A stretch of 64,000 nt of DNA from Lingula anatina (taxonomy: Eukaryota > Animalia > Brachiopoda): positions 3,720,001 through 3,784,000 of the forward strand of contig CM120647.1 in the NCBI GenBank assembly GCA_051362555.1, given 5' to 3'. The position numbers and the translations under genes are program-made. Of the stretch, positions 1-64,000 are shown one piece after another (position 1 is the first letter of the stretch; each line of letters starts with the position of its first letter). The notes below the pieces were generated by a model, which saw nothing but the letters and a program-made list of their open reading frames with translations, was not told the origin of the DNA and made no database searches.

Positions 1-1421
1 GACAGATAGATAGATACAGTTGGTAGGTAAATTGCAATTAAGTAGGTAGGAAGTAAGGTAGGTACACGTAGGTAGAAAAGTAGGCACATGTAGGTAGGGA
101 GGAAAGACAGCCTTGGAATTTGGCACAACTTTCTCTGAAATATATTAACAGCGTTCACAAATAATTGTTTGTGGTATTTGACGATACGGGCACACCGAAA
201 ATTATACCATGACCTTAAGATCGTTTGTTTTTACTCCAGATTGTTTAATGCTAAGTGTGAACCGTTTACTGCCGTTGTTTCTCACATTACTTGTTTCAAG
301 AAGAATAACAACCTTATTTTGTCTTGATTTATTTTTCATTTTTTGTTTATTTTCCCAATAAAAAGGTCTGTTATGCAAAATACGCAGCTGGGAAGGTCAC
401 GGTTCTCAACGTGCTAGAACCTTTTTGTAACTTGCTTCAAGCCAATGTGTTTTTTGAAATACCCAACAGTTTAGATCGTGTTTTTTTGCCTCCGTAAATA
501 TGCGAACACCAACATTTTGCAGACATATGAAAATTTACTCAAGGCTGAAGCATTCCAGCGTAAAAACCATAGTAATTCCAAGCACCCATTGCCCTTTGAA
601 TCACCCGTGAATCCTTCTAGAAGATTGCCCAACCACCCGCAATTTCTTTTATAGATTACGACTAAAACACGTGTTTTGTTGGAACGAATTAATTCATGGC
701 TGGGAGTTTCCATATGTGTTTGTATCTATGCAATGTGTTTTTTGTGTTATCAGCTTCTCCGTCTCAACTTTTTTTCTTGTGAAGCACATGTCCATTTGTT
801 TTATTACTGAAAAACAGACGTCTAAATCACAGACACAATTTATCGGGATTGAACATCCACATGGGGTAGGGGATTTTTAGGACCCGTTTCGAAGACTTGT
901 GTCTCGTATACGTTCTCTGCCTCGTTTGACTTATTTTCAAGGTAACTAGATAAACGCGTGTTTATTTAGAATAATGTAACACCTGAAGTACGCTGGTTGC
1001 CTCCTTGGAATTGATTCTTCGCTGAGCTATATAATGCCGATTGTCTCAACGACTGATTTAATTTGAACGATTTGTTTTTATTTTTTATTTCTGCTACGCT
1101 GGGGATATTTTGTATTTCTTTTAACTAAAACCCGGATACATTATATACATTTGTTTGATCCAATTAAACTATTTTCCTAGTTATTTTTATGTTTCTTGTA
1201 TATTTTTTGATTATTCAATTGTATCTTGTTGCCCAATAAACAAGTGACCTTTAGTGTACTCTTTGGATGTGTACGCGCAGTGGTTATAGCAAGACATTTG
1301 GCTGCTTTATTTCCTATTGTTGAATTTGCTTTATCTGAAGAAAAAAGCTATAAATATTCTCATCCCATATCTCCAGCTGACTTTAAAACATTCACTGAAA
1401 TATTTTATACTGATATATTAT

Positions 1422-1592
1422 CGTGTCCTGTGCCTGGAATGGTAGTCTAGGAACCGTAGTCCACTTCCCATTACTTTGTACAGGTGACATTCGTCCCATA
1501 TACTAACCCCAATACTCCAACCAAACCTAACCTGTACTAATCATATGAAAGCCCGGACTTCCATTCCTAGGACTTCCATTCCTGTTACACCG
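1422..1592. mobile_element. Short dispersed TIR element with CCTAAC motifs; other copies at 7994-8124 (inverted) and 40567-40667
   Basis: ggaaccgtagtc...ccattactttgtacaggtgacattcgtcccatatacta...cctaacctgtactaat...gacttccattcct is present as its reverse complement at 8003-8124. The 40567 copy has TIRs tgtgtgacagaaatgg / ccattcatgtcacaca. Confidence 0.7.
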
Positions 1593-2214
1593 ACCATATT
1601 TTTCATTTCTCTTTCAACCACACAAACTAAATATAAATGCTGCAGGCAGATAGGTATGATCTAGCAGTTCTATTGCTTACAGCCACAATTTACATTAGTT
1701 TATGTTTAATAGAACGTATTTGTCTCTTAAAGGTTTTATTCTAGCATTAACGCTTCTATTAATCTAGGTCTATTTCTTTTTTTTTATTAATTGCTTAGCT
1801 TACTGCGCAGTAGAGTGGTCCAATGTTCATCTTATTGCGTCGTGCCAAACAAACATATATATCTTACTACAAGGCTACAGCATGCCTAAATTGCCACATA
1901 TATCAATTTTTAAGATTATGAGATATCAAACCCGCTATTTATCTGAAATTGCAACCATAATTCTTACGATATTTGTTTATGTCAAAATCTGAGCAGCCCA
2001 TCACTAGCGTAAATTAAAAAACAATGTCATTTGAGGTGAATTTTGTTAATGAAATGGAAATTGCCTTTTTAATTAGTTTTTGTTTCAGAATAACGTTTAG
2101 CCTATCAGTCAGGCCACGATAGTCTCGCGAGATTTGAGATATTGGGCAGTGCTTTGATCGGAAATACACGACAAGGTTTCATAGGTTCACAGCCCGAGGG
2201 ACCCCTATATGTAA

Positions 2215-2428
2215 GGGCGCATTCCCATAGATTTTAGATCGATCTATCCCCGTGGGGAGTCTCACTAGATTACTGTCAGATAATCCGGCTTAAATGTCCG
2301 TCCCGCCTACTAAAAGCTGTAAGGGGGTAATTAACTACCGTGCGCGCTCGGCTGACAGCTATTTAGCGTGAACCCCCAGGGAGTTAGGTCGATCTAGTTG
2401 GATCTATCTAATCTCTGGGAATGGGGTC
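2215..2428. mobile_element. Degenerate Tourist/PIF-Harbinger-like MITE, same family as 30187-30442
   Basis: Shares the core cctact.aagctgt.agggggtaattaacta and the terminus ggaatggggtc with the 30187 element; imperfect TIRs. Confidence 0.7.
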
Positions 2429-3068
2429 TATCCCTATCAAATCGTTAGCAACGACCTCTATCGTTCTCGCTAGGTCGTTGACCCGATTCGTTTTAGTGGT
2501 TCACCATGTTAAGCAAATCTATTGATGTGATAGAACCACGACGTCATCTTTGTGTGGAGATTGTATTACGGGACAACCCCTCCTCGAACGTTTGTATTGG
2601 TATTTTGTTGAGACAGTATATACACGTAGTTATTTGATGAAATGTTTACAATGCCGATAACGAACGGTATCATAGTCAGACATTCCATTAATCGTCACCA
2701 TCAGATGTTTTTGTACAATGTCCTATTGATTGACAACACTATCAAATATTATTAATTTAGAATGGACAAAAATCTGGTAAACGAATTACTGCGATTGACG
2801 TTCAGTATGCGAATTGCTGCAATATACCCAGATATGTAAAAGGGATGGGCGAACACGTGGAACTTACTGTATGCTTTCTGAGTGTCTTAACCTTGAGATG
2901 TAATAAAGATGGTATATTTATGACATTATCAAACATGCGAGAACATCTTCCTCGGCTTAAGGGTAATTTATGCCTTAGAAAGTCGGTATATTTGTTTTAA
3001 ATCACATCCGGGTGTGAAATCGAAACGGGACAAGTGTTTTAGTAGGTTTGGATTGGTTTGGGGCACAT

Positions 3069-3172
<104 letters not shown>

Positions 3173-5100
3173 TTTCATTTACATCTCTGAGATATCTCAT
3201 TTTGAAATTGATCAGAAAACGCCAAATTTAATTTTTAACATTTCATGGATATACGTATGCATAAAAGAAATACCAGTTCTTTGATTTTGCAACTTTTCTA
3301 CTTTTAAATGTTGGGTACAATATTAGTCTTACCATCTAAATCATGCAAAGTAAAAATATAAACTCAAACAATGCGTGTGCTTTCCCATGTAAGATTTAAG
3401 TATGTATTGAGGTCTGTCAAACAAGGAAAGGATTCCCAGTAGTTTCCTTGCGTTCTGATGGTCAAAATAAATGTTTCCTAATGCAATGTGTATATTGCAC
3501 AGTTAACGGCATTTTTGTCGAAATGCATATGTTACATGTAACTGTGCATGGATGCACGTTCACAGTGGCGCTTAAACAAGAGGAAACTTGCCAGTAATAA
3601 AAAAAAGTACTCCTGAACCAAACTAAGATAAATCGATGATGTATAGGTATTTCTTATACAGTCTTCAAGCACGCGAACTCTATGCCCCCCACGTGTGGCA
3701 AATCGTTAAATTGCCATGTTACCGTTTTTCTTATTACTACAAATCATCTGTAGTAGTTGAAATGACCTTTAGGCTTCCACTGAGTTATTATTTACGATGC
3801 TAAAAGAGCAAACCAGTGCTGTACGATTATGCAGTCTTACCGAGTGCTTAATGTTCAGCTTATTATTAGATGACTGTATGTATACCCGACTCTGTTATAC
3901 AACTGCTTTATTCTTTTATTACTAATGTGGAGTGTTCGAGTCGAGCTTTGATACGGAATCAAAAGAATTTGTTGGGGCACAGTCACAGAATTAAAGCATC
4001 TCGATTCTGTATTTCAGTCAAGCGCACAGCTTTAAGTATTAACATCTGAAGACACTGAAGGCGATGCTTTTTTTCTTCAATTAATAGTCCAGCTAATCAG
4101 CTTTAAGGGTCTGGATGACATTTTCGCATTTGCTGAGTTATTTCACGCCAAGTTAAAAAGGCTGTGAAGCACTCGCCGTGTATCTATATACCGCAGAGCA
4201 CTCAAGCGCGTCTTTTTCATATTTTTTCTTAAGTGATTATGTCGGTTTATCGCTGTGAAAAATGCTACTACTATTGCTAAATCAACCATAGTAGTCAGAC
4301 GATCTTTGGGCGTCTGTTAAGGCTGATATGAAAATATAAGTGGCTTGGAAGTGTTCATTTGCTGCTAAGAAGCAGATGGTACATGTTTTTGGATAGTGTT
4401 GATTAAGTACCTCGGTATCTTTGTTGGGTTCTACCTTTAATTCACACGATAGGCCTACTTTCTATTCCAAGACCGAAGTTGAAATATGTCTTCATTTTAT
4501 TTGTGTCGTATGCCATTTTATTCGCTTTCTTTCAAGGGTGTGTATCTAACCTTCCCCGTTCTCCTATGTTAAAGTAACGGCGGATATGGGAGAGGGGGGG
4601 GGGGCGGCCTTTTCTCTGTTCTTTAGTTTTCAAAGCACGCCCTTCTCCTTTTTCCCTCAAAAAGATATTACGAACGAAATCAGATTATAAACTTGGTAAT
4701 TTCTGAGCCCTACAAACTGTACATCTGGTAGAATTGTCTATTATTGTTTTAAATTTACCTAGCTGTGGCCCATTTAAAATGGTGCGGTACAGTAAACTCT
4801 ACCCTTCCATGTAACTTGTCCACAGAAGCATCCGTCTGCTGAAAGGCACATATAAACCGAGCAACCGCGGATTTCAAGTAACACATGTAACCCGCTTCTA
4901 TTAGTTTCTTATACGCCTCAAATAAAGTCGACATGCCAAAGGATGAACTAAATAAATCACTCTATCAACCATAAAAGAGCTATAAACTGCTCCTTTCTTC
5001 AATTTTTGGTCGTAAAAATCTGCTACCTGACCTACTTATCTGCCCTTTATATATACAGCATAGAAAGCTAGCAGAAAAATTCGTACACATATCATTTTTG

Positions 5101-5102
<2 letters not shown>

Positions 5103-5135
<33 letters not shown>

Positions 5136-5151
5136 TAATAATAATAATAAT
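5103..5151. repeat. (TAA)n microsatellite
   Basis: Directly visible. Confidence 0.97.
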
Positions 5152-8100
5152 ATGAAGCGATGTTTTTGTTTGGTAATTCTCTTAGTACTACTACTACAAA
5201 ATGTTTAAATCCCAGCTTTCGAATTTCTTTTTTGTGTATGTAAACTAAGGTCAGGAAGAGCATTGGATGTTTCTCAATTTGTCATTTGATGATAGGTGGA
5301 TAAAGACATCGTATCGGCCGTTAAGTATTTATCAGACAAGTTTAACGCTCAATTTCAGATTTCTGCGTTGATATCCGCAAATTGGTAATAACCAATCAGA
5401 AGTCGCGCTTTGGCCTGGGAACGGTTTCTCCTTGAACTCTGCGTTTGTAATCTCCTCTTCACTTCTACTTCCAGATTCCGATACATTTGATAAAGTGGAA
5501 CATATGTCAGAATGATATACCTGCCTGTAAGATATTTCCTTGATACATTTTTTTCCTGTGGCCTAGAATGAAGTTAAACAAGTTATCCTTTCCAGATGGT
5601 TTGTTGAGAAACTGTTTCAAGTGCGGGTTTTTATTATTTTTTTGAGTTAACCTATAATTTGTTGGAGTGGGTTGTAATTTTATGACCTGAAAAGGGGTTT
5701 GCATTACTAGTCAGGTATAAGCACAGGATATACATGTGTATAGGAAAAATAGGGAAGGCTTAAGCGGATAAACATCCCACGAAATGTCATTTTGTGTCTC
5801 CTTGATCTAAACCGACTTAAAAAAAATGACATACAAATTAAACGAATTGGACAAACTCAAGTATGATGTTCAAAATTTAGCCGATAACGGCACTGTTTAT
5901 TGAAAGTCTCTCTGATGAAAGAAATGAACGCCAAACTTCCCTTTAACCAGATTGACTTTAACATGAGGCCAAGCAGCTATAATCAATAGCTCAAAACAAG
6001 TTAATTGGTTTAGGTATCCGTATGGGGTTTTCTGTCCTCAGACCATTGCCCTTACTAACATATTATCCTTAACCAATCCACTTTGATCTAGCCACTCGAC
6101 TGCCCTCAGGTTCCACCCTGCCTACTCCGTCCCGCAGCTGCCATCTGCTATGCCACCCCCTATTACCTCCCCTGTAATGTACTAATTCTTAAAATCCTTT
6201 TTATTTATCATTATGAAACTGTTTTTCTTGTGTCCATCATCAATAGATATGTATTAGTCAATCGGTTATATGGTTTGGTTCTCTTAAGATGAGCATTTAA
6301 TGCTTAAAGCGATTTGCCATCTTCATACGTACATATATACTATTATATAATTCTCATGAACTACAAAATATGTTTAAAAAAAAACATTCCACTACTTGAA
6401 AAGAGGCGTACCAATTGCACATCTATGTATTCATGTCTCAGTTATGAGATTGATTTAGTCCCAGTGGGCCAGAAACATTTGACCGGCCTGACCGCGGCGC
6501 CATATCACATCATCGTGATCGATACCCGGTCGATAATCGCAAGGACCTTTGTTGAACTCAATACCCAAGCGTGCCGACCTATGGCCCCTTGCTTCTGAAA
6601 CCGAATTGCTACATAAAAGTACGGTGAATAATTACACATCCGGGGTATTTCCATTCGTATTAGCTGTAATAAAGAATATCCAAGAACATATTTCAGTGAA
6701 GTATATATGTAGTGGCCACCCGGAGACATAAACCATAAATATCTGAATCATGACATCATTGTAATGGTAATATGACGTCAATGTGACGTATCCAGGTCGA
6801 AGTGACAACTTGTACGTACCTGTTGGTAGGTACGCACAAGCTCTAGTTATATACCATACTATTTTCCGTATACATTTTAAACAATCAAAAGAGGGATAAA
6901 ATGGCTAAAACATTCTTGGCGCAATTATGTACATGGAAATGTCAAATCCATCATGCGCTATGACTTCTCAATTACCTAAATAGAACCAGTGACTGAAACA
7001 ATATATTGACCATCGGAATCCTATCTCTTGTTGCCGCAGATATTTCATTACTTTGGACATCAAAGATACTGGCGTCGTTATTGATTATCTTTCAGAATAT
7101 TTTCATTACTGTTATAAATCATTCCATACACCTTTCATTTTACAAAACTGGGTTTTAGTAGCGAATGAGTAGAAGCAAAAGTCAACCTGTCCTGCGGGAT
7201 CTATTGCGCTGTATTTGGTGTTACATTTGCCCACATCAATTTAGGTTCAGAAATAAAAAAAAAATCATGTCTGGTGGTTGATATTAAAGCGAAAAAGATG
7301 CACAAGTGTATGTGCTGTCAAATAAAGCATTTCAGCTCAGCTCTTGTTATTCTATACTGGCCTCTGCACTGACGGGTACAAAGTTTTTTTTTTACCAGAG
7401 TATAATTCCACAGTTCTCATCGTGAAATGATGCCATCAGCACTTAGTAGATGTTTGTCGTTACAAATATCCAGCGCAGCGCAATTAAGCAGGGATACTAA
7501 ATTCATCTGCTTTATGTTTCTTCTCCAGGACTAGTATCTGTCAATACATAATAAGCTTCAGAAACAAATTTCATCAATTGTCGAACTTTATTATAGTGCA
7601 AAGAAGGAATTTGAAATTGACGATGCATGAACTACATCGTACCATGAAGTCAGTTAATATAACCATTTTGTACCAGCTCCAAAAGATGAACGATTAAAAA
7701 AATAATTCAACGAAGGGAATAACCTGGAAAGAAGATATCTCATAGCCCGAGTCATTCCGCTGAAGGTTTACCGCAAATGTCGAAATATGCAAATTGGAAT
7801 CTGTTTTGCTCGAATTTCTTGAAAATTTTGTTTAGTCTTAAAACGGCCCTGAATTCAACGGAACTAGGTATGGCCTTGGTTTCAATTCATCCGACAAAAA
7901 TTGCCCCCGAAACGCCATCGTTTCCTCTCCATATTGACTTCAGTGGCTGGGATGAAGTCAGAGCAGGCAGGGTTTACCGCTTTTTGCCAATCCCGGTGTG
8001 ACAGGAATGGAAGTCTGGGGTCCCATATAATTAGTACAGGTTAGGGTTAGTCGTAGTATCGGGGCTAGTATATGGGACGAATGTTACCTGTACAAAGTAA

Positions 8101-11100
8101 TGGGCAGCAGACTACGGTTCCTAGCGGACTCCGGCAAGGTAGACGGCTTTTAGCCAATTCAGGAACTGGAACCATATACCCATCCATTTATCAACAGACA
8201 TACGTCATTTATTTTCGAAAACCTTGAAAAGTCGTGATTATACTTTTCCAATCAACTTCCGCCTCAACAAACGCTCTAATTCAAATTATTTATTGATAAA
8301 TATGTAGCATTGTTAATTAATGACAATAACCTTCCTTGTAGAACATGGGCTCAACGACAATTTGTTTATACACAGTCATTACTCACGCGTACATGATCTC
8401 AGCACGGAAACGTTCCTGATACATAAACAATTCACCGGTTGACTGAATATCGAATGTGAGATATTCTGGTGATTGCAGTAATCGAAGTCAGTTTTGTTAA
8501 TTTAGAAAAGTTCAATGTCTGGCATTGAGTGTTGTCTTCCAACTCGATGTAGGACCTACGAATAGCTAGTTTGGTTACTTTCCCAAGAGGGGTAACTTAT
8601 GTAACGTTTATAATTGCATGGTAATACAGAAGAGATAGATTCCCTAGTGGTGGCAAGGGCATGATTCAGTTATACTGTCTAAATTGAAAACTCTGAGAAA
8701 AGTCATAATTAAAGTAGTGTAACAGTGAGAATTGTGGTAAATACTGGTAGGTTACACGATCGGATTTCGAATAGTTGCAGCTATTTGTTTATTTATTTAA
8801 GGTGATGAAACCTGCCTGGAACAGTATCAGCGGTAATGATCCAGTTGTTGCCCGCAAATAAATTATTAAGCCGTTAGTTTCAGAGATCATATATACATTT
8901 TCAAAACTTTGAAATGGTTGGTTCCCGTGTCTATACTTGAAAAGATATTCAAACATTTTTACCAGTCTTAACGCGTGTATATAGTGTACATGAACAGGCT
9001 ACACCTGTATAGCAGTAGAAATGTATCACTAGAAACCGGGAGCAGAATACTCCATTACACGTTACAAGTGTTTTGCAAACAGACAAATAAATAACAGTAT
9101 TGGCTACGTAACCCTGTGCGGTTATGCACATTTTGATAGGCAAAATTGTATTAATGTTAATTTACTCGATAATATTGGATTACACTTGCATTAAAGACCT
9201 TGGCATATAGGATTGAATGTTTGCGTAATACAAGCACATTAGTCTGTTACATGAATCTTAAGAGGGGCTGACATTTCGAAAATGGATCAATCTCAAAGTA
9301 ACGAGTATGAGAGCTGGCAGTTACGGAATTTCCCCGTCGGAATCCATCAGGCGTATCTCTTCCACAAACCAAGGCTAATTAGTTCTGGTTCCTTGCCGCC
9401 ATTTGTCATATGCAGGTACCCAGGTAGACTTCATTACCTCACACAGAGCCCTGGCGGATTCAGGGTATCGGGGACATTTTTCTCTCCGGCTTTGCATCCA
9501 CCGCCCTGATGCGAATAATCATATGTGGATTAGACAGTCAAATGCAATATCCTTGGAGCAGTTTATTAGCTTTGAAGTTGTACTTCCGTCTATCCTGCGG
9601 CAGCAACTGCCGTGTGAATTACTGAATCCATCAGTTGGAAGCTGACATTTAAAACATGCAATGCACCTTAGACTTAATAGCGACACACGCATTTTCTTAG
9701 AAATTGCAACATTTTCCCCTTTAGTTTAAACTACAAGGTATACATGTACTTAACCCAATACCCTTAGGAAAATAACGTGCACCTGTTCTCGTCTACATTA
9801 CGAGAGTGAGTAAAAGAAATGGAACTTGGGTGTATTTGGAAGAGTGAGATATACCATGGCGAGTAAAAGATAATTTTTAGAATTTTCTAGGAAAAATTCA
9901 TTTCGGTGTATAAAGGCAGAGAGCATGTTGCATGTATTCTTTGTACTTGCACTCAGTGATTGGTTGGAAAATGCTTTTACAAATTTGCCCGCAAAAGCAC
10001 ATGGACAACGATTAAGAAAAGTATCAATTTGGAAGCAAAAGCACATGGATAACGATTAAGAAAAGAATCAATTTGAAGGCAATATCGTGTAATCTCTTTT
10101 ATCCAGCGTTACCAAATTATCTCTGAACTGATACATCCATCTCGACTGCAAGAGAAATTCGCCAGCACTTCACCACGCGTTCAGCTGAAAGCTCGCATTA
10201 AGCGCCGTCTGTTGCATTCATTTTCATCACACGTGAACTTTATGAACACGGAAATAAAGGTGTTAAATGCTGATCCGACATTAAGATAGTAATTCATTCC
10301 CCATATAGACGAATATTGGACAAGGCAGTTACGCAATAGACTTGCCAGTATCGATAGAACGCCTGTGGATATTCAATCAGCGTCGATCGCGACGGTTTTC
10401 CGGTTTGTAGGCCCGATGTAAGTGAGCGTCAATTAATATATTAGAATGCGTGCTGAATACGTCCAATCAGGCACCGATCATAAAGACACCTTTTTTTTTA
10501 TCTTCGTTTGAATGTTTTTTGACATATTTTCATGTTTCCTTTTCATTTATTTCAAGGAAGTGAAGTTAAAATACAATCGGCCGCATATACTTTTAGGCGT
10601 GACTGTTTAGTCGCTCCCAGGAACCCTATCTCTGCAATTGCGATTGGATACCCTGGCAGAGTAATCGTTTTTCCCAGACTTCCTAGTAATGGACCTGCTT
10701 TAAAGATAATAACTTGATTTAAGCGGCAGAAATGGTGATCGCTTTTATGTGGTTCTAATTAGATTGAATGGATTCTGTATGTTTGTAAACCTAGCCATTC
10801 CACTTATCTTCGCTGCTACTATTAAAACGCCAGGTGCATAAGTGGTAGTATGATGAAATGGCAAAGACGGATAAGGTGGGGGGGGGGGGGGGGGGGGGGG
10901 TGACAGAATGTACATGCTTAATCTCAAGTCGTTTTTGCAAAGAATGGTTGAAAAACCGAGACTGATTTTTTTACCCCAGCGTATAACGCCGCACCTACCA
11001 GTGACATAAAAATTTAGCCTTGAACCGGTGAGTATACTAATGTTAAGGCCATGAGATAGGTTACCTACCAGGACGTTGTTGATTTTTCAAACCAATACCC

Positions 11101-12820
11101 CAGTGTTCTCTGATCACCGTCTCATGGCGAATTTATGGTGCAAAATTACTGTCATTGATCCGTTTAATAACTATTGCCAGAGACGGTCCATAAGCCACGC
11201 ACTGCAGCTCCGGTCGAGAAATATCTTGCTTCGATCCACGCCAACTATCAGTATATGCCTCGTTATTATTTTTTGGTCCCCTTGGCCCGAAAATCGAGTT
11301 AGTTATGGTTCGTATGATCAATCTACTAAGTTGTGTTATTTCGCAAGTATTGAGTATTGGTGTCTACTCGCCACTTATTTGATACATGACGAATGGAAGC
11401 AGAATTAAACGTGACTTACGGTGGTTTATTAATCGATGATAGCTGCACCATTTTGTGGTTTCCAGTCGGCCTTGGAAATTTATGATTTAATGATATAAAA
11501 ATTAAGTGCCTCGCTTTTCTTTCAAATAACTTCTATATGCAATAAACATCGATGTCATTTCAATGCTAACCAATATTTGCATTTGGAATATTAAGTTATT
11601 GTTATTGAATTAGTGGCTAGGCGGTTTGAACTTTTAGTTAATCGTAACGAAGCATTGCTGTTTGTGTTTAATCTTAATTTACAAATAAATTCCAGGAAAC
11701 TGTCATCAAATAGCGCTGGTGCAATTTACCCAACAATGGAATTAAGGCAGTTGTAAAATAGATGTCCTCGTAAAAGATTTTATATAATGTCCTAATTCAC
11801 CTAGGTCAATATCACGCCTTTTAGGAGGATCTAATTCGCTGTGTTTATTCCACATGCATACAAGCATGAGAAGCGTGTCTATTTAAAAGACGGTAAGTCC
11901 TCTAGTTTTTTAAAATAATTTTCATGATCAAAACCGAGATAATAACACAATAATGAGGATCTATTCCGCTGTTTATATTCCACATGCATACAAGCATTAC
12001 AAGTATATCTATTGAAAAGACGCTTTAATGAATCCAATGATCATAACCAAAAAAAAAAAAAAAAAAAAAAATGATACAATTACATTTATTTTGTTAAACC
12101 AAAATAAAAATTAAGATTAAAACCTTTGTATATGGCGGTTTACGTACTCTGTAAATCAGAAACGATCAAATTAAAACTTTTGACTCGTATCGCCTAGAGA
12201 AAACATAATCACTCGCGGACTGAGATTTCAGAAGAGGTTTTCCTTAATTGAAAAAAGCTTTGTAACTCTCACCCGGAGCTAAAAACCAAACATCCAGAGG
12301 GGGAAATCCATGTATCGATTTTATTTTCCACTTGAAGTCTGACATTTCTCCAAACAGATGTCACGATCAGTTCCCCGATGTTTCCATCGGCCATGTGCGC
12401 CAAGCTTATGGTTTCCGCTTACAAAGAAACACATGTTTAACAAGCCCCTTATATACTAGGGGTATCGCTTTTATCCAAATGTCTTTTAAGATTAGTAGAC
12501 AAAGTGGTATCTCACAGAGTATAGAAGACCACGTTTTTTATGTGGCTAGATGTGCTGGGAAACGCGTCCTTGGAGGAAATCGATACGCTTTGCCTTGCTG
12601 ATTAGAGCGATGGTCCTAACCTGTATTCTCCGTTGGAAACTCGTTTGCAGAAGAAATCCATCGTGTCACAATTTTTCGCTATTGTCTTGAATCACATTAT
12701 TCACCATTTTACATTTTTTTGTTTTTCTCAAATGCTAAAGGACATTTTTTTGGTTTTACAATGAACTGATTTTGAATATAATTACCAGTAAAATATATAT
12801 GGCACATTGTTTTAGTCTAA

Positions 12821-13028
12821 GGCCATATTCACAATCGAAGTTGATCCGCGGACTAACAAACCCGTGGATCAAAAATGGCCGACCCACTTGAAAGCCTGCC
12901 GCATAATCCCGACGGGGAATCTATACAGTGTCTATTAGGGGCTTATGCGACAAGCTTTCAAGTGGATCGGCCATATTTGATCCGCAGATCTGTTAGTCCA
13001 CGGATCAACCTTAGATGTAAATGCGGCC
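12821..13028. mobile_element. Palindromic Tourist-like MITE
   Basis: The left arm ggccatattcacaatcgaagttgatccgcggactaaca pairs with tgttagtccacggatcaaccttagatgtaaatgcggcc; flanked by TAA and TTA. Confidence 0.8.
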
Positions 13029-16000
13029 TTAAATTTCCATCGTAGCCTCCAAAGGGCGTTGAAACGCCAGGTTTCAGGGCGTCAGATCGTAAAGAACATT
13101 GCACTGGAATAGCATCAGTTCTATTGAGTAATTTAGAGGCACTTTGCCATGGAAAAAAGGTTGCGTGAAAAATCAACAAATATATAATAGAAAAGGAAGG
13201 GGTGCTGATGTACCAATAAGTGGAACCTTACCAAACAGTTAGCGAAAAAAACATCAGATCTAAGCAAAACGCCAGCAGGTGTAGAAATATTAAAATGCCT
13301 TGGGACCCTTGATAAAGATGCATGCGCAGTAGGTTCATATTGTGTGTCACGTACACATATCTGGAACTGAGTTTAGGAGATTTTTAACAAAACCGGTTTT
13401 GTCTTAGTTCAAGGCGCAGACGTCTACAACGGTATTTGTCTTTTGTCTTTGACCTTCTGAGGACTCGGAAGAACAAGTGACAGTCACAGATGGTCGGAAT
13501 ACATAGAGATGTAAATTTGTCATTTTTCACCGAAGTTAGAAAACTTATGAATTGATTGATTGATTGATTTTTTCATCTTTTATATCAATGAAACGTGATA
13601 CATTGTTCTTACATTACGGAATGCATACTGTTAATCAGGAGAACTACTGCAGTGCCAATTTATCCGAGTCGCTTGATGTGATTGCGATTTAATCTCGTCA
13701 TTTACCGAGCCATTTTCAGCCAGCATCAACTTGCTCGATTAAAACAGTTTCATTAAATCGAACAATTTAAAGCCGATGAACTGACTCAACAGATAAAGGC
13801 ACTGATAAGGATGCCCCTTGAGTTGAATGAGCCTAACTGACGCATTAAGCTGATTCAGAGCAGAAAAAAGAAAACAATTAATTCTCTCTCTCGGTACAAA
13901 TGGAGGCCATTCATTTTATGAAGCCGTACCATTTATTTCATTCCCTGATAGGTTTAAGATATGCAACGTGATTTTGCAGATGGATATTGAACTAATATTA
14001 TATTTCTGTACAGTCTTCTGCCATTTTAATCAAGTGGCATAGATTCATAAAGTGCTAGCAATAGTTTTGTATGGTGAACGCCGTTTACCAGTGAGCAAAG
14101 GTAATATTAGTGGTCAATGGGTTGTCAACAGAACACGTCTTGTTTTTTTTTCCTTTTTTAATACAAGAATCTAAAATCTTGTCTATTATAGATAACCTAA
14201 ACATGAAATATGTTTCACATTGTTAGGAGAAGATGCACTATGGACCAGATGTGGAGACATAAACACATCAATGTTTTTATTATTTTCTGATTCTGCAGAA
14301 AACGGAACACATTTCCTTATCACACATTGCTTAGCGTAGATGAAGGCCTGCAACATTACGTCAGACAAAAATGTTTTAATACACCAAGTCGAACCCAATA
14401 CGCATCATTAATTGTTAAAACGTGGAATTTCAAAAAATGGTCATCACGCCGCCAAAACGTCATATCGCAAAACATCATTTCGGTGATCAAAATGGTTTGT
14501 TGCAGCATATTAGATGCGTTATATGGACTATCGCACTTTACGTGGTCTCCTTGCATAAAAAAATCTCCCTCAGTTGTTTGCGAAACAGTTACAAAACCAC
14601 TATTTCCAAAATGGCATGACGGCATGACAGATATGACCATTGTCTTGGTTTATATGTTAAGTAAAGGTCTATTTATGTTGGCGAGTGTAGGGAATTATAT
14701 AACAATGGTTATGCAGGAAAAGCTACATTAATCGAAACAGCCACGACGTTCAGAAGCAAATTCCCACTTGGGCAGCAGTGATCGAATCACTTCGTTTTAA
14801 TAAGTCTGATTGCTATATTGAAACTTAAAGTAAACGTTCTAACACTCTTTGAGATACTTGTTGAGTTAGACAAAGCACAAGAAGTTACAGTGTGTGAAAG
14901 CTGGCTTGCAATGAAAAAAAAAAGTTCAAATGAATCTTATTCAACAGCTGGGCTACGGTTGCATGATGTGTTTTATGTTGCTATGTTGCACACCTCAAAG
15001 TCAGGTCTGAAACCCACAGTATACTAGGAAACATTCTGATATGAAAATCAATGATTTATGTCTCCATCTACTGTAAACCGGTCCTGTTTTTACCCCCGAA
15101 CCCAAACGCCGAGTGAATGCAAGGACGTTCGGTGTAATTGTTAAACTCTTCTAGTATTGGTGTCTTTGGGTGATACAAATACTTAACTGCAGCTTATACA
15201 TTAAATGATTTGGTGTACTGTATAAACACTATAAACATCATGATGATAATAATGGGACATTATTGGCATCATGTCCCACACAGATTATTCATCAGTATAA
15301 TAATAATAAGCTTATAAGGTAGGACTGTACCCAAATAGGGCCAAAAATCACTTTTTATAGATAAAATCAACAGCAATGTTTTTTTTAATCCCTGAACCCC
15401 TTTTGTAGTACTTTATTCAAGCGTTATAATACCATTAAAATTATGTTTTAGCTGTCCAGGTGCCTGGGGAAATCAGGAAACCGAAAAAGATGTTTTCCCC
15501 CAAAAAAAATCCCAATATTACGCCAAACGATGAACTTGGAGCTGTGTTTTAAGCATGAATATGTGTTTTGAAGATACATTAAATGTATACAATGTATGAA
15601 TAAAAAGCTAAGACCTTTAATTTAAGATAAAATCTCCAACCTGCAGTCCTACCTAAAAGTAATGATGATACCGCTAAACGTTAAACGAAGTACCCCCTGT
15701 GACATTGCTTCCATTTTTATCTGCAATCTGCATTGTTCTTTATACTGGATGCAACAAGGTTTCTCGTTTCCATAGATAAGGTCGAAACCCTCACATGTGC
15801 AAGAAGAATGGGGTTTTCAGGGACAATACCTCAAAATGAAAGTGACTCTGTCGGCCTAACTTAGGTATATAAAGCGTTTGCTCTGATAGAATATTTATAG
15901 AACTAGCTTTTTGGAAGAGGCTGTTGCTGTTGCCACGTTAAACTATTGAAATCATTTCACAAGTCAGCGCATGCATCATGTACGGCGACATTCACTTCCA

Positions 16001-17235
16001 TAATGAATCAATTAACAGTTAGGGTTTTCTGAAAGAATCGAGAAAAACGGCTTAGGTTTGTCATTTAAATGCCATTTTAAGAATTGTTTATTAGGGTTGG
16101 ATCTTTGGTGGTGGTAGTATTTTTTCATTGTACAGTTAAAAAATCGAAGGTGACATTCTATCTTTATTTATTTGATGATCCTAATGGATTATTAGCCTTT
16201 TAGAAATTTCATTTTACAAAAAGACAGCAAAGATACACAAAACAGCAACATATAGCAACATATAGCAGTAAAATATGTTGAACAATATTGAGCACGTTTT
16301 ACCAAATTAAGCTCTCTAAACCTAATGTAGATTTAATCGGCAATAAACGGCATTATTTATACCAGCAAAAGGAAGATATGTGAAGTATAAAAACAAATAT
16401 GTTTAACCATGCCTCAGCTTGTATTTCTCATAACCGATTAAAATGTCTTTCCTACCGTTCAATATTGGATACTGGGTCTCGTGTACACTTAACACTGTAT
16501 ACACTCGCACTCACTAATTTCTATAGGTTCAATCTGTGTTCTATTAAGACTTGTTTGTCTAATCAACCAAAGTTTTTGGAACTTCCCTTCATTTACTTAT
16601 TTATTTATTTATTTGTGTAATTTGTGTTGAACTATGCATGTTTATATTGAAACATGTTATTAAGCTTTCCATAATAAATATTGCAAACCACCAGCCGGCC
16701 AGAATATCTTTTTAATCGCTAGTAACACGTAGAAAAAATATATACATGTGAATATATACATACACCATTTACAAGTAAATGCCACCTGCTGCCTTGTCTT
16801 CAATTGCACATTTCGCCTACAGTGTGTATGGGTGTTCGTGCAGAGAAGTCACCAGGGAATCAATCGCCGACTTCAAAGACTTGCTCTTTCACTGGCGGTA
16901 ACAGCTATACTCCAGTGACATTTACCTGCTATCTGTTCTCTCAGCACTATGCACTTTTGACGTTTCTTTCGAAAGTAACGGTATACTAATTACCCCTATG
17001 CGTTACGTGAGTTTGGTTTTCAGCACAACAGGAAAACATCTGAAAACTTGTTCTTATGTTTTTTGTCCTTTCAGTTAATGTCAGCCTATCTAAAGGATTT
17101 AGGTGCATTGTATTACATACATACATTTATATGTGGCTATCACACTTTGAACTGCAGGGAAACATTCTGAAATACATTCATTATATACAGTTGGATATAC
17201 AACTTTAAAAGGGCACGAAAACTGTCTGAAGTTAG

Positions 17236-17410
17236 AGGGATAATAACTCTTCGTATGAGATCTATATTTCAAAACAAAAACATTGTAAACTACTGATAGA
17301 AATATAACATATTCTGTTTTACCACAAAAACGGCAGCTATGGCTATTATTCTGATATCTGAGCTTGTCATCGGACCACGTGACCTCCATAGATGGCTATG
17401 CTCTGTAAAG
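17236..17410. mobile_element. Truncated inverted copy of the Kolobok-like element
   Basis: agggataataactcttcgtatgagatctatatttc...gaccacgtgacctccatagatggctat is the reverse complement of about 22945-23112. Confidence 0.78.
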
Positions 17411-20409
17411 ATCTCGGTCCCGTTTGAGAGTAAAGAAAAAAATTAATGTTTGTAATACAATTCAGACTACTTGCGTGACAGTACAGTTGTGATTTTATTT
17501 CGGCATTCCATTGCCTTTGTGCTTTTGAAGCCAATTGAGGCACAGTGTGTCAGAGACCCCTAAATGACTTTAACGTGTTTATGGCTACTTCCGTAATAGT
17601 ACAGGCATGATCTAATATCTGAATTTCATAGCCTTTGTGCTTTTGAAGGCAATTGATTTTGGACACCTCCTGGAAAGGTTGACCCTTAATGATCTATGCT
17701 AGAACTCTTTGATACATGGTGCTTGTAGTACATGCTTTATGTAAGTGTAAAATTTCTTTTATAGTTAAATGTTTTATATGGGACTTGAGCCAGTTCTCTT
17801 TATGCTTATATGTACATAGTAGACACTGAACCGTGGACGTGTTGAATTTCTACGTGATCAACATATAATTCTGTATTAAGTAATTCGAAACTGATCGGGC
17901 CGATAACAGAAATGGGTGCAATGACGATATGTGGTCACCAAACATGATGATCGCAGTGGTCACAGTGGTCAAAAAGGTCGCAGCGGACACAATAGCAATA
18001 GTTCCATTAGTTATCCATGCTCAGCTTCTGAAATGACTTTGATATCTTGTAACGTTTCCATTTTATCTACGGAAATGATCTGCGGATATTCGATATGATA
18101 GACATATTCACTGATTCAGAAGCATGCTGAACAGACAGATAGCCACCCTGATGGAATCATTTGTTTGGTATTTTCACAGATCTATATTACAGGCAATTTC
18201 TCCCTCTTGGCTGTTCGCATATTTTGTTGTATGTGATAAAATAAATGAAAAAATAAATGAACAGATGTTGGCCCCTAGACTTAAAAAATGCAATCAGGGC
18301 AGATAACGTTCTGTCCCATTTTTGCCATGGAATATGATTAACTTTCAGACAAAACACGTCAAATTAAAGCCCATAACAACAATGCAAGCAGTGAATGCAA
18401 ATAAAATATTTTGTGAAACTAAGCGAACGATTTCCGCACCTTACTTAACGCGACAACCCACAGTTGGTACTAAAGTTTTTTAAAAAGCTTCTTAGTACCC
18501 ATTTACGTCACGAGTTTCAGTGAACCAAAAGAAACTGATCGTCTGCCGTCATCGCACCTGTAGAAATTAGGTTTAATTGTCAATTGACATTTTTCTGTTG
18601 ATAGAATAATGAAGATGAACGCAGTTCACTCCCAGTGTGCTCCCGCTTAATTGGCAGGTTGCGTCTGAGATACTAAAATGAGCTGCACCTTATGATGAGG
18701 GCCCCTTTGGAGGGGGGGGGGGGGTTAGCGTTCATATTTCACGAGAAATAAAATCATCAAATCACAAATCGCAGTAAATAAAAATTTACTCATATCATAT
18801 CTCATTGAACATCATATTATCAGTATCATTTACGGGGAGTTGAAAATCACGAATCACCGAGTATAATGACTTCGTTTCAAAGGATGAAGACTAAAAAGCC
18901 GCACTCACGAGGCTGGGGATTCTTTCTATTCTAACAAAATGCTTCTTGCCGCTGCTTCATTGTAACATGACCCCTTTAAACTGATAAAACTAGGATAACA
19001 AAATGAACTACAAATTGGACATAAAGAAAAGCAACTTGATCAGTTTTGTAGTGTTTTGCAAGAAAAGCTCATCGCATTTCTCCCAAATGTCGAACAGAAA
19101 GGATTTGAGTAGAAAGGTAACCGTTTCATCTATTTTCAGAACCCACAACACCTAATATGCTACTTTTCAAATCAAAACATAGAGAAAATATACATAAAGC
19201 TTTTAGGATGTGGTTACCTCTTATCTAACATTTGCGTTTGACAGTCTTTGTGCTTGCCCACGCGGCGCGTGGTTGCCTAGAATCATGTCGTGCAGTTGTG
19301 TGTATGTATTTCGGCTGTAAATGGTGGTTTGGTACGTGGTACTGGTATTTATTGAAATAAAGGCAAATGAATGTGTTAAACCGCTGAGCGAAGAAACAGA
19401 CTTCTAAAAAAGATATGAATACACAGAGAGCGATGGTAGAGCAAAAATGAAAGTAGAAAAAATTAAAGTTTCATTAAAAATTTTGTACTGTATTTGATAT
19501 TTATAATATACAGTAGTACTTGGGCATTTTCGTTACCCGTGAAAGCCACTTTTTATTTACCACGATGCGTGACACGTTCCTATTATTTAGCATGATGCCA
19601 AAAGCACCCAATTCCCGTGAATTAGGCAAGAGCAGTGTCGCGTCTGATACTTCGAAACGCGTACTGACGCACACCTTGAAAACGGGTATTGTGGTCCGAT
19701 CTACCGGAAATTCAGGATCATTCAGAGCCGACCACTGTAAAAACTGACAAAAGACAAATACGAAGAATTGACTGTGATCGGGGATATTTGTATCATGTTA
19801 AAATGGATACTTTGGTTTTTCAGCATATATGGATATCTAAAAAGAGTACAAAAGTAACACGACATACTTAAATTACCCTTAGCTCTCGAAGTTTGACCCT
19901 TTATTTTTTACAAATGAATTAAGAAAAAATATATTTCACAAATAAACAGTCAGCTCATTTTTTTCATGTCAACTTCCTGGGTCCTTGGAGCTGCATCTTA
20001 TCCAAAGTAATTACTTCACATATTTATTTTAAGCTTCAGTTCAGTCACCTTTATCTCTGTTGACCGTTCCCGGCGGCTCTCTCAATTCCTCGCAGGGGTC
20101 GGCCTGTCTACTTTCATTATATTATACATGTGATTTTGATCCGGTTCTTGGAATCTGCAGCAGCTGGTATTGATATTGTTGCACAGGTCGTTGTTTTGGA
20201 GTGGCACTTCTCGGTCTGTTTTATGTGTTTTTAATTAAGTCAGCGCGTACGTCCTATACTCAGTAGGATTAGTTCAAAGACAATCTAAATCCAGCTGAAC
20301 TGGTTTTGCTGATATTCGTCATTCAGTTGTAACGTTGGACAAATGTTTGCGTGTGCGTGACCAAAATTCATAACATCTGATCATTGTATCCATTGTTCAA
20401 TGAGAGTAA

Positions 20410-20633
20410 GGCTCCGTTCACATGGAAAATCTATTTTCTAAAAATCTATTTTCTATTGGCGGTATCTTGTGATCACGGTCTGTGCCCTGAATACCCCGCG
20501 GCGTAATTACTGGCAGCACGAGCCAGTTACTTCCAAAGCTGTAATTAATTCTCGGCTGTCCTCGGAGTGACCACAAGATACCGCGAATAGAAAATAGATT
20601 TTTAGAAAATAGATTTTTCATGTGAACGGAGTC
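20410..20633. mobile_element. Tourist/PIF-Harbinger-like MITE
   Basis: TIRs of about 60 bp (ggctccgttcacatggaaaatctattttctaaaaatc... / ...gatttttcatgtgaacggagtc); TAA target duplication on both sides. Confidence 0.88.
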
Positions 20634-21139
20634 TAAAATATTAACACACACATACACACACACATTTATACTGTATATGTAGAAAATGCATTGGGTTTAG
20701 TTAGACTGAAAGATCTCGGAACAAATTTTCAGCGTTTTTTCTACAATATATATATACAGCACAAGGAGGGAATTAATTTTTTTGACTACATATATATTTT
20801 TTATAGAATCTTGTAGAAAAGATTGATTTGGTATTGATTTTTCCACCGGTGTCTCGTCTTCAGTTGTTTGTAAAGTATGCAAAGATCATATTTGTCCCTG
20901 TGGACTTAACACTGCGTATGAACAATGTTTACTTCAACTCGCACGACATCCGTGCACCATTTTTAAATCAGAGACTTGTTCGGTGAAAGACCCCGACATG
21001 TAGCATCACGTACTTTAAGTTCCAAGAAGGAAATTGGAGAAATCAGAGAAAGAAAAGAAAAATCAGTGCTAAGAAATCATCACATGCGTGAGCATATCTA
21101 CCATGGCCCATAGGAGCCTACTCGTGCGTCTCTCAGACG

Positions 21140-21640
21140 CCCCTTAACATTCTAAAACGACTATTCCGTATGTTATTAAGCCCTATAGCAGCGGAATTGA
21201 CAAGGCCCATGCCGCATTCGTCTTTTACAACAGAGCTTTGAGCCCCGAAAATAACATGTCTGTTTCGCCACTTACTGAACTCCATACATGCGAGATTGAC
21301 ATGACTGCGAAAACCGCACGAGCCATGTCTATTTCGTGTTGTTAACATTGTTATTTAAAAGCACAAATGCGACTTGGCACAAGGCAATTTTGATTTATGG
21401 GAGCCAGCAAGTTTCGAAATAAACATGTCTATGTCAATTTCTTGTTTTATTAGATGCACAGTATAAGTCAAATGCAGCGCAGGCATGGTCAATTTCGCAT
21501 CTATGGGTCTCAGTGAATGACGGACAAGACATGACCATGTGAATTTCGAGTTTTATAACAAAGCCATTTGAAGCTCAAAAAGCCACAGTAAGAGACGAAC
21601 GCGACATGGGCCGTGTCAATCTCGCATCTAAAAGACGCAC
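21140..21640. mobile_element. Old foldback/TIR element with degenerate internal repeats
   Basis: gaattgacaaggcccatgccgcattcgtctt (about 21194) is an inverted match to agacgaacgcgacatgggccgtgtcaatct (about 21593); recurring catgtc and tcaatttc motifs inside. Confidence 0.55.
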
Positions 21641-22039
21641 GGTCTTTGGGCTATGGTACTGCAGGCCTACATACCTGTGTATCATCATTTTTAAACGACT
21701 TGAAAAGAAGTGATATAACTGAATGTTATTTGAATGTCACTTTGATTGTCAATTAAAAGAAAACGCTTCGTAGCAATTTTCAAGACCTCCTAAACAATAG
21801 CTAGAGAGTTCAATTGCCATTTTATGCTGTGCATATGCAGAACATGCAAAAAAGCGAGACTATTACCTGTTTCCGCTAAGCACTCGCACCAAGTTGATAA
21901 TTACGAGAGCGCCTCCTGATAACGTAAGGTAATTTAGGTTGATTAAACGCTCTACGGGTGTTGTTGAACTCCGCTTTTGAAACCTGTGTGATTTATAGCA
22001 GCTGTCGATTAGTCTACACATCGATACAGTCTTTTTGAA

Positions 22040-22070
<31 letters not shown>

Positions 22071-22773
22071 CACACATTCAAGACCATGTGTTAATAAAAC
22101 TGGAGTCTAATCAATAAAATGGAAGTCATTTTGATCTAGATGGAGTGCAATCAACGTAACGGACTCAAATCTAAAGCGTTGGCTTTGCCTCCCCTATAAT
22201 ACCAAGCTTATTCTGTAATACAGCTCCAAGGAACCTAAGCTCTAGAGCAATGGAGTCCACCTAAGAATTGACACCCATCGCAGGCAGAACGCCGAAGTAT
22301 TTTTGCTTTTAGTATTTGAACTATTCATCAACTCTTGTGCTTATTCTAAATCCTAGTTTTCCATACACCAAATGATGTCATGGAATATCATTTTATGTTG
22401 TATTTTATCATGCGTGCCATGCAATATGTTACAGCACTTTATGTTTATTTTACTGAACTGTTCTGATTTTAGCCAAATAGCTTGTTAAACAGGGGGAATG
22501 TGACATTTGTTCTATCGCAGAAGTGACGTAACTTCACTTGCAACTCATGTTTTAGGCCTAGCAACTATTTAACAGGTCTTGTAAGATATCTCATTGACAA
22601 ATATGGATATTTATTACACCGCAGGCACACTTTCTTCAAGATTCGTCGTTCGTTTCCTTAAGTTCTGCTGTAGTTGTACCAGATTGCGGTAGCTGTTCCG
22701 TATTTTGCTAGCTCAAAAAACACAACTACAAAAGAATAATGATGAACTAACCTATTGGACAGATATATATTAA

Positions 22774-23112
22774 AGGGATTATAACTCTTCGTTTTGGCCA
22801 AAAAATGAATTTTCCTGGAGTAAACAACAATTATCCCATACTTACCAATGGTTAATGAATCCATTTCAATTCATTCAAAGTTAGTCCCTGTTTTTTTTCT
22901 AAAAAGTCTGGTTTTTTGTTATAATCTCTTAAAAGATTATAACAGAGTATAGCCATCAATGGAGGTCACGTGGTTTGAAGACAAGCTCAGATATCAGAAT
23001 AATAGCTTTAACTGCTGTTTTTGTCATAAAGCAGAATATATTATATTTCTGTGAGTTATTCACAATGTTTTTATTGTGAAATATAGACCTCATACGAAGA
23101 GTTGTTATCCCT
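22774..23112. mobile_element. Non-autonomous TTAA-target DNA transposon, Kolobok-like
   Basis: ttaa|agggattataactcttcgt ... acgaagagttgttatccct|ttaa; second full copy at 51682-52022 and an inverted partial copy at 17236-17410. Confidence 0.82.
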
Positions 23113-23369
23113 TTAAGATGTTTAAATGATCATCTATTAAGGATGCTCACATGGAGAAAAAAGACTGTCAAATGTAAATGAGCTGCAAATGTACTTATCA
23201 ACTTTCAATTCTCCACAGGAAAAAAAACAGGTTATATTCGTTACAGTTTGCCGTGGCAACCATTACGTTTACACTAAAGGAACATTTTCTCCGTTGAATC
23301 AAACGATCGAAATCGAATATTCCATCTTGCCATATTTAAAACCCATTAATGTTCTTTATGTCCTTCCAG

Positions 23370-23460
23370 ATTTGTCACCGTTGTAGCCTGCCTGTTGTTG
23401 AGTGTCCTTGAAACTGTTCCCAGGTACCGCGTCATGATCAGTCAGTTATTGTTCTTTTTG
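23370..23460 (+). CDS. KCNQ: KCNQ exon: S1 and S1-S2 loop ([30 protein letters not shown])
   Basis: ccttccag acceptor, gtaagt donor, 91 nt; resembles KCNQ S1 (FLLVFSCLVLSVFSTI); ends in phase 0, matching the next exon. Confidence 0.9.
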
Positions 23461-24309
23461 GTAAGTACATCTTGCAGGGCACTGGCAGACATGCCGCGTG
23501 GAGTTAAGGCACTCTGCCTGTATAGGAATGGGTGCAGAACGAGGTCAGAATGTTGGAATAAATGAGTGAATGAGTGAATGAATGAGTGAATGAATGGATG
23601 AATGAAAGGACAAAAGGAAGGAGGAAGACAGTAAGAGTAACAGTAAAAAAACAGAAAGAGGAGAAAGAAGAAATGAATCAAGAAATAATAACGAATGAGA
23701 GAATGAATCATGTTGTTAGTGAATGAGTGAATTAAGGAAAGAAAGAAAACAAACAAAAAGGAGGGAATAAAAAAGAAACAAAGAAAGATAGAAAAAGAAA
23801 ACAAAGTAGAAAGTAAATGCGGTAAAATGAGAGAAGGTGTTTAAGGACAAACGGCATATATACGTTGCGTTTATTCAACTTGGCAAGAAAAGGCTGTAGC
23901 GTGCGTCATCTTGTCGTAACAAACCAAGTATTTGTTCATGTTCCGCAGTCATATGTGGTCATAGTCTCCTGTTATTGTCTCCAGGGTCACGATAAGGTAA
24001 TTATCATCATCAACCTTTGCCTACACAGTTGTTTATTTGCTGTACATTAAACCGAAGTGACACATGCAACATTGTTGCGGGTTTTTGTCAAAACAAATTT
24101 TCAAGACAAATAAGTCGGACATGAAACACTGGAACGAAGCAATTGTCGGATGTAATTTCTACATGGTGATGGGCGTACATTTCGGAGTTGTAGCCCAGGG
24201 GGTCTTATCCGCCCAATATAGTTAAGCAGCCCACGTATGCTAAATTTGCTATAGGATGGACAGTTCTAACCACACTAAAAACGACGTTTTACCCAGTGGC
24301 GGATGCAGT

Positions 24310-24350
<41 letters not shown>

Positions 24351-27300
24351 GGCGGGACACACTTGTAATATGTCTAAATGTACCTATACTATTTCATCAC
24401 AGTGACCACATGTTTGCTATCACTTGTATTACTCAATATTATCTAAAACAGTTATCACAGATACATCATGTTTTTCTTTTCAAATACGGTACGCGTCTGG
24501 TATTTCTTTGCACAACATATTTTAATATTACCTTCATACTTTCGGGTACATCTGCAGGTCAATACACACCAACATGCACTGTGACGTACAAACGCACGCA
24601 CACATGCATACATACATAAACACACACACACACACATAAACACGTTCACATATATTATTTATGGAGAATCTCATTTTAGTCATTTGTCTTCCAGGAACTC
24701 ATCATGGTGCTCTGGTACACAACTGAATACGTGCTTCGCGTGTGGTCTTCCGGCTGCCGGTCTCGTTATCAAGGACTGGAGGGTAGACTCCGCTTCTCTC
24801 GGCGACCATTGTGTGTAATAGGTGAATGGAACGGTTGTATATGTCAAGATAACTATTTGAATGTTCTTATGTAACAGTCTCAAGGATTGTAAAACTAAGC
24901 AAAAACAATCTTTATAATCTGTCTACCTGTCCCTATTGAATCGATACAACACAATTTTTGTATGCATACACGTATAATCTGCAACTTGTATGACTGATTC
25001 TGAAGAATCAAATAATGATTTTCGACGAAAACAAAGGGCATAAAGCTGCTATATCACCCATGTACACGACAGGCCTGAAAAATAGACCTGCCAAATCAAC
25101 TGTAAGCTATGTACGTACCGCAAGTCCAAATTGTTGTTTTGACAGCCCAAAATGATCATACAAATGGTCCGAAAACAAAAGAAAATGTACATTTGATGCC
25201 CTTGGGTGTTTTGTAAAACACCTGCAGACCTTCACCTATCAGTGCGTGCTTGAATAGTTTATTTGAACCAATTTCTCAAGTTCCATTCTAGACTTAATAG
25301 CGAAAGAGCCATTAGAACAATCAACGTGAGTGGTTTTGAAATGAGCTGCTAAGCAAGTGTTGTAAGTGGGCTGATCACTTAGACAAGGTTGTTCCCAACA
25401 AGCCGTGACAAACCTGACGTGCACACACGCCATGGCCTTAACTTCATAAATAAATATATAAATAAATAAATACACAACATAAATACATGATTCTTTGTTT
25501 TCCAGATGTCCTCTGCATTATAGCCAGTGTAACAGTATTACTGATTGGAGCCTCGGGGGTGCCTTTCACGTCGGTGTTGCGAGGGCTGAGGTTCTTCCAG
25601 CTCCTCCGTATGGTGAGGCTGGACAGACGGGGCAGCACATGGAAACTACTCGGGTCGGTGATCTGGGCGCACAGACAGGTGAGGGAGACATATATGTGAT
25701 ATGGTGACGTGTGATATGGTTGGATGGATGAAAGGGAATTATATATAACCTAATTGAATTTAATGGAATGGAATAGAAAGGAATAATATAGAATCAAGGA
25801 ATTCAGAATGGTGCAATACAATGCAATGGGATGCAATGCAATGTTATGCAAAAATTTCAAAACAATGCGATACATCACAACATCTACATGTAGCTTACAC
25901 CACCACACAAAAATACAACATCTACATGTAGCTTACACCACCACACAAAAATACATTATCTACATGTAGCTTACACCACCACACAAAAATACAACATCTA
26001 CATGTAGTTTACAACACCACACAAAAATACAACATCTACATGTAGCTTACACCACCACACAAAAATACATTATCTACATGTAGCTTACACCACCACACAA
26101 AAATACAACATCTACATGTAGTTTACAACACCACACAAAAATACAACACCTTGCTTCCACCACCATACACTAAAATATACCATAACTATTTAATCTCTTT
26201 CGATATAAATGTTACAGAAAATTATATTCAGAATAATTCAATATACTCCGGTATGCACACATTTAAGATACGGAAACCACAAATCTTCCAAATGGTGTAT
26301 AAATTAAAGTAAAGACAGATGGTTTGTTTCAATTGGGTATCCCCAAAACAAGAAAATGTCACGCTTAAACACGTTGATCGCTACTTAAGTGATATTTTTC
26401 AGGGAAAAGCCAAGCGTTGATTGGTTTTTCAATGTTCATGCTTCAACATATGTTAATTGCTTGCGTGCGAAGACAATGTTTCTGAGAAAACATGTATTTT
26501 GGCACATGGCTGGGCTAATTGCAGGCAATTTCCAAGAATGAAAACCCATTGTCTGTTCTGTTTTAGTGTCAAATGAAGCCAACCCTACATTAATGGGAAC
26601 GTAAACATATAAAGGAACTGACACCAGAAAGTATATATCTTAGTAAACACGTCTACAATAGTTTAACTTTGCACAATAGCAATACCGGTGCTGATTAATT
26701 CGGGTAAAGTCGCCCACGAGTGCTTATACGATAAAGCCACCGCGTCATTATACAGCGCTATAAGACGGTACTAATTGGCTTAGGATCGTGGTTCCTTCAC
26801 GCACTGATTATACATAGCAATTACTGGAGGTCATGCAGCTTAAGGAGTCCAGGTCCCAGGTTTAAATACAAAAAAAGTCGTTTCGCTGGTTTAGTTGACT
26901 AGGATGTCCGTGAAAGTGCCGTAACACTGTTCCTGATAGGGTAAGGTGTGTGCACGTGATCATGTAAGGTTGGTAACATAATTGTTAACCACTGGAACTG
27001 TCTCAAATTCTTTTGTGAAACGGGTAACAGGTCAGTGCGCGTACATTGGCAAGCTCCTTTTCCCTTTTGTCTTAAGAAGAACTTCTGAACAAGCACAGAC
27101 AACAAAGCGATGTATAAAGGAACTCAGTTCTTCTTGATCAAAATTATATCTTTACTGATAACTGACTGTGAATGTTGGAAATCTCATTTTGTCACGCGAG
27201 ATTGGGCCGCAACAGATTCCTCAACGCAAGTTGGATATAAAGACAGGCATTAGTGTCAAGCAATATTGTGAAGTAGTTTTATTATATAGGCGCTGACGCC

Positions 27301-30300
27301 ATATTGGCTGACAGACAGTTATGCACATTTTACATTTGTAGACATCCTTTTGGCATCAATATATCGTTGGATGTTATGATTATTCTTATTTATTGTCAGG
27401 GAAAGCAACACATGTTCTGTTTTGACAACTGCTTGTGGCTGAATTTCCATTCTCGGGAAGAGGCATTGCCTAAACCGGATAAGATCACGAATGCTCAGTA
27501 TTTCTCCTAACCGTGGTCTAATCTACAACTGCATTAAAACTCACCACCTGTCTAAGACCCGAGAAAGCTGCTTTCAAAATACGAGAAAGATTATTACAAT
27601 TTTCTCATTACGTTGCGCAACAACGAGACGCTCTAAATGATAGAGTACCGGAATACCAGAGAGTTCTAAACGGAACGCGCGTTTCCTCCTTGAAGGAAGC
27701 GTCACCCTTGAACTCCATGACGCACGTAGCAGTATCTAGTCTCCGGCAAGACGTAAAGGTCACTTTGCAAGAAACTATTGGTCTTTTTTTCCTTCAGTTG
27801 GCTGTCTTTGATTGTGGTTTCAGTAAAAATGCTCATCTCGCATATTTCGACGTAAAATGCAATACCGGAAAACCAGGCACGCCTTCTGCGCGCTGCTGCA
27901 CCGTTTGGACGCCGTTCTACGGATAACGATTGCCGTAAGTTACCACGGTCTTTTCTCCCATTCATTTTCATCAATTTTTATGCTACGTCCTTGGCATCTG
28001 CAGTAGGTATAACGTTCAAGGCGCATTGCCACACATTTTATGGGTGTTATGCAATTTACGGAATCCTTGCCATTATCTGTTCTAAAGGTTATGAGACTAT
28101 AGACGTGTTTTACGATTCCGTCTTATGGTGTCAGTTATTGCAATAAGTCACCAATAACTTAGTGGAAAACTTCTACGTACTTACGAACCGGGTGGGCATT
28201 CATATACCGGTACCTGCGTTCGAAGTGCGTGCGTGTGTGTATGTGTGTGTGTGTGTGTGTTTGTGTGTGTGTACTAGTACCTGTAACCTGTATATACTGT
28301 ATGGTATGAGACTAATATATTAGTTAGCAAATCAATACATTGGGCTTAAACCTGTTTTTATAAAGCAAAAGGACTACACTTATTTCTTCGTAATGCAGTA
28401 TGAATGTTACCTATATGTATGCCATTATAATTACACGTAAGTGATCAGTTTGCAGTGTGCCCATAAGTTGTATGTGTGTGTATGTGTCTGGTGTTAAATT
28501 GCTTTGTAATTAAATTAAGTACAAACCGCAGCAACATGGATTAGTTTCCTTCATTATTACATATAAACTTATTTGCAGCTACATGACTTGATATAACACG
28601 AACAAAACATATAAAAGTTATATAATATGTGATACGTACGGGTTTGCTATACGCTTACATGCCTGTTCAAAGTACCAGTAGACAAAGCTATATATTTTAA
28701 CAATCTCATATCCACAGTTGGTTCCAATTGGCAAATGGCCCAGGCGGCTTGCCAGCCTACACGTACCTGTATTTGAATCACAACCGTGGCATACCACTCC
28801 ACAATTGCTTGGCATACAGTGTGGCTGTGGAATAGTTGGGCCGATCAGAGACTATACCGGTTGCCATGGCGATATTAATGCTCTTCATTATTTTCATCAT
28901 GGCCGTTTGTATGCAGGAGGCGGAGATGAAACCCCCCTTCGTCTCTTGCCAAGAAAAAAGGCCTCAGGACATCGGGCTTACAGAAGAATAAATATGTCCC
29001 ATACGTACCACACCTTGTAAAATATTCATGACAGTATGTTGAAGAGATCGTATTATCTCTCTCCTTAGATTTCCTAGGCCCGACAGAGTTTGTCTGGCAT
29101 TTTCTCAACCTTTTCTCAGAAATGTACCAGTATATCAACATTGAAACTTGACTCTTTTTTTTTTCTTTCTAGGAACTGATAACGACTCTATACATCGCCG
29201 TGTTGGTCCTGATATTCTCCGCCTTCTTTGTATATCTCGTGGAAAAAGACAACAATCCAAAGTTTGAAACCTATGCAAACGCCCTCTGGTGGGCTGTGGT
29301 AAGTCACGTGATTACACTGACGATTTTTGGCACTATGTACAAGTGCAGAAGAAGTGTTGTGAAGAAGGTTTTTCATGATCAACATAGGATTGTATGCTTG
29401 ACTAAGAGACTATAAAAACGGAAAATACTAAAATAATTGTTATATGATATATAGGGGGCCTACGCAAGTATCTATCTATCTATCTATCTATCTATCATTA
29501 TTATTATCCATCTTCATTATTTACCTACATACCTTACAATAGCAACGTAAATTAATGAAATCTGAATCAAGGGTAAATATGGACGCTTCAATATCCTGCA
29601 AATAGTTTCAATATCCTCCATACCGTAAATGTTCTCATTAGTTTTTATACCAAGCACAATATAAATGTAATGTATGTACTACACTGGTGGACATACAAAA
29701 CGGTAGAGTTGATAGACATATGGATTACATTCCGCAGTAAATACGCCTAATTGCCTTGATCAGGCCTTATAAACGGATTAAGCGTTTACTAACACTACCC
29801 GCATATCTTTTAGCATTAACACCCATGTTAACTACATGACCCACAAATTAACCGGCACTACCAGAGCGGAGGAATGTTAGTACTAGGTATCGATTTGTTG
29901 GTGCGAAATAATAGTACGGTGCGTTGGTTAATTCGTGGGTTTTGTTATTTCTATGGACGTTACTGCTAAAAGAATTTACGGGTAGTGTAAGTAAACGCCT
30001 AATCCGTTTATAAGGCCTGTTGGTTATTATGTCTTTTTTTTCCAGATCACACTATGCACGGTAGGGTACGGTGACACGGTTCCAGAGTCCTGGGCGGGGA
30101 AATTAATAGCGGCCGTGTGCGCCATGAGTGGAATAGCGTTCTTTGCCTTACCTGCAGTGAGTATAGAACTCCAATAAACATATTTAGATCCCATTCTTAC
30201 ACCTATATCGATCTAGCAGGATCGACCCATATCCGAGGGGTTTCTCGCTAAATTACATTCAGCTTAAGCAGCTCTGATGTGTATTAGACCTACTGAAGCT

Positions 30301-33300
30301 GTTAGGGGGTAATTAACTATCGTTTAGCAGCTTCAGTAGGCGTGCCATGCATCTAAGCCGCTTATTCTGAATGCAATTTAGCGAGAATCCCCTCGGAGAT
30401 GGGTCGATCCTGCTAGATCGATCTAGGTACAGGAATGGGGTCTTATATGCCAAGCATATGACCCATGTTATATAAAGCCGTAGATTATTTTTTTAATTTG
30501 GTCATATTATATGGAGCTTGAAAGTAAACGCATCGTCATCCGATGTTCATGTTGGAAGCGTGTTTTTTTTTACCAAATACGGTTTGTTATTCTGAAAAGG
30601 TTTTTAAATTTGATAGAGATGGTGTGTCATATTCCTTTCCCTTATATTACACATTTGAAATAATGGAGGCGCCTTTTCTAAAATCAATGCACTATGCTAT
30701 GATACCGTCGCATTAAAGTTGTTATAAAGACATACTGTGAGCACCCGGCCTATATATATACTTAAGAACAATTCCTGTTCCTGTAATTATGACGGATGTT
30801 AAGACAGAAATGGGAGTTAGGGACAGTTTCAAGTGTGGGATGGTATTTCTGGAAAATCGAGTTAAAAGATCGCAAATTGTCAATGATATTGAATATGCTG
30901 TACGTACCTTGGGATTACTGGAAATGATGACATTTCCATATTTCTTTTTATTATTTAAAGCGTAATGTGTGCACTTAAATGTATAAACGAGCACATACTG
31001 TCCTCCATGTACTCACGAATCCTGATAACGCGAGTATTGTCCTCATCATACATGTATATCGATGACGTGTTCAGCTACACGTGCCTGCATATATCATTGA
31101 TTTCCTTTAATAATATTTATAACTGTGTTGCTGATGGCAAACAATGGCTCTCTGTGTTAATTCCTCGTATTTCCAGTTGTCATCACATTCATAATTATTC
31201 AACGATTGCATTTATCGAGGAATAAGGCACAATCAGTGCGTTTTATCAGATTACCAACACATTCGTGTATTCGGCTACTGTTTTTTTATATACAACAGTG
31301 TTAACCTATAAAGGGTGCGCGCTATAAAACTATTTAGCTGTACAGATAAATATTTGGTGATTCTGTTGGATTTCATACAGCGATTATGATATTTCTGGGA
31401 CGACTGTGTGCGCCGAAGTCATGGTCGTAAGCGCGTGCGTATGGGCTACCATTTTATTGCATATCTCTCGAAAATTACAAACTCTTTCTCAGTCACACAG
31501 AACTTATATATATAAATAAAAATAACCGCTGTGAAAGTTCACGAACTCACATTTCTGGTTTAACACAGGGTATTCTAGGTTCAGGATTTGCTTTGAAAGT
31601 GCACGAACAGCAGAGACAGAAGCACCACAGCAGACGACAGATCCCAGCCTCGGTTCTGATTCAGGCAGTATGGCGGTGCTATGCAGCAGACGAGCACTCC
31701 ACTTCCCAAGCCACCTGGAAGATCCACCTACGACCCCATCCTAGCCCCATCTCGTATGTAGACATTCTAAAGCGGACAATAGAAAAATTGAAAGCAATAG
31801 CCCTTTGGCTACTTCGCACATTTAGAAGTGGCTTGAAGTGATGCAAGTAGTGACCTTGACCTCATCTAATATGACCTTGACCTTGCAGTGATGCGTATAT
31901 GACCCTGACCTAGCCTCGGTCGTGCTTTTGCTTTGCTACTCGTATAGGGGCCCTCTATCCGTATGATATGTGAATGCTGATGTTCTTGGAAGTGCTAAAT
32001 GTTTTCTTTCTAATATTCATAAGTAAATTAACATTGTTTTCTTTCTAATATTCATTAAGTAAATTAACATTTTATTAGGTGTGGGCAAACATATCTTTCC
32101 GATGCTTAAAATAGCACAGTAAAAATAACTTTATTAGTAAAATTACATTTTTGGTTTAAAACCTGAATACGTAAGAGGTCTTTATCAGCTTTCACATATT
32201 AAATAGAAAGAGGGTCCCCAACCAGCGCTATTGCCTCTACTCAGTCGCTCTCTCTACACATATATACATATTACGTAACCACGCTTGCTTGTTGTAGGTT
32301 TTCCAGGTACCGGCTTAGAAGCAGCCATCACGCCCGGCAGTGGATCTATTATAATATACATCTTTTTATCATAAGTGTTGTGATCACCGCATATAACTAT
32401 AGTCACGCTTATCATCCACCGTTTCATATTCGTTTGTCGCTTGCTCTGCATTTCTGCCACTTTCTCTCTCGTAGGGCATCTTAGGTTCCGGCTTTGCTCT
32501 CAAGGTGCACGAGCAACAGCGCCAGAAGCACCAAATCCGGAGACGGATCCCCGCAGCCTTCCTGATACAAAGTATTTGGCGGTGCTACGCTGCCGACGAG
32601 AGTTCTTGTTCGTTGGCGACTTGGAAAGTCAACGTGGAACCCCCGAAACCGCCAAGCCCCCAGGCGTATGTTCGTTGTCAGTAGTAACTGTAGAGTCATG
32701 ATGCGGATGACGTTGGTGTGGCGTCATTGTTCTAGCTTCCGGTTTTGATTCCTGGTTCTTGGTTCCGTTTCGTATCTAGAGCATCCCTGGCACTGACGCC
32801 ATTTTGCTTTATGTCTTTGCCCTTCTTATTGTTGTCCGTGTTTCAACATCCCACCACCTTCCCGCCGCTTCTTCTTCCCCAAAGAATTAATCCTCCACTT
32901 TCTATCTGATATTGATACGGACCCTTCCTGACGCCTTCCCTGTCAAATCTGTATTACAATCTTTTCTATGTCTGTTCTATATTTATTATAGTTTGCATGT
33001 GTGCTTTATCGGGATTGTTTCCAGTTATTTATTCTTATGCCATTTTCATTGGTTATTGATACACCGTTTGGATATATTCTTTGAAAGCAAGTTTTGCGAC
33101 ATGGCATTTATTTCCAGCTGCGTATTTTAATTAAACACCTAACAGTTTGATCAGTTAACATACATACATTCGACCAAAATAGGTTGGAATCATGCAATTA
33201 TTTTTTCAATTAAAAAAAAAAAACTATGTTAATTATTGGGAAAATATTCAGTGTATATAAAAAAGTAAAGAATGGTGGATGCATTATCACTCAATATTCG

Positions 33301-36300
33301 GTTAAATACTTAACTCATATGGTAATTTAATAATTATTCAAAATAACAGTTTCCGATTGTATTTGGCCGAGTGTATTTTCAACTAATTTTATTTCAGCCT
33401 ATAGTCAGCGGTGTTTGCTTTTCGAGCTTGAACTCAGTTTGGGAAAGTTAGATAGTTTGATTTGCAGCTTTGCCAGACGCCTTTGCATTTTCAAAAAAGA
33501 GAGAACTTTTTCATATTATTAAACAATGCGTTGCAGCACTGTTATTTTTTTTTTTGGAAATCGTATTTTTTTATTTAACATGATTTGCCAATAATTAAGT
33601 GTTAATTAATTTGATTAAATATTCACTTTAACAGGTATAAATGTGTTAAGTTTTACCATTGGCACTTTATCTTTCGCTTGACTATTGATCTGATCATTTT
33701 AAGGGTGTGCATGTAGTACTATTATTCTTACCTAACTATAACGGTGTAATTATTCGGAATATGAAACCTGTATACTATTTTTTTAGATTAATATGATCTT
33801 CTAAAATTTCCTTCTTGTCATCTTAGTCTTTGTTTAAAATCAAAGTATGAGTATTGAACCGTATATACCCATAATATTAATGCACTCCATTATGTATTCG
33901 AAATTGCCGCAAAGATCTTTTGTATCGTATGTGTATACGCCACCTACTGTTTTATCAGGGAAAAGTCGTCTTTTGTAAGTCGGCTGTCAACAATACGCCG
34001 AAAGGACCGCAGTCAAAGCGAGCGCCCCATCCTCCATCGTTCCCAGAGTCCTACGTCACCCAACCCGTCACCGTTGATCTCCAGACACTTCAGTTTTAAA
34101 CTCAGAAATAGTGACAGGGAAAACGACTCCACGGAGGCTTTAAACAGGTAGGAGAAGCCACTTTCACTTTCGTTTTTGTCTGTATGTACGGTTATATGCA
34201 TATACTGTACAGGTAAAGGTAAATTCTATATTTATACAGTAACATTTATATTGTTCTTTGCTGCTTTAGTATTCCAAAAACTACCAACAAGGCAAGACTG
34301 ATATGCTTTTGGTCGCGTTCATTAGTTTGTCTTGTCAGGTAAAGTAGGACAATATTGTATATAAGCATTGTTATTGTCAAATGTACATATTTTGTGGAAA
34401 CTCAAAGAATATGCATATATATATATATATATATTGTTATGCACAGCTTTTGACATGATCTCAGCAAATCGCTAGACTCGAAACAAAGTGTAGAACACCA
34501 GGCTATATTGGCACGCTTACGTTAAGGTGTAAGCCAGCTTTTCACATTTCAGGATTGCACTTTATCTGAAGATATTGTAATCTTTTTGCGTCATGCTTTT
34601 TGACAACTATTGTAATCAGTAATTACATTCTGAGTAGTAACAATGGTCCTATTTCCGTTCTCGCTATACAGTCTAATAAACAGGACTTGGTAAGGCATAT
34701 ACCGGGGGTGGTCTTGTGCATGTGTTCTTTTGTGAATCCTTTTTTTTTCTGTCAAACCTCACAGAATACTAAATTGCTGTTATTGAAATTTAACTTGATA
34801 GATTCATCGACACAATGTTTATTAACACGTGTATTTATTGATTTTATTGATCTGAAGAGGGTGCGATTTGATGCTGATGTAATGCTCAAGGGATATGCAG
34901 TTCCGATCATTTGAGTTCACAAATTAGGCAGTGGCACATCTTGGTAAATCAAAGATGTTCAATTTGCATATAAAGGTGTTCAGCAATGTAGAAAAGTGTA
35001 TCTTGTGGATGGTACATTTACCATCAGCCACTAGTAAAGAAAAAAACCTTTGAAGTGAACCGTAAAGCCAACTGACCGTGGTCAAAGATTGGCCAAAGGA
35101 TATATACCCCTGAGCATTACGTGGGGTGAAATTGGTGCAGTTTGTGTGTCATTGATAACGTGACGACACCATTGAATCATGGGGCTTGTAACAGCGCATG
35201 CTTGGTGTTTCTACACACATTTAAAAAATATGGGCGTGTAATATATTTTCCCAGACAGCACACGTACAGTGTAGACGAGCATGGAGGATTTCCCAAAACT
35301 TTGTCCATAATTCTTCTAAACTTTTAGATCAAAAATGTGGTCTACCTAGTTCAAGAGAAATCCAGAGAATTCCACTTACCTATTTCTTGGTTCAACATGA
35401 ATAAACAGTGCAACATTCCATTTGATTGAACGATTGTTGATTTTTATCACGTAAAAATAAACTGTAATTTCAATTTTAATGTTAACACAAACTTTTTGGC
35501 TATTTTCCCCTAAAATTGGTCAATGGGGCCGTGGCACTATTTGTTTTGACGAAATAGCCCTATGGGTCAATTCCAGATGGAAATAAAACGGCATTTACTA
35601 AATAAAATCCAAGTAAACCCGCCAAATTTGGACCCACGTGGAAATCACCGCAAGGTCCACCTTGGGGTCCAGCATTGGCCCAAGACGGGTCTGTGAAGAG
35701 TGCGCTGGCAGGGTCGTTGAAAAAGGGCTCACAGAAATGGGTGCATTTTAAATCTATGACAAACAAAACTGAGTCACATGCCTGTTATATACCCCATGAA
35801 TGAATGGGAAGCCGTCTAACAACACTACTGCAGTGTCTGCATGGTTACTGCATAGCTGCATGAGTTCTTCTTGCATGTGTTATGCTGATATGTTGCATGG
35901 TCTGAAATAATGTGTTGTTGAGGTTGTCTTATATTGTGATAATGGGTGGTCTTTTTTATTGGCTTTTATGTTTAATAATTGTAGTGCATGCTACCATGGC
36001 ACTAATGGAAGGGTATATTGTATTTGGATAGTTCTAAAATTGATAGTTCTACAGGTAATAATTATGAGAACGTTTATTTTGATATACCGACCTCCCCTAG
36101 GGATTACTTTACATTAATTTTCCCGCCAGATGGAGACACTTTTAGGATAAGAAGGCAGCATGACCCTAAGGACTAGGGAAAATCTCAGTAAAGACCCCAA
36201 ATATCGTAATGAATATTGGAAATTGATATAGCCAGCTTTATGTAGTATATACATTTTGAACGTTTTTTCAACTGTTTGGTGGATGAGTTTGGGTCATTCC

Positions 36301-39300
36301 TAATCTCATTATCGGTGGTTAGTTATCAAGAAACGTCTGGACAAGAGAACTTTGAAAACGGCAAATATCGATAGTTATCAGAGCAAGTATTAAGCGTGTT
36401 GAAACTTTGGCATAGACGTTAAGTACGACGCTACACAATCTATAGGAACCTAATCCTAAATGAAACCATTTAGATCAAAGAGAATAGAATTATCTCACTG
36501 CGGCTATGGTCTTAACCGCATTTTAGTTAGGTCTTTTTATGATAAATCACTCTGTTAATTGTGCCTGATTCCTGGAAAGTTGTCCTCGATAATCATCCAA
36601 ATAGCGTCCCTTTATCTCTTTTGATAGTAATGGGTGATCTTGCTAGGGTAATAATACATGTATATTTGATACTGTTTCATTACTTTGATCTTAGATTTCA
36701 AACGCATTCAAATTTATTGGCCCTCTTTGATGAAGTGCTGAAAGGCAGCGTAACATTTAGGTCAATATTTAATGTGTGCGTTGCCTTACCATTAAGTGTC
36801 TAAAAAGGGTCGTGCAACATGGCTGAATGTAAATGTTTCTGTGTAGAGTTTTGTCTTTTATCCCTCGATTGAAACGGTATATGCTTGCTTTTACTTTCCT
36901 TAATTGCTAATTTCTTTTCTATTGTTACTTCCTGGCGCCTGTGCCAATATTTTATTAATATAACTTTATCCTTATTTCTATTTGTATTTCAATTTCAAAC
37001 ACGGTATAAATATGTGTGTATGTGTTATTTAAGTCGCGTATGCGGGTTTCCTCTGTCCTTCTTTGAAATTTGTGATTTTTGTTCGCTGGCAACTTCTGTC
37101 AAACTCGTATGTTTTTCGTCACTTCTTAACAAGTTTTTTTGAGCGAAATAACATAGATTTTCTACTGACCCTAGGTTTCATTTGAAAGATTCCATTTTTC
37201 GTAACTTGAACAGCGTTTTATACAACCATATGATGTCATAAGTATAATTGTTGATATGCAGTAATACACACTGGACAATAGACGTGTCACCCCCTGAATC
37301 AGAGTAATCAAAGTTATTAACATGAAGAGGCAGAATATAAGCAATTTCAGAATATCGATACAGTTGAATTGTTTAGTCAGAACCGTTTCTCTTGTGAAAT
37401 TTGATGTCAATAAAATGATACCAGGAGCATATCATTCCACAGTCATTTCTCTCCCCCAAATTATTGGTTCAGTAGGGGTGACACTTCTATTGTCCAGTGT
37501 GTTTAGTATAAAGTGACAACCCAGGGCCTCATTTGAAAGTTAGCATTAAGTGAGCAACATCAACCCGAAAGCCGCTTTAAGGAACATAGCCTGCCTACAA
37601 TAAAGGTTTTAATCTAAATCTATCAAGTCTTTTAACATAAAACTAACGCATGAGCTGACCCTAGATGTCTACCTACTAATAAATCGGTTTCTAAAATAAA
37701 ATGAAACCCAGCAAACGTTGGCAGTTATTGATGTCATGTGCGAACTTGATTACTAACGACAGGCGGATCCAGATGGGAAGAGGGTCCATTGCACTTATCA
37801 CACAGCAAAATTGTATATTACCGGTATTACCTGACCTGCTACCCACTCCTTCCACCAAGAATATATGCATATATGTGAATAGATATAAAAAAAAACAGAA
37901 AAGACTGTATCGGTAGTGTCATATCATTCACTAATAAGTTTTGAGAGCTTTGGGCAAAATACTAAATTACCTTTTGGGGAACCTCGTTCTACTGGACAAT
38001 CTGGGTCCGCCATTACTTAATACAACGGTACGAGAACGCATATATGTGTTTGAAATAAATTGATGAATTACAAAGTGTGATCACGGTCATGTGATTGTTT
38101 CTCTTACGTTCATTGTGGCGCCATTGTGGTCTGTTGTCTGTGTTGGAAAGTTGGTCCTTCAATGGTAACTTCTGATTGTGAATTATAATCAACTGAAACA
38201 TCCATCGTGACGTGCACAGACGGATCTAGATGAAAGAGAGGGGTCTAGGGTACCGCCCCCACTTTTCTAAAACTATATAGCACCTCATATCCAGTAACCC
38301 CCCTCCCAAAAATCAAATCCCATTATGGCTATAGATTCAATTTTATTTTGCTTACATGTAGATCATCTTTTGGAAGTGTGACAATCTTTCCCTTCCACCC
38401 GTTTTTTCTTGATGACCTTGATCAGTCTGTGACACGTGTGTGAAATGTATTGTAATCCAGTGGGGCACGTGTAAAATATAAAATGTAATTTATTCTTTGT
38501 CTAATTTACTACTTAAATTAGCTTACTCTTAATGTCTGTGGAAGATTTGTATCGAAATATGCACTTCCATGTCTTTTCTTCTTTTCTAACACTTGTGCCA
38601 GTACACTGATGCTTGTTTTATCAGTAATATTTGCACGTACACTACCTCTTCAATGCGCTGATATATATGCCTAGTTATCTTCTTTTTCTCTAACATGCTC
38701 CGCGCTTTCACGACTCGCGACAACGAGTCCAACCCCAACGATCCAGATAGGTTAGTATGAAACCTCTCTATGGTGCGATATTGGACTTGCTTCTGCTGCT
38801 TGGGTACTATCGAGTCCAGTCCGCATGTTTTAAACGAAGTAATGTGAGGACTCATTCTAATGCGGATTGGACTTTCTTTTGCTACAATAACGGTATCTAA
38901 CTCGTTCCACATTATCTAGATTGGTTAGAAAGGGGTTTCTTAGCTATACCGACAGCTATGGGTAAGGGTATACAGTTTAAGAGTCGGAAGAAATCTACGT
39001 TATAATCGAGTACTTACCTCCAGCTCTCAGCTGCTGTCGTGGCTCTGCTCTCACTTCATCCTTAGATATGTCACTTGGGCTGGACTGAAACATAAGAAAA
39101 CAAGAATTTAAGTAATTTGGTGACAATTCTCTGCAATTCATTGCTTTGCACATTTGTTGTTCTCTTTGGCTTTTACAATGTAGGTGTGTGATATAAACTC
39201 ATTATAATAAATAAAAAATTGCATTCGTCGGAGAGGGAAAAGTGGGAAGAAAATAGGCGAATATGATGTTGGATGGCGTTAGGCAATATATCCTGTACGT

Positions 39301-42300
39301 GATACATTGGCGGTTGCAGCATCACATGGTTCATGGACCAGATGCCTTGGTTCACATTACATGCCTTATCTATATTGAAAAGGGCATTTACTGTCTATAT
39401 AGAAGTAATGGTATGGTATTGGGAAGAAAAGACCGTTTATTAATTTGACATTTTTTTTACATTATGCCCCAAGGTGGACAAAATTTCAATAATACAGAAC
39501 ATAGCTCTAACTAATTTTATTTAATGATCCAGATTATCATCGCTATTAAATTATCTGGAAGGTGTGAAAAATGGGGGCCGGTTCTTTAACTCTGCGTGAT
39601 ATTCTATGTTCTGGAATGCATTACGAATCCATCTACTGATTAAAGCTCTCTTGGTTTTGGGGTGGTTTGCAGTTTTGCCTAGATACCAAAATACATAGAC
39701 TTGAGTGCACGAAATAGATATTTTAGTAAGTAGTATAGAGTTCCATTCATATAAAATGACTGCACATTATTATTGCTATGCACAAGTATGTGTAAATGAA
39801 TACATATAGCATCAGCTTCTTTGTAGTAGTCTATATATAATCTCAAATGTAATCTATATACTGCTGCGCTCGCTTATTAGATTCAGCTATATATTAACGT
39901 TCTATATTCGCTTATTCTATAAGTAATTGAAAGACACATGTATCTGCATAAAGCTCGCCATCTTGCTTTTTATTTAACAGTAACATACAAACGATGTTTA
40001 GCACATAAACTGTATATTTTGATGATGCGTTATAACTTAGCACAAAACACCTGTTATTTTTTATTTGAATTAATCCAGAACTTTCCACCTCAACTTTAAC
40101 CATCTCGTCAATAGAAGGGGCGTGAATGGCAACGTTATTCGATCTTGTCAGGGATGTCACTCTTATTTAAAGAGTTAAGACTATTGCCATCCGATATTTC
40201 GTGTGTTTGTGAACCATCAGAGAAGAAAAAAAAATCCCCTGTAAAACTGAAAAAGAAATCTGTCCCTAATTCAATTATCTATATCCGCCACACGTGCCAT
40301 CTATCGGCAGGACGTTAACGTAGAGGTTGGACCGTCTGGGTTTCTTCAGTTTGTGTTTTATTGTAGACTCATCGTCTTTCGTTTTCTAGGAGCCACATTA
40401 GCTTGACAGTCGGTGACAACGTCCTGAGCAGAGAAAATACGATGACAAGGAAAGAATCTGACGGTAGGGATTACATTAAATCCATTACTTTGATTCCTTG
40501 TTACAGTGGGATTACGACCTCTCAAGAGAGTGGTTTAAAATTCGTCTTTCAAGCGGTCGCAAGGCATGTGTGACAGAAATGGCAGTCCTACTAACCCTAA
40601 CCCTTACCTTAACTTATCATATGGGACCCTGCACTTCCATTCCCACGACTACCATTCATGTCACACAGGTGTAGGCTTTATAGTAACATGGAAATTGTAA
40701 TTTAGAATTTAGATTCGTTGCATATATTATTACTGGAAAGAACTTACGTGTTCGCCCCCCCCCCCCCCAGCACACACGCACACAATATGTTTTGAAGACA
40801 ATGCAATAAACAGGCGTCGGATACGTTATTTCCCCTTTCACTATTATTGCGAAGATTAAACGTAGCTAAGGGAAGTGTAATTACCTGTACGAAGTATCGA
40901 CCGAGATTGAGAGAAAAATTATCTTATCTTAATTAAAAAGTACTTTTGCAAGAAATAAAAATCAAGAGATAGCTTGCTAAACTTTTTTTCTAAAATTCTA
41001 ATATCATTCCCATATGGCTGAATGAAAAGAAGCACTTTTATTGGAATGAAAACCAAGAGAGAGCTTGCTTAACTTTTTTCTAAAATTCTAACATCATTCC
41101 CATATGACTGAATTTAAAGAAAAATATCTTATAGAAATGACATTGGATTCTTATTTCATTCCCATATTTCAGAGGATTTATTAGAAAGCACGGGACAAAT
41201 CACCGAGTTGACAGAAGTCCACAAACGCGCCATCCGTGCTATCCGGAAAATCAAATACTTCGTCGCCAGGCGGAAGTTCAAAGAGGCGCTCAGGCCGTAT
41301 GACGTCAAGGATGTCATCGAGCAGTATTCGGTGGGACACGCCGACATGCTGGGCAGGATCAAAACTCTGCAGGGAAGGTAGGTGGCCATTGCGATAGGTG
41401 AGACAGTGTTCACTGGATATCAACCTGACACATTGACATAGATGTTGGTCCAGCTCAGAATTTCAGAAGTCTTTTGCTAAATATGTGAAAAGTAAGAAAA
41501 GTCAAAGACGTTGTGGAAAGTCACCGTGATGCACATTTTAAAACAAGGGTCATAAGATAATGACGCTGGTCCATAACCTCATTTAGGGCCAAGCCTAGCG
41601 GCTAACAGTGACAACATCAGATATGACATTGCGTTATGTGTTTTCTTCAGTTCTACAAGAGACAATGGTTAAAAACCTCGTAAGTAGACTGTTTCATTTT
41701 CTCAATCGTTTACGTCTTCCAGATTAGACACTATACTCGGCAAGCAGGGATCAAAGGCAAAGGACGTTTATGAATCCAAGTTTAGTTTGGCCTCCAGGGT
41801 TGTTAAAATAGAGAGACAGGTATGCTATGCTATATGAATAATATAAGATAATGTAATAATTGAGTATTAAATTGTCCATTTATTGGTTGCACGAAAGACC
41901 GGAACGTAAGTCAATTAATAGTTAATTTTCAGAAGATGTGTTTCTTTTTATACTTAACTTATTATGGATCCTGGTTATCAAATAATTAACCCAAGGCCAT
42001 GTGTTGAATAGATGTATTCACGTAACATGTTTTACCCTCTTTGAATAAAGTTTATTATTATTATTTTTTATTAACATAAAATACAATATGGAAATCGAAA
42101 CGTTAAATTTAGTATTAAGCCATATGTGGCGTCACATGAGTTTGGGTGTTTCTACATGTATGTGATATATTAACGCTGTTTAATTCGTTATTTTTCAAGT
42201 TTTTAAATTTTAATTTCGTTTAACAAACAGGTTCCTATCAGTTATAAATAAAATGTTTTTTATTTTCATCATTTATATAAAATTGTATATTCTATCTTTA

Positions 42301-43307
42301 ATCGCACACGGTCCAACAGTTGTTTATGGCTAATAAATGTTATTAAAAGTAAATTAAAACTTCCACGACTGATTTACATGTACTTTTGTGTTTGAATTCT
42401 CTAGGTTGATGATATAGAATCTAAACTGGACCAACTCATAGAGATGTACGAGAGCGACAGGACGTGCCAGCAAGGAAAGCCGTCATGCGGAGGGTGCCCC
42501 TCTCCAAACAGCCCGCGCCCTGTCCCTCCCGCACCCCCGCCCTCGCCGCGGTCACCTCCCACACGGAACGGGGCGACATCTAACGGCGAGGTTAAACTCA
42601 AGTCAATTTTAGTCGATAAAGATAAGCAGACTAAAGACAGGTTAACAGTTCAAAATCACCATGGCAACCCAGGGAGGAATCCCAAAAGACCAATGCAAAA
42701 ACATTTGTCGGATTTAGGACCCAGATACAAAAAGAGAGTGACGCTAGTTCATAACGGATCCGAGTCCTCAATGGCCGAGGAAGCGGCGGTAACGGAAAAG
42801 GCCGAACCTATCCGGAGGACGACGAGTTTGCCAGCGACGTCAAACGCACGTGATCTGTCAATGGAAATGATGATGGACTTCAAGGGGTCTGAAAAACGGA
42901 ACTCCCTGCCGGGGCCCCAGCAGCATAGTCATCTTCCTAGCGTGGATATTGTGAAAGAGAACTTTAAAGGGAATAACCCCCATCGCGTTTCTACCAACTC
43001 CATTTCAAATAATCACCTAGGAAAACAAAAACGAATGAATAGTGTTCTTGTGGAGATGGAGGAAGAAATCGAACCATGTGAAACTGACAAGTTATTAAGT
43101 GACCCAGATGTAGATAATTCTTTCGATAGCCCTAGAAATGACGATGTCGTTTTACAAATGACCGAAAGTGATTCGGACAATGGATTAACGTTTTCATTTA
43201 ATGGTTCCAACGATACAAGGATCAGTTCTTCGCTTCCAAATCATTTACCAGAGTCTGAACCCCTTCTTCAAGGTTCCGATGAGATAGACGTGAAGATACT
43301 AGTATGA
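23370..43307 (+). CDS. KCNQ: KCNQ/Kv7 voltage-gated potassium channel alpha subunit, 5'-partial. Join 23370-23460, 24695-24821, 25506-25678, 29173-29298, 30046-30156, [31569-31753 OR 32475-32665], 33959-34147, 40390-40463, 41173-41377, 41723-41819, 42405-43307; about 760 codons in window
   Basis: All introns are GT-AG with matching phases. The translation gives S1-S6, S4 [18 protein letters not shown], filter TVGYGD, S6 [19 protein letters not shown] helix A, helix [15 protein letters not shown] and helix [12 protein letters not shown]. Confidence 0.97.
24311..24348. repeat. (CA)n microsatellite
   Basis: Directly visible. Confidence 0.97.
24695..24821 (+). CDS. KCNQ: KCNQ exon: S2 and S2-S3 linker ([42 protein letters not shown])
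   Basis: cttccag acceptor, gtgaat donor, 127 nt; EY.LR.WS.GCRS.Y.G..GRLRF.R.P motif. Confidence 0.96.
25506..25678 (+). CDS. KCNQ: KCNQ exon: S3, S4 voltage sensor and S4-S5 linker
   Basis: ttttccag acceptor, gtgagg donor; [58 protein letters not shown]. Confidence 0.97.
25877..26142. repeat. 38-bp minisatellite, 7 copies, with a 114-bp higher-order unit
   Basis: Unit acaacatctacatgtagcttacaccaccacacaaaaat; the variant order in copies 2-4 recurs in copies 5-7. Confidence 0.95.
29173..29298 (+). CDS. KCNQ: KCNQ exon: S5, turret and pore helix
   Basis: Poly-T tract plus ag acceptor, gtaagt donor; [42 protein letters not shown]. Confidence 0.97.
29761..30019. mobile_element. Palindromic MITE (CAGG...CCTG ends) just upstream of the pore exon
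   Basis: caggccttataaacggattaagcgtttactaacactaccc pairs with gggtagtgtaagtaaacgcctaatccgtttataaggcctg; the arms extend about 95 bp; no clear TSD. Confidence 0.85.
30046..30156 (+). CDS. KCNQ: KCNQ exon: selectivity filter and S6
   Basis: tttttccag acceptor, gtgagt donor; [37 protein letters not shown] (not in the ORF track). Confidence 0.97.
30187..30442. mobile_element. Palindromic Tourist-like MITE just downstream of the pore exon
   Basis: tta|gatcccattc...atcgatctagcaggatcgaccca ... tgggtcgatcctgctagatcgat...gaatggggtc|tta; TTA TSD. Confidence 0.88.
31569..31753 (+). CDS. KCNQ: KCNQ alternative exon A: distal S6, pre-helix A and IQ helix A
   Basis: ttaacacag acceptor, gtatgt donor, 185 nt (phase 0 to 2); [62 protein letters not shown]. 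Confidence 0.95.
32475..32665 (+). CDS. KCNQ: KCNQ alternative exon B, a paralogous copy of exon A
   Basis: tttctctctcgtag acceptor, gtatgt donor, 191 nt (phase 0 to 2); [64 protein letters not shown], no stops. Confidence 0.93.
33959..34147 (+). CDS. KCNQ: KCNQ exon: helix A-B linker ([38 protein letters not shown]...)
   Basis: ttttatcag acceptor, gtagga donor, 189 nt (phase 2 to 2); SFV.RL.TIRR resembles my recollection of the Drosophila KCNQ linker. Confidence 0.88.
37267..37501. mobile_element. Tc1/mariner-like MITE
   Basis: TIRs cacactggacaatagacgtgtcacccct / aggggtgacacttctattgtccagtgtg; TA on the left flank only. Confidence 0.72.
40390..40463 (+). CDS. KCNQ: KCNQ linker exon ([24 protein letters not shown])
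   Basis: gttttctag acceptor, gtaggg donor; its phase 2 to 1 bridges the phase-2 end at 34147 and the phase-1 start at 41173. Confidence 0.8.
41173..41377 (+). CDS. KCNQ: KCNQ exon: helices B and C
   Basis: atttcag acceptor, gtaggt donor; [53 protein letters not shown]. Confidence 0.97.
41723..41819 (+). CDS. KCNQ: KCNQ exon: helix C-D region ([32 protein letters not shown])
   Basis: gtcttccag acceptor, gtatgc donor, 97 nt (phase 2 to 0). Confidence 0.95.
42405..43307 (+). CDS. KCNQ: KCNQ last coding exon: helix D coiled coil plus long low-complexity tail ending KILV
   Basis: ttctctag acceptor; [16 protein letters not shown] continues in frame into ORF 42444-43307 and a TGA stop. Confidence 0.93.
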   Translation, partial: VDDIESKLDQLIEMYESDRTCQQGKPSCGGCPSPNSPRPVPPAPPPSPRSPPTRNGATSNGEVKLKSILVDKDKQTKDRLTVQNHHGNPGRNPKRPMQKHLSDLGPRYKKRVTLVHNGSESSMAEEAAVTEKAEPIRRTTSLPATSNARDLSMEMMMDFKGSEKRNSLPGPQQHSHLPSVDIVKENFKGNNPHRVSTNSISNNHLGKQKRMNSVLVEMEEEIEPCETDKLLSDPDVDNSFDSPRNDDVVLQMTESDSDNGLTFSFNGSNDTRISSSLPNHLPESEPLLQGSDEIDVKILV

Positions 43308-43320
43308 AATCATATTGAAG

Positions 43321-43441
43321 CCCTTACGAAAAAGTCCTTTAGGATCCTATAAGATCCTATAGGACCCTTTAGGAAATTGGCCCAATTTCCTATAGGATCC
43401 TATAGGATCTTATAGGATCCTATAGGACTTTTTCGTTAGGG
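43321..43441. mobile_element. 121-bp palindromic MITE (CCC...GGG ends, 2-bp AG duplication; CACTA/EnSpm-like) in the KCNQ 3' UTR
   Basis: Two 60-nt arms with 4 mismatches, built from 11-bp ggatcctatag repeats; flanked by AG on both sides. Confidence 0.85.
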
Positions 43442-45043
43442 AGGAGTTATTCCAACAAGTTGTTGAAACTTTTCTTTGTGTTTCGTGGGTCTTTTTTATA
43501 TTTGTTAATTTTATCCGTTGATTTTTAAATTACGAAATAGTTACTGTAGTACTTGTTCATCTTTTTGCTAATTCTACTGCCATCTATCGGAGAACTAAGG
43601 AATGAAAATGAGCGCTAGATCTGAATGAATGTATTTGTATTTATTTACTTTTTTTATACAGATGTATTTCAGGACACAAGTGCTGAAATACAGTTCGAAA
43701 ATTGTTGCCTTTGATATATTTAATGTATTTATGTTTTAAATTCGCCGGTTTGTTACCAAAGCATCCCGTGTGTTAAGCTAAATGTAAACGTTGTTTGTTC
43801 GTTTAATTGGAAAGGAGATAATTACCTTATTTCAGGCGGGTATATATGTAATATTTACATATCTATTACTTTCGGAATTACAAAGGGTAATCACATATAA
43901 GCAAAACAAAGCAAAACAAAACAATATATTATCTAATTTAAGCCTTTTTTCTAATCGTTTTGAGGCGGGTCCTTCTAACGAAGTACTAGTATAATAGTAC
44001 CTCCAACTATCACTGAAATAAATAAAAACAATCTCGTCATGGGTGTTTTTTAGTTAATTTACCGTTTACCATGTTACCAATATAACTTGGATTATCCAAA
44101 TCGGCAAAAACCTATAAAAACGAATTTTAACACAACTCCCCTGTCAATAATATGGTCTGGTTTTTACGAAGCACAAAAAGCGTGTTAAAATAAGCAACAA
44201 TATTTTGCTTAGTAATTGAAAAAAAAAACACGGGGTTATCTGTTGGCCAAGTGTCTGCTCTATAAAAAGATATCCCCAAACTTTATAATCATGTAAGTAA
44301 CTTGCATCAGTTTTAAGCCTACATACTCGGTGCTTACCTTTGTTGCATGTGCACATATGGCCGAAAACTTTTGAGGCAAATAAGTAGCACAAGTTCAAGT
44401 ACACAAAAATATTTCATTTAAAAAAAAAACAATTACCTCATCTAAAATGACACATGCACATGGACTCCACTCAATAAAACTCATAGAGGCTGCATTTTTC
44501 TTCTCTAACACAATTAATCCATGGCTATTTTCTTTCTTCGAGGACCGTGGAAATCAGCTTTCTCTACTACTTCACGCCATTTGCACTATGTCAGGTTTTA
44601 TATTGCAGGGTTTAGTAACACCGGGGACATTGAACATGTTCAAGGAAATGGCGATCCTTTGATAAGACACGTGTTTTCACTCTCAAAACTTTATCAGCGG
44701 AGGTTCTATCACTTGACCGTCATTTCTATCTCCCTGATTGCCATAGAGATGCTGATTGTTGACAGACAGGGATATAGGTCAACAAGGTGTGTGTTTAGTG
44801 ACATGTGTTTAGGAGGCTACAGGTACTTGTACATGTATGGTGACACGTGGTGTGCTGTCATGGGAAGGCGTTGCCTGGGGATGTACAATGATTGGACATG
44901 TTCAGCATAATCTGCTCAAAGTTGCTACATACAGTATATCATAACGTTTTACACGTAAGTACATGTTCATATACAGTTTGGTGTGTGGTCATTTGTGTTT
45001 CCCAATGACCGCAACACTAGGCATGAAATAAGATGGTACAATT

Positions 45044-45201
45044 CAGGGCCGTAGCCAGGGGGGTTCGGGGGGGGGGAGTCGAAAGATCCAACTTTTTGCT
45101 CTCAAAAGGCGCCCTCTGGGAAACTTTTATCTATACATGACTGTTTCATGGCAAAAGGGACACTCTTTTCAGAAAAAGACCCCCCCTGGGTACGGGTCTT
45201 G
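45044..45201. mobile_element. hAT-like MITE remnant
   Basis: cagggccgtagccagggggg ... cccccctgggtacgggtcttg imperfect TIRs. Confidence 0.55.
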
Positions 45202-46662
45202 TACGTTGTACAAAACACTGCATCGATCTTGGACGTGTGATGTGCAACGCCTGATACCTCTAAGCGTCTGCTGGCTCAAGTATACACAGTGTAAATTGTG
45301 AATAATTATTTCTTATATGTATTTTACTTTTAATTGAATTTACTAGCACATATTACGATTAATGATGGTGGACGCCCTCTTTTGCTCATTGTCACTACGA
45401 GTTTTAAGTCTTGCATTTATAGTACAGTCTAGAAGGTGCCGATGGTGGAGAATTCGAAGTCGACGCGCACAGGTATAAGTATGCATCCACTCATAATAGT
45501 ATAAGTGGAGGGTTATAACTTAGATATTCGGGCACTGTGTATTGAAATGTCAGTGCATTGGCGTGTGTGCTGTTCATCAGGTGGTTTTTAATGATTATTA
45601 TAATATTTATGATATAGTTTATACTTATGTATATTTATCATGGCACTTTATTCACATTATCAAGATAATAATTAAATGATGTTTTTTTTCTGTTGAATTT
45701 CAGCTTCCATCACAAACAAAGGACATCGGAGATATCTGCTGTGGGATGATGCGATAACAGTTCTAATGCGTAATTGTCTGGTAACAAGGCTATGTCATAG
45801 CTGGAAGAAAGCTGTTCATTGGAGGTTCATTCATCCGCGCATGTTGGATTCAACCGGGAAATAATTGATGCATTCACATACGAACTGTACGAAAAACGCC
45901 TCGTTACAGCCTATGCCAATGAAAATCCCCGAAGAAGGCCCATGGGCCGAAAGCTCGGATTGTATTTTACAACTGTAATGTAGATTTTCAAAGGTGCATT
46001 AATATATGTACTTCTAAGCCTATGCTTTTCTTTCGGCAGTAAGCACTATTGGCTGTCCATGTAAGCTGAAGTTACACACGTACTGAAACGTCTAAGTTAA
46101 TGTCACCAAGTCCATTTATGATTCTGATTGAAAGTAAAGGAAAGGCAGTCCGAGGAACACATGGATGACTGCAAACATTAATGGCTTAATATTATTTGAT
46201 TGTCTGGTTTAGCAATCCGAAGATATGCCCAAGTAGTTTTGTAGAATGATAATTGCTTGCAGGAAAAAGAAAAAATATTTCCACCGCTTTATGTAAAATG
46301 CATTATGATTTATAATTGTCCGACGCTTTGTTGTTCAAAAGACAACAATTTTATTCAGATGATTAAATAAGTCCTATTTAAGCCAAAAACACAATATGCA
46401 ATTTAAATGTTCGAGTTAATTAACCTTTTTGGGATAGAATTTCTTAAAAAATCATTTGTTCAACTTAGAATTAAAATAAAAAGAATTGATCTTTTAATGA
46501 GTTGTGATCCCTTTATCTCTAACGTACGTTTGGAGTCGGCTGTCATACCGACTGAGCTATTGCAACAGAGAATCGCAACTACTTCAGAACAAACCTTTAT
46601 TGTTATCTGAGTCTAACTTTCTTTTTATTTCACAAAATAAAGTTTAAAATATAGTTTCTCTA

Positions 46663-46871
46663 GGACTCGATCCTGTCATCTTGTGGTTCTAAGTCTAGCA
46701 CGCTACCGATTCCTCTATTCCCCCAACCACCCTCCCTAAAACTTGGATTTTCTCTTTATAATTTGGGACATTATTTGTTTTTATATTTTGACAAAATATC
46801 ACCCCATGGGGGACTCGATCCCCTCACCATTTTGTTAATTCCCAAAAAGTAACGTTACCGATTCATCTATT
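46663..46871 (-). mobile_element. Two tandem tRNA-derived (SINE-head-like) degenerate units
   Basis: The minus strand has an A-box-like tagaggaatcggtagcg and a B-box-like ggatcgagtcc at 46663-46719, repeated at 46811-46871; no intact cloverleaf. Confidence 0.5.
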
Positions 46872-49781
46872 CACCCAATGGTCAAAGTTTTGAGTTGGAT
46901 CTTCTCTTTGTTATTACAAAAATGTTAAGTGAATTTTGCATTGGTTATAAGAGTAAATTAGAGTCTGCTACTAACTTTTGTTAACTTCTGGAGAATGACA
47001 TTCAACATCAAAATAATTCTTTTCATGTTCGCAAAGACTGGTACGATTCAGAGAAACCGTCGGACCAGTATTACTACAATCACTCACAACACAAAAATAA
47101 AGATTTTAAGCATTTATTCACACTTTAAATACACCAACTAACAAAAGGGTTACAAAATTATTGACAATGAGAAAGGAAGCTAATATTTCACATTTAATGC
47201 AAAATACGCCTAGCAGAAATACCTCACATTATTTATGAGCAATAAAACATGCACAACAGTCGATGTTACGACTACAGTCATTAATATTTAGAAAAGAGTC
47301 ATTAATTTTAGAAAAGAAGACATCGAAAACAACTTACAGAAAAATACATATATATGATGAATGAAAAGTTTGCTCGCCAGAAAAAATTAACAAGTTGCTT
47401 AACGAGCGGGGGCTCTCTGTGAATAGATTAGGAGGGCGGATAATAATTTTGTTTAACGGGTATATAGCTTGTAACAACTAAATTTTGGACCTGTTTTTTG
47501 GTGCTTTGTTTAATATAATTTCACACTGTGGGCAATTTTGGTACACTTGTTTTGACGTTACTTTTACGTTACTTAAGAACTGAATAAAAAAACAGGCGCG
47601 TTACATGTACTTGGCCGTCAGCTGAAACGTTTACCTCTCTTACATACAGAGGTTATTCTACTCCATTATCTAAAGAGATGCTAACAATTTTATAGAAAAA
47701 TCACTCACATACATTACTTTTTAATTTCCATTTTAAAATGTCATTTGTTCCGAGCATCTTGAATGAATACAGGAATATTCTTCGGCTCATCCCAAGATTA
47801 AAAACGGTATAGCTCGTACAGTTACTGTTGCTAATACATATTATAAAATAAATTGCAAGCAATGCTGTCCTTATATAAACTTTCTTCCAAATCAGATCCG
47901 TCATTAAAGTATGGGTCTTAAATGACATCGTTAGATTACATAACAATCAATGACACATGGATTCAATAATATCATATTCATCTGTGATAATAATCCTTGA
48001 TCATATCGAAACACTATACCTGTAGACATCTTTATAGTCGACTGCACATGCGCGTCGTATCCTAAAGCACTAGGCTGTTTATCGTTGTGAATAATTACTT
48101 AAGCTTGTAACTGCACCTACGACTACTGCTTGTGTAACACCAGGAATACATGTTAGCTGTGTAAAAAACAATTGTTGTGAATGGAGTGTTGACATTCAAT
48201 AAACCCTCATGCTGATATGCATTTTGTTCCACAACTTGTACATATGCCACGTTCTTGACAGCACTAAATCGCGACTGAAAAGTATATGAACGCCACAGCA
48301 ATGGTGTTCGTACGGTGTACAACATTTATATGTAAACAACAATGTAAATATCCACATGAATGAATCCAATTTACCGGGTAGAATTTTATTGTAGAAAAAC
48401 CACCCGCAGTATCACCAAAACGACAAGATTGCTTACAACAAACCACGTATGACAGTTATACTACATTGTAGTAGTGTCCCACATGTCCTGCATTGGCTTC
48501 CACTTTAGTCGAAGTGTGAAACTTGAAATATCTATGTCGTTTTACCAACCAACTTGTTCACCAAGTCTACTGATGGCGCCATATAAATCCTTGCTGACCG
48601 TGTCCAGTATTCACGACATTGTTTATATCCTAAAGAACTACTTTCGGTATAAATGCTTATATCTAACCATGGGTGATCCTAGAAGAGTAAACAGGCAGCC
48701 TCTGCAATTTTCGAAAATCCAATATGGCCGCCTCTGTCAACTTCATACCGAGGCTCCAAGATGGGATGAGGGGAATTTCTGAGCACAGTACGCACGCGCA
48801 TGTGAGTAGATTTGCACTGGCATCAATCATAGTTCGGGAATGGGTGATTATACATAAACAGACACTGTTGAATATATTAAAGGTACGACATGTGCCTCCT
48901 CAAAACAACGTACCGGTACGTTGAAGTCTTGGGGGTCGCAAACACAGAAATATTCAGCTTGGAAACAGAAGAACATATATGATAACCTGTGCATTGAAAT
49001 ACTGTAATTCCTTTTATATTGGCTGCCAAAATTTGTGGTGAAAGTTGTTTTTCCGTTATGTAAATGTTACTAATTAAGTTGCCTCGGCCACATTAATTTG
49101 CAGAACGGCAGGTATCTTACAAATAAACAATTTTTATCATGCAGTTTAACTCTGTTGCATTTTTACGTACAGTGTATTTACAGAATGCCAAGTGACTGCT
49201 TTCGTGGGTTTAACCGCGTAATTTTTTTTTCAAACTTTTTCTAGATTCGACCGGAAATTTATTACACACTGCAGAAGGAAGACCAAAAATTGTAAGCGCT
49301 TCGGGCAGTGAGTAATAGCATCAAGATAAAACACACACAGAGCTTAAAATGAAAGGGAACACTGACACATTTAATTGCCAAACAGTTAATAAAATCAGAA
49401 CACTAACAGCATAATAGAAGCTACACTAATGGTAAAATAGTCATTAATGCCGTGGCGTCTTGAGGTGCACTGTCTTATTTGCAATAAATTTAAACAGTCA
49501 AGAATCACACTAGAGCAAACGCTTGAAAATATATTAGGAAAAAACTATGGAAATAAACCGTTACGAAATGTCTCTCTCTACTTAGGGTTGTTGTTTCATA
49601 ATATCTGGAGATGATAATTTCAGGCCAATTACATTGGGCTGTCTGATATCATGTATGGCGACACAGTTCAAAACAGATGACAACAGATATGGATAATCTT
49701 TTGATTAAAAGAACTGCCAATATGTCAGAAAATTCATCGTATGCCCACATGTACGCGTTAATAGTCCAGGGCTAAGGCTTA

Positions 49782-50004
49782 TTAATACCGGGGGTATGTA
49801 CATGTAAAGCCAACCGCTGATTGTGCTTCATTGAGACAAATTTCTTGGGCCTCTTTAACTGCACCTTCAAAGGACTCTTCCTCCATTACAATAACACCGG
49901 TATCAAAGCCATAACGGATCCGGGGAGGAGCAACTACTTCAAGGTTTAAGCGATCATTTGTCGGGCTGGGGTCAATAAAACGTCCTAAAGACGGATTTGT
50001 CCAC
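49782..50004 (-). CDS. CILP: CILP-like last coding exon (WTNPSLGRF...VAPPRIRYGFDTGVIV...AQEICLNEAQSAVGFTCTYPRY*)
   Basis: ttgtttgttttag acceptor, phase matches, TAA at 49784-49782; resembles the CILP C-terminus (LAP.DPLGHNYGIY...AKEIALGRC...ALTFNC). Confidence 0.82.
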
Positions 50005-53000
50005 CTAAAACAAACAAGAATGCATACAACTGAACAAAATGAAAAAATAACGACGATAGCTTTTGTGAATAGTCAGTTAAACATAAACTTTTCATTACTT
50101 ACATTTGCAACACCGGTGACAACTTTGAAAAAAGAAACCTGATAAGGCTTTGTGATAAAGTAGAAGCGTGGTGAACCCGCGTGAGATGTCCATTTCCAAT
50201 TCAATTTCATTTTATTATTAATTTACTAGACATTTCAAAAAAGTTTTAGAAAAATTTTTAGAAGAAGGGTACGCCTTAAGGCACAGCTCTTTTTAGACCA
50301 TATCCTGAGAGCGAATTATAAATTAATTGAAGAAAACAAAAACAGTACGCACGTGTGATTGCAGACAAGTTGTTGGTCAGCGGTGGTGTTGGCGACCACG
50401 CGTACAGTCACGTTGGTGTTTTCATCCAGGAATGGAGGGTTTAAGCTCGGCCCGGGGCACCTTATCTGTAAACATGCTACGTGTTTTGTCTGGTGGTGTC
50501 TCGATGAACAGGTAGCTGTGCCAAGATGTTTGCCGCCATGAATGCCACTGTCGACAAAGGAAGTCATTTCGGATTGGATCGGCTGTCTGTACTGAAATAA
50601 AGAACACGTATATTTTATGCTATTATGAAGAAAATTATTGGGCTGTGACTGCCTCAGAACGGTAAGCGTGAACATGAAATATATCATATTGTAACGCTAA
50701 CCCCTCCGTTTGGATTCCAAAACCACATTTCCACCCAATATCCTTATAAATTCACTTTGGTACGGTTAGCTGTTACATACCTGACCCCCAGCTTTATTTG
50801 ATTCCCCCTACTACAGTTGTTACCATCAATTATTAGAAACTTGAATTTTAAAATGACAAAACTACTACTACAGTGCATTGACGATGCATGGAAGCTGCCA
50901 TGTTTGCTACTCAATGATGTGACCTTCACCGCGCGCGCAGCTCGTGCCCTAGGCGACTGCTGTCACTTGTTTACCACTTCATGCTGAGTCCTGCTCCACG
51001 CGACTGCTGACGTTACCGCGTCAGGGTATTGTTGTGTTTCTTTATTTAACTGTTCGAAACACAATCGGTATGTACAGTAAAAACAAATGCTGCCACCATC
51101 TGGCAGTCATAAGTCTTCTTTATTTCTTCTTACGACTGAAAGTTTTCTTGTACAAACTTCAGGCTAACCCTTAGGCTGAAAACCTCTAATTGGATAACTC
51201 TTAAACTAACTGTAAAACAACCACTCTTCTATCCCGCTCCTCTACACAACTCTACTCTCCTCAACACTATCCCGCTAAGTCGCTTCCCCTATATATGCGA
51301 CAGATGCTTAAGCGCATGCAGCCCGCTCTGTTCCCCATTGACGGAATTTGGATACTACTTATTGCGAGAATTACCATCACAAAGGTATATAACTTGACCA
51401 TAACTGATGATAAGATTTTCTGTGCAAAATAGATTTCTTTCAATTTTAGTTCAGTTTATAAATTACATATAACATTTAAACGTACATTGGGGGTTCATGT
51501 CCTACGTACGCATGTGAAAACTAATAAATACTATATAATGACTTTTTATAGAATTTATTTTGTGTTATGGTAAGCTTATAAAATCTAGGGATTACTCCAC
51601 TAATCCCAAGAGGAGCTTATTTTCTGGTGCTGGTCACGAGTAGCAAGTGCTTTACCCTGGACTCCGGTAATCTGCAATTAAAGGGATAATAAATGCTCGT
51701 TTTGGCCAAAAAATGAATTTTCCTGGAGTAAATAACTATTTCTTCATATTTTCCGATGGTTAATAATCCAATTCTGTATTCAAAGTTAGTCTCTGTGTTT
51801 TTTTTTACAAAAGTTTGTTTTTTATAATAATCTGTTAAGAGATTTATATAGAGTATAACCATCTATGGAGGTCACGTGGTCTAAAGACAAGCTAAGATAT
51901 CAGAATATTAGCTATAACTGCCGTTTTTGTGGTAAAACAGAATATATTATATTTCTATGAGTTGTTTACAATGTTTTTTTTTATTGTGAAATAGAGATCT
52001 CATATGAATAGTTATTATCATTTTAAACTGTATTGAAGACTACTTTTGTAAAAGTGTTTTTTTAACTTCGGTTTTGACTATTGAAATTAACTTAGGCAAT
52101 AGGATCAAGAGACTTAAAAATCATAAAGACAGTTATTGTTGAAAGATATCTAAAAATGAGTAGTCTTGACCATTGGAACAGTTAACAATTATTTTTAAGA
52201 GATAAATTATAACATTCTCAAATTACTTTGTTGTTGTTTTAAACATTTACAACGTATTGTGGCTAAGATTTAAATGTCTTTAGTGCCAGAAAAAAATTTA
52301 AAAAAATTTACCATCGTTCATACCTTTGAAGATTTATTAAGCATAACAAGGCTGTGGACTGAACGGGTGAATGGCAAAGGCAGTCGGATGATACGCATAA
52401 CTACCAGAGAGAAATTTTGGACCCTTCTTTATTTCATACTTTCTACTTCCTGCTTAGCTGCCCAGCTTATGATCAGATAGTGGGGGAGGGGGGGGGGGAC
52501 ACGGCGAATTCACTGCTTATATTAATCGAAATAACTCTACGTTACAGAATGCTTATACTGTCTTTGGAGTAGCTAACTGCCAAAATTGTAAACCCTTTGT
52601 TTAAAATTAAACCCGTACCCAAGCAAACCCGTACTCAAATTTTCAAAGGTCAGAAAAAACTCTAAACCCCGTATATGGTTCCTATCTAACTCTGCATGGT
52701 GAAGTGGATACCAACTTTGACTAGCATTATTGGCAATTGGAGGATAGATAAAACCTAGACTTAAGAATGGCATTTTTGATGCAACCCATGCCAGTCAGTA
52801 AAATCGGGGTACTCGGTGTGTGTACCCCTATCAAAAAAATAAAAAAAATATTGAGACAGGAGGAATGTGAACTGACAGGGTGAATGACAAAGAGAAGTGG
52901 ATGATAGAACTTACTGCCAGCTAACAAAAGCCTTCTCTATTTCAGTTTTTACTTCTTGCTTACCTGCCCAACTTATGAAGACCTGTGGCGCCCCATTATG

Positions 53001-54373
53001 TTTAAAACCCAAACCTACTCAACATTGTAATCAAAGTGTAAGCTCTTCAAATTCAATTTGGGATGGAGGGGGGGGGGGTGAACATAGTGATTTCTGCCTC
53101 TCAAACAAAAGAAACAACACCAGTACTGCTACTTGCTGTCAGTGTCCTCATAAGCACCGAATCAGTGGCACCTGCCTAAAGATACCACAGGAACTGTGGT
53201 GGTGAGAAGATATGGGAAGAAGAGGAAGATGCCAACCCTAGTAACATAGTCCAAAGAAGTGTTCGTCGTTGCTGGATTTTTTTGCACCTTGTGTTTTACT
53301 GTACCAGTTAGCATCGGCACTGGTATACCACCTTCACATTGTCACTGTTGATTCCAATAGCAGTTTTGTCACTTTAGTCCCAACCACTTCCACACTCAAC
53401 TACATCGGTTCCAGTTGTGGCTAAAAATGTGCAAAACTATGCAACATTCACATGGGTCGTAAATCGACTTGTATTTGGTTACTATGGGCATAGCTACTGC
53501 CTCATAATGCAGAGAGCCTAACGTACTTAGCCTGGAAGGAACGGATGAGGTTTTTCTTACAACAATAACAACAAGACAAAAAACAATAACAATGAGGATA
53601 GCATAAATAAAAATATGTTAGACTGAAATGACTGTCATTTTAGAAAGTCAGATGGTCCGGGAGGAACGAATGAAGGTACTCTTCGAAGAACTGCAGCATC
53701 AAAAACAGCAATAACTGTGAGGTTAGCATAAGTAAAAGTTGTGGCCTCCCCAAATGACTGCTATTCTAGGAAGACAGCTTGTCTGACTTTATTTTTTTGT
53801 ATAAAGACAGCTGGACTAGTGATATATTTTCATTTATCTTATACAAAGACAGTTGAGTTGTCATTATTTATCTAGTACAATGCAACAAAAATGGCAAAGT
53901 AACTATGCAATGATTTATTCAAGGATAGCTGGACTATCTATTCTTGAAAAACAGATGGCCTATCTCACATATTACTGCACTATCACCCACTTATTTAATC
54001 CAACTTTAATGTAAAGCGACTGTACAATGATTCATTCAGGAATCGCTAGACTTTCACCTATAATACAAGGTTAGTCAGAGCATCATTATTCAATGTTATT
54101 GACATGTAAAAGTAACTGTGTAACGATTCATTTTTAAAAAAGTTGAACTGCCACTTATTTATATTAAAAAATGGTAGGACTATTATTTACTATTGAAAAT
54201 GACTAAAATATGGCAATCATTTATGCAACTACAGAGTATAATACAGTATAAAAAGTTAGATTCAGGAAGAATAAATATGCTGCAAATACAAATTGCATTT
54301 TCTTGTTCAATTTGTATTAGAATTTTATTAGATTCAAAAGTTTAAAAAAAGTTAAAAGTAAATTGAAATTATA

Positions 54374-54424
<51 letters not shown>

Positions 54425-57400
54425 GCAACTCCCACCCTCTCCTCAAATTCTCTTATTTTAATTGTAACAATCAAGCACAATGTGACACAATCGTGTATGG
54501 TTATAAATGTTTTGGCATGCAAATGTAGTGAGCGATTATATTCAGTTAACAATCTAGTCCTTCCTCTTACAAGTTACAATTTTGAAACCTTTTAGCACAT
54601 TACCCAGGTCCTTTGCGTTTTTATTCACACTCATTATAACATAAAGCCTTTTTATTCTGCATTTAAATACGGTGTTAGGATGATGACACCCCGTCTTGCA
54701 AACTTTATTAAACTGAGGTAAACAATGCCTGTTACCTTTACAAGTCCTATCTTAAACATCCATCTAACTGGAACTTCCTTTACCTCTTAATTAGAGGGTT
54801 GAATGGCATTCAGTTCTCCTTTGTCTTGTGAGTATCGAACGCACTCTCGCTGGCGATATTTATCTCAGGTAAAAAATCTACCTGTGCGTTAGTTTCAAAG
54901 AGCAGCTTCCGCAGACCTATGGGTACTTGATAAAATCTGAACACCAGGTTTACTAAGGAGCTAGAGAAACAAAGGAAGATTCCTGCACAGCTTCACAGGA
55001 ATTTTAACACGGACTTGATCCAGCTTAGACCTCCAAACTAACAGGGTGACATGGGCAATTTTCACAAACAAATCATAAAACTATATTTCAGTTAGCCGCC
55101 TTTAAAATAAATATACCGTTCTGGGTAAATTAGAATATTTATTAAATCGCAAGAATATTTTTGACTTAAATGATGATTTTATTATTAATGGAAATTAAGC
55201 TACTATATGAGGTACATTTGCTGTGATTACGCTGTCCTTCATGTTTTGCGTAAATCTACATTTTGCTGAACGTTCTTGTAATTTTTTAAAATCTGTGCGT
55301 ACAATTTTTGCAGGTCTGGTTACGCACCTGTTATGCGATGAGAGTCTAAATTTGGCAATTAGTTCCTTAGCTTATTTAAATAGAATTGCAGTGTAAAATT
55401 TTCAACACTATGTTGGTGAAATAGCCCTTTACTTATTGTAGATATTTCCCCCGTCAAAGTTTGTCTAAAATTATCTTTCAATCTTTACTCTTTCAAAGAC
55501 AGTATAAAGTTATCTGACATATTTTCGTGTAAACTTAATGACAAGCCAAGTGTCTCCAGTTCATTCCGTACTCAATTTTACCCAAGCAAATTTTTTTCGT
55601 GGCTAGGGGACCTTTATAGCTCGGTGTTATAAGCTTACACATAGTTTTGCGTACAGACGCAGAATTTGCGTTTCAAGTTATAAAATGATCAATATTTTAA
55701 ATTATTTAATATTTCAGATGAAATAATCTTCAGACACAAATCCTCAAAGCATAAACGAATTAGGATTACGAACCATTTTATTACAGCAGTTCCCATTTTT
55801 TCTTTAATATAACGCTCTTTTTCCTGTTTTTCCTCAACACGTTTTCTTCCACGGAAGTATACCCTGGGCATACGCATGCTTCAAGATACCCTGAGAGCAA
55901 TTTATTTTATTAACCCTCAAGAGACCAAGCTATTTTACTGACTGAAATGACCAAGTGGGGTCATTTATGACCCCATTGTGCTGTGTACAGGGATCCTTAT
56001 TATAAAAGGCTGTTGAGGCTTTATCACACCCATACTACTCCCAGGATTTAAGACAAGTATTTTATAATGATCTAATGTAATAAGTATTTGGTAATAATAC
56101 TTTTATTGCATGAAATAACCAAGCACAGATTTTAAGAACAATATTACACCGTTATTTAGACAGTCATTGTCAGTTTCCACTTGCAGAAATATTTCTCTTT
56201 TCATTTGCCACACTAAATGAAAAAAGTACATTACAAAATTACTTTGAGTAAAAATATTTTGATTTATGTTGAGATAGCATCCTGTTAACTTCAATAAGAA
56301 TAATTAGCTGACTTGCTGAGTAGGGAATACCCTAATGCTGGTAAGGAAGTCGTACTACTCAGAACACATTCAATCAACCTACATGTATGTTACTACCACA
56401 GCTGTGTATAAAACAAAATCCATACAAACAATATGTTAATATATGTATAATATGATATCGACAGAATTATTTAGATTTCAGAAATACCTGAAAATTGTAA
56501 CCGTCAAAATGAGAGACCCAGTTATGAGAACAAGTTCCAACAAAGCTACTGAAATTAGATTCAGCGATGCACTATTAGTAACACTTCAAGCACAATCTTC
56601 ACAAACCACTTATTTGTGCCTATGTTTTGGACACACTGGCTGGTTGCATGAAGCACATGCATGTGACATTTTCCTGTCAGTGTTGCTTGGGCAAAACATT
56701 TGAATAAAATTTAAAAACTAATATGTAAAAACCAATGCTTCTCTTTGGGGTCATAAATGACCCCACAAGAGTTTTTGATGTATACGCCACACTAATTGGT
56801 TGATCCCTACAAAAAACTGTGAAAGTGTGTAGGATTAGTAGACTGACAAACTCATGCAAGGAAAGAAAATTCGAATAAAAAATAAAGAGATGACACATTA
56901 AATCATATGGCTGGGGTCGTAAATGACCCCACTCGGTCACTTGAGGGTTAATGTTCGCGACCGTGTTTGAACTTAATTGTTTAAATATTGATATTTAACG
57001 TCATTTACAAATACCAATAAAATAACCCCATGGAATAAATGAGATATATTGAAAAATATGAAAGCCCACCAAGACGAGTTTCATACCTGTTATTACCTGG
57101 CTTGGGAATTGCAGCGGTGCATAATTAACAGGTTTTATTGTTAACGAGCTCTTAGACAACTACAATGCATATAAAAATGCATCAGCAATTAGTAAGCTTG
57201 CCAACTGATGACAGTATCTAAAAGACTATCAGCTTTTGATATGATCTAAAACATCTGAGTAGACCGAGATCGCGAGCATCGCAACTATTGTCACCGAAGT
57301 TAGTAAGTTAGTCACGGAAGACCGTCACAGACAAAGAAAGATAGTCAAGGAGTGCTGCAATTTTGGTGAATCCCACGGCAACACACTGAGGCATAAAGAA

Positions 57401-60400
57401 AATTGCTCAACTCCGTTCAACACAACTTTCCAAAATTATTCTGTCTGTTTGCACCATGCAGCTCAGTTAAGTCTCATTGACCTTTATCCTCACTGTCATC
57501 ACAGTACTGCGTGACCCAGATCTGTTGCTTCATTTTTGCGTATTGAGGTGAGGTTTACTTAAACGCTTTTTTACTACTAATAAATTGTTTTTATAATTTT
57601 TTAAATGACAGGGATAGATTAAGACATACCTCTTGTATATAGATTGAGAGCTGAATCTTCAAAATACGAGAAATGGATTTGTTTGTGTCTAATATCCTTT
57701 AAATAAAAAGTAAAATGCAATTTAACCCAGCCGATCGCGTTTATGTTTATGTTTTTGACCACTAGACGTCCGACGGCATTATTCCAAGATAAGCTTATGT
57801 TTTACTGTTGCTTTGAAGTTGTATTGAAGTTAAATTAATCAATAAAGTTCAAAAACAAACTTTGTTTATGTTTTGACTGATCTTTATTGTTGATTAACGA
57901 TCGTTCTCGTCTGAAAGAGGCGATAAAACGTCATGTTTTGTGGAACTTTAGACATTTTACACCTCCTTTTCTTGAAGAGTTTCTCGTGTGCGTCGACTAC
58001 GGTAAGCACGCCAAGCTAAGACGTGAGATTCTTTGTGAAACACTTCTTGTCGACTGCAGCGTAGTCGACCTAGCTAGGTCACTCAGCTTGAGTTAGTCAA
58101 CTACGGATTTAAGATTCTTTGTGAACCGGGGGCCAAGCATGTTTGACATATGCAGGTTCAGAAGAATGCCTTTTTTCGGCAATTTAACGTATCCTGTCGC
58201 CATCGCTGGCTCTGCAATGGTTATTTGATTATAAGAAACCAAAATGTTTACAGGAACTAGAAGCGAAGGCCTTTGTTTAGGCGTTGACCATTTATCTGAC
58301 CACAGCAACCATTACAGGGACGCATTCATGATTTTAATAACTTTTTTGGATGTGAAAAATGCTTCTGGCATTAAGCTGTGCATCACATTTGTCTTATGCA
58401 CGGCAAGATTTCAACTCAAAATTATAAGGTGGTGGGAAAGAGTGATTGTGGTGAGGGTCCTAGTATTCTAAAGCCCGTAACATTCTGAATAATTTATTCT
58501 TATTGTAAATTCGCAAAGACTTGCTCTATGGGCAATTTTATTATAACTGTTGTTTATTATTATAAATGCTATTATTAGTACCTGTTCGTCCAAATAAGCT
58601 GGGGTGCGACATGAATCTATAGATGCATGTCGCATCTGAGAGTCAAAGCTGAGTGTCGCAGTTTGTAAAAATCCAAAAAAGTTTGATGAAATCCCTCTAC
58701 TTAATATTTTCCATTTCAAATAATAACATGTTTTATGTACGCTATTTCCACAGCCGTCAATTCTTTGACAGCAGTGAGTAGTTAGGGCTAAGCGTAGGGT
58801 ATTTTTTCAGTTGTCTTTTAGAGACAACGCCAGTCATTCCATGTTGTCATCTAATGGCCAAGTCATTTCAGTCACAGCTAAGTCATGTTGTTTTTAGAGA
58901 CAATGTCAGTCATTCCATTTTCAACAGTTGTCATCTAATGAGCACGGCATTTCAGTCATAGCTAAGTGTTGTTGTCATTGAGAGACAACGTCAGTTATTC
59001 CGTATTGTCATCTAAATACCACGGGATTTCAGTCGTAGCTAAGTCACGTTTTCTTTTAGAGACAACGTCAGTCATTCCATGTTGTCATCTAATGACCACG
59101 TCATTCCAGTCATGCTTCAGGCATGTAATTTATTTAGGGATAACATGATAATTTGTTGCGATAGTATACGGGGGAGAGATTTAACCGTATTCATCTTAAG
59201 TTTTAAGTCCGTTTACGGGCGGGCGGTTTTACGGCAACAATGTGCTATGTTTGGCTATGGACGGACAAGGTCGGCAGATTTTACTTTTGTACTTTTTCAG
59301 TTCAGTGTGTCCATCCGGAAGAGTCGAGTGGATGCCAGCCGACTGTAACCTTAGAAACGGAGACGTGGTGAAGATTGTCCAAACCCTGCCACGGGACGTA
59401 AGGCCGTAGCGGGCCGATCCCTTACGGTGCTTCCCTGCGAATCCCCCGTCCCCGATCATGCGAGTTCGGAGATTTCACACGGAACAGACGGTGCTCAGGG
59501 AGTGGAAAATGTGGGATGTGGGATGTGATATGCGAAGATTAATCTTGGGCCTATAAAATAGATAGGGCCTACCCGTCAGTATAAACTTTAAAATCTGGAA
59601 GACACAGAAGACGGTCTCAATCCGCCCCTGCTTTCGGTGCCCACGATCACTGGTCCCGAGTCAAAGGGGTTTACCGCCGCCAAGATCTCCACTAATTGGT
59701 TTGAAGGCATATCGGCGATCCCCCTCACCCTCGTCACTGGTGAGCGGGAAGATTGTCAGTATTGAGTTGGTATCACTTGACCCGCACCCTAGCGTATTTC
59801 TGGTAGAGAGTATCGCCGCATCCACATCAGAGCTGGTGAAATGGAATAGGGCTGTCGGGAGAGGGTGCACACCGAGAGCTGACTTGGATTCTCCTAGCGA
59901 CTGCGGCCGTGCGATGTGGTATGAACTTCCTACCTTGAGGACAACATCTTGAGAGAATTGCAGAACGGACAACACCACAGAGGTAAGTGACATTAAGAAA
60001 AAAAAACGTGTTTGAGCCCTTTGGCGGTGAATGCTGAGATCATTTCTTGATCACTTCACTATTAGCCGTCGGGTTCGTCGCCAGCCACGATGCTACCATA
60101 AGATGACTACGTACGATAACCCATAGGAAGAGATACGCGATCTTCGGGAACCGCGGCGCTAGTGGATGCCAGCCGACTGTAACCTTAGAAACGGAGACGT
60201 GGTGAAGATTGTCCAACCCCTGCCACGGGACGTAAGGCCGTAGCGGGCCGATCCCTTACGGTGCTTCCCTGCGAATCCCCCGTCCCCGCCCATGCGAGTT
60301 CGGAGATTTCACACGGAACAGACGGTGCTCAGGGAGTGGAAAATGTGGGATGTGGGATGTGATATGCGAAGATTAATCTTGGGCCTATAAAATAGATAGG

Positions 60401-63400
60401 GCCTACCCATCAGTATAAACTTTAAAATCTGGAAGACACAGAAGACGGTCTCAATCCGCCCCTGCTTTCGGTGCCCACGATCACTGGTCCCGAGTCAAAG
60501 GGGTTTACCGCCGCCAAGATCTCCACTAATTGGTTTGAAGGCATATCGGCGATCCCCCTCACCCTCGTCACTGGTGAGCGGGAAGATTGTCAGTATTGAG
60601 TTGGTATCACTTGACCCGCACCCTAGCGTATTTCTGGTAGAGAGTATCGCCGCATCCACATCAGAGCTGGTGAAATGGAATAGGGCTGTCGGGAGAGGGT
60701 GCACACCGAGAGCTGACTTGGATTCTCCTAGCGACTGCGGCCGTGCGATGTGGTATGAACTTCCTACCTTGAGGACAACATCTTGAGAGAATTGCAGAAC
60801 GGACAACACCACAGAGGTAAGTGACATTAAGAAAAAAAACGTGTTTGAGCCCTTTGGCGGTGAATGCTGAGATCATTTCTTGATCACTTCACTATTAGCC
60901 GTCGGGTTCGTCGCCAGCCACGATGCTACCATAAGATGACTACGTACGATAACCCATAGGAAGAGATACGCGATCTTCGGGAACCGCGGCGCTACCCATA
61001 AGATAACTACGCAAGCCACGACGCTATACCATAAGATTACTACGTACGATAACCCATACGAGAAGATACACGATCTATGGGAACCGAAGCTCTACCCTTG
61101 GGATAACTACGCAAACCACGACGCTACCAAAGGACGACCCAGAGAACGTCGTCACGTGCAACATTTGAAATTTATGAACTTTAATGACCTTAAGTATGTC
61201 AAAGGATACTTGGAAATTCATGAACTATTTTGGCCATAAGTCTCGTTTATATTACATGAATTTTCGTATTAAATGTTTGGAGTTTTAATGATTATATTGG
61301 AAATGTAATACGTGTCTTTTTATTTCCGAAGGTTTGGGATAAACTTTCCCCAAGGTACAGGTAACATCATTCCCGCACCGCGTCAGGGTGTCCTCGCCGA
61401 CTCGAGGTGGACGGCCGCGTCGCGTTACAATACTATTAAAAAGAGCACATAGCACCTTACAAGTAACATGAGCACCACTTCACGGGAAAATACTGAGTGA
61501 CAAAATCAAATGATACTTACATGACGATACAGGTAAAAACTCGTCATGTTTACTTTGACAAAACATGCATGATATCCTCCGTTCATTTTCATCTCCCATT
61601 CGCCAGGTTGGCGCTTGCTCACTTGACATTCATTAGGAGGAGGATGGAACTTTATGTGATTCGACCCCAGGGCAGTTCTTCGACAGGAGTATGCATAGTA
61701 AAATGGGCCATTTGATGACAGCAACGGGGATCTGTACTCAACAACAGTGTCATTTATTATCGTACCATTAGGATTATCAGAAACAAGTAGTTTTTGGGGA
61801 TGACCGTTTGCGCCTAGACTCTGCAAAAAAATAAATCCCGTAGCGTTTGGACAATACGTTCTGAGACAAGCCACACCATCCTGTCCCGTACTTCTTGATG
61901 TATAACCGACCCAGTTGCCGGTTGTTTCGCTTTTGGTAAGAATGTAGGCCGTTACTCCAGATAAGCCATCTGACATGGATAAATCGGTGTAGGCGCGTAT
62001 TTTGACGTCGCATTGCACCGTGTTTGGCTCTCGTCTATCTAGATTGTAGTATCTAGTTAGTTTGTCAGAAACAGGTAGCTTTGCAACGATAAAGGATCTT
62101 GACAGAAGTTTCCTTGAAGTAAAATTACTAGAAGCCGTTTCACCCATCGTCAGAGGACCCACATCTACCCATGACCCAGTTTCATCGTCCAGCCTCCACA
62201 AAGAAACATCTGGTTGACCGTCACTTCCTAAGGTCACATTGACCTTCTCAGGGTCAAGAAGCAGTTCTGGAGGATTTGAGAAATAGAGAGGATCGCGGTT
62301 AGACGCTTCCACACTGACAGAAAATGTGCCAAAGGTACGTAAAGGCTCCCGCTCTCCTTCATCGTTGGTTGAAACAAATTCCCCTGGGGTTGTGGTCAGA
62401 GCATCCATGTCTCTTAGATCCTGAAATGCCAGCACAAGCTGCGCATCCCCGTCATGTGGGTTGCCATCTTTGTCGATTAAAGATTGTTTGCCAATTTTTA
62501 TTGTTCCGATTGGATCACTTTCGGAACCATTTACAGTAAACTCTTGACTTTCACTGCTGTTGAACAGCACTGGTGCCGGTCTAAGCGGAATTCGAACACT
62601 TTGGGAAACCACTCTGCCTGGTTGATAGCGCAGGATCTTAACAGTTGTTAATAGGTCTCGGAAATATAGATCTTCTATTTTGACCGACAGGACATCTGTG
62701 TTATCTGGGACGCGGAAATTAAACTTTCCTTTATCATCTGTACTCGCCAGCTGTTCCCCTTTAAATGAAATGATACCATACCGCAACGGAACAACTGTTG
62801 TTCCAGATAAGCCGTAAATTTTGCCCCTGACGAACGCAACGATATTTTCTTTCTTACAGTCGGCGCAAGCACAAGACGTTGTTTTATAGACTTCATACGT
62901 TGTACCCTCAGAGCAAGTTATGGTTAAGGATTCTGTGGTGTTGGACTGGCAGCAGAAAGAGGTCACTACGTGGTCAGAACAGGCTCCCTCCACGGTGGCG
63001 TTGGCTGGCCTGATACACGTTTGCGGCTCGCAGCCCCCAATGTCAACAGTGTTCTCCTGCACACCAGTTACATTGTTTTGATAGAAGCATCCTTCTGGTA
63101 ATTGGAGCAGGCTGGTCTTGAGATGCTTGGAACACATCTCGACGTCTAATTCTGCAATGTAAGAAACGCAGGCACTTTGAGGGTGTTTTCATCGTGCTCA
63201 ACAGGGCAATTATATTCTTGCAAAGGTTCCACATTGCAGGGCATTCTAATCAGTTGTACCCCGTACCTGAACTCGAATAATGGCAGAGCTACAGTAAAAA
63301 ATGAGAAAGAGAGCACATACCGTTGACTGACAAATGTCCTCCTTTGGACAAAGACTTCCCTGACAAGGATATAGCTTGGCACTGGTACGTTCCTTCATCA

Positions 63401-63997
63401 GAGTCCAACAAGTTATCTATGGTGATAGAGCTTCCATTAGATTGAAGTTCCCCCGGGAGTATTCTGTTGTCTTTTAACCTGGAAGAAGACAAAGCCATCA
63501 AAGCTGATCCACAGAAAACGGCAATTTAGCTTATACAGGGTATTGGCTTTGACGAGCATGAAACTTTATGCTTTTTTGCATGTCTTCATTTGTGTGGGAA
63601 TTTAATATATTTGAAAGATTCGATCCCTATATACGTTGAATATATCTTGAAAATCAAGACAACCTGTGAAAAGCTGGTTATATGTTCTATCTGAACTAAA
63701 TTAGTGATAATTATCAGACTATGCCGAAATTCTTTCGTACCGACAGCTTACGACCAACCTGTATGAAGGCCTTCGTCAGACTTATTTTTGCTTGTAATTG
63801 TCAGTTATCATATATAACCATACTACCAAGTTAATGAACATATTTCTCAGTATAGACTTATTTTGTTTGTCTTTAGTCCTCAACTCACCACAGGTAATTA
63901 TGTGGCGCCGGGTCTCCTGTGGCGTTGCAGCATAGAGTAACAGATTGTCCAACAAATCTGGCCTTGTCTTCTGGGTGCATGGTTATCTCCGGTGGTT
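49782..63997 (-). CDS. CILP: CILP-like secreted extracellular matrix protein, 5'-partial. Join (minus) 63997-63889, 63478-63321, 63151-61521, 50591-50353, 50004-49782
   Basis: Ig domain HPEDKARFVGQSVTLCCNATGDPAPHNYLW...EGTYQCQA resembles CILP KARRAGQSVSLCCKATGKP. Also present: PLRTFGTFSV, LWRLDDETGSW, YYNLD...CDVKIRAY, ACFVKV, VACLQIRCPG. Splice phases are consistent. Confidence 0.88.
50353..50591 (-). CDS. CILP: CILP-like penultimate exon (YRQPIQSEMTSF...VACLQIRCPG...VTVRVVANTT)
   Basis: tctttatttcag acceptor; phase 0 matches the exon ending at 61521; resembles CILP AACLEFKCSG...TLVKVIP. Confidence 0.82.
51030..51381 (-). mobile_element. Possible solo LTR
   Basis: The minus strand starts TGTG and ends AACA, with a TATA-like gcatatataggg near 51290 and AATAAA 11 nt before the end; TSD not clean. 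Confidence 0.35.
51682..52022. mobile_element. Kolobok-like element copy in the CILP intron
   Basis: TTAA-flanked; internal sequence colinear with 22774-23112. Confidence 0.8.
53260..53420 (-). pseudogene. Possible decayed C-type lectin domain exon
   Basis: After a tttttag acceptor: VECGSGWD*, then after frameshifts NCYW and WYTSADANWYSKTQGAK, resembling the CTLD pattern C..GW....CY......W..A...C...GA. Confidence 0.4.
54377..54423. repeat. (AAT)n microsatellite
   Basis: Directly visible. Confidence 0.97.
55914..56947. mobile_element. Non-autonomous piggyBac-like element (about 1.03 kb)
   Basis: ttaa|ccctcaagagacc ... ggtcacttgaggg|ttaa; palindromes ggggtc(N6)gacccc at about 55957, 56747 and 56913; no transposase ORF. 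Confidence 0.88.
58811..59115. repeat. Degenerate tandem repeat of about 75 bp, 4 copies
   Basis: Recurring agagacaacgtcagtcattccatgttgtcatctaatg...atttcagtcatagctaagt. Confidence 0.88.
59124..61429. mobile_element. LTR-like element containing the 834-bp duplication
   Basis: GC-richer block bounded by TGTAA...TTACA, with a TATA-like cctataaaat and short internal repeats (60918-61130); no TSD, PBS or gag/pol seen. Confidence 0.4.
59327..60994. repeat. 834-bp near-identical tandem duplication (59327-60160 and 60161-60994)
   Basis: Identical ORFs offset by 834 (59661/60495 and 59701/60535); only about four small differences seen. Confidence 0.96.
61521..63151 (-). CDS. CILP: CILP-like large exon (1631 nt): Cys-rich segment and start of the C-terminal domain
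   Basis: ttacattgcag acceptor, gtaagt donor at 61520; covers ORF 61506-63137. Confidence 0.92.
63321..63478 (-). CDS. CILP: CILP-like exon, second half of the Ig domain
   Basis: cttcttccag acceptor, gtatgt donor; LKDNRILPGELQSNGSSITIDNLLDSDEGTYQCQAISLSG. Confidence 0.9.
63889..63997 (-). CDS. CILP: CILP-like exon, first half of the Ig domain
   Basis: PPEITMHPEDKARFVGQSVTLCCNATGDPAPHNYLW; gtgagt donor; the CAG at the window edge may be the acceptor. Confidence 0.85.
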
Positions 63998-64000
63998 CTG

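Follow-up and report, generated by a model that had tools for sequence, protein, structure and literature searches.

The DNA analysed here is a stretch of 64,000 nucleotides from the brachiopod Lingula anatina (positions 3,720,001 to 3,784,000 of contig CM120647.1, assembly GCA_051362555.1), referred to below as the window. It hosts a gene that encodes a KCNQ2-5-like channel. The gene is assigned to this type because the ion transport (PF00520) and KCNQ C-terminal (PF03520) Pfam domains score above cut-off in the channel proteins P0121 and P0208, and because 55 residues align without gaps to human KCNQ5, the best solved relative, the alignment to KCNQ1 being gapped. The KCNQ2-5 register before helix A and the IQxxWR motif are both present.

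Two homologous exons, called A and B, lie in tandem within the gene, on the forward strand as all other features of the pair. The upstream shared exon (30046..30156) encodes the pore loop and the first half of S6, and ends with a phase-0 donor. Exon A (31569..31753, 185 nt) encodes the end of S6, helix A and the following segment; exon B (32475..32665, 191 nt) is its homologous alternative. The downstream shared exon (33959..34147), which is covered by RNA reads, has a phase-2 acceptor and encodes the helix A-B linker. A and B both run from phase 0 to phase 2, have a length of 3n+2, feature AG acceptors and GTATGT donors, and lack internal stops. They are 721 nt apart and 68% identical over 168 nt, and the introns flanking them are unrelated in sequence. 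Exon coordinates, splice sites, phases and spacing agree to the base with those given in an initial annotation of the sequence. Hairpin repeat elements flank the pore exon (30186-30443 and about 29740-30020); their 119-nt arms are 82% complementary, and they draw many partly matching RNA reads.

Joining the upstream exon, either A or B, and the downstream exon gives in each case an open reading frame. Inclusion of both A and B leads to a stop codon at 32482..32484, and skipping of both shifts the frame into a stop located inside exon 33959; the rule that only one of the two exons may be included, put forward in the initial annotation, holds therefore on both sides. This frame lock needs no special origin, because every duplicate of a 3n+2 exon has one. 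It was probably inherited from a single ancestral exon, since in many single-copy metagenome loci the translation pattern at the exon end suggests the same phase-2 donor.

Exon A matches at 100% the L. anatina protein XP_013420009.1. The cluster to which this protein belongs includes four isoforms predicted by RefSeq: isoform X4 (XP_013420009.1) carries A, isoforms X1, X2 and X3 carry B, and none of the four carries both. All four proteins map onto the window exactly at the A and B splice sites, and the predicted isoforms contain all four joints. RefSeq predicted models generally rest on RNA-seq joints. The earlier proposal, that a single gene yields two isoforms according to which copy of an old duplicate is spliced in, is thus matched by all four models, each using A or B, and by reads covering both exons.

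The RefSeq models differ from each other also elsewhere. A cassette microexon of 18 nt (34672-34689), located in the helix A-B linker, is found in isoforms X1, X3 and X4 and is skipped in X2; a similar peptide is present in the Mya protein P0059 and absent from P0122, a relative discussed below. Isoforms X1, X2 and X4 start at 23434, within an exon (23365-23460) in which the alignment with S1-S2 of relatives continues further upstream, and look truncated at the N-terminus. Isoform X3 starts from an internal exon (27857-27934), and would be without S1-S4. The N-terminal exon of the channel gene was not found in the 64-kb window. One residue near the C-terminus (43215-43217) differs from all four RefSeq proteins.

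Nine raw-read RNA runs were retrieved by species label. Seven were aligned (runs X2 and X3 were left out), using 6-30% of each, and splice joints were listed only if supported by at least three reads. The initial annotation had indicated four joints as diagnostic of the pair. Of these, the joint from the upstream exon to A (30156-31569) is found in 4 reads, one from run X7 and three from run X9; the other three, namely the joints into and out of B and that from A to 33959, fall below the three-read threshold in the seven runs at the fraction sampled. At this low depth neither of the unproductive joints, 31753-32475 and 30156-33959, reaches the threshold in any of the seven runs. The joint leading into the upstream exon (29297-30045) is present in the reads.

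Exon A is covered in six of the seven runs, and run X1 covers neither exon. B is covered in runs X7, X8 and X9, and has no coverage in X1, X4, X5 and X6. The six runs that cover A belong to two studies. In study P2 the share of B in the A+B depth is 0 (runs X4, X5 and X6, with about 1240, 300 and 700 letters on A, respectively); in study P3 it is 0.62 in X7, 0.39 in X8 and 0.30 in X9. The contrast amounts to a handful of fragments, and may come from a difference in tissue, stage, library or population. In runs X7 and X9 reads are found also within the intron preceding B, so part of the B coverage is unspliced RNA; in run X8, B coverage is confined to the exon bins. Both exons are transcribed and A is spliced to the upstream exon; splicing into and out of B is predicted in the annotation. 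Reads of study P3 differ from the window at many positions. Eighteen exonic differences were listed; the 15 examined are synonymous without exception, including the pair that falls in A, and none is listed in B.

Residues 1-19 are identical in A and B, and 10 of the 19 codons differ synonymously, as claimed in the initial annotation. Over codons 1-56, as well as in the sub-ranges 1-51 and 20-51, pS is 0.81-0.92, hence saturated, and pN is 0.13-0.18. These values agree with an old duplication whose two copies have remained under constraint, and bear out the earlier suggestion of purifying selection on both.

It might be argued that A is the only working exon today, B being a seldom used copy, or one in decay, that an annotation pipeline took up. 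The B joints below threshold in seven runs, the three P2 runs that cover A but not B, and the finding of no B-type exon elsewhere in protein searches all point that way. B is however an open exon, present in three of the four RefSeq isoforms, in which synonymous divergence is saturated and replacement divergence is low. It keeps Arg24 and Ile21, the common residues at these positions, and in run X8 its coverage is restricted to the exon bins. A decaying B is accordingly regarded as very unlikely. The notion that A and B are an assembly artefact, that is two alleles or paralogues set in tandem, finds a possible precedent in Saccoglossus, where an older gene model has a near-identical tandem copy at this same exon and a newer one has not. 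Allelic differences in the reads are in contrast few synonymous changes per exon, far below the saturated divergence of A and B. The flanking introns are unrelated, reads of run X9 traverse the intron before B, and the same runs contain reads of both exons, all of which makes an artefact extremely improbable. We hold with high confidence that both exons are functional and used either-or.

The Saccoglossus case (XP_006820358.1, P0001) is the only two-copy protein among 290. The tandem copies include the first 32 residues of the segment and differ at one residue, and the newer model (P0210) has a single copy; the second copy in P0001 is either an artefact or an independent duplicate. The initial annotation had suggested looking for the pair in other bilaterians by translated searches. 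In the best 80 of 142 metagenome loci from other animals, one exon copy was found in all 80, and the pair in none. Most of these loci are short; in about a dozen the neighbouring exons can be seen on both sides (23 by a loose filter), and several loci derive from the same species. No lingulid intron was found among the metagenome loci. B-type exons were found in no other organism in protein searches, in which clustering at 90% can hide isoforms, as it does for Lingula. The duplication looks lineage-restricted, and is seemingly confined to the Lingula lineage. Loci L015, L026, L028, L029, L030, L040 and similar ones carry distinct versions of the exon on short contigs from apparently related samples; these are either paralogous genes or separate exons.

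The relative protein P0122 has an A-like exon, and shares His20, Ser21 and Gln24 with A. In a channel tree made without this exon, P0122 is placed beside Lingula (100/99), at deep distance. The exon tree unites A, B and P0122 in a single group (95/92), within which A and P0122 are joined (89/87, below the threshold of the tool). A clade made of A and B has a p-AU of 0.198, and is thus compatible with the exon data. By these comparisons the duplication postdates the divergence from molluscs and annelids, and it possibly occurred before Lingula and P0122 separated.

The two exons differ at 14 of positions 1-56 (20, 21, 24, 28, 29, 33, 34, 43, 45, 47 and 52-55). Identical in both are the final part of S6 and all basic residues through position 19, a segment where the gate and the best-known contacts with PIP2 reside, as well as L30, I31, Q32, W35 and R36. 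Basic residues in positions 10-26 are five in A and six in B. The claim that the two isoforms differ in calmodulin and PIP2 regulation is weakened by these identities: two isoforms are predicted, but gate, basic residues 1-19 and IQxxWR core are the same, and differences start at residue 20. The exons would provide the same gate and the same calmodulin core, and tuning would take place at the start of helix A and after it.

Position 24 corresponds to residue 333 of KCNQ2 (position 1 is residue 310, and 310+23 gives 333, with no net gap over 43 residues). Among 259 segments in KCNQ2-5 register, 245 have Arg at this position and 12 have Lys; the two with Gln are A and P0122. With the human KCNQ2 variant R333Q, current falls by about 80% and about 50% of surface expression is lost, and calmodulin binding stays unchanged (PMC6161613). 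Exon A has the same Gln at the aligned position; R333Q is however a disease-associated change in the human channel, whereas in Lingula the Gln occurs naturally, as one of 14 differences between the exons. From the effect of R333Q and from the shared calmodulin core, the contrast between A and B would likely lie more in surface expression or in the size of the current than in calmodulin binding, an extrapolation across distant proteins. That the two exons make a measurable difference to the channel is considered somewhat more likely than not.

How one of the two exons is chosen has been addressed by looking for complementary sequences in the introns. A candidate docking site, D1 (30795..30827, 33 nt), is located in the upstream intron; energy calculations predict its pairing with the acceptor region of A or, alternatively, with that of B. 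The predicted selector of A (31536..31567; -26.9 kcal/mol with D1) extends over the pyrimidine tract as far as the AG. The predicted selector of B (32433..32457; -24.8 to -28.6 kcal/mol depending on the segment folded) covers the upstream part of the pyrimidine tract. The two selectors keep one shared octamer, at 31550 and 32449, respectively, the complement of which is found in D1; in the intron sequence next to them no more than 6 nt are shared. Unrelated acceptor pairs share at least 8 nt in 3 of 45 cases.

D1 was first noticed via an inverted repeat and pairing tests were carried out afterwards, hence post hoc, and two docking layouts were tried. The weaker pairing of D1 (-24.8 kcal/mol) was reached in none of 60 dinucleotide shuffles, the best of which, at -19.1, is 5.7 kcal/mol short. 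Among 30-mers taken at steps of 3 on both strands of the window (128 kb), D1 is the best dual partner of the two acceptors (-24.0 versus -20.8 kcal/mol for the next). In the same type of scan it is the top partner of the A acceptor alone, and is absent from the top 14 single partners of B, of which it is a modest partner. When 12 of the gene's acceptors were ranked as partners of D1, A and B took the first two places; of the remaining ten, three were offset by 1-2 nt. A single partner of equal strength exists for one further acceptor, that at 30046. None of 45 other acceptor pairs reaches -20 kcal/mol (best -18.1, 6.7 short). Strand and intron are those expected for a docking site, a space of about 1.4 of the 128 kb. 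In these predictions, the dual complementarity of D1 to both acceptor regions exceeds chance, with the proviso of a site found post hoc.

Other candidates did not stand comparison. The downstream docking layout was rejected, since 22 of 60 shuffles reach its pairing. A weak candidate in the A-B intron, D2 (31824..31861), could pair with the B acceptor region (-29.8 kcal/mol when a wide segment is folded); it ranks 13th in the window-wide 30-mer scan for B, which is not significant, and was discarded as a docking site. The same intron includes a predicted 35-bp hairpin (31946-32219, -47 kcal/mol) which encloses a short internal duplication, and may be either a repeat element or a splicing element. 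An Rfam search returned one weak match (E 0.6), which was set aside.

Pairing of D1 with the A acceptor would hide A and let B be used; pairing with the B acceptor region would hide B and let A be used. The selector was likely copied together with the exon. An activating logic is also possible by analogy to Dscam, since D1 lies upstream of both exons and the last 17 nt before B are left free. Exclusivity for steric reasons, or for incompatibility of U2 and U12 sites, requires a very short distance from the donor of A to the branch point of B, or mixed spliceosome types. Both were rejected: the intron is 721 nt long, the AG-free zone before B is only 70 nt, and a branch-like motif is found at -81; all sites are GT-AG, with an identical donor hexamer. 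Transcripts with a premature stop codon are targeted by nonsense-mediated decay, which would likely remove the products of double inclusion and of double skipping.

Decay may be all that is needed. In such a case the pair would be functional, exclusivity would result from the frame lock, decay and ordinary splicing factors, and D1 would be a chance or repeat-derived complement. Double inclusion and double skipping both introduce premature stops, and nonsense-mediated decay, listed among exclusivity mechanisms, is said to suffice for a two-exon 3n+2 cluster in PMC6071210. D1 was found post hoc, its core resembles two stretches of the window, at 8000 and 40572, which have the look of repeat-element ends, pyrimidine tracts readily find partners in purine-rich sequence, and D1 is predicted to fold also locally. 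Against this, D1 ranks first in the whole window and falls on the right strand and in the right intron, and both shuffles and other acceptor pairs fall short of it by several kcal/mol, as reported above. An explanation by decay without D1 is considered a serious possibility, though we would not bet on it. Taken by itself, a contribution of D1 pairing to the choice between A and B appears evenly balanced between yes and no. The complete picture, in which tandem duplicates are locked by frame, D1 selects by masking one acceptor, wrong products decay and the channel is tuned, is the one towards which we lean slightly. A more extended version, in which the duplication predates the split of Lingula and P0122, and constitutes a lophophorate Kv7 switch between a normal helix A and one with the natural counterpart of the human epilepsy variant KCNQ2 R333Q, thrown by D1 masking in a tissue- or stage-dependent way (B being absent in study P2 and at 30-62% of exon coverage in P3), is unlikely.

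Competing pairings have been described at human ATE1 exons 7a and 7b, where the alternative structures R1R3 and R3R4 hinder one 3' splice site at a time, as assayed by compensatory mutations (PMC7797038). Similar regions just upstream of both exons, and one site complementary to both, are found also in Lingula; R3 is however located between the exons and was tested by mutation, whereas D1 lies upstream of both and is predicted. In the docking site/selector model of Dscam exon 6, the proposed origin is the duplication of one hairpin arm (PMC6071210). Lingula shares with Dscam a docking site upstream of the cluster and a selector before each exon, plausibly duplicated with it. It differs in having two exons only, with a frame lock; moreover pairing activates the exon in Dscam, whereas the A selector overlaps the pyrimidine tract, a position suggestive of masking.

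Ion channels are enriched in tandemly duplicated either-or exons, which evolved on multiple occasions, and in Drosophila Cacophony a duplicated exon in the Ca-beta-binding helix keeps the contact residues and varies the rest (PMC9741552). The Lingula pair is similarly an old tandem duplicate, used either-or, in a cytoplasmic helix binding an auxiliary protein, with contacts kept and flanks changed. Unlike Cacophony, it is located in Kv7 S6/helix A and is seemingly confined to the Lingula lineage. The mouse Kcnq4 variants v1-v4 reportedly differ in the linker that follows helix A, and do not derive from a duplicated S6/helix A exon. Their splicing alters Kv7 expression and electrical properties (PMC10018040). 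A predicted frame-locked either-or pair is known in human KCNQ2 as MXE cluster 1817 (frame 2-0, 124 and 133 nt; PMC5740500). It resembles the Lingula pair in being frame-locked and in a KCNQ gene, but concerns a different, more distal C-terminal exon.

KCNQ genes are absent from the available parts of the text and supplement of PMC9741552, and of the supplement of PMC8373072; nothing relevant is contained in those of PMC9579139 and bioRxiv 10.1101/2025.09.21.677649. No paper on an either-or pair at S6/helix A was found in a literature search covering mostly open-access papers. As to novelty, which the initial annotation had made subject to a check, the exon pair is already annotated by prediction in RefSeq and apparently undescribed in the literature. 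New here are the candidate docking site D1 and the natural R333Q-like residue; knowledge of Kv7 gating is unchanged. The pair adds Kv7 S6/helix A to the ion-channel regions that independently gained either-or duplicated exons. It also offers a natural pair of helices A in one channel background, useful to probe the helix A periphery (trafficking versus calmodulin/PIP2 coupling), the Gln at the R333 position included. D1, if real, would be a compact brachiopod case of competing RNA structures originated by duplication of a hairpin arm.

Elsewhere in the window, a 560-codon open frame with CILP-like domains is found on the reverse strand (61509-63188). Two near-identical stretches, 834 nt apart, are located at about 59200-60870, and feature the same open frames at 59410/60244 and 59566/60400.
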